From NCBI GenBank assembly GCA_964270895.1, contig OZ185447.1: a stretch of DNA of 64,000 bases. One strand, given 5' to 3'. The stretch comes from Podarcis filfolensis (taxonomy: Eukaryota). Below the pieces are notes generated by a model. That model did no database searches, was not told the origin of the DNA, and saw nothing but the letters and a program-made list of their open reading frames with translations. Of this stretch, positions 1 to 64,000 are shown one piece after another. Both the position numbers and the translations under genes were made by a program. Position 1 is the stretch's first letter. Each line of letters opens with the position of its first letter.

Positions 1-70
1 TTTTGTTATTATCAGTGATGGCTAGGTTTACAGTGACATGGTAGCCATCCTAGCCACTCCTCAGACTAAG

Positions 71-190
71 TAGGGCCTTTGGCCCTCCAGATGTTGCTGA
101 ACTGCAACTCCCATCAGCCCCAGCAAGCATGACCTGGGATTATGGGAGTTGTAGTTCAGCATCATCTGGAGGGCTAAAGGTTCCCGACAT
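71..190. mobile_element. Short palindromic non-autonomous DNA element (hAT-like MITE, squamate family)
   Basis: Internal inverted repeat ccagatgttgctgaactgcaactcccatca ... gggagttgtagttcagcatcatctgg; related copies at 44785-44912 and 50138-50270. Confidence 0.7.
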
Positions 191-1237
191 CCACTTTAAA
201 GCTTCCTTCTCTCAGCTCCCCACAAAAGCCAGTTCTTCCTTTTGACAAGAGGAGATAGAGGTGACTGATGAAGCGGACTGTGGAGATGGGATTTGGCGGC
301 CATCTTAGAAAAACCACCTTAAGGACCTGAAGTGACACTAAGGACTTGGCAGCTGTATTGGAGCAAACCAACTTCAGGAAACCTGCCCCATGTCTTCATA
401 TATTGAGCCAAACTAGATTATTATTTGCTAGAAACTTCCCTCATCCAAATGGTGCGGTGGGGGCAGAGGGACGCACAGGTGCTGAGGGTAATTATTGCTT
501 CTGTGGATTGTCACGCGCTGTCTCCTGCCGGATGGGGAGCAGTTGTTACCTTGCCATGTCCTCTCCTCTCCTTCGCAGCGTCACTGCCACACCCTCACAA
601 CCCCCAGTGGTGTGTAATTTGTATGTAGGTTTTTAAAAATTAAGACTTGGTGCAATAAGACACCCCCTCTCTCAGCGGAGTGGGAGTTGCTGTAATAAAG
701 ACAACTGTGTAACCATCTGATGGTGTGTGTTTTTAATTTGGTGGGAGGTTTTATATAAGGATCTTGAAGAATAACTGGATTGTTGGGGGCGGGTTGCTCA
801 GCCACAGTTCCCAGCTCTGAATTTAACTGCATTCTGAAAGGGTTGAGAAAGTCAATATGGTCAAGTGCTCACAGTGCTCTGTATGCTTAGATTTGGTCCT
901 GGATCCTAATCTCATGGATGAGGTTGATCAAACTGCACAATCTTGATTATGTGGGCAGTTTGAGTCTTTAGGAAGGAGGCAGGAGGCTCTAGGATGCTGC
1001 CAGAGTCTTGTGCCTCTTTACCTGGCTTTGGGAAGGCAATGCAAGGGCTTGTGGCAGGGTGTGTGTGTGTGTGCAAATGTCGCAGAGGGCCACCAGAAAA
1101 TACACTGAGGGCTACGTGTTGGACCACCCTGAATTAAATTCAGTTTTCCTTGCGAGTTTTCCTGTTGGGCAGAGAATTGGCACAGACACAAAAGCTTTGC
1201 AGGAAACAGGGACAGACACGGCCTTCATGCATCTGAG

Positions 1238-1243
1238 TTTATT
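1238..1243 (-). terminator. PRRT2: Probable distal poly(A) signal (AATAAA) of PRRT2
   Basis: tttatt on + = AATAAA on -, followed on the - strand by GU/U-rich gtgtctgtccctgtttcc...tttgtgtctgtg and preceded by U-rich UTR-like sequence. Confidence 0.55.
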
Positions 1244-3425
1244 TACTCGATTCATGCGTTGATACAAAAATCTGTAGCAGTTTATAATTTGACCTTCTCC
1301 CGCCCCGCCCCACCCACCATTTCTTTATACAAACTGATAATAGGATTTGTAATATTTCTTGGAACTCCCCACCCCCACCCTACACACAAAAAAACCAAAA
1401 CAAAATTCTGAATCTTATGAAAGGATTTGATTGGTCCCAGACTCAGGAAGACCCCACCCTTTCCTGTTTTTAATATAATAATTTTAACTAGCAGGCACAA
1501 ATAATGCAGAACCGAGCAGAATGATGAACAGTAACAAATAAGTTACAAAATAAGCAAATCTAGTGAATAAAAGTGCTTACCCATTTTTGCTCAACATTAT
1601 GTTACGAGCGCTATATGGAAAACAATATGTGATTTGTTTTTTTGGAATGATGGCATGATAGAAATCGGTTCTCCTGGCGGAAATAGACCTGTTTCCACAT
1701 CTCCCCATCAGGAAAGATGGTGGAAATTTATATTTTCACTGAGACAGTGTTGCAGAGGGATAGGAAGTGTCAGGCTGTGACGTTTCCTGTTCCCTCCTCA
1801 ACGCCACTACATATGAAGGCACGCTTAGCGCTCCACGAAGTGAAAAACTAAACTACGTCTCAAAAACGGGGGGGGGGGGGAATACAAAATAAAATCTCCC
1901 TCTTGTTCTTTCCCCCCCTAAAAACCTCACCCTGCCCCGAATTGTATAATAGTAAAGCAAACTTCATTCTTCAGCATCCAAAATTTTGCCCCACCCCAAA
2001 TATGAAAACATCTATCAAGCATCATGTCAAAGATATAGGTTATGTGGTTTTTCATTCAATAACGGATACGTGTAAATGTAAAACCCCTCTCCCCCAACAA
2101 ACAGTCTCTCCTATCGTTCCATAGGCGCCTCCTCAAATTCTGCTTTTAACCCCCCTTCGTGCCCCACCCTCTCCTGGCCCCCAGGGTCTGGTGGTGGTTT
2201 GAAGCATGGTTTTGAGTGTAAAACAAGGCAACAGATTATTTTGTAGACCGGGGGTGGGTGGGTGGGAAGGGGCAAATGGTAAGGTAGCTTTGAGAGAACA
2301 TCTGCTGCAATGGAACCTCTCCTTTCAGATTGCATCGTGGACCCCAACTTTGATTTTAACTCTCAGATCAGCAGTCGATTCTATTTAGCAGGTCACTTGG
2401 AGTTAGCTGCTACAGGATGGCGGTTGCAGGATGAAGGTCCTTCTCTCCAAGTGGACTGTGGGCCAATCCACTGCCCTTCTTGCTAAAGAGAGGACTGGAT
2501 ACCTCCCTCTCGGTGGGCTGGCTATAACTAAACAGGCCCCAGTTACTGAAGTTCTAATTCTTCCCTGTTATTTGCAATCCATCCCAAAACAATTCTTTGT
2601 TCCTGACCCCATCCTGTTTGAGATTTGGGTTTCCTGAATCCCGCTGAACCCACCTCTCCTTCCATTTTGGTCCCGCTGGTATTCCAACTCCCACCAAACC
2701 GAACCCTATTTTCCCTCCTCTAAGAGACCGCCATTCACCTGCCAGCCCCCTCACCACTTTCCTGACCCCCTTTCCCCCTCAAAGCCGTCCTTCCTATTGA
2801 CTTTCACACCATAATACACTCTGAGCTCTCTCCTCCCTTCCAAGTTTCTGATTCACCCCTCAACTTTCCCTCCCCCCAAATATAAGCATATAAAAACATG
2901 CAGATTAGAATACTTGCATTTCAACATCAAAATACAACAGCTTTCCCCTGCCATCCCTTCCCACCTTAGAGAGTTACAGTCTCCAGGAAGCGGGAGAAAA
3001 ACAACAAAATTGCCCTGCCTTCTACGCCATGCACCCATCAAAGGGAGAGCAAAATTATTATTTTTCTGAAGGATAGTTGAGGGAAGGTCAGAGGTTAATA
3101 ATTCGTGCAGATGGGATTAACGGGGGGGGGGAGTTTAAGGTCACCCCCTCACCCTAAATAAAGCCCTGTGACATCCTCCGAGCACAGATTTTAAAGGAGG
3201 AGGCCATTATACCACCCCTTCCCCCATATTCCCTCCCCCCCTCCCCAGCCCCATTGAATAACAGTCTGAGAAACAAAGCAAAAAATTAGTCACATTGTGC
3301 CGGGTGAAAATTCGTGTCTGACACACACACAATTCTTTGCTGGTGCCCTTCCCCCACCCACCCCACCCACCCAGTTGTCTCTGTCCAGTAGCATACACAG
3401 TTGTCCATCAGGCCCTTTAAAAATA

Positions 3426-3443
3426 GTTGTTGTTGTTGTTGTT
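3426..3443. repeat. (GTT)6 microsatellite
   Basis: Read directly. Confidence 0.9.
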
Positions 3444-5970
3444 GTCGTTTGGTATGGAGTGTATGCTCTCTTGTGTATTCCTCCGTCAGTGAAGTACAGT
3501 TCGACTCTCCTCTACCGGCGCCCCTTTCGTGTTCAGTTGCTCCGCTTTCCAGTGTGATCTTAACACTCTTCTCCAGCCTTTTGCTCCGCAGGGCTTGCTC
3601 GCTCTTATCTGCTTCCCTTCGCAGGACACCCAACACACACACAGTTCCTCTTCCAGCGGATTTTAAACTGGCCTGGGTCATCATTTTCACATCCAGAGGG
3701 AGTTTATAGGCTTTGGTGCTTCCTTCGCCAGCTGATCTTATACATTAGCCTTTCATTCTGCAATTCTGTGTATATAACTTTCCCCATCCAGCAGTTTTTC
3801 AACTTGTTTTCAGGGGGGCGTGTCTTATCACACATCTCTCTCAGTCTCTTTCTCACTCACACCTTTCTGCTTTGAACCTCTTTTCCTGGCCTTGGTGTTT
3901 TCTCACTCCTTAGTTCCTGCTCTGTTTCTTTTGTCACGAGTGTGCGATTGCTGACCTCCCCTATCCATTCTGCCTTTCAAAAATGGCCTCGTGCCAGAAC
4001 TGAGCAAACACATTCAGATTTCCTGGTGTGGCCGGCAAACTTAATGCCAAAGGGCTTGGCCTAAACAGCTTTCTATGCCCTCCTAACTGCCTCCATTGCC
4101 TCTTGTGTGTGCTCCAGTCTGCCCTGTTGCTGCCCTAAATCCATGCCAACTTGGGATAAAGGCAGGATATAAATAAGCAAATGTCTCAGCTGACTCCCAC
4201 CCCAACCGGATACTTTCAGTTTCTCTTAATCAGTGTTCGGCCAAGCTTCGCTTCTCCTAAATAGCCACATATGTCAACATGACAAACACCAAAATAGCTT
4301 AAAGACTAACCAATGTATTATGGCATAAATGTAGTTTGTGGAAGTTTATGCCATGACATTTGATGGCCTTTAAGGTGCCACAAGGCCCTTAGTCTTTTGC
4401 AGCAAAAGCAACAAAACAACTTTTTTATTTATGGTGCTTTTTCTTTTACCACTTTAAGTCGGGTTTGAGAAGAAACACAGGGAATGGGGGCTGGGGTAAA
4501 CAGGATGCCTTTTGGATAAGGACATCATGAAAACCACACAAAAACCATGCACTTCGAAATGCCATGTGTAGGCATCCCCGCTTCTCTGAAAATGTAAACA
4601 CAACTGAGCATTGTCTCACCTCAAAAACTAATTTATTGCTGCATAAGCTTCTGTAGACTAGAGTCTACCTTATCAGAAGAATGGAGTATACATAATTGGG
4701 AGACAGGAGAGGGTAGACAAAGATGAGCAAGATCGGAGGAAAATCTGCTGAAAAAGTACAGACTGTGACAGCTGTCAATGCCCAAATAAATGCATCATCA
4801 AAGCTGTGTTGATGGTAACACCTGAATCCTGGCATTGGTAAGCTACGTGTATTAATTGGCTTACCAAGGTCAGGGTGCCTGTGTTATTATCAATACTACT
4901 TTGTCAACTAGTTTGCCTACATTTTACGTCATTGTCACAATCTGACCTTTTTGCATTATGTTTCGCTCTGACCTCACTCCTCACCCCGCCATTTAGATGA
5001 GCCTGCAAACTCAGGTTACCACTTGATTCATCTGTACATGACAGCTTAAGCCACAAGACACCATTATTCTCTTAAGGGGCCACAGACCTCTTCTGTTGTA
5101 TTTGCTGCAACAGACTAACAAGGCTACCCCTCTGGAAACAGCTAGACATCCTGCCTTTTCCTGCTTCCATTTAGACCCATGTTCTGCTTTCCTTTTCCCT
5201 GCTGAAGAACCCTATGCAACCCAACACCCTGTGGCCCTGCTCTAATACCAGCAACTGGACTTCTAGAGGAAAAAGAGATACCTTGGCCCATGCTCTCTTT
5301 TCTTCTGAATGGGGTGCCTACTAATACTGTTCTCTATCCTTCCCAGTTTCATTCATTCCAGCAACTTTCTCATGTAAAAATGCAGCAGTACCAGTTCTAT
5401 TCCTTCATGACTGGTGGGTTTTTGTTCCCCTCTTGGCTCATTTGCCATTCTTCCAACTTCTTGAGCTGCCCTTTTTTCCCTTCTTCCTCTTTTGTACTTG
5501 CGCCTTCATCTTGGAGAGTAGTGTCACCTCTTCCCCCCCCCCCCATAAAACCCACCACCACTCTTACCAGTCTGTTCCCTTCTTTGCAAGGCCCTTGGCT
5601 CCTTCTTTCTCCTCCATTGCCTCTTCCACAATTTCCACTTTCACGCTCCAACTTCCACCGGTCCCATTTGTTAGAATCATTTTGCTCAGTGCTGTATTCC
5701 CTCGACATTGATTTTATTCATTTCTCCAGCCAATACCATAAATTTCACTGCCGTTCTCTTTCCTGTTGAGTGGCTGGGTGATGGATTCGGTTATACAAGC
5801 CAACCTCCACGCCTATGTGTGTGTGTTGCCACCAAATCCAGGCAGCTTTGGCCTCCTTGTTAGCAAACCTCCTCTGACGCAACAGTTAACTCACTGCAAC
5901 AAACTCCCACCTGCAAAACGCTCAGTGGGCTCTGGTGGGCTCTTCCCTGCTTGTTCCTGCTTGCTGTCTT

Positions 5971-6131
5971 TGTAAACACGACGGATGAGAGCAGGAGACC
6001 TAAGAAGTGTTTCCTCTCTTGCTGCTGCTGGTTCTGTTCATTTGTTCCCAGCAAACATGTAAACATGCTCCCCACCTCCTTCCCAGGGGGGTGGGGAAAA
6101 AGAGCTTTTCTCCGGCAGGTTCTTGTAAACA
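5971..6131 (-). promoter_or_regulatory. Cluster of three miR-30 family 8mer target sites (TGTTTACA) in the presumed PRRT2 3'UTR
   Basis: tgtaaaca on + at 5971-5978, 6058-6065 and 6124-6131; a fourth at 4593-4600. Confidence 0.6.
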
Positions 6132-7697
6132 TGGAATATCGAAAGAGTTTTATTTGCTGTCGAAATTTGGCAGTGGATGGAAGATGGGCAGATGGGTCAT
6201 TGGTTGAACAGATGACTGGATGGATGGAAGGAGAGTGAGAGAGAGTGCAGAGAGAGGGAGAAAATGGCGGAGAGGAAAGAGGAGATGAGAATACCTCCCC
6301 ATCTAACTTTTGTTTTCTTTCTCCTGTTTCACCTTATTTTTGGTTAGCTAAAATCCCTAGAAGGATGGGACACATGCAAGCATAACAAAGACGTTGTTTC
6401 TCTCAGTTTCGCTCTCTCGTGTCCCTCTCTCTTTCTCTCTCTCATCTCCGTTCTTGTGCTCCTGTTTTTGCATGGTTCAGAGATGGATGGGGACATGGGA
6501 TGGATGTTCTGTACTCATGCTGGCTCCCAGCTCCAAAGATGAACGTTTCGGTGCTAGGGATGAAGTGGCAAGTTGAGTGCCGCCTTCACTGGAACACTGA
6601 GGGGTTCGGGTGGGGAAGGAGAGGGATTCAGGGGCAAGGCGGGTTGGGGTTGGGGTAGCGGAATAAGAACACAGGGAAGGAGAACAGAAGAAGGAGATTT
6701 TTACTACCTGGAAAGAAACATGAAGGGGAAAACATTTTCACACATGCCCCAATTCAACCTCCCCACACCTGGCTTCCACTAGAATCTGGAGCATGTGGGA
6801 ACAGGTCATTGGGAAAGCAAAATGGAGGCTAAGGAGGCAACGTCAGGGGAAGGTCTGATGGGTGCACTTATTTTCTCCTTTTTTCGTTTTTGGCTGCTTT
6901 AGGTATGCTGGCAACAGGAAGCAGGGAAGTTAGGATGGGAAAGGGTTCTGAGGAGACACTGGTAGTTATGAAGATGGCCTGCTGCGTAGAATTAGGGCCA
7001 AGGTTGTGGCTGAAGGCCAAGGCCAACATAACCTTACGAAAAGCACTGTGTAATGCGAGGGGAGGGGAGGCTGTAGCCATCCAAATGTTTTTGGGATTCC
7101 CATTTCCATCAGCCTGGGTTAAAGGTCAGGCTTAGTGGGAGTTGTAACATCTGGAGAAAACATCTGGAGGACCACAGGTTCCCCATATCTGGGATAATGT
7201 GTAATAATTTTGGGGAAAAAATAAGCAATAGCTGTGCTCAGGGAGGGGGTTGCTCTGAAGGGAGGACATGAAAAGCAGAGCATACAGCAAAAGGGATAAA
7301 ACTGACCATTTCAAGAAGCTGCCATTTCCTCCAGAGGGTTAGGAAGAAAATGGAGGTGTTGGGGACAACTTTATGAGGAAAAGAAAAGCTCTTTTCTTTT
7401 GAGAAGGAAAGGCATGGAACTTGCCTCACTCCTCAGGTAACAGTGATCCTGGCTGCTCTCCTGAACTCTCAAAATACTTTTGTAAGTGTACACAGCAGGA
7501 TATGAAAGGGGTAGGAGAGGCAGTCCCTTTCGTTGATTTGGTTTCTAACCCCCCAAAAAAACCCCCCACCTTTCACACCCTTCTTGAGTTTTGGCAACAA
7601 AATGTTGTGGCGTGGAGTGCTCCCTATATTCAGTGTTCCAGCCAGCCATGCTTCCTCCATCCCACGTCCACCCTTGTCTTTCCTTCCCAACAGATAG

Positions 7698-7800
7698 TAA
7701 TAATAATAATTTATTATTTATACCACGCCCATCTGGGCGGCTTCCAACAAAATATTAAAATACAATAGTCTGTTAAACCTTAAAAGCTTCCCTAAACAGA
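7698..7800 (-). mobile_element. 3' end fragment of an L2/CR1-clade LINE
   Basis: Reverse complement of the recurrent squamate LINE tail (tttagggaagcttttaa...ttggaagccgcccaga..tgggcgtggtataaataataaattattatt). Confidence 0.6.
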
Positions 7801-8218
7801 CACTCAGCATTTCATGATTTCTGAGCATGCTTAGCCCTTCCTGGGCTCCTTCAGGTTGGGGGCTTCATGGAGTTTTCTTCTATTCTCCCCTCCCCCAACA
7901 TCATCTCCTGGAAAATTCCACAAACTTACTGATCCCTCCCCTTTTTTCTCTCAGTAGCCCCATTTTGGCTACAGAATTAACTTAGCACCTGCATTATATA
8001 TGTATATTATCTCTCCACTGATAAGCCTCTCTCTTAAGAAGGGCAACTCTTACAAAGATAGCCAATTTGGAGCAGCTTCCCCTTACTTTAAGTGGCCCCC
8101 TCTATTCCACTGGCTCAGAGAGAGGTCACAATCTGATACAAACATATATTCTTGACTAGAAATTGCACCATCTGTTTGTTTATTTCATAAAATTTATACA
8201 CCCCTTGACTATAAAGTA

Positions 8219-9024
8219 CCGTATTTTTTGCACCATAACACTCACTTTTTTCCTCCTAGAAAGTAAGGGGAAATGTCTGTGCGTGTTATGGAGGGAATGT
8301 CTACGGGTGGCGGGGGCGGGGGATCTGCTGAAGTCGTGAGCAGAGGATCCATGATTCCCCTTCCTTCCCTCCTCCGTGGCTCGCTTTGAAACAGCAAAGC
8401 GGGAGAAGAGCCACTGAGTGAAGAGGAGAGAGCGACAGAGAGCCTGCTTGCTTTACAGGAGCAAAGCGGGAGAGGAAAGGAGCCTTCTCCCCTTATACCC
8501 CTCTTCTTCATTATTAGCAGCATCCTTCTCCACCCACCCCACGCATGCTTCTTCTCCCCTGAAACCCCTCTTCTGCATTATTAACAGCATCCTTCTCCAC
8601 ACACCCCACATGTGCTCCTTGTCCCTTGAGTGCTTTTCCTTCCCTCCCCACTTAAAACGTGGTTACAAAGCACGGATCCACATGCATCCTCAGGATTTTT
8701 GCACTGGGTCACCCCAAATTCACCATCAGATCACATAACATGTCCATGGCTACATCTTGCACCAAAGAAATCACGCACCCGCTGTTGCCTGGGGCCGCAG
8801 TGGTGCAAAAACGTGGTTACAAAGCATGGATGCACATGGATCCTCAGGATTTTTGCATTGGGCTACTCCAAACTCACTGTCAGATCACATGTCTGTGGCC
8901 ACAGCATGAACCACAAAAATCATACATCCACTGTTTCGTTTATAATATTTTTTTTCTTGTTTTCCTCCTCTAAAAACTACGTGCGTGTTATGGTCGGGTG
9001 CGTGTTATAGAGCGAAAAATACGG
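8219..9024. mobile_element. Non-autonomous Tc1/mariner (Tc2/pogo-group-like) DNA transposon
   Basis: Imperfect TIRs ccgtattttttgcaccataacac / gtgttatagagcgaaaaatacgg, TA on both sides (8217-8218, 9025-9026); internal ~155-bp duplication. Confidence 0.8.
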
Positions 9025-9458
9025 TAAAATTGGTTTAAAACAATACTTTTCTGACTAAGCGCTGAGTGCTGTGGCAGATGCTGACTTTTTAAATGGCAAT
9101 ATTAAGGATTCTAAGAATAATATATTCTCCTCTGGCCTGATGGTGTCCCACAGGTCGCAGGTCCCCCTCAAAAGCACTCAGGCAGTCAGGATCCAGCCGA
9201 AATACGCTGTCAGGTGGCATGCGTGCAAATGAGCCACCATTCGTGTTTCCATCCCTAGGCTCACTATGTCCCATAATGCTTTGCTAAGCCCTTCTCTGGC
9301 CAAACTGATCGCAAATGTTACTTTTTCCAAAACCCATGAAATCCCATTCTGCTGGTTTCTTCGTACTGCGGCAGAAGACCGGGCAAGGGGTTTAGAGCTT
9401 AAAGGACAAAATGTTTGGACAAGAGTCCTCTCCACCCCCTGGTTCTCGGGATACTCAC

Positions 9459-9591
9459 CTCCAAAGTTGATGGCGCAAGACGCCACGATGATGAGCACCC
9501 CCCCGACCAACGCGACAATGCTCAGCAGCTTTGCTACCCGTCCCAGGCGCCGTGCGCCGTCAATGTCTCCCTGCTGGAAGCTGTTCCGGGA
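9459..9591 (-). CDS. PRRT2: PRRT2 coding exon (CD225/dispanin C-terminal part: [44 protein letters not shown])
   Basis: Acceptor ...cctcgccag| and donor G|gtgagt; 133 nt, phase 0 to 1; near-identical to the recalled human PRRT2 C-terminus. Confidence 0.95.
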
Positions 9592-10881
9592 CTGGCGAGG
9601 AATGAAAAAAGAAAAAGAAAAAGGAGCAAGGGTTTGGTGATTGTCCTGACATACAGCCTTTTGGTTAAAGGAAGAACAGGGAGAATTGAAAGAGAAAACT
9701 CTACACTTGCCTGTATTGTCAGAGGAAAATGGGCCCACACACAGGGGCCCCTCAGCATGGTGCCACCAACACCCACCCCCAAGGCAGTGTGTGCTTCTGT
9801 TTCAGCTGCTATGGCAGCAGCAGCAGCCCCTGCCTTCTGCTGTAGATTTCATAGATCTATAGGCTGGGGCACTGTATTCATCAAGAAAGCAGGCAGTCAC
9901 CACAGACGATACCACTAGAACAGCCATCCAGGGGGTCCGCTGGGAGGTGAATGGCAGCAGAGCTGGGTCAGGCTGGTGAGGGGCCCTTCTGAACCCCTGG
10001 GGCCCTCACCCACTGCCTCACCTGGCTGGCTGCTGGGGAAAAGCCAGGGTTGTGGGGTGAGAGTCTTGCTGTGCTGTCCCAGGCTGGATCCTCAGCACCT
10101 TCAACCAAAGGCATCTCTGGCAGCAGGTGAGGGGAGGACCTTTGCTAAAGAGGCTGTCAATCCGCTGTCAGTTCAAGGGGACAGCAGCCAGGGGGCCTGA
10201 CCTGTCACGAGGGGGCTGCATCAGTGCATGGGGTTTGGGAGAGGACCTATTGCTATGCCATTGGCAAGAAGCCAAGAAGCCAAGAAGTTGAGATCCTTCT
10301 TGGCTGCTGCTTGGATGGAAGCAATCTCTGAGCTTCCTAAAGGAAGAACGAGACACAAGAAAACAGAATTTAAGCCTGTGATCCTATGCCCACCTGGAAG
10401 TAAACCTCATGTAGCTCAACGGAACTTACTTCTGAGTAGACACAGAAACAATTGTGCAGTGAGAGGCTCGTAGGGTGGTAGTGTGTGCTCAAAATGGATT
10501 TGGGTGGATTGTGAATGGTCAGCTGGCATGAGCCGCCAAACCTATTTTGCTACATTTAGCGGGTTTTACCAAATAGGAGACCTGAAGGAAACTTTCTAGT
10601 AGGTTGGTTGACTCTCAGAGAGGTGTCCCAGACTGCCTTCTTGTGTGGGTAGATTTATCTGTGAGGAGATGCTCCAGTCTGAGATTTTAAGCAGCAGACT
10701 GAGCCACTTCCAAATTAGTGGCCTTGCTCTTTGGCTGAGGAGGAGATTGACCCACAACCTCAAGGGGCAAACGAAAGAGAAAAGTGACAAGGAAGCGCTA
10801 CTGTGGGGACAGCCTTGGTGCTGGTGGGTGTATCAAAGCAGCAGGTGGCTCTCCTAGTGTTCCAGGACGCACAAACCAAAT

Positions 10882-10904
10882 ACACACACACACACACACA
10901 CACA
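10882..10904. repeat. (CA)n microsatellite in PRRT2 intron
   Basis: Read directly. Confidence 0.9.
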
Positions 10905-10927
10905 GGCGCCACTCCCTTTGCACTTAC

Positions 10928-11527
10928 CATGACAGAATACACAAAGGCGACGATGTTGATAGGCCAGATTGGGCAGAAACAGGAGAGGGCAGCAATGAAT
11001 ATGTAGTCTCTCGGTTTCTCCCCAGCTTCACCAGCTGCCGATCCTGTTGCAGAGGCCTGCCGGCTCAGGCTGGCCCGCGGAGACCCCGCGGATCCCGCTA
11101 AGTGCACCTGAGACCCGGACAAACTGCCCCTCACGACAGCCCTTGGGCCGCCATTGATGCTGTTCTGAGGCTTCAGGTCATTCAACGACGCCGACTTGGA
11201 GCGGGCTGGGGGGCTAGTGGGTGGGGCCGGGGTGGTCCCTATCTCCTCAGCTGAGCCAGCCCTAATCCCCGGGGGGTCCCCATTCTCCTGCGGCTCCCCC
11301 ACCGTCTCCTCCTCAATGGTCACCGTCACCATCACAGGCGATGCGGGGGTCTCTGGGCCTTTGGGGCTCTTAGGTGGGGACTGCGGCTTGGGCTGCTCCT
11401 CAAGTTTCCCCTCCTCCTCCTCCTCCTGGGCATGATCCTCAGGCTTCCCCTGCTCCTGCTTCTCCTCCTCCTTCCCTTGCTGCTCCTGTTCTGGGGGAGC
11501 CTCGTTCTTCTCAGCGTCGTCCGACAT
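10928..11527 (-). CDS. PRRT2: PRRT2 first coding exon (200 aa: acidic/proline-rich N-terminus plus first hydrophobic segment DYIFIAALSCFCPIWPINIVAFVYSVM)
   Basis: Acceptor tcctctaatccag| upstream of 11540, ATG in cctgccATGT context, donor ATG|gtaagt at 10927; KPRDYI..LSCFCP.WP.NIVAF motif typical of PRRT2. Confidence 0.95.
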
Positions 11528-13164
11528 GGCAGGCAGCTACCTGGATTAGAGGAGAATTAGAGGAGGGGGAATGTTCAGGGTGGAGAACCAGCCGTCTTTC
11601 CCCTCCCTGCCTGGTACTGAGTTGAACTTGATCTGCAGAACCAAAGTCCAGGGCCAATGGACTTCTCAACTTGCAGCCAAGTTCCCAGAGTCCTCCAACC
11701 CCCTAGCAGCCTTCAGTGTCCCTTTGAGCTGCCGAAAGCAGGGATGGGTGACTTGATGGCCTTCAGAGATGGTTGTGTTCCATTTCTCATTGTTCCTGGC
11801 TCTGCTGGAGATACCCCCTCCCAGTGCTTTTTTTCTAAAACAAAATGTTTAGGGGTACTCTCATTTTCCTACTCGTATTGAAATACTGCCCCTCAATGAG
11901 GCCAAATTTGGATTCATTATATGTTTAGGGGTAAGTGTATCCCTGCGTACCCCTGGGGGAAAAAGCACTGCCCTCTCCCCTGGATCAGGTTGATGTGCAA
12001 AAAGGTTGACTTATCAACGGTTGCAAAACTTATCAACGGTTGCAAAAATTGTGACAGCTGCATATGGGGGAGGGAGGAAATAACATCACCTCTCTTCTAT
12101 GTGATGGGTTTTTTATAGGATATGGGATGTCTCTGTGAAAATTGCTACTTCTTATTAGACACGTGCTCAAGAGAAATAAAGTATATGATGCTCGATTTGT
12201 AAAGAAAGGTGAATGGCTTTTAGCATTATATGGAAATATTAATTCAGCCGGGATGCAAGGTTTTCGTTTGTTTTAATTGCTCCTATATATGGAATAACGT
12301 AACAGGTGCTATTCATAGAGCAATAATTCATAGCTACTGTACATGCCTTTCTAACAACACAATTATTTCAGAATATATCAAATAATACAAACTAAAATAT
12401 GAACAGAATGCCTCTGAATTCGTGCTTTCCCTTTCACCTAAGTAGCTTCAGGCAGGTCTGCCACACCAAAGATTGGGGGTTAGTATTTATTTCCTTCTCT
12501 TTCAGCAATCTTAAGCCCAGCATTTCACTATTTATTTCTTTTTACTGTGTAATGGGTGGCACCCAACCAGGTGAGGACACTCACTCAACAAGGCCAACCC
12601 AAGACACTCTGCCGCCTGAGGCAAAATAAAACATTGCATCCCCTCTGGATTTCACTTCAGCACTGACAATGGGACTCACATTTGAGTCAGCAGGCTAGTT
12701 TAGCAGGGCGCTGTGTGACATACATCACTCTACCTTCTACAGAGAGAGGTGGCTGGGAGGTTCAGAAAGAGCATTCAAGGACTGATACAACTGCGCACCC
12801 CCCTGTGACACCTGAGGCAGTTTCCTCACTCTGCCTCATGACCCAGCTGGCCCCACCACCCAAATACACACCATCGCTACCATCACCATCTTTCCAACCA
12901 ACACAACCCAATATTGCCATTCCACTGAATGGCACATGCGCTGTTAGAAATTAGCCAGGCACCAGGCGTGTTTTGCTGCTGGAGTGGTTCTAATAGCAAC
13001 TACGTGGATATTTCTGGGCGCCAGGTTGGCGGTCATAGTTTTAAAACCTCTGCCTTAGTCCATCGTTTATTCCGGTTCCATTTCCACTGTGTGTTTCTCC
13101 TCCTTGCAAATTGGGACAAGTGAATTGTTGTGAGAGCAAGCTACAGTCAAGTAACGTAGATGAG

Positions 13165-13228
13165 ATCATTGGATCAAAAACTGTAGCATTGGAAAGGACC
13201 CCGAGAATCATCCAGTCCAACCCCCTGG
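13165..13228 (-). mobile_element. CR1-type 3' tail fragment
   Basis: Reverse complement reads gggggttggactggatgattctcggggtcctttccaatgctac, the CR1 tail motif also seen at 52615-52663. Confidence 0.55.
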
Positions 13229-14794
13229 AAAATAGACATTCCATTGTGGTGGCTGTAACCTAGATTTAAGGTGCCATTTGACACCTTGCTTATATATCTG
13301 AGTTTCTAGCGCTGGGCACATGTCAATCTAAGTGATGCACACAGCCCTTCTGTTACTGAGAGAGCAACCTGGCTCCAATATATCTAAAGAGCCCCTGCGG
13401 ACTCTTTACTGTTTTGTCCCATCATGATCTACAAGAAGGACTAAGAAACTACTTATAACTTTGTGAAAAGCATTTGCATTCCGCCTTTCGTTTCATGGAG
13501 ACGCTTGTGTGGGAGACGTGTGTTTTTAGTTGCCAGTGGGAGCACCTAACAGTTGGCACATCTCCAGAGGTAACTCATTTCACACAAGTTGGGCGTCTGC
13601 ATGGAGGAGGTCTTCCCTGCAGTACCATTTAGCGGACCTAGGGAACCTGTGGCACACTTAACAAGACCTCCTCCACAGATTGTGTTTATATTAAATTTCG
13701 CCCAGTTTCTTATTTGGCAGAAATTCAGATTCAGCTTTTATGTTGCCCTTGGAAATGGACTTGGAGGAATGCTTAATGAAGAGCCTGCCAACAAACCCGT
13801 AAGGCGAGTAATGTTAAGCATAAACTCAAGGTGCCATTTCAGATTTCAGTAGCGGGTGGATGAGGGTGAGAAAGAGATTTAAGTGGTTGGGAGTTAAGAC
13901 CTAGCAGCTGGTTTGTGGATACCTTCCTAGTTAAACTGCAAAAAGCAAAACAAAAAAACAACAACATGTACACATACTTTAAGACATACCATTGCATAAA
14001 GGAAAATTGTTACGTGTGTGTGTGTAATCTGTGTTGTAATTCTTTTCTTCTTTTATACTTCGCAGTATCTACAACAGTTTTTATTCACAGAGGATAAAGA
14101 CCTGCCTCACCCCTTTTTGAATGCAAAGAGATCTCTGGCAAGCGCACCTTGTATGCATCTCTATTCCGTTGCTTAACAATAGGCTACATAGTGTACAGAA
14201 CCAGAGAATGGGCTTGAAAGCAGCTAAGTGCTCCATCACATGGGGCCGTCCCTGCCTTCCCTGAATGGCGTTCCTAACGCCAACACTCCAGATTCAATAT
14301 CTAGGCTTTTCTCTTTCCAGAAACAAAACTGGGGAAAGCAGTCTTTGAAAGGAGGTAGAAATGGAACTCAAACAAGAAATAAATGCTCCCGTTTTAAATC
14401 AATAAAGTAGCTGCAAACACTAGCCCACTTGAAAACACACACCAAAACAACTATTATCAAGGACATGCACAGAACTAAAGGCATCCTCTTGCCCAAGGCA
14501 CAGCTCTTAGGAATTGTGAGAAGGGCTAAGTACAAACGGAAGTCTGGAAATAGCATTAAACTGGCGGCTCTGGTCAGTGGACCACTTCACACATAAAACG
14601 GACTCCCTGACAGGGCCCTATAGCCAAAGGCAGCTCCTTTGCAAATGTACCTCTATGATGCATATTTGCAAGCAGGTGTTTATTGCATTCCCTTCTAAAA
14701 ATGCCCTGCGTAAACTGGCCTTCTGGACTGCCTGCACCACAGCTAACAGTGCAAACAAGTGGACCCACCATTCATCTTTGGCTGATACCCCACC

Positions 14795-14970
14795 TATACC
14801 TGGAAGCTGCCTTGGACCAGATCAGACCATTGGGTTTTTTCCACTGACTGGGGGCAGGTCTCCAGTGTTCCAGTAAGGAGCCTTTTCCCAGTCCTTACCT
14901 GGAGCTGCTGGGGATTGAACTTAAGACCATCTGCATGCAAAGCAGATGCTCTTCCAGCTGAGCTACGGTG
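14795..14970 (-). mobile_element. tRNA-derived SINE (Squam3-like)
   Basis: Reverse complement has A-box-like gtagctcagctgg, agcatctgctttgcatgcag, B-box-like ggttcaatcccc and tail aaggcagcttcc. Confidence 0.7.
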
Positions 14971-17900
14971 GTTCACCTACCACTGGGAGATCAAGGCACT
15001 GTTTTGCATGCTTTGGTGGCTTCCAGATTAGAGCCCTCTGAAGCCCTCCACATGTGCTTGAAGATAGTTTGGAAACTTCAGCTAGCGGAAAATGCAGCAG
15101 CAGGCCACCTGTGGACAGATGTATGCGACTGTTCTTAAATATCACCTGTTTTGAGACATCTGCCCTTAAAATCCTAGAGGTTTAGAGTCCTCATGAACTC
15201 CTAAGATCTTCTGATGAAGACCTGTTGCTGATGCTCTATGGAGAGGTTGGATTCACTCCCAAATATGGGCAGCGTCTTCTCAGTTGCAGCTCTGATGTTC
15301 TGGGAACTCTTTAGGAGACAGGTGAATAGTTTCTCCCCTGCTGTCTTCCGAAAACTGAGCTAAAATGTTTATTTTTCAGAAAGCCTTTAGAAATCAGTTG
15401 GTTTGTTATGCTTTGTTTGTTTGCTGGCCTAAGCTCCTTCTAAAACTGTTGTGGCTTTTATCATTGTCAATGTTTGTTGGCGTACAGTTTTTGTGATTAA
15501 AATCGTAAGCCGCCGTGCAGGTTTTTTTTAAAAAAGAGACACACATGTGATAACACAAACAAACAAACAACTGTACTTCCTGGTGGGCATCCTGTGATCT
15601 GTTGGGACACTTCCCTGGCACGTGCTGCAGTGCCTCTATAGTTGTGTAACACCAAAGCAGACTCTCATCATATACCAGGCTGTTAACTGCAAAGCATTAT
15701 CAGAAGACACAAGGTCCCAAATGAATGTGCGAAAGCAGAGCTGTATGCATGGTTATTTACGTTTCTATCCTGTTTTTCTTCCATCATAGAATTCAATATG
15801 ATGTACATCTCCCATCCAGGCAGTCACCAGATCCAGATGTGCTTAGTTTCATTGAGTGGCAGCCTTCAGACTGCACTCTAGAGCTCACAAAGTCAGAGGA
15901 GACCAAGTCAAAGGACACACACAACACACACACACACAACTCCAAAACATCCAGTGTAACAAATACCTTGCATCGGCTTATCAGCAATTGGAAATGATCA
16001 GGACAGTTCACATCTGATCCAAGGAGAGAGGCTGTAGAACTGGTATGCAGAACCAAGAGCATCTTTCGCCACAGTGAGATGAGCAAAACAGAAGCAGACT
16101 CTCACTACATACAGGGAATGTATATGCAGAATTGAACTGCGGGTTGGTATTGGAGGGGAGCAGTAGGGGCTGGAACCATATTGAATTATCTTAAATTTAC
16201 TGATTCTGCAGAGGAGAAATTAAATCTTGGCAGGCATAATTATTCCATCAGACTCCTTCCTAGGTCATGCTAGCCTCTGCTTAGGTGAGTTATCACTAAT
16301 CTCCACCTTAAATCCCTTTCCACCAGAATCTTCACAAGGAAATTTCAGGGTGGGAACTGACCAACCTTGGTCCCCCTCTTCTTTCCCCCTTCCTTCAATT
16401 CAGTTCTTTGACAGAGGATAGACCATATGAGTGATGCTGTGGGTTGATAATCTTCAACAAAAGATGTTACAACTTCTGCACTTTCAGGTCTGACCTACCT
16501 CTTGAAGATCTGGGGCGCTTGGCCTGGACACAGTATACTGTGATGTTAAAATGTGCAAAGGCAATGCAATTTTAGAAGGTATGATCAGTTGCAGGGAGAG
16601 GGAAAGGGCATGGATCATCGGAAGAAAATAGAAGCTAGAGGGAGCTGGTATAGATCTTGTAGAGAGGAAAAAGGAAACCTTAACTATGTGAAGGGCACCA
16701 AATCACATGGGAGGGAGAAGAGGGGAGGGGGTAGGGTGGATGGGGAAGCCCCATGGGCCATCTCTGACCTACAGGCCAGAGGCAGCTCCCCCACAGCTGA
16801 CAGACTGTGCTAATTTCCCTGTGGATACCACTGGGACTGATCCTGATTCAAATGGAACTTACTCTCACAGGTAAATGTGCATACGATTTGTAGGCAGACT
16901 TTGGCTTGATTATGCTCAGACTTCAGAGCACAATCCATTGGGTTTCCTGCAAAAGCACCACTGAAATTAATGGGAAATATGAAATATATTATTTGGAGGG
17001 AAGCAACAACCAGGGGGAATTTAGAGTTCTTCTCTAGAGGCAGAAATGGGTTAGAAAACCATATGCCAAGGATGCAGGAGGCTGTGTTCATGCATTCCTT
17101 CCTACAATCTGGCCAAAGCTGTTTTAGTCCCCACCCCCCTGTTGTTTGTAAGAGGGAAGAGTGGCAGGGATATGTTTTTTTTCCCTCTTCAAAAAGTGCT
17201 ACAACAATTGTCATGATATACTGGTTCTCATTACCATGTTCCTGCTTCCTGACTGACACACTCTTTGAACGAGACACAGACAGACAACATGATTAAAACA
17301 CTGGCTGGCACAAAGATGCCATAACAGATTCTCTGACTGACACAGCCATCCGATTATTATGGAGCCTGGAGGCATGGAACCCCTCCACACGACCAAGGCA
17401 GTTGTGCTTGACATCCTGCTCCTTGCTGATCCACATAGTGCAATGGGCATCCACACAATTTCTCTAGTACCCATTCAGCAGGCACACCAAGAAGGCTGAC
17501 ATGTGGCACAGCCACCACTTTGTGCAATTCAGACGCACAGGGACCTGATTTGTTCCCAAGGCAGATTATTATTTCATGACAAACCCCAATGCAATGGACA
17601 TTGATCCTTAAAACCATTACCTTATTTCCACACACTTGCATGTGTCCTGCACACATTTTGATTGCCTGCTGTGCAGCAGATGTAACCACAGCAGTAAATC
17701 CTGGCCCATCACATAGAGATCTTTGCCTGACACCTCCGATTAGCCTGACCAGCCGATCTCTGTGCTTGACAGCCTCAACAATTCCTTCCCAGTTACTGGC
17801 TCTGGCAACCAGCTGCTGCCTTCCTCAAATGGAAGATCTGCCATGGGGAGGCTGATTCCCCATCTGTTGAAGCCGGACACCATTGAAGTCATTCTGACAG

Positions 17901-18999
17901 GCCCCATGGTCAAGCCACTCTCTCCTTCACCCACCCACAGCCGTGCCATTACATCACATCCTTGGTCCACTGCTAAGCATTTTCTCTTATAAGAAGAGGA
18001 GACACACACACATAGCATAGTGCTGATGCAGACTCTCCTTTGACTTAGGGTAGTTCTGTGTGCTTTGTCCCTCTCGCCAGTCCACCCTCTGCAAGCAGTC
18101 ACACGTTATGCTTGCTGCAAAGACCTATTAGGTGGCTTAAGGAGAGCCGTTGCTCTTCCAACAGCTTCTTCTGCCAAACAGAATGGGGATTGTTGTACAT
18201 TAAAGCATGCAAGCATCATAAAATCATCTAAGTCTCATTTATACATCAGATAGCTGGAGAGTGAGCTTGGAAACCAGCTTGGGGGGGTCACACATCATAG
18301 AGAGAGTGCTTGACCCTACCTTAGACGGAATTCCCTTTCTCAGATAAATCACCTGTTTAGGGACAGAGGATCTCACGTGTGAATGTGTCCTGTGCTTTAC
18401 ATAGGCAACATCCCTCCCTCCCTTCCCTTTCTCTAAGACCACACCCAACTGGGCAAACCCACCTTGGCGCCCCCCCCCCACATCAGAGCCGCCCCTCTCT
18501 TTGGGCTGCTTCCACACACCCAAGCCCCACACAGTCCCTCCTTCTCCCTCCTCCTGTACCAGGGGCAGTTTCTCCCTCTCAGCATCCATCCACAATCACC
18601 TTCCCACCACCCAAACCGCCTCCCTTGGGGACTCCCGCTTCTATCCTTCATCTTACCCCTGGTGGGAGCTCACCTCCACAAATCCTTCCCTCCTCACCTG
18701 TTTTGCCTCGCTGTTTACGCCCCCCTCTCCCCCTCCTCCCAGTGACTTCACTCCCCGCACCCGACTTCCCTAGATCACACGGCCAACGCCTTCCGCTACC
18801 AAGGACAGCTCCTTGCAACCCTTTTCTAACTCCGAGACGCGCCTGTATCTTCTACTCCTCCCATCCAACCCGGTCCCCAGCTTCAAAGGGGAAAAGCAAC
18901 CCCTCTTCTTCAACCTGCCAACCATTCACTGCCCCCCTGCTCACTAAAACCCCATTCAGAGAGACTTATGGGGAAATCCTGCACGGGTCTACTCAGTAG

Positions 19000-20200
19000 C
19001 TGGTCCCATTGAGTTCCTCGGGACTTACTTCCAGGAAAGAGAGTATCGGGTTGTAGCTTTAGCAAAGGCTCGCCACAGCCCACCCCTCTGCCCCCTTCGT
19101 CTCCTCCTAAACACCCACTGCCCTCCCCCCTCCATTTATCTCCAACTTCCCTCTCACGCCCTCCTTCCTTCACACCCATTTCTGAGCAAGGCTGAGCCAG
19201 AGCTTCTCCACACTCAGCCTCCCTCTCCCACCTCCCTTAGCCAGCCCGTCCAACTCTTCGACCCATTTCTCGTTAAGGAACACAGGCGCGCGCGCGTATA
19301 CACGGGATCGAGACCCTCCGACATCTCCCCCAGCCCCCAAACCAGCTGCTTTCTTCCTCCTCCCTCCCGCTGCCGCCCTCCTTTTCCTCGCTGCACCTTT
19401 CCCTCTCCAGTCCCTTTATCCCATTTCTGTGCCCATAGATGAAACCAGCAGCCGGCGAGGGGATTCGGTTGCCCTACATATCCACCCCCCACCCACTACT
19501 CCCTGCTGCCCCGCCCTCACTTCGCATCCCTACACCCCACCGCCAGATGCCTCCGTGAACCCCCCATCTTCCAGCCCCACCGTTTCCATCGCCACCCCTT
19601 GGAGAGTGCCCCCCCGCTCCCCTTTTCCCGTTCACACCCATCTCCGCCTGCTCCCTTCAGCACCCCCCCCCGTCTCCCCCGCCCGCTTGCCGCAGCACCG
19701 TTATCCTTTAAGACAAATAGATAAAGAGGGTTTGGGGGGGTTAAGGATGGACCAAGGCAGGGTCTCTCTTCTCCTACCTGGGCTCCCGGCTGTGTCCAGT
19801 TGGCAGAAGGGGGTGGGGTGGGGTGGGCAAATGGCTGGCAGGATTAGTGCCCCCCCTTACGCACACATCACACCCCTCCCTTTCTGCTGTATCCCTCCTT
19901 CTCTCCCCTCCCCTTCTCTCCCTGGCTTCAGAGGGAGGAATAGATGGGGAAATGCAGCCTCCGCCCCCCTTCCCTCCCCCCCCCACAAACCCACCCCTCT
20001 TACTTGCTCACTCGGCAGCTTTGTCTGCAAAGACGCCCCTTCCCCTCCCTTTGCACGAGTGTGTGCATCAAATGGTTTAATCGACCCTGCTTCTTCAAGG
20101 CAAGCTGGTTGAGGTTGGGGGGAGGGAGTTGTGGTTTGGGTTTTATGAAGAATCAGCTGATCGGGCGGGGGCAAGACATTAGCAGAAATGGTGTTGGTAC
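19000..20200 (-). promoter_or_regulatory. PRRT2: GC/CpG-rich promoter and probable non-coding first exon of PRRT2
   Basis: CpG-rich, strongly strand-skewed region between the MAZ poly(A) site and PRRT2 exon 2; strong - strand donor GAA|gtaagt with exon end at 19029. Confidence 0.5.
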
Positions 20201-21293
20201 TGGAAGCGTCCCACATATTCTGTATCTCCTCTCCACCTCAACCCCCCTGGAATACACCAAAACTTCACGTCAGCAAGCCACAAGTGCAATGAGCATCAAA
20301 GGACTAAGAAGTCCCAGCACCGCCACCATTGCCTCCTCCTCCTCAGGGACTGCCCAGAGGCACAAATGTGTGCTGAATAAAAATGGGAGCTGTCAGATGG
20401 GGCTGAAGGGTGCCTGGGAAGACCCCATGGGTGGGACTTGAGGGTGCGGGACTGAAGGGGACCCCAGGCTGGGCGAAGGAGGGAAACTGTGCCCTCCGCC
20501 CAGCTGAGCTCAGCAAGATGATGTGGGAAATTTTCTGCACCAATCTGTTTTTGGGGAATCCTGGCTCCACAGCCCTCCCTCCTCCCCCTCCGGGAGAAAA
20601 TTATATAAAATCTCTCGCTTCCAGTTTCTCATCCATTATTTATAACCTGCCCCGGCTGCTGCACAAGGGAGGGAGGAAAGAGCCCACAATTAACCTGTCT
20701 CGCTCACACCATGCCACAGCTCCAGTGCAGCATTTGCTGTCTACCAACCAGCAAAAAAACCCACTGCCACTGCCGCCGCCACCACCACCACCCAGATGTC
20801 CAGCCACAAGGCAGCATTTGCTCCTTCTCCTAGAAAGGGGAGTTTGATGCAGCAACCATGAAAAAAAGAGAAGAGATCCTCCTGGGTAATCACAGGAAGC
20901 AAGGAAGTGCATTGGGAAACCCACTTAGAGCTGAGAATTGCGACCTGGTGCCAGATCCATTAGACATTTTAAATAGGCATAAAGGTCCTGAGAGGAGATT
21001 CTGATGGTGTAAGGAGGTAGGCAGAGCAAGAGAGACCAGCAAACGTAATACTTCCCCCTTTACACTCAAAGTGACACAGAAACGGTCTGACAATAAACAG
21101 ACAAGAGTGTGGATTTTTTTCCTTCAATGTTTTTACTAAAATCTTTTGCTGTTGAGACACAGATCCAGAAAGGGTGCATGGGAGAAGGAAAGATGTGGGG
21201 TGAGGGAGGGAACAGGGAGAAAGGATAGATGGACACAGCTTCATTACATTTTGTGTTAACAAAAAACAAAAACAAAAAAAACCACAAAGGGAG

Positions 21294-21299
21294 TTTATT
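21294..21299 (-). terminator. MAZ: MAZ poly(A) signal (AATAAA)
   Basis: AATAAA on -, preceded by ttttgtattatatatatt and followed by U/GU-rich tggtttttttttgtttttg. Confidence 0.8.
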
Positions 21300-22304
21300 T
21301 TAAATGTCAGGGGATTTTTTTTTAATATATATAATACAAAAAAGCGAGGACTCTAACCCCAAACTGTGGGGGTTGCATGCAACAAGAAAGGTTTTCAGCG
21401 GGTGGGGCATCAATGCTTGGTGTGGGGGGCTGACACGCTTGGAACACGAATCACGAGAGAAGCTCAGGGAATGGAGCATTAAAACAGACACCATGAAAGA
21501 ATGAGGTGCTTGGGCAAGGAGGGAAATTCAGAGCAGTTCCTCAGCAGGGGAATGGAGGGCACTCCACACTGAAGCCATGGAGAAATCCAATCCTTTTCCA
21601 TCCCATCCCACTGCAGCCCCCTGCCACCCCAGACTTGAGCTCCTGGCACCTACAATGCCCCTCAATCCTGATTTTCATCCCCCTTCTAACTTCTTTTTGG
21701 GTTTCCCAAGTTCTGTCAACCCCTCAACCAACACAACTCTATTCCCAACTCTGGCCTCCCCCCGCCACCAGCTGCAATCTTGCCCCACAATTTTGTCCCA
21801 CGGATATCCCATCCTTGAGCCCTCCTCATTCTGTTCCTGAGCTGAGCTTGTTAAGTCTTTCCTGTCCCATTGTCTCACTCTTTTTGTGTAGCTGATTTAG
21901 GGGCAATGGGGAGCACTGCTGGAATAAGCAAGAGACTTATGGTGACGAAGACTGTAGCTATTTGGCTAAGGACAGGAGAGGGTGCATGGGTTTATGGGAC
22001 TCTTGTGGGGCTAGACGTTAAGGGGACTAGAGCAGGGGAGTCAATAAAACGAGGGTGCTCTCTGAATGCACACACAGCCCTTCCATGGCCCTCTGAACAA
22101 GAGCTGCTGCTTTGGCTGGGCAGGTGCTTTCCCAGCACCACTATTTTACGAGCACAGGCAGGGGAGAGAATGAATGAAACCACCATTAAATTAAACACCC
22201 AAATATGGCCACTGCATATTCATCTGGGCTTGGAGGCTCCAGCTGCCAGTGAGGGAGAGGGATGGGACTGGGAGGGTCGGCTTCTGCCTCCCCACTCCCA
22301 GAAA

Positions 22305-22426
22305 TCACCAGGGCTGTGTGGGGAGGGCTTGGCTCACAACCGAAGCTCCCTCCATGGGCAGCACCGTGACGGCGGCGGGAGGTGGGGCCGAGACGGCTGC
22401 CGCGAGGGGGCAGACCTCACCCGTAC
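22305..22426 (-). CDS. MAZ: MAZ terminal coding exon, canonical isoform (GTGEVCPLAAAVSAPPPAAVTVLPMEGASVVSQALPTQPW*)
   Basis: Acceptor tcttcctccacag|, phase 1, TGA at 22305-22307; matches recalled human GTGEVCPM...SQPLPSQPW. Confidence 0.93.
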
Positions 22427-23450
22427 CTGTGGAGGAAGACAGATGTACAAAGTCAAAGGGGTTTCTCACCCTCAGAAATTTAATTAACACAGTTGTGTAG
22501 CCTGCTTCCTCCCACCCTCCCCCTGCTGTAAGCTGGAGTAGAAGACACAGCTGGTTTCACGAAGTAAGAAAGAGATGGATGCAGCTGCCCCTTCCTCCAA
22601 AGCACCATATTTATCCATGTCCTGCAGGGAAGTTCCCTTCCTTAAAAGGCTGAAAAATAAAGCAAGGTTGAAAGAACTCACTAGCTCTAACTTGAAATTA
22701 AGCGCAGACAATACAGCTAACTGGGGTTTATCACTTAAATTGTTGTCCTAATGCATAATAAAGGTTAAACTTTCACAGAAAAGTTTTCTCAGGGGACTCC
22801 AGCTCTCACAGTTCTCCAAGATGCATGATACATAGGGAATACATCCATAGCAGTGAGTGGGGCTAGAAAATCTCCCACTACATTACAGCATCTCATGGGA
22901 ATAGATTCACTTACTGCTACCCCATGATCAGTTGTGTCTCAAAAGCAACAGTTACGCCTAATGTTGGACAGGAGACAAAGTAATGAAGGGCAAAAAGGAG
23001 ACAAAACACCCATCAATGTGCCCTGTCTGTTGCTAACTTCAAAATATTAATTGTAGTCTATATTTCTTGTTGAAGGTACAAGAACTCCTTTGACTTTGGA
23101 AAAATAAAACAGTATTCAGATAAATAAAACATTCAAACGATTATGTGCACCTTTTCATTTTTTAAAAAATGAAAGCTCAATCCTGCTTCTATCCTCTTTA
23201 GATGAACCTGCAAAAGGATCCTGAGTCACACATAAGCATCCAAACCAAGATAGGCACTGCAATATGCAGGCACTTAAACACTGGCAGAGGGATGCTAATT
23301 TAGGATGCAGCCGCCCCAGGGGAGATGGGGTTCTCCGTCTCCCACTGAGAATACAAGGACACGTGGGTACCCTATGGGACAGATGGGCCTCCCCTCCCCA
23401 TTCCCTAGGACAGAAGGAAGCGGCTCTTGCCTGGTGGCCCGGCCAGCGTT

Positions 23451-23638
23451 TCACCGCAGCGGTTGGCCCTCAGTGGCCGCAGCCCCTTCTCCTGCGTGCG
23501 TCTGCAGATGCCCGTTGAGCTGAGCCGGGGTCTTGCAGTGCACGCCACACAGCTTGCAAAGGAAACGCTCCAGCCGCGGGGCGGCCAGTCCGTGGTCCTT
23601 GACCGCGTGGACCCTGAGGTAGGCCGCTGTGGTGAACC
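23451..23638 (-). CDS. MAZ: MAZ alternative exon encoding two additional C2H2 fingers (GFTTAAYLRVHAVKDHGLAAPRLERFLCKLCGVHCKTPAQLNGHLQTHAGEGAAATEGQPLR*)
   Basis: Acceptor tccccctcccgtag|, phase 1, TGA at 23451-23453; matches the recalled human MAZ isoform 2 (SAF-2) exon. Confidence 0.9.
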
Positions 23639-24230
23639 CTACGGGAGGGGGAGAAGGACAAAAACCAGCCAGGTCAGTGTCCGGTCTACTGAAAACGTAC
23701 TCCAGTGTCCTGTAATGCTTGGCTGTGCCTCACCCTAGAGGCGGCTGCGTCTCAACATCTAGTGAAAGATCCATTGCGACAGGGCTCCCTGGTGAAGAGG
23801 CAGCTTCTCCACCCCAGAGATGGCTGCATCTTGCCACCAGGTAAGCTATCTCTGTTTGAACAACAGACCCCACTCTAGGGGCAGCTGCATCGCGGCATTG
23901 AGGAAGTAAAGGTGAGGAACTTAAGACTCAACACAAAAATATCAGAGCTGTAATCCTAGACCAGATGTAGCTGGATGAGAAGAAGAAAGCAGATTTTCTC
24001 CCCCCGCCCCACAGCAAATCTATGTTACCTATATTCCCTGCAATATGAAATACTTAAAAGGCATAAAAGAATTCTAAGAAGTGATTAATAGTAAAGTGCT
24101 GCTTTATGCTTCTGAGAATCCAGTTATCTACAATATGTTGAAGATTTTATTTTAAATATATGGGTAAAGCATAATGGATTATGCACATTATCCAGTGAGA
24201 TAATCCAGGTGTTTCCACAAAGGAAAAGCA

Positions 24231-24260
<30 letters not shown>
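24231..24260. repeat. (GAT)10 microsatellite
   Basis: Read directly. Confidence 0.95.
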
Positions 24261-24263
<3 letters not shown>

Positions 24264-25319
24264 AAAAAAACTTTCTTACTAACCTGCACATTATTCATTA
24301 TTCAGCCTATTTTGAATTATTTTAAGGATATTGTTTTCTATTTAAAAATAATATACCCATCTAAGTATGTCAGATGGGTAAAGTTGTAACACACACAATT
24401 CAAATATTAGCAGTCCTCTTTCCATACTGTTTCGTTATCTACCTGCACATTGGATTCCATCTATATATGGAGAATTAGCAAAGCTAACTATATATAATAA
24501 ATCATGTCATCCTACACTTACACAGTACAGTGTAGCTATTTAAGCTTGTGGCAAAATGGAACTAAGGAGATGCTCGGACATGTAAATGGAGAAAAAAACA
24601 TTAGGAGCCAGCTGTCTTGCCAAGCAGTTTTCTTGTTACGATAAAGCAGGAAGTCTGAGCAACAGCTGCAGGCCAACAAAAATAAAATGCTGCCTGGTCT
24701 CACATTGGTCCTTCAAACGTAACTTGTTTCAAAGGCATTATTATATATTCTTATCAAGTCAGTCCTCTTCTGCAATTCTGTATTTAATGCTGACAGAGAG
24801 TATGTTTGGCCTCACATGTAAAGGAATCAAATCCGGCTGACTACTTCTAAAGCAGGCATGTGCAACTTTGACTTACCAAGATGAATGCAGCCCACCTACC
24901 ACATACTGCAGCCTGTCAGTTGGATAATAAACCCCCTACCTATAAGGCCCTGGTGGGTCACCATCCATGGCTGTTCAGCTGAGCTGAGGTTAATGACAGC
25001 CTGGCAGGTCTGCTTGAAAGCTTGTGGAAAACCAGCCACATCTAATTCAAACTGCAAATGAAATAACCTGAAGCAGGTCTCAAACATGACTCTGGCTGAT
25101 ATGCTGAGAAACCATATTATAAAGGAGCAAGCACTTATGCAAGTACCAATTAAAGTTGGAATCCTATGCAAATGCAGTTAGGAGTAAGCTCCATTGAAAC
25201 CTAATTCTTACAAAACCTACATCAGATTGTACTGTGCGACTGCTAGAATTCCCAGAAGAGACGGCTAAGTATTTTTCTCTCACTTCCAGATACTTTCACA
25301 GAGAGCCCTGTCCTCTTAC

Positions 25320-25491
25320 CTTTGTTGCACAGTTCGCAGACATGATTCGGCCCTTGGCTGTGTACTTTCATGTGGTCCGTGATGTAGGCGGCGCTCAGCA
25401 TCTTTCCACACACGTGACATGGCACCTTCTCCTCATGACGGACTGTGTGAGCACGCAGCCGATCCTTGGTGGCAAAGGCTGCTTCACATGT
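25320..25491 (-). CDS. MAZ: MAZ coding exon 4 (zinc fingers; TCEAAFATKDRLRAHTVRHEEKVPCHVCGKMLSAAYITDHMKVHSQGPNHVCELCNK)
   Basis: tttctgcag| acceptor, G|gtaaga donor, 172 nt, phase 0 to 1. Confidence 0.96.
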
Positions 25492-25725
25492 CTGCAGAAA
25501 CAGAGAGAAAGGAATCATGGCGGAAATGTTTTTGCCTACAGCAGCCCACTTCCCAAGGCAACCAAAGACTATGGGACTTGAGAACGTGCAAAGTTCCCTT
25601 TAAGTACAGGGGACCTGACATTGCCTTCTCTTGCACCAGAAACTCAGGCAGATTATTGGGGACAAATTAAATAAGGGGAGGGAGTAGAGAGTTGATACAG
25701 CAATACTGTCAGTGGGGGAAGGTAC

Positions 25726-25789
25726 CTCACATTTGAAGGGCCTCTCTGTCGAGTGGACTTGCCGCACATGGCTGTTCAAATGGTCCGGA
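25726..25789 (-). CDS. MAZ: MAZ coding exon 3 (R-PDHLNSHVRQVHSTERPFKCE)
   Basis: ttcctcccacag| acceptor, GAG|gtacct donor, 64 nt, phase 2 to 0; not present in the ORF track. Confidence 0.95.
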
Positions 25790-26399
25790 CTGTGGGAGGA
25801 AAGAAATATTCAAGTAAGTGATCTGTTCTTGAGGAATTCTCTTTCATTCCCTGCTAAAAAGGTCCATGTCCCCCTCATTATTAAATTCATCTCCTTTTCC
25901 TTCTCAATCCCAACTATGTTGCTATAGTTGCATGTCTCCTAGAGCTGGGTTGTCCCTGTTTCTTTTACTGGTAAAGTTTTTCTGCTTTTAACAGATGCAT
26001 AGGAATATGCTTCTTTTGGAAAAGCTGTTCCTCTTAAACGCCAGTTAGCTTGCAGCTGTTAACAGTACAATAACTCTGTCATTAAAAAGTGCCAGTTATA
26101 GTTTTAACAGGCTTAATTCATCATTTTTAAGCATTCACTGATGTGAGTCTAGGCAAGATGAGTGGGGGAGACTATGTGCCTACAGAAATGTTCTTGGGGA
26201 ATTCATCCACTCAATGGTTTATTAATTAGCCACAGATTAGTCACAGATACTGATAAAACCTAAGCTGGAAAACAATTCAGAAAAGGATTTGACACTCAAG
26301 AATCCAACTGATTTACAGGGAACCCTCCATTAGAAAGCAAGCTGAAAATAGAAACTGTAAACTTAGAACTGAGACGATGCTGACATGTTTTAATGTCTT

Positions 26400-26530
26400 T
26401 TTAGTTTAGAGTTGCTTTTAATTTTTTTAAACGTTTCTTATTTTTAACTAGCTTTGTTGTTAATATTCTTGTAAACCTTTTAGAGGTTTTGTTACAATAA
26501 AATGGCATATAAATTTTGCTAAATAAAATA
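26400..26530 (+). mobile_element. Degenerate L2-like LINE 3' end
   Basis: AT-rich stretch ending ttgtaaaccttttagagg...aataaaatggcatataaat, typical squamate LINE tail; similar remnant at ~32040-32190. Confidence 0.4.
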
Positions 26531-28667
26531 AAGGTTGTCACTTATTTGAAAGGGTAAGAAAGTGCAGTGTTAAAAAATGGGAGCAACCTTGAATATACAT
26601 AGCTAGCTTGCCTAGAGGAAATTTCTACAGCACATGTGTAATTTATGTGCTTTCTGCTGCTAAAATTACAATCCCTTGTGGTGATGAAAAGAAATTCTGG
26701 ATATATTCAAGGAGTTTCTACCCAACAAAATAAACAAAAAGGGTGTAGAAAACAGTGTGTTCTAGTCAGGTGTTAGGTCCTCTGTATTTTATGTAGTTCT
26801 GTGTGACTTGAGTGTATATGTATCAGACCATACCAACACTCATATTTTAAAGACCTACTTTAAAAAGGTTGCATTTCTAAAGTTATTTCTTTAAAAGCCC
26901 ATGTTTACTCCTTTATTGTTGCAAGCCTGACTCTATGGCATCTAGGAGCTGTGAAGCCTGGAATGTTACTAGAATTTTTTGTTAAATAGGTTAAATAAAT
27001 TTGTAATTTTATGTCATGAACCACCCTGAGATCTATGGGTATAGTGCAGTACACAACTTTAATAAACCAATCAACCAACCTACGCCTGTCCTCCTGCTTC
27101 CATTTCTACAAGGGGCCGTCAGATCAGAAAACTTGAGCACATTCTTTTTATGTTCATGCTTTTTTTGGGGGCTTACAAGAACATTTAAAGCTCATGGGGA
27201 AATTATTGACTAATTTGTTTCTCTGGAATTTTCTTTATATTTTGAGGACAGGCTGCTCTTGCTGTTCCATGCAACTGCAGGTCCACACAAAACCTAGGCC
27301 AAGTGTAGGAATTGAGAAGGCCTAACTTATCTTAAAGATCAAGTGTATTCTTTCTACAGTTGTACAGAAAAGCTGGCAAATGTAACGGCAATTCTGGTAA
27401 AATCTCAGAAGCAAAGGGGGAGAAACCTGGTCACAGAGCCTTTCTAATCAGGCTGCAACATATTAGTGTTCTATGCTGCCAGCATGGTGACAATGCAATT
27501 ACTAAGTACATTTGCAAATGTTTAAATCTGGAAATGTGAAGTTTTTTTTCCCCACAAGCTGACCTCATTGTCTGTTGCTTGAGCTAACAGCCAATTAATA
27601 TGCAAAGGAATTCCATAGATCTGGCACTTCTTGAACTGTACACTTCAGACTGCAGGTGAAGGACTACATGTTTGAAAGTACCTCCCTGTTAAAACAAATC
27701 CCTTGAATGAAAAGCTAGCATGTCAAGAAAGCTTTTAGTTTCTTACCAGCATGCTAGTTCAGTATATGCAGGGATTTGTTTTTACACGGAGGAACAATGA
27801 AACATGGACATGTCTGTTGAGTTGACAAAGTCAAGGAGAAGTCTTATGCTATTTCTACATGTTTGAATCTGACCTGAATATCAAATTGTGGGGTTATATT
27901 TATATTTTCCTGTTTCTTTTCAATACTTTATGAAAGCCACTTGTTGCACTTTTGTGAAGGTTCTTTGAATGTCTACACTTACCTCTCATGGGTGTCGATG
28001 CCTCAATCCCAGTTAGAAGCCTCTTGTTAATGGTTGCATTTTATAGGTAGTCAGAAAGAAACACTGCCTAACACTCTTTGGTATTACGATACAAAAGTAC
28101 TAGTGGCAGGACTGGGGAAATTTTCTGGTTTGGGTTATACACTGCAAACTTAAAATAAGACAGTGAGCCACAATTGAGAAAATATGTGCTTTCACATGCC
28201 TCCCCTTTCCTTTCTTTCTGTCCTGTTTGTTCATCTGGATTGGTACGTAAGAACTGCAATGAGTTAGCTGCTCCTAGGAATGGAACTGGTGAGGGATTTG
28301 GATGGATTTCCCATGCGGTCTTTACTGTTCTGGAGTCCTCCCACAGAACCAGCACCAGCTGGTGTCCCTTAGAAAACCTCTTATATGGCCAAGGTAGTCA
28401 AGATTAGCCTTGGAGGAATTTGAGTTATGGCAAGAGCTGCAAAGGGAAGGGATCCTGAGGCGCCCCCAGACATCCCTCAATCAGTTAATGTTAGCTTCTA
28501 GTCTAATAGTGCCATCCTAACTCACACTGGTTCAAGATGTTGTCTGCTAAAGCTTATTCTCTATCACAAGGGGAAACACCTTTTCTAAAAGCCAACCTTC
28601 CTCACGTAAGCCCTGCAACAAGTCCCCTTTGAACTGCCTCCTCCCTGCACCCTTGAATCCCTCGTAC

Positions 28668-29458
28668 CGAGAGAAACTCTTTCCACAGTGGCTGCAGATG
28701 TACGGCTTGTGCACAGCACCATCATGCGAACGGACGTGATAGCTCATGCGATCCTTCCGCTTGAATCGCTGCTGGCAGACAGGACACTGGTAGGGCTTCT
28801 CGTCTGAATGAGACAACTTATGCCGATTGAGATGGTAGACGTCCCGGAAGGCTTTCCCACACATCTCACAAGCATGGTTCTTCCGGATGCGTTTGCCTGA
28901 TGCTGTAGTGGTCACCAGCCCTGCTCCTGACCCTGCTGTGTTTCCTGCACCTTCGGCAGGGGCAGGTGTTGCTGCTGTTGTGCCACCGATGGCGGAAACA
29001 CTAAGCAAGCTGAGGGGGACCATGGTGGGCATCTTCATGGTCGTGGGTCCAGCACGAGAAGCTTTGGCCCCCGTATGAATGGCTTCATGGCGCCGCAGGT
29101 TGTAGCCATTTTTGAATTCTTTAGCACACAGGGAGCAGATGTAGGGACCTTTGCTCTTGGGCTTCTTCTGGGCATCACCTTGCTGTTGCGTAGCAGAAGC
29201 CGCCTGGGAGCTTGGGGCTTGTGTAGTTTGAGAGGATGGTGCTACCTGCCCACCACCACCCTCAGAAGCAGAAGGTTGCTGCTGCTTCAAAGCGGCCGTG
29301 TCTACTGTGGAAGCAGATGGTGCGGAGCCAGTAGCGGCAGCAACCACAGCAGCCGCAGCGGCTGTTTCCTGGGCTGCAGCCAAGACTGGAAGGAGATCCA
29401 CTTGGAGGGATTCAGCAGGGGTGGCTGTCTGCTGGGGAGGGGCTGTTGTGGTGGCAGT
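28668..29458 (-). CDS. MAZ: MAZ coding exon 2 (Ala/Gln-rich region and C2H2 fingers 1-4)
   Basis: ttttctgttcag| acceptor in frame with ORF 28547..29401; KSKGPYIC..CAKEFKNGYNLRRHEAIH and NHACEMCGKAFRDVYHLNRHKLSH diagnostic of MAZ; donor CG|gtacga; 791 nt. Confidence 0.97.
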
Positions 29459-32400
29459 CTGAACAGAAAAGAGATTTTATACTTGAAAAATACAGTAATG
29501 AACAATGAATCCTGAAAGCCTACAGTATTCTAGAAACTTGTAGAGTGGATGGAATAGTAAATTCCCATTTCAAAAGCATCCGTCTCTCATAAACTAGCTT
29601 GAACTCATCTTAGGTGGGGGAAGACTAAGGTGGGCTGGATTATTATTTACCAAATGTTATGGAAGGAGAAGCAGGAATACTCACTACAAACACTCACCAG
29701 CTCCACTGAATAGTTAGAATTCAAGTTAAAGAGCTGGGCATCTCAGAGTTGGAGAGCTCTGCTTTTACAGATACCATGCCCTGCAAAGTGAAGACTTGGG
29801 TATTTCTTACTAAGTCTGGAAAATCTAGCTCAGTACAGTGCCATCAGCTTAAGTGTACTGGAAGCTTCACCCTAACTCTAACCACAGAAACTACTAGCCC
29901 ATTTGCTCTCATGCATCTGCACGTTTACAGGTGGGAGAAGGACAACCAGGTTCCAGTTTGTTAAACATTTCTTGCTGGTTGCCTGTGTGTCAAAGGCAAC
30001 TGGATGATTGGCTGTTTACAAAGCTGGATTACAGAAACTTTATCTGGGATAGCTTTCTGCCTACCTTAAATGTGTACCCTCCATTCTAATAATACATATC
30101 ATAAGTCTTTAAAATTGATGCCAGTGAATGGTGTGGAAACCACAGCATGCCTGAAGCTAATCAGGTGTGAACCTGATCATTCTCTTGGATGGGAGTTCCG
30201 AGTACGAGCAGAATATAAAAAACACATTAGAAAAGAAATTCAGCCTACAATATCTCATTACATATATGGCTGATGCAGCTTTGTACTATTTAAGTACTAG
30301 CCTGGTAGCCATGAGAAGGAATTCTATGCAGGCAAGTGAGTAGTCTCGGGAAGGAGTTTTCCATCCCTCCTGTGCACCTACCAGAGAAATGCAGCTAACT
30401 GATGCAGGAGGGACAAAGCTCTCTGTCCATCTGCCATCCCTAGTGTGCTAGTAAAAACATGGCAGAAAAGCAATGTTTGTAAACTTATTTACAAGGCTTT
30501 TAGAAAGAAGAAATGCATAGATTTGAGCCAACCACCATTTAGACACCAATTTGTTCTTATTCCTTAGCCAAAATATTTCCCAAAATTTTCAATCAGGAAA
30601 TAAATCACAGGATTAGAGAAAAATGTGTTTGAAACCTTTTAAAAATCTAGAAAAGTATTCTTTTAAAAATGCTAACAATTTAGAAATCAATTTCAATGAA
30701 AATATGTTCAGTCCATATATGGCAATCCATGGGTCCAAACTAAGCCGTTTTACTTTGTGATTTTCACATTTACAAAGAGAGATTAAATTTTTTCACTCCA
30801 AATTCTACAAACCAAAAATTACCTCTTCACTGAGCAGCTTTTGTGCATTAGCTATATAAGGTGATGAACATAATTTAACTCCAGGCAACAAAAAAATACA
30901 TAAGGACCCATGGTACTGGCTTGCCTGGCTAGAAGACTTTCTAGTGCCCATCACCATCAGAAAACAGTAAGGACAACTACCATATCATGAAGTGACAGTC
31001 TTTCTTAACTTCTATAGATGTGAACTTAAGAAGAGACTTGAATTCAAATTCCTGTTCAGTCACTGATTTGTGACCAAGGTCAAGTCATATGTGTCAGAAA
31101 CTAGGCAGAGTTACTTGGAAGTAAATTATGCTTTGTTTTGTATTGCTTATTCCCAGGAAAATGTGTGAAGGACTAACCCCTTAATCTCTGCACACTGGTC
31201 AGAAAAATGGAACAAGGGATGCTATCAGGAAAAATGACAAACCACTACATAAACCTAAGTTCAATCTAGCATTTCAGAGATCTGTTATTATTCAAAAATA
31301 CAGTCGTCTTGGTTATGTTCCTTCACGACCTTTTAAATTCAATTTAGAGCATTATCTGTAAGTGAAGTTCAAATAGTTCTTTCTCTGGCACAGGTCTGTC
31401 AGCATCCAAGTCTGGGTAGCTTCCAAAACAACCAGCTATATGCAACATTAGTTATACTCAGAACAGATCCACTGAAATCAATGAACCTAAGTAATACCAG
31501 TTGATTTCACTGGGTCAACTCAGGGTATGATTTAATTAGATATTACCCAATAAAACTTTGATTTAGATTGCTTTTTAAAGTATAGAGTTAACGAGGGAAG
31601 GGCTGACCTTAAACTGCAATCCTATGCCTACTGAACATGGTGACACTTACTTCGGAAAAAATGTGTATGGGATAAAGCTGCCTATCAGGGTATTTATACA
31701 ATAATAATTTATTTTGTTTTAATTTGTTACCTGTTGAAGTCTGGGATATATGAGGCTAGTAATAATAATAATAATAAAAGCAAAACAAATCTAAATAGAA
31801 CCAAGATAATATGTGCACAGCAAGGCAGAATTCTTGGCCCCAGTAAAACTTTAACTTTTAATTCAGAGTAAACTTGAAGTGCACCAGATTAACTTCATGG
31901 GTTTGGTAACTGAGAACTGGGAGAAGGGGACCGTTTCTTTTAACATAAGGGTACTTGGCTTTAAAACTCTGCACAAGCTTTATTGGGTGGTCTCTGGCAA
32001 ATCATTATTTCAGAGCCTCAGTCCCACAACTGTTTTATGCTATTTTTTTAAAATTGCTGCTGCTTCTGTAATGATTTTAATTGACTGAATATAGTTGTAT
32101 TTTATTGATTTTAATTTGTGAACTGCCCAGAGGACATGGTTAATTGGGTGGTATATAAATGCTGAAAGTAAACAAATAAAAATAAACATTAAGTGACTGA
32201 CATCAAGTAAGAGTGGCTAAATAAGTGTAAAACAGTATTTACAGTAAGAAATACAGAAATTATTTTTTAAAATCAAGTATTTGTACAGGGTACCCTTTGA
32301 GGTTGAGGCAATTCGTATAAAAAATTTTGGTCTCCAGCACTGAGATGCAGCTGCCTTAAGTAGATATCGTTTTTCAAAGGGGTCCATCGCTCTCCATTTG

Positions 32401-33949
32401 GTGCCCAGACAGAGCTCACCTGGAAGGGGCTTTGACTGCAGCCCTGAGCAGCAAAAAATCTGGACTGGATTTCGGTCCCAACCTGCAGAGGGTTCTGTGT
32501 ATGACTCTGCTAAAGAGACAGGAAAAAAGAAAGATTAGGGAACCTTAAAAGAAAAAGAATCCTCCCCACCCTTCAGCAAATTTGGAACTCAAGAGTTAAA
32601 TTCAAAGGACGGCAAGAGAGAAATGGGTAATTGTAGGAAATCAGTGTGTTTGGTTATTCCACAGGAACTATGGGTGATGAGGTGAAAGATGTAAAGAGAG
32701 CAGCAATTGCTTGACCCAAGTAACTTCAAGCACTGTATGTACGTGTGGAGTAGTTATGGTTTACAACAGGAAAAATATGGGGTTGAATCCAATGTAAGTG
32801 GGACAATTTAAATTAATAAGATATGCCTTTCTGGTGCATTAATTTCAGTGGGTCTACTCTAAGCAGAACTTAGTTGGTTTCCCATGGTGTGGGGAAGGAG
32901 GAAAGTTTGTTTGTGGGAGAACAGAAAGCTAGGTGTAAGGTATGGGACTGTAAAGATAAATTGCTACACTGGTCCAAGATGAAGGTTTGAATATTGTGTA
33001 CAAAAGTATGGAATAAAAGAGGGCATGTACTAGGAGAGTCTACTTTTCTTCAGGAATGGGGAAAACGGTAGGCAAGGGATTCCCAACAGCAGTAAATATG
33101 GGACAGCATTATGTTAAGGTGTATGCCTGGGAGATTCCCCCTCCCCAACCACACACATGATGGTGAAGTACTAGGGGAGCCATGTCTCTGACTTAGAAGA
33201 GGAGAGACATTAAGGGAAAAGCAAGAACAGTAGTTGCATATCTGAAAAAGGGGAAGGCCTGAGGCTCAGCTCTGCAAAGGGAAAACCCTGGCAGGAAGCC
33301 CTAGGAGGGAGGGCGATTACCCAGGAAAGGAGTCAAGGGTGACAGCAGCAGGCAGGAGGTTATTATTTGGTCAGAAACTGGAAAGGGGAGGTGGCTGGGG
33401 AGGTGGGGCTGCAGGTTTAAAGAGGAAATTGTCTGCAAGGGAGGCTCAAGAAGTGGAAGCAGGAGGTTAAGACAAGGAGCTCCAAAGGGTGGGGAAGTAG
33501 GGGCCTCATGCAATCTTGACAAAATTTGGCCACACATGCCTGGTCACAGGAAAAGTTGGAGGTAATGTACCTCCCACCATGTATACAGCCACTATCTATA
33601 TCATAATGCATTTGTAGGTGAGGAGGAAAGAAGTGGGGTCATCTCCCTGCATTTTTTAATGTCCAGAGACGGCCCCTTTAGGAGTCCACACATAAAGGTA
33701 GGCAGGAAACAGGTGGGAAATCCAACACTACACCTGTTGGCTGCCAAAGGTCACACCTAGCTACCTCCTTTTGTGCCTGCGCTTCAGGGTAAGTAAATAG
33801 CGGGGCCAGGAAATGAGCATGAAGCCTCTCCTTGGCATGTGTGGCCAAACTCGCACTGGTGTTAGGCAGAAACCCCTAGAGGGCACAGCTTTGGGGAGAG
33901 GAAAGCAATTATGGCAGGAGGACATTTTATTTTGTGGGGGGCATGACGG

Positions 33950-35060
33950 GAAGAGAGGATTATGCGCGCGTAGCCTTGGAGAGGGCGAGGCAGCTGTAGT
34001 GCGTGTGTATCGGGGGGGGGGGGCATTTTGGAAAGCAGGATCACTGGGAGTGGGACCGAGGAGGCACCGAGGTAGCAACTGGCAGGGAAAAAGGTGGGGG
34101 ACAAGCGCGAGGGGATGGGCAGAGCGAGCGCGAGAGGGAGGTGACCGTTGGTGGGGGGGAGAGGGAGATGAAGCGCGAGGCGGAGGGAGGGGCTGGGCAC
34201 AGCGAGCGTAGAGAACGAGGGGGTAGGGGGAGCGCAAGGCTGCGCTGGGCGGAGGGAGGTGACCGTTGGGGCAGCGCGAGGCGGGGGGGGGGGGAGCGCG
34301 TGCTGAGTGCGCCCTGCTGGCCCGCGCGCGCAAGGGCCCCCGCCCGCTGGGATTCCCGAGGGGAGGGGCGGGGCAGGGAGGGTGTGAGCGGGGAGCCTAG
34401 AGCTCTTGCTTGCGCTCCCTTGTCCTTCTCCGCTCGCGCTCCCCCCCTTTTTTTAGCGGAGAAGGGAGGGGGGAAGGTGGAGGAGAAGGGAGGGGGGGTT
34501 ACCTGGAAGATGAAGCTGCTCCAGTTGCTCGGGTCCATGGCGGCGGCAACGAGCGGGGGAGGGGGGGTTCAGCTCGGCGAGAGGGGGGGTCGGGAAGGGA
34601 GGGGGGAGCGAGTGGGGAGCAGCAGCAACGTCGCGCGGGCGGGGGGAGTGAAGGTGGGAGGGGGGATAGAGCGAGGAGGCAGCGGCGCGAGGAAACCTCG
34701 GCGCGCACGCTGATTGGCCCCCTCTGCGCGCGCGCGCGCCCCCCGGCGCCACAGCCTCTCTGGGCGGGGAGGGGTGAAGAGGGGGTATGGAGAAGGCGGC
34801 AGGTAGCGATTGGGTGGGGCTGCCGTCCTCGCTCCCGACGTGCGCGGGATCGTACAAAAGGCCCCCACGTGTGGTGCTTGCTGATTGGGTGGAGTGACGA
34901 GCGCTGTGGCCGTAGGGTTTTTTTCTTTTAAAGAAGAAAGTTGATTGGCCGGCGCCGAGGCGGCCGCGCGCGAGTAACGGTTGCTCCTTTCCCCTCCCCG
35001 TTAGTTTTCTTTTGAGTGACTCCGTCCCCTCTCACAAAATGGCCGCCAGGGAAGAGCTTC
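33950..35060. promoter_or_regulatory. MAZ: MAZ CpG-island promoter with G-run/G4 tracts, four CCAAT boxes, an E-box and a YY1-like site
   Basis: ATTGG at 34713, 34809, 34884, 34944; CACGTG 34866-34871; AAAATGGCCGCC 35036-35047; many GGGAGGG motifs; dense CpG. Confidence 0.85.
34503..34538 (-). CDS. MAZ: MAZ coding exon 1 (MDPSNWSSFIFQ)
   Basis: Perfect Kozak gccgccgccATGG, donor CAG|gtaacc, phase 0 matches exon 2; resembles the MAZ/VEZF1-family N-terminus. Spliced CDS is 394 aa, or 416 aa with the alternative exon. Confidence 0.9.
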
Positions 35061-36839
35061 ATCCGTAATGGCCATTATGGTGCCTTTTCTCTTTCTGCCC
35101 CTCATTCCGTATTATTCAACTCCCTGCCGTACACTTATGTCGCCTATATTTAAAAAAATGTCGCAGGGAAGACGAACGAACTCGACAGCATATTTGGGCT
35201 TGCAGGTACTAGTAAGTAAGGTGTAGGACGATCTGCATGACGCCTGCTGTGATCTAGAACTTAACACAGATAGACAGCTATGCTTTCATAGTATGGATTA
35301 TGTCACTAGCATGCGGCATTGTACTGCAGCTTCAACCATATCTGGAAATAAACCCCGTTGAATCCAGTAGAAATTCTGAATAGATTTGGTTTGTATTGCC
35401 CTCTTGGCGCTTACACCACGAACAGGAGATCTTACTCATTTATGCAAGTTACTTTAATGTGACTTTTATGCAGACTTAACCTAGACAACCTTCAGCAAGA
35501 ACTTGAGTTAAATGTGAGACTTCTAACTCTCTCTCACCTTTTGGCAAAGAAGGCCTCAACCACAATTATCTAGGGTCCCTTGTTTTATCACATGACGGGC
35601 TTGGGAAAACATCAGCATCGCATTTGTGCACCAAATGATCTTAACTGAGCTCATATTTAGCACCACAATGCTGCTGACTCAACTTGGCAGGCAAACAGAT
35701 AACTTTTAGTAGAAATCCCAGTGGGTAATACCTTGTTATTTTTACTGTGATCGCTGTCCCATGCACCCTGTTCAATCCACATTATACTTGTGCCAGGGCA
35801 GATTTGTAAGTTAGCTACGTTGATTTATTATATGCTATTTTACTACATTTATAATTTTCTTGTCCTCCAAGGAGTTAAAGTGGTGTACTTGATACCCTGT
35901 GGGATAAGTTCCAGATAGTGACAACTTCAAGGTCACCCAGAGCTTCATGGGCCAATGGGAATTTGAACACTATGAAGTCTTCCTTGTACTAGAGGGATAC
36001 TAACCTCTATAGCACTCTGTCTCCTGGCTTGAATTGCACTCTGCAACCACAAACCACTGAGCGTCAGACTTTTATATGGATGCTGTCAACATATTTTCTC
36101 AGCGCCTCTGCTTGGTTTTGAGTTGGACTTTTAAAAAAATCTTCCAGTAACCAATTTTCTACAAGCCTGTGTCTTGAATGATTCTGATAACTTCTCTGTT
36201 TTAAAGCCAACCCAAAACACAAGTTTACAACCTATTTGTTGTATCCTTTGTAGCACTGAACTGGGCAAATTGAGGAGTGCTTTTGAGGGATTACAATGTA
36301 TCGCTATTATAATTGCTATATAATAGGAAGATGCTTCAAATACTTAAGTGGTGGTGGAGGAGGTGAAAATAAACATTTTCTAACAATGACAGAATGTGTG
36401 GCCCTGCTCCTGGATCATGCATATTCCAAAATATAACTCTGTTGTTTATGAGTGGATATAGAATTGCAGTTCAATTTCATAGTCAATGGGACTTACTCCC
36501 AGCAAAGAGGGACTATGAGTGCAGCCCTGCTGTGCAATCCTGTGCGTGCTTTCAAAAGCAAAGCCTTCTATGTTGAATGATGTTTACTCACAGGCAAGTA
36601 TGCTTAGGATCGCTGCCTTAGGGCTTCCAAGTAAATAGGCATCGAAGTGGAATGCCCATCATGTTTGCCGCACAAGTGAGGTCACGCAGTTTGCTTGGAT
36701 GTGACGGCAGAGGAAGTGGCTGACAGATTAACAACTCAAAATGACACGCTTTTGTTTTTCTGGTGCACCTTTCAAATGGCTGAAGTGGACAATATTCCTT
36801 AAATTAAAAAACAACAACAGACTAGGTGACGTTACGCTA

Positions 36840-37270
36840 CAGAATTTGTCTTGTTTTGGAAGCTATTTCTCAACGCGCATGCGTTTTGCAGCAGTTCGGT
36901 ACCGTAGTCTGAAAAGAAGGAAAATACGCATGCGCTTTGAGAAGGAACGGGGGCGTAGCAGTGAGCCGTGCATAGACCGATGCGGAGGCTCTGCGAAAAC
37001 AATACGCTCGTGCGCAGTACAGCTCGCTGGTTGTGTCGCGCGCGCGGCTATATAGTGTAAATAAATCAATGCGCATGCTCCTAAAGCCACGGAGAGCGCA
37101 TGCGCAGCGGGACGCCTGCGTCTTCCGACTGCCGTGAAGAATGCAGTATGCGTTTGCCGCATGCGTAGTAAAAGCACCTCGCGATTTGCCGCCTCCCCTC
37201 GTTTCCCGTATGAGTTGTGATCTCCATTTTACGCTGCCTGAGCGCCAGCAGTGCCGCCTGTGAGCGAATT
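36840..37270. promoter_or_regulatory. Promoter-like CpG cluster with five NRF1-like (GCGCATGCG) motifs and no adjacent coding exon
   Basis: Motifs at 36874-36883, 36927-36935, 37070-37078, 37096-37106, 37158-37165 in an otherwise CpG-depleted background. Confidence 0.65.
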
Positions 37271-37989
37271 TCAGGCCGGATTGTTTCATGTTTGCAATAA
37301 ATGTGAAGAGGCCAGGATTGAAAGCAGTTGCTCAAGAGTATTCCTGATGAAGAATTAAGTGTGAAGCACGTTGGGTTTAATTTTTAAAAACGCATATATT
37401 ATTCAGTCTTCTATCCCTGCGACTGATGCCTTCCCGTTTACTGTTAATGTGTAAGAAGGAAGAAAATAAAGCATCAAAAGTAACCAGGAATTCCCACCTT
37501 CAATTAAACTAAAGAAAGTATTTAACTGATAATTATTTTGTAGACCTCATGTGATCTTCGTGGACTTGAAGAAAAGTACAGCCCAGGTGTGAGAGGGGTA
37601 GCACTGTAAGGAAAAAAGGAATCATAGAAGACTCCTCTTCAAGCTAGAATTTCAATAAATTTCTCCCCCAAGCCGTTTTGTGTATCCAATAACCAGAAAA
37701 GTGCTGAAATAATTTCTCATACATTGCTTCTGTAATCGTTAAAATGATGTTGTGAGGTTGGCTTTTCTTTTTCATTTGTATACTGCCCACCATCTGAAAA
37801 TCTCCGGTGGTTCACAACAAAAATAAAAGATAAAGAAACCCACAAAATATAAGATAAAAACAAAAACCAGCAATGGTCCCCTCCCTGCCACACACAGCAA
37901 AGGTCTGGTTGTAGAGAAATGTAATGAAGGCACCAGGCGGACCTTCCTGGGGAGAGCAAATAAACAAGAAGGCCCGTTCTTGTATTGCC

Positions 37990-38330
37990 AGTCACCCTCC
38001 AGGTCTCTCATGGAGGAGGCACACGAAGAAGGGCCTTGGAAGATGATCACAGGGTCTGGGTCGGATCATATGGGAAGAGGTGGTCTTTGGGGTATTGTGG
38101 TCCAGTATCAGGACTTTGAATTAGGCCCAGAAACTAATTTGCAGCTAGTGCAGTCAAGCCAGGATCAGTGTCATGCTCAAACGGTCTTGCCCTGGTGAGC
38201 AACCTGGATGCTGAATTCTGCACCAGATGAAGCGTCCAAACCCATCTTCAGAGGCAACCCCACGTATAGCTCATTGCAGTAATCTAATCTAGTGGTTACC
38301 AGAGCATAGACAGAGGTAGTTGGGCTAATA
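37990..38330 (-). mobile_element. L2-like LINE ORF2 fragment
   Basis: Reverse complement aligns by eye with the + strand copy at 58085-58300 (ggtaacc.ctagattagattactgcaa ... ggtgcagaat). Confidence 0.65.
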
Positions 38331-39123
38331 TTTTTGACAAATGGATAAATTGAGATGAGGCTATGACTGCAATCCTAATCCTGTTTACCTAAGAGTAAAT
38401 CCCATTAATTCACTAGGATTTACTTCTGAGTAGACATGGTTAAGATTGTGTTGTAAGAAATAATTGTCTAGATTTGAAGCAAGGATTCAAAGCTTGAGCT
38501 TATACCCATGGGTAAATTATTTGACTACTTAAAGAGAAATATGTATTCCTAGATGTTCCCAGGTAGTCTGATACAGCATACCAAGTGTGCATCTAGTACA
38601 CAAATGTAAAGCAGTTTATAATTATTTTAGGCATAATAATAATTATATTTAGTGCTTTGCCCCAAAGGAACATAAGAATTGTAGGATGACATCTCAGGCA
38701 GAGATTCCTTGGTCCCTAAAACAGCTACAATTCACTGTGAATGGTAAAAACTTCTATATCTGAAGTTGCATGATTATGCTGGATGTAGGGTAGGGTAAGG
38801 TGGCCAACTGTGCTAGGGCTCCTGTGCCTTTAACTGCTGCCCTATATTCTTCCCCTCATTGTTGAAGTGATTGAAAAAGCAGCACCTGCTGCATTCCCTC
38901 TTTTCATGCAACTGTTAAAAAGGGAGCCCTGCCCTAAAATAATCATTGGTAATTTGCCAGCTTTTAGCAATTGGGGTTGCTAGCCTCTTTGTTTATTGAA
39001 GGAGTTATGTAACTTGAGAAGTAAATAACCAGGCAGAATTTCAGAATTTTTACAAGCTTTCATCAGACCCACCTATCCCAGCATGATATATAAAAATGCT
39101 TCTAGGTCAAGTAGAAAATCCCT

Positions 39124-39470
39124 TGGCGCTGTGGGTTAAACCACAGAGCCTAGGACTTGCCAATCAGCAGGTCGGCGGTTCGAATCCCTGCGAAGGGGTG
39201 AGCTCCCGTTGCTCGGTCCCTGCTCCTGCCAACCTAGCAGTTTGAAAGCACGTCAAAGTGCAAGTAGATAAATAGGTATCGCTCCAGCGGGAAGGTAAAC
39301 GGCGTTTCCGTGCGCTGCTCTGGTTTGCCAGAAGCGGCTTAGTCATGCTGGCCACATGACCCAGAAGATATACGCCGGCTCCCTTGGCCAATAAAGCGAG
39401 ATGAGTGCCGCAACCCCAGAGTCGGTCACGACTGGACCTAATGGTCAGGGGTCCCTTTATCTTTACCTTT
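39124..39470 (+). mobile_element. Sauria SINE (Podarcis/lacertid-type), near full length
   Basis: tggcgctgtgggttaaaccacagagcctagg...ggttcgaatccc (B box)...ggtcaggggtccctttatctttaccttt tail matches the recalled Sauria SINE consensus. Confidence 0.9.
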
Positions 39471-39474
39471 AAGT

Positions 39475-39597
39475 TAAGGTTACCAGACGTCCCCATTTCC
39501 CCGGTACAGTCCCTGGATTTACAAATCAGTCCCCATACAAAATCCATTGAAGTTGAAAAGTGTCTCCGGATTCACTGAAAATTTTTTGGTAACCTTA
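39475..39597. mobile_element. hAT-like MITE
   Basis: TIRs taaggttaccag / ttggtaacctta; flanking 8-mers ctttaagt / cagtaagt (6/8 identical, degenerate TSD). Confidence 0.6.
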
Positions 39598-40456
39598 CAG
39601 TAAGTCAGTCTCAAGTATCTTTATATGCGAGTGGGATTGTACAATATCTGGTAGGAAGGATATGATACCATATCTGGTAGGCCACTTCCCTCGCATGGGA
39701 ATTCCCTTGTGACTTTACAGCTATGTAAAGGACAGGCTTTCAACAAGTGAAGTGTTTCCCACCACTGCTCAAACTTCAGCTGTTATTCTTCATCAGGGCC
39801 GGCTCAAGACATTTTGGCACCTGAGGCGAACCACAAAATGGTGCCTCCCCATTGCCAGGGGAAAAGGAAGTAGTGAAGTTCTACATTGGGAACAAGGGTG
39901 GAAGGGAGACCCACAGCACCCCCTCTTTGTCAAGAGGCTGCTGTAGATCGGGCATGAGGGGGCTCTGCCGTCATTGCCACCATGGGTGGTGCTTTCCTTG
40001 GATGATGGATCTGCTGCCCCCATGGATCCTGCTGCCTGAGGTGGCAGACCCAAAGGAGGGCTTGTGAGAGTGGTTGGGTGCAGGGGCACCAAAGAAGGAG
40101 GTTAAAAAAATGCCAGAGTGAACTGTTCTGGTGCTTTATTAAAAGAAAGTTGCAGACTTCAGCAAATCAGCCTGCCAAGTCTCCCAGCCTTTACAGATAT
40201 GGGACGGACACCGCAGCGAGGACATGGCTTGTCCGCACCCAAGCAAATCTGCATACATTACTTACACACAAAGCAGCACTCGTCACTTTGGCCAGGACTT
40301 CCATCACTCCACCTGACTAGGTGAAGGCATAGGTGGCAAATACCCAAATCTTACAGCTACTTCCCCTTTCTGGGCTCAGAGCTCCGCACCCTAAGCCCAC
40401 ATATAAGGATAACATCAAAGCAAGCCCATTAGCCTATAACAAAGCAAATGCATATA

Positions 40457-40691
40457 CAGTGGTACCTCAGGTTAAGAACTTAATTCGTTCTGGAGGTCTG
40501 TTCTTAACCTGAAGCACCACTTTAGTTAATGGGGCCTGCTGCTGCGCCGCCACTGCACAATTTCTGTTCTCATCCTGAAGCAAAGTTCTTAACCTGATGT
40601 AATATTTCTGGGTTAGCGGAGTCTGTAACCTGAAGCATATGTAACCTGAAGTGTATGTAACTTGAAGCGTATGTAACCCGAGGTACCACTG
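40457..40691. mobile_element. Tigger/pogo-like MITE (cagtggtacctc family)
   Basis: TIRs cagtggtacctc / gaggtaccactg with TA on both sides; same family at 47240 and 52181. Confidence 0.85.
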
Positions 40692-41990
40692 TATAGGAGC
40701 TCATTGCTGCAACAACTACCAATTAATTGTGGGGTTATCTCAACTACCAAGGTGGCGTTAGCAGAGCTTCCAGAACAGATCACCTTTGGATCAACACAGT
40801 GGTTGCCTCACCTTGCCTCACGGATGGGCTGGCCCTGATCCCCACCCTCTCTTTCTTTGGCTGACACTGCAGTGCCCACAACCATTGCAGGCATGATGCT
40901 GAAGTTGGTTACCAGTTCCCAAACATCCAGAAGGCTGTTTTCTACAATACGGTATTGAATCCTGCCTGCTCCAAAGCTTCCCATGATAAAAAGCCACTGT
41001 CAAGAGCATATTCACGTATGAATAATAGCCAAAAGATGTAGGGGGGGGGATAAGGAGCTAGGAGTGCACATCCCAGAATAAGCTCCAAGCACCACAAAGT
41101 TGTGCTTCTGGGGGAGTGTCTCCTGTAAGATGGTGTTGAATTCCATCTAGCTCAAAGCTTACTTGGGGCGCAAGGGACATATATTATTACATTTTTGGGC
41201 TATTGTCCATGTGCAGACACGCACTTGGCTGTTCCTTGCACCCAGAAGATTCCTCAACATTTCATAGAAGACAGTCTCCCAGTTGTGCAGGTGCGTGCTT
41301 TGTGTGGTCCCAAACGTTATCCTGAGTTGCTGGCTCTCAGTTCCTTGCTTTTTTATTGTCACATGTTATCACATATTTAGGAGTGTTGTGCAAAGATGGT
41401 CATTTTGGGCCAAGTCCAATGCTAGTCCTACTCAATGAGTAGCCTCATTGAAATGATCGCATCTAAGTTAGGGTCTGCTCTGAGCAGGACTAACATTGGT
41501 TACAACCCTTAGATGATAGAAAATCATTGCTTGTCCCAAAGGGAAGAGTCCCCTGAAAATGGAGGAATGGGGGGTCAGTATACTTACCTTGTGATTCAGT
41601 TCAGGGACATATATTTCTTTTTTAGTGTTATGAACTTTCATCAGATAAGGAACTGGGAATTAGGAAGCTACTTCAGCATGGTGAGGCAAATCTAGAACTA
41701 GGATATGAGAAGTAGGAACCAGCTTCAGCAACATAATAGTGGCTGAGATGTGTGGCCACACTTCTTTTTTGAGCAGCCCCAGTTCCGTTTGATAAGTTTG
41801 TCGTGTCTAAGAACTCCCAATATGATGATTAGGGGATACAACTACCAATGTCTTTCAAGGTGTGGCCCCTGCCCTTATGATTCCTTCTATGCTGTTAGGG
41901 TCATAAATTAAATTGCGCCATCCATTTAGCATTCTGCTTTCCCTTTAAAAGGTTCTCTCCCACTCGCTACTTTGCTCCTCCTCTACCAGG

Positions 41991-42151
41991 AACCGAAAGC
42001 TTCAGGGGGAATTCCTGGCTACAAAACTCTCCAGAAAACAAGCGCTCTGTTCTGCAGTAAGTTTTCTCCTCTCGCAGATTCCGCTTCCTTTTAGCTAGTA
42101 GACGTCTTCGCTTGGGATGTGCTCTGGATGCTATCCATCTAGAATCGGGAG
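41991..42151 (+). promoter_or_regulatory. MVP: Probable MVP proximal promoter and non-coding exon 1 (IRF core, NF-kB site, ETS core)
   Basis: AACCGAAA 41991-41998, GGGGAATTCC 42006-42015, ccgcttcct ~42080, donor GAG|gttagt after 42151; exon 2 has an acceptor 8 nt upstream of the ATG, so a UTR exon is required. Confidence 0.5.
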
Positions 42152-42741
42152 GTTAGTTACAAAAGCAATAATCCCTTCCAAGGCTGCAGCTTGAGGAATT
42201 CGGAGTTCCTGAATCCTTCCGTCTGCCATTATCTGGAAATTTAATTTGTCTTGCTTTTTCTCCCTCCCCCCCCCCCCAGATACCAAGTGCTGCAGCTAAG
42301 CTGTTCGAGAAGTCTAGCCTGAGATTTATATTTCCAACAACATTCAGGTCCTGTAACTTCCTGTCCTAGTCTTTTTATGTGCCTGATTGCTAAGCACTTT
42401 CCCTGTAATTGCCTGGAGACTTTGATTCTGCTCCGTGGAAGTGGGTGTGTCCGCATCCAGGCTTCTGGTTGTTGCTGGATATTGGTTTCTGCAAAATAGG
42501 GCAGGGCTGGGTTCCCTCAGTTTGTTGAAGGATTAAGTGCAGCGAAAGGCATTGGTTTTAGCACAATGTGGATACAAAGGGTGTTGCACAGTTCCTCCAA
42601 GCCCTGCCCGTGGGGGTAAGCCTGTGGGAAGGTGACTCAGGAGTCGAGGGTGTGCCCAGGGCAGCGTTTTAAACTGGAGATTTCTGTCGGGTTCATCCTA
42701 TTCAGATTGCCCTCTCTTTACAACCGCTCTCAGGAGGCGAG

Positions 42742-42863
42742 ATGGCAGCTGAATCGATAATCCGGATCCCCCCATACCACTACATCCATGTCTTGGACCA
42801 GAACTCAAATGTGACTCGAGTGGAAGTGGGACCCAAGACCTATATCCGCCAAGACAATGAGAG
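42742..42863 (+). CDS. MVP: MVP exon 2, start ([41 protein letters not shown])
   Basis: Acceptor ctctcag| at 42733, ATG 42742, donor AG|gtgagc; canonical MVP N-terminus. Confidence 0.95.
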
Positions 42864-43777
42864 GTGAGCAAGCCTCAAAAAAGGAGGGCGGCGGATGGGT
42901 AGTTTCTGTTTGCCCCCTTTCCTCAGGAGGGCTCCAGTAGTGCCACAAACAGTGGGCGATGCAAGTGTTAGTAATTCCCTGCAGTAGTTATGCTCCTCTT
43001 CCTGCTTCACCATTTTCTCTTTCTCCCACAGACATACACTTCACTTTTTAATAGTTGTTTATGAGAGGCATCGCCCGCCCTTAACCATAAGGTTTTGGGT
43101 TTTTTGTTTTCGATAAATTGGTTTCATTTATACGTAGGGGAGACCACAGTAACAGAGTCATTACTTTAAAATGGCTAAAAGAGAACAATGTCAGAAAGGG
43201 CAAACCGAACTCTATAAAGTTCTTAGGTATGTTACAACAGGCATGACTGTGGAATCTTGCCTAGGCCGAAGCTTACTTCAGGGGCAAAGAACATTCATAT
43301 TTCTGTATTTGCACTAGTCTGTCACCGCACAGCCCAGTTGTAGGTTTGGAAGTGATTTGCATGAAGTCAGGGAAGTGGAGGGGATCCAGTTGCACAATGG
43401 TCATGGCAATGGAGTGAGAAAGGAGAGGCACCGAGAGGAAAGAAGTGGTGCTTTACAAAACGATGGGGAGAGGCTGAAGAGGGTGAGAAGGGGGAAACAT
43501 TGAGGTTTTGTTTTTTAAACAAGTTTTAACAAGGGAGAAAGAGTGAACCAAAATGCCTTCTCAGCTCCCTTCTTGCTATACTCAAACCTGGTTTAAACTG
43601 CCATATCTTTCCCCTCAGTGTCCTTGCAAGGCTACAGGTATAATGAGGTCACTTTGCTAAACCTGAGCTGCCAACAAGCTCGGATATAAGATGTCTTCCC
43701 AGCCGCAGAGAACCCACAAGTCCCCAGTCCTAGCTGAGCCTTTTAATTCTTCCCTCCAAACCTGCTTCCCACTCCAG

Positions 43778-43973
43778 GATCGTGTTTGCCCCAGTGAAGA
43801 TGGTGATGGTCCCCCCTCGCTATTACTGTGTCATCCTCAATCCAGTGGTCCGAGGAGCAGATGGTGCCGTTGAGCTCAATGTCGGGGGGCAGGTGCGGCT
43901 GAGGCATGCCGACCTAGAGATCAGACTGGCTCAGGACCCTTTCCCTCTGTACCCAGGGGAAGAGCTACAGCAG
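43778..43973 (+). CDS. MVP: MVP exon 3
   Basis: actccag| ... CAG|gtaagg, 196 nt; QVRLRHADLEIRLAQDPFPLYPGE. Confidence 0.96.
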
Positions 43974-44303
43974 GTAAGGACATGTGAGCTTCTCCTCTCC
44001 ACAGTGGGGGCCCATAGCGAGGGCAAAATCAGAGGGCCATTAGATGTGGGGCACATGTGTTTGGGCCTACAGCTGTTAGCAGTGATGGTTCCATTAACCT
44101 CCATCATCACAGACAATACGTCTCTGAATAGCAATAGCTAGGATCATGAGCAGGAAAGTGCTCTTGCGCCCAGGTCCTGCTTGGGGGCTTCGCAGGGGCA
44201 TGTGGTCAGCCGCTGTGAGAACAGGATCCTGGACCCGATAGGCCTTTGGCCTGATCCGGTGGGGCGTTCCTTTGAGATTCAGCTCTTTGAGATTCTCCAG
44301 AGG

Positions 44304-44470
44304 AGTCAGAACATAAGAAGTGCCTGGTGGATCAGGCCAGTTGCCCGTTTCGTCCAGCATTCTGTTCTTACAGTGGCCAGCCGGATGCCAGTGGAAATCT
44401 TCATGTGTTAATCCAAAAGCAGGACCTGAGCACGAAGCCTTTGACTTGGGAATTGTTCCATTGCTGCTAT
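44304..44470 (-). mobile_element. CR1-like LINE 3' fragment
   Basis: agaacataagaagtgcctggtggatcaggccag...gtccagcattctgttcttacagtggcc is the reverse complement of a common squamate CR1 tail. Confidence 0.55.
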
Positions 44471-44509
44471 GACTCCCTTTGCTCACTGTCTCCCCCTCCC
44501 TCTCTCCAG

Positions 44510-44633
44510 GGTGTTACACCTCTGCAGGTTGTCCTGCCTAACACTGCTCTGCATCTGAAAGCCCTCTTGGACTTTGAGGATGACCATGGCGGCAAATACA
44601 TTGCTGGGGATGAATGGTTGTTTGAAGGGCCTG
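44510..44633 (+). CDS. MVP: MVP exon 4
   Basis: ctctccag| ... G|gtaagt, 124 nt; [22 protein letters not shown]. Confidence 0.96.
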
Positions 44634-44784
44634 GTAAGTAAGAATAAGCTGAAGTTCAGTTGGGGCACAAATGCTTGGTATGCAGAGTGTTCCAGGTTCA
44701 ATCGTGGGCTTACCCAGTTAAAAGGAACAGGTGGGAGTTGGTGTGAAGAGCCTTCACCTGAGACTTTTGCCGGTCAGACTAGAC

Positions 44785-44912
44785 CAGGGCTTTCCAAACT
44801 TGGTCTCCCAGTTTTGTTTTGTTTGGACTACAGTTCCCATCATCCCTGACTACTGGCCCTGCTAGCTAGGGATGATGGGATTTGTAGTCCAAAACCCAAA
44901 TTTGGGGAAACG
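44785..44912. mobile_element. Palindromic hAT-like MITE
   Basis: ttggactacagttcccatcatccct ... agggatgatgggatttgtagtccaa hairpin. Confidence 0.7.
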
Positions 44913-45012
44913 CCGAACTAGACAATAGGTGGACCCAACAGCCTGGCCTGGTGAAAGGTCAGCTGTGTGGTTTGAGGCCCACCTTCTTGTATAACATCCT
45001 TGTTGTTCATAG

Positions 45013-45144
45013 GCACCTACATCCCACAAAAGGAGGTCGAAGTTGTGCAGACTATCCAGGCCACCATCATTCGGCCCAACCAAGCCATAAGACTTCAGGC
45101 ACGGAAAGAGTGCAAGGACAGAGAGGGCAATAAGCGTGTGACAG
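45013..45144 (+). CDS. MVP: MVP exon 5
   Basis: ttcatag| ... G|gtattc, 132 nt; [19 protein letters not shown]. Confidence 0.95.
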
Positions 45145-45228
45145 GTATTCCTGCCATCCCACCTGCAGTCTTGTAAGGTATTCTGTTTCTCCAATATGAC
45201 CGGCCTTGTGACTCCCTCTTCTTCACAG

Positions 45229-45323
45229 GTGAGGAGTGGCTGGTGAAGCGGGTTGGGGCTTACCTGCCAGGCGTGTTCGAGGAAGTAGTTGATACCGTTG
45301 ACGCCTATGTCCTGACTGAAAAG
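45229..45323 (+). CDS. MVP: MVP exon 6
   Basis: cttcacag| ... AAG|gtgagt, 95 nt; [19 protein letters not shown]. Confidence 0.95.
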
Positions 45324-45842
45324 GTGAGTGATGGGCTTGTTGCCCCTCGTGGTGAGTGGAGGAGGCATGTGGGTCAAGTAGCTGAGCAAGGATGCTTTGT
45401 AGGATATTGTTAAGAGTGCTCAAGGTCCATACTTTGGAGAACGGGGAATCGCAACAGCTCTCAGGGGAAAGTGATTGCTCTCCAGCCTAGGCACTTACAG
45501 TTGATTACCCTGCAGGTGGTTGAAAATATAATATTTTCAGAGTCAGAGCAAACAAGTGGGTGGGACAGCTTTTATCTTTGCCCCCCCCCCCGCTTCTCCC
45601 TCCCCGCTCAGTAGGCTGCCAGGGAAGAGGCCAATATCTTTTGCCAGAGCTCTGAACTGACCACTTGCAAAGTTTTTTTTGAAATACATAATTCAGCTTA
45701 GGGCCATGTAAAATTAGGCAAAGGGCCTCAGATGGCTCACTTGTGCTCCAGCCCAGTGGTTCCCAATTAGCTAAGTACTGATGAACCCCTGTTTTTCAAA
45801 AGCCAAGCCGTTAAACAGCTTACCTAGACCATTCCCCATGCT

Positions 45843-46094
45843 CAGGAGTAAGCAACCTAAGGCCCAGGGGCCGGATGCGGCCCAATCACCTTCTCAATCC
45901 GGCCCACGGACGGTCTGGGAATCCGTGTGTTTTTATATGAGTAGAATGTGTCCTTTTATTTAAAATGCATCTCTGGGTTATTTGTGGGGCATAGGAATTT
46001 GTTCATTCCCCCCCCTCAAAATATAGTCCGGCCCACCACAAGGTTTTAAGGGATGGTGGACCAGGCCACAGCTGGAAAAGGTTGCTGACCCCTG
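45843..46094. mobile_element. hAT (Charlie-like) MITE
   Basis: TIRs caggagtaagcaacct / aggttgctgacccctg; 8-bp TSD cccatgct / cccattct. Confidence 0.8.
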
Positions 46095-46173
46095 CCCATT
46101 CTGCAGTTGGCGTGGCCACCTGTTGGTGACCACATGAACTGCAGAACATGATGGCTCCTTAGGTTTTTATGTA

Positions 46174-46432
46174 CCATATTTTTCGCTCTATAAGACACAC
46201 CAGACCACAAGACGCACCTAGTTTTTGGAGGAGGAAAACAAGAAAAAAAATATTCTGAATCTCAGAAGCCAGAACAGCAAGAGGGATCGCTGCACAGTGA
46301 AAGCAGCAATCCCTCTTGCTGTTCTGGCTTCTGGGATAGCTGCGCAGCCTGCATTCGCTCCATAAAACGCACACACATTTCCCCTTACTTTTTAGGAGGG
46401 GAAAAGTGAGTCTTATAGAGCAAAAAATATGG
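46174..46432. mobile_element. Short Tc2-group-like MITE, same family as 8219-9024
   Basis: TIRs ccatatttttcgctctataagac / gtcttatagagcaaaaaatatgg with TA flanks. Confidence 0.8.
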
Positions 46433-46729
46433 TATATAGGAAGATATATACAGTCTATGCATGTGTGCGGGGGGGGGGAACAGAATTTAAAATGGTCATT
46501 TTAAAAAGTACATGTTCATTAATCTAGATAAAACCTGAGTTGTTACATAACTTCAGACTGAAGTTGCGTATCTTTTTTCCCCTAATGCATCTAAATATTA
46601 TTGAAGTATGATGGTACAGTATCACAGCTGGCTAGTAGAAAGTGATTGGCTACCACAGCCAGCCAGAATGACTAGTTGTGTGTGTGGAGGTCACTTGTAT
46701 GAAAAGTCTGTGGAAAAACAATGGTGGCT

Positions 46730-46875
46730 NNNNNNNNNNNNNNNNNNNNNNNNNNNNNNNNNNNNNNNNNNNNNNNNNNNNNNNNNNNNNNNNNNNNNNN
46801 NNNNNNNNNNNNNNNNNNNNNNNNNNNNNNNNNNNNNNNNNNNNNNNNNNNNNNNNNNNNNNNNNNNNNNNNNNN
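46730..46875. other. Assembly gap (146 N)
   Basis: N run; covers the acceptor and an inferred 11 nt of MVP exon 7. Confidence 0.99.
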
Positions 46876-47101
46876 CCTCCGGGCCTCAAAGACGTTCCGG
46901 GACTCCCAGGGTGTTACCCGGAAGACAGGAGAAGAGTGGCTGGTCACCATGGCTGACACCGAGGCCCACATCCCCGATGTTTACGAGGAAGTCCTGGGTG
47001 TTGTCGATATCACCACCTTGAACAGCTGCCAGTACTGCGTGGTTTGTGACCCAGTTGGAGCAGATGGCAAACCCCAGCTGGGACAGAAGAAGGTGATCAA
47101 G
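46876..47101 (+). CDS. MVP: MVP exon 7, visible part (true start inferred ~46865, inside the gap)
   Basis: [24 protein letters not shown]...GQKKVIK, donor AAG|gtatgc. Confidence 0.92.
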
Positions 47102-47239
47102 GTATGCGCCCAAACTCACGTAGCACAGAGGACTTTGGGGGCACAGTACTTCAAACCTCAGAAAGCACCATGGGAGTTTCACACTAGTAATTACGGCCAA
47201 TCTCCTTACGCTGTAGGAGGGTGAATCTATTTATCTGTA

Positions 47240-47465
47240 CAGTGGTACCTCGGGCTAAGTACTTAATTCGTTCCGGAGGTCCGTACTTAACCTGAAACTG
47301 TTCTTAGCCTGAAGCACCACTTTAGCTAATGGGGCCTCCCGCTGCTGCCGCGCCGCCGGAGCACGATTTCTGTTCTCATCCTGAAGCAAAGTTCCTAACC
47401 TGAGGCGCTATTTCTGGGTTAGTGGAGTCTGTAACCTGAAGTGTATGTAACCTGAGGTACCACGG
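47240..47465. mobile_element. Tigger/pogo-like MITE, same orientation as the 40457 copy
   Basis: cagtggtacctc ... gaggtaccacgg, TA flanks. Confidence 0.85.
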
Positions 47466-47765
47466 TATATTGATATTAGGCAGGGGCCTGCTAAAAACTT
47501 CATTGTTTCACCAAGTCCAGGCATCTAATTTTAGCATGTGATATGCGGTTTTAGTGAGTACAGGTGTTTTATAATGATGTGTGTGTTTTTGTGGTATTTT
47601 TAAATTACTGCTTTAGACTGTCTCGCATCACTTAGGAGGTCTTTTGTTCTAGTAAGCGGTATATACGTTTTGTAAAATAGAATTGCCACATTTCTCAAGC
47701 TAGCTGCAGAGCCGCCCCCCGCCTCCCTCTCTGATTTTCCCCAACCCTCATTGCTGTTTCCGCAG

Positions 47766-47891
47766 GGGGAGATATCATTCTTCCTGCAGCCTGGAGAGTG
47801 GCTGGAGCAGGGCATCCAAGACGTTTACATCCTTTCGGAAGAAGAGGGCCTCCTGCTCCGTGCCCTTCGCTCCTTGGAAGAAACAAATGAG
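47766..47891 (+). CDS. MVP: MVP exon 8
   Basis: tttccgcag| ... GAG|gtagga, 126 nt; [21 protein letters not shown]. Confidence 0.94.
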
Positions 47892-48228
47892 GTAGGAGGA
47901 CCTGAGCTTGCAGTGGGGGCAGGTCCGCTGGAGCACATGGGGCGCTGCTGCCCCATTGCGTGACCGCCAGCCCAACCAGTCCAGGGGGTGGCCCTGGCTG
48001 TCAGCAGCCTCCTCTTTAGTCTCGGCAGCAACAGCAGGTTGGGGGACAAAACTAGAATTCCTTGGCTCTGCCTCTCATTGGCTCTGGCCTCCCTGCCTTC
48101 TGCCCTCCCAGTGGTAATCGGCACCGGCCACCCCTGTGAGCTTGTGCTTGCGCCAGGGAAAAAGACGTGTGGCTTCAACGCAGCTGGGCACGGGAGCCAT
48201 TTCCCCCTGTTGTCTCCCTCACACCCAG

Positions 48229-48387
48229 GACGGAGAGGAGGTTACGCACAAGCCGGGTGACCGTTGGCTGATCCGGGGGCCCCTGGAGTACGTGCCGCCG
48301 GCCGAGGTGGAAGTTCTGGAGCGGCGCCACTCCATCCCGCTGGCTGAGAACGAGGGCATCTATGTGCGGGATATCAAGACGGGGAAG
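48229..48387 (+). CDS. MVP: MVP exon 9
   Basis: acacccag| ... AAG|gtgagt, 159 nt; [15 protein letters not shown]...[13 protein letters not shown]. Confidence 0.95.
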
Positions 48388-48603
48388 GTGAGTGGAGCAG
48401 GCAAGACAGCAGTTACCGGATATCGGCTGCTCCTGGAGAAGCCTCTACGCAGCGCAGCCTAAACACACCAATTAGCAGCACCCTTGAGACACACACACCT
48501 CCAGAGGTCACTGCTAACAAAAGTATCGTGGCACTCAGGACACAGTTTGTGTATTTGTGTACATTATTTATTAACCGTCCTTCAGTTGAAGCTTAAGAGC
48601 AGG

Positions 48604-48604
<1 letters not shown>

Positions 48605-48656
<52 letters not shown>

Positions 48657-48693
48657 CTCACACACACACACACACACACAAAAAAAAAAAAAA
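48605..48693. repeat. Compound (CT)n-(CA)n-(A)n microsatellite
   Basis: Read directly. Confidence 0.95.
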
Positions 48694-49668
48694 TCGGGAG
48701 TGCAAAAGATATCATATGACTTCTATTCTGGTGCCTTGGTTGTGGTCCTTTGCAGGGATTAGAGAGAGAGTCCCTTGAATATGATCCTCGGCTAGAAGCA
48801 ATGCTGAAGGTCGTTTTCCGCCGGCAGGAGACCCCAGTAAAATGTCCCTCCAGCAATCCAGCTGTTTTGCTGTTCTGCTGGAGAGGGTGTCAGGAAAGAG
48901 CCCCCCGTGACACTCCTGGAGGGACTGTGTTCAAGTCAAAGGGTTCCAGGGTCAGATTTTCCCAGCTCTTTCTGAGCTTATTGGGGCAGCTGAACCGAAG
49001 CTCGCTCTCTGATCACCGGAAAGTGCACAACCCCCTCAGAAAACTTTAAGGAATTAGAGGCATTTCTCTTGGCATGGAGGTTGCACTCGGTTGGAAAAGC
49101 TAGGACAGGTTTTTCCAGAAAGGTTGGTTGGCCCATGCATGGTCAGCTGTACTTCCTGCGCGCCATAGGGTTACTCAACACTATAGAGGGTGGTCAGAGG
49201 TCCTTTGAGAAGGAACCATTCTGAGGAATTGTGGTTCCTTTCTTATGCTGTGTAACAGAATGTGCCTCAAACCAGCCCACTAGTTTCTCATATCACATGA
49301 TGGGGAAGACTACTGCTCTCAAGGCAAGACATTCGCTACTTGATGTAACACCCTCTCCAGTTAAGAGTGCCCAATTGGGTTCCTTTCCTATGTCGTTATT
49401 TTTTTCCAATAGATTGAGAAAAAAGTATACTTTCCAATGCTTAGTATGTTTGTTGGTTATTTGTTCCTTGCTTTTGTACTTGCTCCCCGCCCCCCACAAA
49501 AATAATAAAAATAAATTGCCAAAAAGAAAGAAAAAGCATTTGAAAGAAAGAAGCCATTTTGTTTGCTAGGCTGTGTAAAGTGAATATATAATATTCCAGG
49601 TTATTCTGGTAGGCTTTTCAGCCAGTGATGTTACTGCAGTATATTTCAATCTATTGTACTAGAGCTCA

Positions 49669-49806
49669 NNNNNNNNNNNNNNNNNNNNNNNNNNNNNNNN
49701 NNNNNNNNNNNNNNNNNNNNNNNNNNNNNNNNNNNNNNNNNNNNNNNNNNNNNNNNNNNNNNNNNNNNNNNNNNNNNNNNNNNNNNNNNNNNNNNNNNNN
49801 NNNNNN
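49669..49806. other. Assembly gap (138 N)
   Basis: N run; covers the acceptor and an inferred 12 nt of MVP exon 10. Confidence 0.99.
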
Positions 49807-50033
49807 ATTGGCCACACTTACATGATGTCTCAGGATGAGGAGCTGTGGGAGAAGGAGCTTCCGCCCCACGTGGAGGCCTTGTTGACTGTCGGAAGGGACG
49901 CTCTTGTTGATCGTTCCAGGGATGCATCTGAAGGGGGCACTGGGGCGGCCCGTGACCGGACTCGGGTTGTGACCTACCGCGTCCCCCACAATGCCGCAGT
50001 GCAAGTGTATGACTACAAGGAGCGGAAGTCCAG
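49807..50033 (+). CDS. MVP: MVP exon 10, visible part (true start inferred ~49795)
   Basis: [20 protein letters not shown]...[24 protein letters not shown], donor AG|gtgaaa. Confidence 0.92.
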
Positions 50034-50137
50034 GTGAAAGGACCAATGAGGGAGTGTGAGATTTCCCTCCACCCTTGGAAGAAAGCTAAACGTGAAATAT
50101 GAGGGGAGCAGTATGTTATTTGAGGGTCTTGCTTAAC

Positions 50138-50270
50138 TCAGTAATTGGGAAGCCCATGTTCTTCCATTACGTCGTTGGACTACAACTCCCATTGTTCCTG
50201 TTCCTTGGCCTTGCTGGGCTGGAGCTGGTGGGACTTGGGTGCCCGCTGACCACAAGTTCCCCCACCCCTG
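50138..50270. mobile_element. Degenerate palindromic hAT-like MITE
   Basis: ttggactacaactcccatt ... aagttcccccacccctg; same family as 71-190. Confidence 0.55.
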
Positions 50271-51044
50271 GCTTACATTTGGGAATTAATTTCAGGAATT
50301 TGTGGCCTCTGACCCAACAGGAAGCCTTTCCTCCTTAATTGTAGGTGGAGGGGTTGCTGGTCTGTTCTGCGGGAGTTTCCCACAAGGCAAAGCATCGCCC
50401 TGAGAAGCTCCGAGTGAGCAGCTTGCTCTTGGCAACGGCTGATGGCGGAATGAAGCCTTAGCGGCCCCACCCTCCCAATTTGAACTTGCTCCTCTAAGCC
50501 TCCTCCCCCTTGCTTGAGAAGAGTGGCTCCTCAAAGGGCCAGCTCTTTGGTCTGAAGGCAACAGGCATTCCTGCTTTGTTTTGTGGCCTCTCGCCTGGCA
50601 TTCTCCCTGTGGCAGACTCTTCAGGTGAACTGGGCTTGGAGGAAGGCACCTGTAAGGGGTTCTGCAGGCCCCTGGCTAGCAACCTCTGGTTCTGTATCAG
50701 GAAACCTTGGCCAGTGACACAGCAGCCCTAGCTTCTGCTAGTTCCACCTGCTCTGTCTCTGCGCTTGTCCCAAGAGCCTTGGCACCAAAAGCAGATGGTG
50801 TGACTAAGGTTTCTTCCAGGCCAGCTCTCTTGTTCTTTTTCATTCATTTGCCTGCATCCTTTTGTGTTCATATCCCACTTTTCCTTCAAGGAACTCGCAA
50901 TAACATCCATGGCTCTTGCACATGTGCACACACACTTTATTTTTATTTTATCTTATTTTCTTATTTTATCTTATTTTAATTTTATTTTTGCCGCAACCCT
51001 GTGATGTAGGTTAGGTTGAGAGCTCTTTCCTAGCTTATTGTTTC

Positions 51045-51285
51045 TGTTAAGTTGTGGGTGAACATATCAGACGACACAGTGATTCTTCAAACAGCTCTTG
51101 TTTATTCACAGGCCAGAACAGAACTGAACTGGAAGGGTTCAGTCAGCCTGCTTATATAGAGCTCCAGGACAACGTAACTGTAACAATTTTCTAAAACTAT
51201 CCAATCACTGAACGTCACTTTCGATCCCTTATTTGCATAACTATCTACAGTATCCCCCTGCTGGGGGATACTTCAATACATAACC
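51045..51285 (-). mobile_element. Solo LTR of an LTR retrotransposon
   Basis: Termini tgtta...taacc (CA end mutated); perfect 5-bp TSD gtttc at 51040-51044 and 51286-51290; CCAAT 51201, TATATAA (-) 51152-51158, AATAAA (-) 51101-51106 in LTR order. Confidence 0.8.
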
Positions 51286-51869
51286 GTTTCCCAGTGAGGA
51301 TGGGCAGGCAAAGCTGTATTGAACCTTCTGAGGGCTTCTGTGAGGCCCACAGGCTCCTTATAGTTAGAGAGTTTCTCTAGAAGACTAGAAATAATGAAAG
51401 GAAGCCACTAATGAAAGGACCTCTTAACATGGGATCAGGTGTTTTCAAAACTAGGGGGTGATTCATCACTCATCCTACTCTTAATAGGAAGCTGCAAAAC
51501 GAGTGGAAACATTTTATGAACCTTTTGGGAGACCTTTTCTGAACGGGACTTCCTTGTGAGTAAGCATTTTGAAAGGGCTGAGGTCATAAAGACAGGCATC
51601 ACTGGTCAGTTCTGCGCTGCTCTAAATGCTTTGCGAAATCTCTCTTTTAACTCCACTTCTTTTGTGGAAAATCAATGTCTTAGCGGGACTAAATGAGTTT
51701 AGGGTGGATGGCAGTTCTGTCCTGGTTGAGCAGTGTCTTGGGAACACCTGCGATGTAGGCGGGCTGTGAAGATCTGTGCTGGTGGAGGTGCCGCGTTCCT
51801 TTCAAGAGTTCATTTCCAAGTCAGATGGAAATGAAGTTTAACGCCCCCCCCTCTTTTATTCCCCCTCAG

Positions 51870-52067
51870 GGTGGTTTTTGGGCCAGAACTTGTGCTTCTG
51901 GGTCCAGATGAACAGTTCACGGTGCTCAGCCTGTCGGGGGGCCGACCCAAGCGCCCCCATGCTCGCCGTGCCCTCTGCCTCCTCCTGGGGCCGGATTTCT
52001 GCACTGATGTTGTCACCATTGAAACGGCTGACCATGCCCGCCTGCAGCTGCAGCTGGCTTACAACTG
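51870..52067 (+). CDS. MVP: MVP exon 11
   Basis: cccctcag| ... TG|gtgagt, 198 nt; [28 protein letters not shown]...LQLQLAYNW. Confidence 0.96.
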
Positions 52068-52180
52068 GTGAGTTGGAGACTACTGCTGTTGGCAGGCCGA
52101 AGGGAGACCCCCAGGTGGGCCAGGAGGGGTTGTGCTGGGGGGTGGGGACATGTTGATAACAGTATGGAGGGCTGAAAGTA

Positions 52181-52395
52181 CAGTGGTACCTCAGGTTACA
52201 GACGCTTCAGGTTACAGACTCCGCTAACCCAGAAATAGTACCTCAGGTTAAGAACTTTACCTCAGGATGAGAACAGAAATTGTGTGGTGGCAGTGGGAGG
52301 CCCCATTAGCTAAAGTGGTACCTCAGGTTAAGAACAGTTTCAGGTTAAGAACGGACCTCCAGAACGAATTAAGTTCTTAACCTGAGGTACCGCTA
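52181..52395. mobile_element. Tigger/pogo-like MITE, inverted relative to the 40457 and 47240 copies
   Basis: cagtggtacctc ... gaggtaccgcta, TA flanks; internal sequence is the reverse complement of the 47240 copy. Confidence 0.85.
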
Positions 52396-52516
52396 TATGC
52401 ACAGAACTGAGTATTTTTGTTATTTTCTTTTTTTATGTTATCTATAAGTCTTCCAGCACACGCAGGCATACACTGTGTGCCTTATTCTCCTCCCAGAATT
52501 CATATGTATTTTTGAA

Positions 52517-52663
52517 GCCTCTGGGTTAGCTCAGTTGGTAAAACATGAGATTCTTAATCTCAGGGTTCTGGGTTCAAGCCCCACATTGGGTGAAAGAATC
52601 CTGCATTGCAAGAGGTTGGACCAGGTGATCCCTGAGGCCCCTTCCAACTCCATAATTCTATGA
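52517..52663 (+). mobile_element. SINE with a tRNA-Lys(CTT)-derived head and a CR1-type tail
   Basis: tagctcagttggtaaaacatgagattcttaatctcagggttctgggttcaagccccacattggg resembles tRNA-Lys-CTT; followed by ggttggaccaggtgatccctgaggccccttccaactc..attctatga. Confidence 0.75.
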
Positions 52664-53399
52664 AATAAAACAGGATGGGGAAAGACGCATGTGTCACCCA
52701 GGTGTCTTTACAGTTCACGTGTAAAGCAAACGTGGGATGTATTTCTTTTTTAAACGAGAAAGAACACATGATGGAGTGGAGGGCAACCTGCCCCTCGCTC
52801 CCCAGATTTATTCTCCATCTTCCCTCATTGTGCCCTGTAGTATTTAAGCCATTTCTCCCAGTCCTCTGGCTCAGTTCCAGCATGGCAGACAGGCTAGAAG
52901 GAAACTGGCCAGAAAAAAACTACTTCACGCAGCAAGACTGCAGCAAAGTGTGTTGTGTGTGCCAGAGGGAGGCTGTCATTTCCAGCCCTCACTCATTCCT
53001 GGTCTGGGTGGGTGGGTGTGTTTTGAAATAGACCCAGACCCACTTATGTTTGTGTTTCTGCCCTTTTACTTACATATCTCCACTGCATTTTATTTGGCAC
53101 AAAGTAATTTTTCAGCAGGATCACAATGGATAAAATGCGAGTTGGAGGGAAGGAATAAGGTGGGGCCATGGGAGGTCAGGTCAGGTTGGCTAAGAGTTGT
53201 GGGAGATGACAGATAACAGTATCTGTCAGGGAAGACAAGTGTGTTTTGCTTAAGTCCCGTTCCATAAGTACTGGAAGACAGTGCTGCCAAGGCAGGCAGG
53301 CTCTCTGAACCTTGACTACACACTGCTGCTGTCATGTATTTTTTTATTTGTTTATACAACTGAGGACTATCAAATATATCCACCAATTTCCTCCCTCAG

Positions 53400-53535
53400 G
53401 CACTTTGAGATCCCCTCTGCTGCTGAAGCTTCCCGCCTGTTTAGTGTCCCAGATTTTGTGGGTGACGCCTGCAAGACCCTGGCCTCTCGTATCCGGGGGG
53501 CAGTGGCTGCCGTCACCTTTGACGACTTCCATAAG
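53400..53535 (+). CDS. MVP: MVP exon 12
   Basis: ctccctcag| ... AAG|gtgagc, 136 nt; [13 protein letters not shown]...VTFDDFHK. Confidence 0.95.
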
Positions 53536-53806
53536 GTGAGCTGTGTTTTCCCCCTTGACTTTCTGTCACTTGGAGGGCACAAATACTTATATGTCTCTAT
53601 TTTTTTTCCTTTCTGTTTGGAAAAAAAATAAAATTCCTTAGTCCTGTATTCATCAATATCCATGGCCAGACCAATATATTTTGCTGCCTAAGGCAAAGTG
53701 GCAGGTCTTGGTTTTGCATTGTCATTTCCCCAGTTCATTATACTAATGCGTTTGCTGGCGCAGAAGCTGTGAAATGCTATTTCTTACTGGAAATAAATGT
53801 TGCCAG

Positions 53807-54018
53807 AATTCGAACCGCCTGATCTGTGCTGCCGTGTTTGGCTTCGATGGGGAAGGGACCATGCGCGGCTCCCTCCGCTTCGCCCCCAACGGCCTTGTCA
53901 TCAGCAGCATTGACATCCAGAGCGTGGAGCCCGTGGACCAGAGGACGCGAGATGCCCTCCAGAAAAGCGTCCAGCTGGCTATCGAGATCACCACCAACTC
54001 TCAGGAGGCAGCTGCCAA
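53807..54018 (+). CDS. MVP: MVP exon 13
   Basis: tgttgccag| ... AA|gtaggg, 212 nt; [36 protein letters not shown]. Confidence 0.93.
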
Positions 54019-55174
54019 GTAGGGAACCTCTCCGGGGGGTGGGGTGGGGGGACCCTCAAGCCGACTCTTCCCCAGCTACGCTCCAATCCATGTGACACTT
54101 CCTTGGCCCAAAGCATTGCCTGGTCCCTCCTCCTCTTTGGCCTGTTATTCCTGTTCCCCCGTTAGGACAAAATGTCCATGAAACAACCATCTGTCCAGAA
54201 TTCTGACTCTGGAGCATCATGATACATGCAGTGTCATTTTGGAAAATCCTTAGAAATCATGCTAGTTGCTTTTTTAAAAAAAAAAACCAATGTAATTCAT
54301 AGCAACTTAAGACAACAAATAACATACATGAAAACCACCCTAAAAATAAAACAGAAAAATCTAAAACTCATTCCTGTTTTTAAAAGGCAGAATTGTTTTC
54401 TATATCCAGTGTGTGCGCACACATCCAGTATTTTACATGTACATGGCATGTAGATTTCAAAATCCTGTACCAAATTAAAGCTGGTCTTTATGGCCACCAG
54501 GAATTACACAGTTATCGCTCTCTTTCCATCCAAGATTAGCTCCCAGAGTAGCTCTCAATTAAAACTCACGCAAGTGGTACAATAAAATTAGGGATTTGGG
54601 AGGGGATGATCTCTTCGGTCCAGACCCCGGGCTCTGCTCTGCTCTCATTCAAAGACAAGCAGCCCTCTCTGCTGGGCAGACGAAACAGCTGTCCACACCC
54701 CTCTCGTGTCCTGTTGCTTGTTCTGCTTTAGCTAGCTGTGAGAAGAGGCAAGGAGCTAAACACGGCTCTGCAACCACCGGAAATCTGATTCGGGCATCTC
54801 TGGCTTCTGAAATTTCAGCAGGTCATTGAGGTGCCACACTTTCAAGCATGTCTTGGCAGCTGCATGGGCAGTTTAAGGCTTCCCAAGCTCCTTTCTTGAC
54901 TCCATTCAAGTGTTCACATCTATTGCTTTCAAAACATCCAAGGCCCACAAGGAGTTTTTCCTATTCACTCGTCCCTCTCCATCTTCCTGACCCTTCCACA
55001 AGTGGCAAGCAGTCTCTCCCACCCCCTTTCCCTTTCAGACCACCAGAGCTTCAGACCAAGAGAGGAGGGCGGCAACTTTTTTGCAGTCCTTCAAATGGAT
55101 GAATCTCTGCCCTGCCCACTCTGACCTTCTGTTTTTTCCTTCTCTGATACCATTTTCTTTCCCCCACATCTCAG

Positions 55175-55291
55175 GCACGAAGCAGAGAGGCTGGAGCAAG
55201 AGGCTCGTGGGCGTCTTGAGCGGCAGAAAATCCTTGACCAGGCCGAGGCCGAACGGGCCCGGAAGGAGCTGCTGGAGCTGGAAGCACTGAG
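55175..55291 (+). CDS. MVP: MVP exon 14 (cap helix)
   Basis: atctcag| ... AG|gtgagt, 117 nt; [22 protein letters not shown]. Confidence 0.95.
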
Positions 55292-55406
55292 GTGAGTGAA
55301 TCAGGATTGAGAAGGGGCCAACCCCGAAGTGGCCCGGAGCGTCGCATGGGCCCGGCGGCAGATAACGTCCGGGGGGCTTCACCTTCCCTCACTCCTCTCC
55401 CCACAG

Positions 55407-55533
55407 CACAGCGGTCGAGAGCACCGGGGCGGCAAAGGCCGAAGCCCAGTCACGGGCAGAAGCTGCCCGGATTGAAGGTGAAGGGGCAGTACTGCAGGCC
55501 AAGCTGAAGGCCGAAGCCACGGCCATAGAGACG
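55407..55533 (+). CDS. MVP: MVP exon 15 (cap helix)
   Basis: ccccacag| ... ACG|gtgagc, 127 nt; [25 protein letters not shown]. Confidence 0.95.
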
Positions 55534-55632
55534 GTGAGCTCCTCTGTGTCCTCTTGCAGTTCTCTCCTAGTCTTGCCTTCCTCTTGGCGCCAAGACAGTG
55601 GTGGCTCTCCTGCTCCCCTCTCTAGCAGAGTG

Positions 55633-55845
55633 CAGTGGTACCTTGGTTCTCGAACTTAATCCAATATGGGAGTCCGTTTGACTCCCAAAACCGTTCGAAA
55701 ACTAAAGCATGGCTTCCAATTGGCTGCAGGAGCTTCCTGCACTCAATCGGAAGCCACGTTCACAAACTGGAACACTTCCAGGGTTGCAGCGTTCAGGAGC
55801 CAATTTGTTCGCCAGCTAAGCCGTTCAGGAACCAAGGTACCACTG
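55633..55845. mobile_element. Tigger/pogo-like MITE, second subfamily
   Basis: TIRs cagtggtaccttggttc / gaaccaaggtaccactg; different internal sequence from the 40457 family. Confidence 0.75.
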
Positions 55846-57260
55846 TGCTGCGGGCTGCTGGGAAAACTCATCTGAAAACTATGTTGACTGCTATAATTTC
55901 TTCTTTTTTGTGTTCTTTTTTTAAAATCTCCAAAGCATTTGTCACCAAACAGTTTTTTATACATATATAGTTTCTTCTTGACTTCCCACCCCTTCTTTCC
56001 TGATGTTTGTTTTTTAACTCCTTTTTATTAACTGTTTCGATAATCCACGGCTTCTATTTCAAATCTTGCCTGCGACTTCATGTATGGGTGATAATTTGAT
56101 AGATAAATCTATCCATGGTCTCATTTCCTTCTTAAACACTTCACCATTGTGCCCTTGTAATTTAGCAGTCAATTTTGCCATTTTTCCAACTGCTATAATT
56201 TCCCTCCCAACTGTCAGAAGCTTGCTTACTCTCCTCCTTTCTGTGCATAACTCATAACTGCACCTTTAGCCTAATAATAGCATTGTTTTGGTTCTCTGTT
56301 TTGTAAGCACAGTTCTCTAGCGCTTGCCAGGGTTGGGGCATTTTGCTACAGTGGTGGATTTTTTTGCACGGAGATAGAGTTGAGTTGGACGGCATGCTGA
56401 GATCCATTTCAGCTCTAGCATTCTACCCTTGTCTGAGTGGAATTAAAAATTCCTGATTAAGAAAATGTTTCTTAATCAATACATCAAGAACACTACACTC
56501 GGGAACGCCTGACCTGGAGGACTTTTTAAATTCCATGGCTCAGCTATTCCAGGAGCCCTTGGCTTGGTGGCTCCTTTGGCGAGCCCTAGGCCCTGGCAGC
56601 TGCCCAAATTTGTTTAGAAGAAATGATGGCTTTATTAGTGGCACGTTTGAATTTTTAAATACATTGACTGGATCCAGAAGTGCCTTTCCATGTACTAAAG
56701 CCATCTTCCTCTTGTCAAAGTGGGGCCTCTCTTTATGCCCTTGTCTCCAGGACATCGGGAAAGAAAAGTGGAAAATAATAATAATAAATGCTTTTCCTTT
56801 GGTGCAAAACTCTTCCATAATTGGAAGTATGAGACCCAATTATCAAGACTGCATGCCACACGCTGCACTGCTTCTGGGCTCTTGTGCAGATGTTTTAACA
56901 TAGAGCTGGCTTAAAAACTGTGGCCCTCCAGATGTTGGTGAATTCCCAACTCAAGCTACCTTGAGTCCTGCCAGGGGGAAAAGTGAGGTATAGATAAATC
57001 TACGATAATATATAATAATCGGCCACCATGGTCAATGGCAAGGAATGGTGGGAATTGTAATCCAAGACCATCTGCTCCTGGTCTAAGGAACCGTGCTAGT
57101 GGACTGCTTTTGCTTCCACTCAGATGTTTGGATCCAAACCAATGTGTCCTCCTAGGTGCAATGTTTATTTCAGAAAAACAACCCAAACCCTTTTCTGTCG
57201 GTTGTCCTTGTCCCATGTGCTGAGCATGTTGCGCACTCTCTTTCCCACCATCCCTTGCAG

Positions 57261-57449
57261 GAGTCAGAACTGAAGCGCCTGGACCGAGCGCGAGAGCAGG
57301 AGCTGCGCTTCTGCAAGACTCAGGCTGAGCTGGACGTGGCTCGGGCGGAGGCTCTGGCCGCTGTTGAAGTGAAGAAATTTGAGGCTGTGATAAATGCGCT
57401 GGGGGCCAGCACTATCCGTGACATTGCTGTGGCCGGCCCAGAGATGCAG
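57261..57449 (+). CDS. MVP: MVP exon 16
   Basis: cccttgcag| ... CAG|gtgaga, 189 nt; STIRDIAVAGPEMQ. Confidence 0.95.
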
Positions 57450-57522
57450 GTGAGAAGCGATGAGAGGAGAGAGGGTTCTGGAGCAATAGGGAGGGGTTTT
57501 TTAGAAGTGTGTCACTTTTATC

Positions 57523-57655
57523 GGGGAAGGAGCCGTAGCTCAGTGGCAAAGCTTGTGCTTGGTCCCAGTTCTATCCCTGCTGGCGGCTTCCGTTAGGAAG
57601 GATCTGGCAACAGGTGATGGCCTGCCAGGTGGAGTAGAAGATAACTGAGCTTTTT
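57523..57655 (+). mobile_element. Degenerate Squam3-like SINE
   Basis: ggagccgtagctcagtggc...ggtcccagttctatccctg head. Confidence 0.5.
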
Positions 57656-58084
57656 CTAAAGCAAGTAACTTGACCTGGCCTAATGACTTGAGGGATGTGG
57701 GGGGCAAAACAGAACTTGAGTGTTAGCAACAAAGAATCCTAAGAGACTGCTATGTTTTGGCCAAGGTGATTGATGAATTATCTCACTAATCTTGGGCAAG
57801 GTCCAAGGGTGGTCGCGGACCAGATCCAGGCATTCTTGGAGGAAAATGATTTTCTAGATCCTTTTCAGTAGGGGTTCAGGTCTGGTTTTGGCACAGAAAC
57901 TGCTTTGGTTGCCTCTGTTGGGAGAGAGACAGGGGAAATGTGTCCCTGTTAATTCCCCTCGACGTCTCAGTGGCTCTCAATACCATCGACCACTGTATCC
58001 TTCTGGAGTTAGGTGTGGCTAGCCCTGAGTGCCTTCCATCAGCTTCAGCTGGTGGCCCAGCTGCACCCCTATCTGCAGAGGGGT

Positions 58085-58650
58085 AGCCTAAGTTGTTGTC
58101 TGTTCTCTGGTAACCTCTAGATTAGATTACTGCAAGACATTATATGTGGGGCTGCCTCTGAAGATGGCTTGGAAATTTCAGCTGGTGCAGAATTTGGCAG
58201 CCAGGTTGCTCACCTGGGCAAGATGATTTGAGCATATTACACCAATCATGGCCTGACTGCACTGGCTGCCAATCAGTTTCCGGGCCTAATTCAAAGTGCT
58301 GTTTTTGACCTTTAAAGCTTTAAATGGCTCAGGACTACCTCTCACCATATGACCCAACCTGGACCCTGCAATCATCCTCTGAGGCCCTTCTTCATGAGAT
58401 GCCTGGAGGGTAGCAACACAAGAAGAGGTCTTTTCTGTGGTGGCTCCCCATTTGTGGAATGCCCTCTCCAGGGAAGCTCGCCTGGTGCCTTCATTACATA
58501 TCTTTAGGCACCAGGTGCAGATGTTTCTCTTTAACTAGGCTTTTGGCTGATTGATGTTCTATGCCTTTTAAAATGTGTTAGTGGGAGGGGGGGTTATTGG
58601 TTTTTGTTGTTATATTTTGTGTTCTCATTTTATATTTTTATATTATTATT
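58085..58650 (+). mobile_element. L2-like LINE 3' fragment (end of ORF2 plus tail)
   Basis: Degenerate ORF2 C-terminal motifs (QLVQN, LHWLPI, FKAL-type words) followed by AT-rich tail. Confidence 0.7.
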
Positions 58651-58676
58651 AATAAAATAAATTATCTTCCATGCAG

Positions 58677-58799
58677 GCAAAACTACTCCAGGGCCTGGGC
58701 ATTCAATCCACACTCATCACAGATGGTTCTTCCCCTATCAACCTTTTCACAGCTGCAGGAGGATTGTTGGGGATTTTGCCCAAGCCTTCTGAGACCTGA
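58677..58799 (+). CDS. MVP: MVP exon 17, terminal ([40 protein letters not shown])
   Basis: ccatgcag| acceptor, TGA 58797-58799; summed CDS 2532 nt = 843 aa + stop, using inferred starts for the two gapped exons. Confidence 0.94.
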
Positions 58800-58935
58800 T
58801 AGATCCTGGAGATGGATGCTTCCCTTCCGGATGAAAGCTTTCTTTAAGTACCTTTGCAAACAACATAGAATGTAATAATTTCCCCAGGCCATCGGAGCCT
58901 CCTTTGAATGTGCCTTTTTTTGTGTACAAGTATAC

Positions 58936-58941
58936 AATAAA
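58936..58941 (+). terminator. MVP: MVP poly(A) signal
   Basis: AATAAA 137 nt after the stop codon. Confidence 0.8.
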
Positions 58942-59147
58942 CACTGAAGCAATCTATTCTATGTAATTTCCTTACTCATTTTCATTTAAAGTATGGAGTT
59001 GTCATATTGTGGGAACATTGATCCTGGGTTTGTTGGGGGGTGGTGGGAAGAATCTTGGCTTTAAAGTGAAGGAGGGAGTGTTGGTCAGAGATGGGAGGCA
59101 CATCCATTGTGAGGTCATAGAAAGTGGGTGTGGCCAGGAGAGCAGCT

Positions 59148-59241
59148 ATGCTGAACAGAGGGCAATTTCTGCTACTCCAGCTCCTGTACACTTTTACAAA
59201 TCTCTCCAAGCTGATCCTGAGTAGTCCTCGGCTTGTGACAG
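59148..59241 (+). CDS. FIMP1: Candidate FIMP1 exon 1, signal-peptide-like (MLNRGQFLLLQLLYTFTNLSKLILSSPRLVT)
   Basis: ATG with G at -3, hydrophobic core, donor ACAG|gtgaac in phase 1, matching the phase-1 acceptor at 60227. No recognisable sequence identity to the mammalian exon, so assignment is by fit only. Confidence 0.4.
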
Positions 59242-59310
59242 GTGAACACAGGTCTTCCTCCACTGGGCCTCCTTCCACCCCACTCATCCCCAGCAGCAGG
59301 GAGTGCTGCA

Positions 59311-59490
59311 GAAGTGACCATGGCTCAGTGCTATTCCTTTCAGGCGGAAGATCCCAGGTTCAATTTCTGCATCTCCCGTGAAAAGGGTCCGGAGTAGATG
59401 ATGGGGAAGACCTTCCAGCTGAGATGCTGGAGAGCTGCTGCCAGTTGGGGTAGACAATACTGATCTAGGTTTAAGGCTGCTTCCTAGACC
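59311..59490 (+). mobile_element. Squam3-like SINE
   Basis: catggctcagtg...cccaggttcaatttctgcatctcc...gagagctgctgccagttggggtagacaatactga...aaggctgcttcct. Confidence 0.7.
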
Positions 59491-60226
59491 TTACCTATGA
59501 ACCCTGGGATGTTTCATCTGGCTGTGTGAAGGGTCTCTCCACAGTATAATTTCGACCCTGGGCATTTCCACGCTACTCGTTTTAAACTGCTTTAATTGGA
59601 AGCCATAACAGGGAGTCCTTGGATTCTGATCTAGAAATGTGTCAACAATCTTGCATTATTTTTATATGGCTAGAGATGGTTCCAGCCCTGAACCAACCAA
59701 GTTAAGGCCCTTTGAAACTACATGTTATACTTGTTGAAGTGATATAGTTACTGCCAAAATTCCCCATTACCACAGTAGCTTCCAAATAGGTTCTCAGTGG
59801 AGATTATCGTCCCAATAAGGTTCTGATGATGTTGGATTGCTGAGGTCTCTTTCCTTCTCCACGTTCATCTTGCAGCACAGATTGTAGCAGGAAACATTTT
59901 CTCCTTTTTAACTTCCTCTCTTGCCCAAGCAAAGTAAAGGGCTGTGCGGGGCAACTGTTTGCGAGGCCAAAAGGAGTTTGCGGTGGGCTGTGTGGGGCCT
60001 AAATCAGGGCTACGATAAAGCATTAGCATTGTGTGGCTGGCTGGAAGAGAAATATTCATTGCTGCTGCAATGCAAGGGCGTGACTGTCCATGGAACAGGA
60101 AATTAGTAGCAAATGTTTCTTGGAAAACAGATTTTTGTGTGTGCTTGCGTTTGTAATGAGGTAAATGGACTAAGCACAGGAATGCTAAAAGCACCCACTG
60201 ATGGGAGGTGCTTTTGGGGCCCACAG

Positions 60227-60370
60227 CTCGTGCAGGAAACCCGGGGAATGCCACCGAGGCGGATTTGTCCCGGCATCAGCCGCTCTGGTTTGATTATCCC
60301 GACACAGATGAGAAGAAGATCCTTGCTGTTTACAAGCTCATTGGAGAGCAGCCTGAGTATATTCCCCCAA
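60227..60370 (+). CDS. FIMP1: FIMP1/C16orf92-like exon 2, ectodomain (A-RAGNPGNATEADLSRHQPLWFDYPDTDEKKILAVYKLIGEQPEYIPP)
   Basis: cccacag| ... A|gtgagt, phase 1 to 1; WFDYPDTDEKKILAVYKLIGEQP aligns with recalled human FFDYPDSDQARLLAVAQFIGEKP; lies next to TLCD3B as in human. Confidence 0.8.
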
Positions 60371-60439
60371 GTGAGTCCCCTTGCCACTCCTGTCTCTTGA
60401 CCCTCTCTCAAACGCTCCCTCCCCAATAGCACCTGCAGG

Positions 60440-60595
60440 GGAGGGGGCTGAGCACAGCCTTTGCAGGCACCAGGTCCCAGCAGGTTTAATCCCTGGCATC
60501 TCCAGGTAAGAGCTGGGAAAGACCCAGAGCGCCACTGATGGCCTGAGTTGACCATATTAGGCTAGCTGGACTAATGGCCTGATTCCCCCTGCTCT
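60440..60595 (+). mobile_element. Squam3-like SINE in FIMP1 intron 2
   Basis: ggtcccagcaggtttaatccctggcatctccaggtaagagctggga...ggactaatggcctga. Confidence 0.6.
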
Positions 60596-60732
60596 ATGCC
60601 TAACCTCTGCTCTCCTCCCTTTGCAGAATGATTCAGGGCTGCTTTGGGCTTCCTCCTCCTTGCCCTAGCTGTGCTCTAGCCTTGCCCTATTTCCCCGTGA
60701 CAACCAACCCTCCTCTTCTCTGCCCCCTGCAG

Positions 60733-60820
60733 GTTCATTCCCTCACCAGCTGCGTTATATCCTAGTGGGATCCATTATACTCATCCTGCTGTTCTTCCTC
60801 TATCAGATCATATCGAAAGT
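60733..60820 (+). CDS. FIMP1: FIMP1-like exon 3, transmembrane (S-SFPHQLRYILVGSIILILLFFLYQIISK-V)
   Basis: ctctgccccctgcag| ... GT|gtacgt, 88 nt, phase 1 to 2; ILVG...FFLYQ parallels recalled human HILVGLLVVAFFFLLFQ. Confidence 0.75.
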
Positions 60821-60966
60821 GTACGTGTCATTTTGGTTGGTGTATGTTATGCTGCAAGTATTCTCCCTGCCTCCTTATTGCCTTTGGATATCATTATTTA
60901 CTCCCACCTCCATGGATGAAATGACACCCCCTCCCCTTCTTCTTCTTCTTCCGCAATTTCATTCAG

Positions 60967-60994
60967 GATCTTCAAGAAGTCAAATGCTGGATAA
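60967..60994 (+). CDS. FIMP1: FIMP1-like exon 4, short cytoplasmic tail (V-IFKKSNAG*)
   Basis: tttcattcag| acceptor, phase 2, TAA 60992-60994; compare recalled human (I)NFQKGA*. Confidence 0.65.
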
Positions 60995-61060
60995 ACATCC
61001 AGGTGATCAGCAGATACGGCTCTGTAGCCAGCCAACCACTCTTTGTCTTTTTCTCTGTTC

Positions 61061-61066
61061 AATAAA
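61061..61066 (+). terminator. FIMP1: Poly(A) signal of the FIMP1-like gene
   Basis: AATAAA 67 nt after the predicted stop. Confidence 0.65.
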
Positions 61067-62400
61067 AGGCTATTGAATGAGGGGTTCTTTTGCGATTGGT
61101 GTGATGTGCCAATGGAAAACCAAAGGGGGAAGGGGAGCTGGGATTGGAAGGTTTTGGTTTATGGGGCACACGAGGGCTTAAACAGCAGACAGACCTAAGT
61201 TCAGGACTGCGAGCGGCCTGTGGAAGGCTTAGCAGGGAGAAGTAAGAAAGACACACATTGGCCCTCTGCTGGCATTAGATAAAGGCTCCTTTAATACTTT
61301 TGCAGACCTCAGGTTATAAATACAGCCCGCCCGCCCCCTATTTACAGCTGGATCCCTGCCCCATGGAATGGGTGTTCCTAGGAGGGAAGAGGGAAGGGGT
61401 TGGTGTGCCAAACAGAGGAGGAGGTGGAGGCAAGAGGCTTGGTTATTGCTAGGTGGAGGGAGGGGTGGGTGCATGTTAGGAAGCACACCTCTTGGAACCT
61501 TCCCAGTGCAAGGGGATACATTTTATACAGCATTTGGGGGTTTTCTGGGCAGGTGGCATCACAGTAATACTGAAGATCACTTGCAATTTAGCAGCATCCA
61601 AAAATTCCAGGGTGTTTCCCTATCAGCTACCCTACAACAATTCCTAATTCTGCTGATAGAACCCCTAACAATACAGTGTGAGGAAATCCAGACTATTTCC
61701 CTGCCCCTTTTAATAATAGCTGTGATACTGTGATTCTATGGATAATAGTATAGAAAAGCCCCCGTTGTCTCTCTTCCCTACCTCCCCACCCCCACCACTA
61801 GCATCTCTCTCTGTTCCCAAGAAACAGCACCACCCCACCCAAATAACTGAGTTGTCTCCTTGCCTAGTATGGGCTCAGGTAGTCCTGGGGTGCTCACAGC
61901 ATTTTGTGGAAATAAATAGCACATATATTATTTGGGGGGGGTGATTTGCGAGAGCCCCTAACACACTAGAGATGCCTTGTTCTTATCTTGCAGCCTCAAA
62001 TAAACTTCATCCATGTACCCTGTTCTCAGCCCTCCTATATAACCACTGGCCTGAAAGTCCCTCTGTAAAAGAATCATCATATATATATATATCCCTTTGG
62101 TTTAGGACTCTACCCCCATCCCCGCCCCCAAGGAGTTTCAAAATACTGAGTGTTGCCATATTAGAGGGCTGCCTTTAGCAAAGGAACCCCACACTGCACC
62201 AAAGGACTATTGTCTTTGTCCCTTCCGAATACTTCACTGGAACCCCCCGCCCCCCGCAATGCCTTTCCAGGCCTCCCCAAATCCCTTTTGGCCTAGGAGC
62301 CCACTCCCCCAATCCATCCAGTCCCTCCCATACCCCAATAAATAAATAAGTTAGAGGAAATGTGGTCTGTCCGTCTGTGGCTGAGGAGGGAGAGGTATCA

Positions 62401-62999
<599 letters not shown>

Positions 63000-63113
63000 C
63001 TAAAGCACACAGCCCCTCTCTGCCCCACTTCTGCTCCATGCATCGGCATCCCATCCCTTCCTCGCCGCCTCCTCCTCTTGTATACAGAGGTTCCCACGCC
63101 AGACCACACTCAC

Positions 63114-63333
63114 CACGGACATGGGGAAGCAAACCAGCACCATGAAGAGATGGTGGACCACCATGAGGAACTCCTTGTGCAAGTAGGTGCGGACGACGGT
63201 GCGCAGCGTCCGGGTGCCGGCCGACTCGTGCCCTTTGACCCGGTACTTGTGCCAGTGGCACAAGAACATGGCGTAGATGTCGTAGATGAAGTAGGGGATG
63301 GCAAACTGGGTGTAGGAGGAGGTCAGCCAGTGC
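63114..63333 (-). CDS. TLCD3B: TLCD3B internal exon (HWLTSSYTQFAIPYFIYDIYAMFLCHWHK...VCFPMSV); upstream exons lie beyond the window
   Basis: ctccttctgcag| ... GTG|gtgagt, 220 nt, phase 2 to 0. Confidence 0.94.
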
Positions 63334-64000
63334 CTGCAGAAGGAGGAGAAAGAATGCTAGGGCAGGGGAAGGTTGTGAGCAAGACACAGTCCTGGCAGTG
63401 ACTCAGCAGGGAATTCCAGCTATACGGGGGGGGGGGGGGAGCAAGAGGAGGTGCCCCGCCCCCTTGGAACAGGCTCACGGCCATGATCAATGAGTATTGA
63501 TGACCTGCTGATGCGCTCTGCTCACACAAGGTCAATGAGAACAAAAGCCTTGCCCATACCCTCCAAGTTCTTCCATTCCTGCTCTCTGCTCTCACAATGC
63601 TGGGCTCTCTGTGGTTTAACAGCTCCCTGTTGTTTCTCCAAGCCACGCTGACCACGGCCATAACCAAGCTACGGGCTGCCATTCCCACCTCACCTTGTCC
63701 TGACATTGCCTTTCAATCCTGACCGCAGCCCCACTGCCACCCCCAGTCAGGGCACCCTCAATCCCCTTAGATCCGGGATATTTTGTCTGACTACCGGCAG
63801 CGAACCATGCTTCCGACCTTGTGCTTATTTAGAAGTCCACAAGTTCTATAAAAGGTAATAGGATTAATGTAAATAAGTCCAAGACACTGGCCTTAATCCT
63901 ATTTCATTTCAGGTGATAAGAGGGGAATTCAGGGACTGAAAAAGGTGCTTCTAGCCCTGATCCCTTCCCCCCTTCAGGCTGAGAGGAAGGCAAATGGAGT

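Follow-up and report, generated by a model that had tools for sequence, protein, structure and literature searches.

We analyzed a 64,000-nt window of lizard DNA, and found that the stretch at 59148-61066 on its plus strand is, with high confidence, the gene for FIMP (fertilization-influencing membrane protein, the C16orf92 orthologue) of a Podarcis-like lacertid lizard. The gene had four coding exons with intron phases 1/1/2 and GT..AG at all splice sites, which together gave a protein of 117 residues (31+1+47+1+28+1+8). The coding part of exon 1 (59148..59241, plus strand) began with an ATG that had a G at position -3, consisted of 31 codons and one base (phase 1 out) and ended at the donor G|GTGAAC. 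Its 31-codon peptide, MLNRGQFLLLQLLYTFTNLSKLILSSPRLVT, had a basic start followed by the hydrophobic core FLLLQLLYTF, which scored 1.8 on the Kyte-Doolittle scale over 9 residues, and this hydrophobic N-terminus is presumably a signal peptide. Exon 2 (60227..60370, plus strand; 47 whole codons, phase 1 in and phase 1 out) lay between the acceptor cccacag|C and the donor A|GTGAGT. It encoded the ectodomain, with an N-A-T sequon, a WFDYPD loop and then a DEKKILAVYKLIGE helix; besides the sequon, its peptide contained the segments WFDYPDTDEKKILAVYKLIGEQP and LWFDYPDTDEKKILAVYKLIGEQP. Exon 3 (60733..60820, plus strand; 28 whole codons, phase 1 in and phase 2 out), with the acceptor ccctgcag|G and the donor GT|GTACGT, encoded the juxtamembrane FP..LRYILVG and then a single transmembrane helix; its codons ended in a hydrophobic run, and the hydrophobic 19-residue stretch ILVGSIILILLFFLYQIIS had a mean Kyte-Doolittle value of 2.58. 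The coding part of exon 4 (60967..60994, plus strand; acceptor cattcag|G) encoded a short basic tail, (V)IFKKSNAG, which is predicted to be cytoplasmic, and ended with a TAA at 60992-60994. The 3' UTR (60995..61066, plus strand) ran through an AATAAA at 61061-61066. A preliminary description of this DNA had proposed three compatible exons with clean splice sites and a downstream AATAAA, encoding an ectodomain with the N-A-T sequon, one transmembrane helix and a short basic tail. Every one of these elements was present at these positions. Runs of N occurred in the window at 46730-46875 and 49669-49806.

The identity of the family was assessed exon by exon. Exon 2 alone matched the Pfam FIMP family (PF17672) over profile positions 55-88 with an E value of 1.7e-6 and 28.5 bits, the curated cut-off of the family being 25 bits. 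Exon 3 aligned with profile positions 101-121 (E 0.16), collinear after exon 2, while exon 1 had no match in Pfam, as expected of a leader peptide. When exon 2 was compared by BLASTP with a 132-aa primate FIMP, 14 of 26 residues were identical (E 9e-10); exon 3 alone gave no significant pairwise match to the same protein (E 36). The elements F/W-F-D-Y-P-D, ILA, IGE.P, ILVG and LxQ were conserved from lizard through primate, and the exon 2 protein was 94-100% identical to the public Podarcis FIMP models. Taken together, the Pfam E value of exon 2 and the recovery of two of the three exon junctions in contigs of related lizards (see below) place the gene call beyond chance. The alignment with human C16orf92 that had been proposed earlier is upheld, and the human motifs quoted there agreed with primate sequences. 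Since the squamate gene is an orthologue of FIMP/C16orf92, the FIMP gene is older than the mammal-sauropsid split, as the preliminary description had also reasoned. Two long antisense ORFs (59865-60251 and 60103-60552) were dropped as they had no family match, and a bacterial-type promoter scan of the 200-bp gap upstream of FIMP was set aside as irrelevant to a vertebrate.

The mouse gene, Fimp (4930451I11Rik), has four exons with the transmembrane segment encoded by exon 3, and its transmembrane form, located at the equatorial segment of sperm, is a type I protein whose signal peptide is cleavable (PMC7196805). The same primary paper presented FIMP as conserved in mammals, and reported that sperm of Fimp-knockout mice do not fuse (PMC7196805), in agreement with the earlier statement that mouse Fimp is needed for sperm-oocyte fusion. 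We found that the lizard gene shares with mouse FIMP and human C16orf92 the four exons with the transmembrane segment in exon 3 and the layout of hydrophobic leader, short ectodomain, one transmembrane helix and short basic tail. Also shared were the xFDYPDxD...ILA...IGExP core, the ILVG at the start of the transmembrane helix and the adjoining FAM57B/TLCD3B gene. On the other hand, the lizard motif starts with W and not F and has L for F85 and Y for F93; the N-terminal part of the ectodomain could not be aligned, and the upstream neighbour was MVP, not DOC2A. The alternative isoforms also differ, with intron 3 retained in the lizard and exon 3 skipped in the mouse.

According to a 2026 cryo-EM preprint, FIMP binds a conserved basic face of TMEM95 through a loop (62-75) and a short helix (76-86). 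In that structure F69, D70 and Y71 of FIMP form hydrogen bonds while V82, F85 and I86 pack hydrophobically, and each of the substitutions F68A, F69A and Y71A abolished TMEM95 binding. TMEM95 was described there as older than FIMP, with the distribution given in a phylogenetic figure. FFDY occupies positions 68-71 in the 132-aa primate protein, and the residue numbering of the preprint therefore transfers to it. Between lizard and primate FIMP, residues F69, D70, Y71, D73, V82, I86 and E88 were identical, and F68>W, F85>L and F93>Y were conservative changes. FFDY read WFDY in every squamate and turtle sequence retrieved. Judged by this alignment, the WFDYPD loop and the DEKKILAVYKLIGE helix of exon 2 appear to correspond to the TMEM95-binding region of human FIMP. 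Neither exon 2 nor a squamate profile found a solved FIMP chain in the PDB, and the motif comparison thus draws on the preprint text and on the primate sequence with matching numbering. In an AlphaFold model with a mean pLDDT of 66, the P. lilfordi orthologue had an N-terminal helix, a disordered stretch that included the motif, a helix at 59-70 and a transmembrane helix at 82-115 with pLDDT >90 in its core. In this model the loop followed by helix 59-70 mirrors the loop-plus-helix of human FIMP at 62-86.

We also examined the genes on either side. The last exon of MVP (major vault protein) lay at 58671..58943 on the plus strand and ended ~200 bp before the FIMP ATG; over this exon the window was 95-96% identical to the P. 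raffonei locus. An upstream gene on the same strand encoding an 843-aa protein with Vault/MVP_shoulder domains was present in all five related loci, and the MVP exon contigs of all four sequencing runs began at 58671, preceded by identical foreign (spliced-on) letters. Downstream, the terminal coding exon of a TLC-domain gene was found at 62401..62754 on the minus strand (Pfam PF03798, E 4e-12, profile positions 113-198 of 198). In relatives a TRAM_LAG1_CLN8 gene of 278-300 aa lies on the opposite strand ~1.4 kb after FIMP, and from its position there the convergent gene of the window is probably TLCD3B/FAM57B. The order MVP > FIMP > < TLC gene was common to the window and to the five annotated squamate loci, so that the convergence with TLCD3B noted earlier was recovered. 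A review of human 16p11.2 lists DOC2A, C16orf92 and FAM57B in sequence, with MVP within the same interval; the lizard loci thus keep the TLCD3B side of the human order DOC2A-C16orf92-FAM57B but have a different gene upstream. A repeat search with 58900-61300 and with a 22-mer from an alternative first exon of P. muralis found no second copy in the window. Many foreign contigs touched 59419-59468 and 60481-60523, giving the impression, and only that, that this alternative first exon may lie in an interspersed repeat.

Public models were sought by a word search scoring exon 2, by a search with a public lizard protein and by a profile of seven squamate proteins. NCBI and UniProt held FIMP models in at least 10 squamate genera and three turtle genera, most of them named FIMP or C16orf92 homolog, as well as in many mammals. 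Models named FIMP came from P. raffonei, Zootoca vivipara, Hemicordylus capensis and Sceloporus undulatus, while 'C16orf92 homolog' was the name given in Pogona vitticeps and Anolis carolinensis; P. muralis had models under both 'uncharacterized protein C16orf92 homolog' and 'fertilization-influencing membrane protein'. Further squamate models were those of Varanus komodoensis, Phrynocephalus forsythii and the snake Pantherophis guttatus, and the turtles were Malaclemys terrapin, Lepidochelys olivacea, L. kempii and Caretta caretta. The three protein searches turned up no model from the window's own genome, and no locus came up when the Sceloporus model was looked up exactly. A counterpart of the same structure was the P. 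lilfordi protein CAI5790915.1 (117 aa, 'hypothetical predicted protein', a record without a gene name), which had the same four exons, phases and length. It was identical to the window in exons 3 and 4 and differed at eight residues, of which exon 1 held five and the N-terminal part of exon 2 the other three. RefSeq has FIMP models from the same locus in P. raffonei (136 aa), P. muralis (123/125 aa) and Zootoca vivipara (92/168 aa), and these shared exons 2 and 3. In P. raffonei the protein encoded by exon 2 was identical to that of the window, and the 136-aa form used a second donor 57 nt further on, where P. raffonei has GT and the window GG. In the P. muralis and Zootoca RefSeq models the conserved exon 1 was absent, intron 3 was read through, or both. 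The four-exon model of the preliminary description agreed better with Hemicordylus X1, Pogona X2 and the P. lilfordi protein, and is an improvement on several RefSeq lacertid models. The gene had been described earlier as hidden in a squamate; this did not hold, because public models including CAI5790915.1 with the same exon structure already exist. Squamate and turtle FIMP is already named in public annotation, and the gene in the window is a correct, ordinary gene call. Likewise, the origin of FIMP before the mammal-sauropsid split was rightly deduced, yet is already contained in the databases.

Among runs recorded as RNA, none contained the stretch. Transcript evidence came from contigs of four small runs that were guessed to be RNA; they belonged to three studies on two related organisms, with tissue unrecorded. 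Their behaviour was RNA-like in that the exon 2 contig (60225-60372) had a depth of 365 in run X1 and 352 in run X2, as against 11-13 for intron contigs. The joint 60370>60733 (GT..AG) was present in X1, X2 and X5 (three runs, two studies), and the joint 60820>60967 (GT..AG) in X2 only, at a depth of 248, where the contig extended past the stop to 61033. FIMP was thus shown to be transcribed and spliced in relatives, and both of the junctions singled out earlier for checking were seen.

The first exon had a different kind of evidence. An upstream coding exon is needed, since exons 2-4 contain no methionine, and what points to 59148..59241 as that exon is its conservation in squamates. Among the lacertids, its ATG, donor and phase were kept in all five, and the intact exon was present even in the two species (P. 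muralis and Zootoca) whose RefSeq models ignore it. Hemicordylus had the same four exons with phases 1/1/2, and aligned with the first 31 residues of its FIMP X1 model, the exon 1 peptide of the window had 55% identities and 84% positives; comparable N-termini begin the Pogona, Phrynocephalus and Pantherophis models. We considered whether the gene is real but transcripts start elsewhere, exon 1 at 59148 not being the true first coding exon. Contig depth was zero over 58976-59257 in all four runs, compared to 365 at exon 2, and two RefSeq pipelines picked different starts, namely an ATG at the equivalent of 59321 in P. muralis and an ATG just upstream of exon 2 in Zootoca. However, a hole of this kind in contig cover proves nothing, the Zootoca start codon reads GTG in the window, and the alternative P. 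muralis N-terminus has no hydrophobic core. With the methionine-free exons 2-4 and the conservation described above, a different first exon is unlikely. The candidate exon 1 of the preliminary description, with its 117-residue product, stood on squamate conservation and gained no support from the RNA contigs.

A second alternative concerned the C-terminus, namely that the main product retains intron 3 and has a long C-terminus (VYVSFWLVYVMLQ...), the IFKKSNAG tail being minor. The X1 contig with the exon 2-3 joint continued from exon 3 through intron 3 to 60948 at a depth of 127 and left exon 4 uncovered, indicating that an intron-3-retaining form also exists. The frame in the window was open to 61073, and the P. 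muralis, Zootoca and Varanus models in RefSeq or Ensembl extend into intron 3. Against this, the spliced joint at depth 248 in X2 came from the same organism as X1, and the read-through tails of Zootoca and Podarcis went out of frame with each other after ~35 residues. Moreover, the exon 4 tail of the window was identical in the other four lacertids and near-identical in Anolis, where the model ends in VLFKKSNAG, and mammalian FIMP has a short basic tail as well. It is hence improbable that the retained form is the main product, and we take the spliced IFKKSNAG tail as the C-terminus of lizard FIMP.

We then compared the locus among lizards. The DNA of the window was 95.8% identical to the P. 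raffonei locus and 94.5-94.7% identical to those of P. lilfordi and P. muralis. None of the four exons was disrupted in P. raffonei, P. lilfordi, P. muralis or Zootoca, and each of these species also kept the ATG, all splice sites and the stop; between the window and Hemicordylus, exons 1-3 could each still be aligned while the remainder of the gene could not. Pairwise dN/dS among the five lacertids, from Nei-Gojobori counts summed exon by exon with the three split codons left out, was 0.17-0.65. Exons 3 and 4 had no non-synonymous changes at all. For exon 1 alone the ratio was near 1, and within Lacertidae exons 1 and 2 were conserved no better than the introns; the replacements in exon 2 all preceded the LWFDYPD motif, except for T/S and V/I. 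These results, which answer the earlier call for lacertid dN/dS and revealed no frame breaks, showed that in lacertids purifying selection acts on an intact gene. A fast N-terminal part with a fixed core is the usual picture for a reproductive protein. A decaying or functionless relic that still resembles FIMP is very improbable, for although exons 1 and 2 diverge at the pace of introns and the literature treats FIMP as mammalian, neither frame breaks nor lost splice sites occurred in the five lacertids, exons 3-4 were free of non-synonymous changes with an overall dN/dS of 0.17-0.65, the core of the motif has not changed in squamates or turtles since they split from mammals, and spliced transcripts were abundant.

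By analogy with mammals, spermatids would make lizard FIMP, and it would enter the acrosomal or equatorial membrane as a type I protein. Its WFDYPD loop and the amphipathic helix (DEKKILAVYKLI) could then clamp onto the conserved basic face of TMEM95, and the TMEM95-FIMP pair so formed may be needed for fusion of the sperm and egg membranes. The FIMP residues that hold TMEM95, shown in 2026, were kept in squamates and turtles with W replacing the first F, and this retention supports an origin of TMEM95-FIMP before the mammal-sauropsid split. Our limited search surfaced no bird or crocodilian FIMP model, a pattern that would be compatible with a loss in archosaurs. We tentatively suggest, giving it a little less than an even chance, that TMEM95-FIMP is an amniote-wide fertilisation module with a fixed WFDY in squamates and turtles, and that the reptile protein was overlooked as a type I sperm membrane protein because its signal-peptide exon is hidden in several RefSeq lacertid models. 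Public annotation and the phylogenetic figure of the 2026 preprint already imply an origin of TMEM95-FIMP before the split. The gain from the present locus is modest: a small, fast-evolving four-exon gene was recovered correctly from raw sequence at the first stage of reading. The cleanest lacertid model combines the conserved exon of the putative signal peptide with the spliced IFKKSNAG tail, both of which were missed by some RefSeq models (P. muralis and Zootoca).

We found that a contig of X1, one of four public runs (presumably of RNA) from two related lizards, extends from FIMP exon 3 (60733-60820) into intron 3 (60821-60966), covering 60733-60948 at a depth of 127. A FIMP transcript form that keeps intron 3 thus exists in a related lizard. 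Past exon 3, the read-through frame in the window adds 85 codons and stays open to 61073, and intron-3 read-through tails are also present in RefSeq/Ensembl FIMP models for P. muralis, Zootoca and Varanus. The start of the tail looks similar (VYVSFW vs MYVSPW in Varanus); after the first residues, the frame is not conserved between Zootoca and Podarcis.

In P. raffonei, the 136-aa RefSeq model splices exon 1 at a second donor, agcagca|GTgagt, located 57 nt 3' of the first (positions 10151-10153 of L001, the P. raffonei locus). Since its counterpart in the window (59298-59300) has GG instead of GT, the longer P. raffonei-type form is impossible here via a canonical donor. The P. muralis RefSeq alternative first exon has its ATG at the equivalent of 59321 and its donor at 59387/59388, and sits ~30 bp upstream of a short patch in intron 1 (59419-59468). 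This patch and another in intron 2 (60481-60523) attracted many unrelated contigs, which had loose ends or formed false joints linking the two; both are probably pieces of an interspersed repeat.

On the upstream side, the final exon of the major vault protein gene (MVP; 58671-58943, + strand) was covered by contigs in all four runs, with depth in X5 and X6 far above that in the others. Only ~200 bp separate the end of this exon from the FIMP ATG, which leaves room for no more than a very compact FIMP promoter, unless the promoter overlaps the 3' end of MVP. The MVP gene region also includes two runs of N, at 46730-46875 (146 bases) and 49669-49806 (138 bases).

Downstream of FIMP, a minus-strand contig of X1 at 61270-61400 (depth 476) lies ~1 kb past the coding exon of the convergent TLC-domain gene (62401-62754) and may represent the 3' UTR of that gene, which would then extend to ~200 bp or less from the FIMP poly(A) signal (61061-61066).
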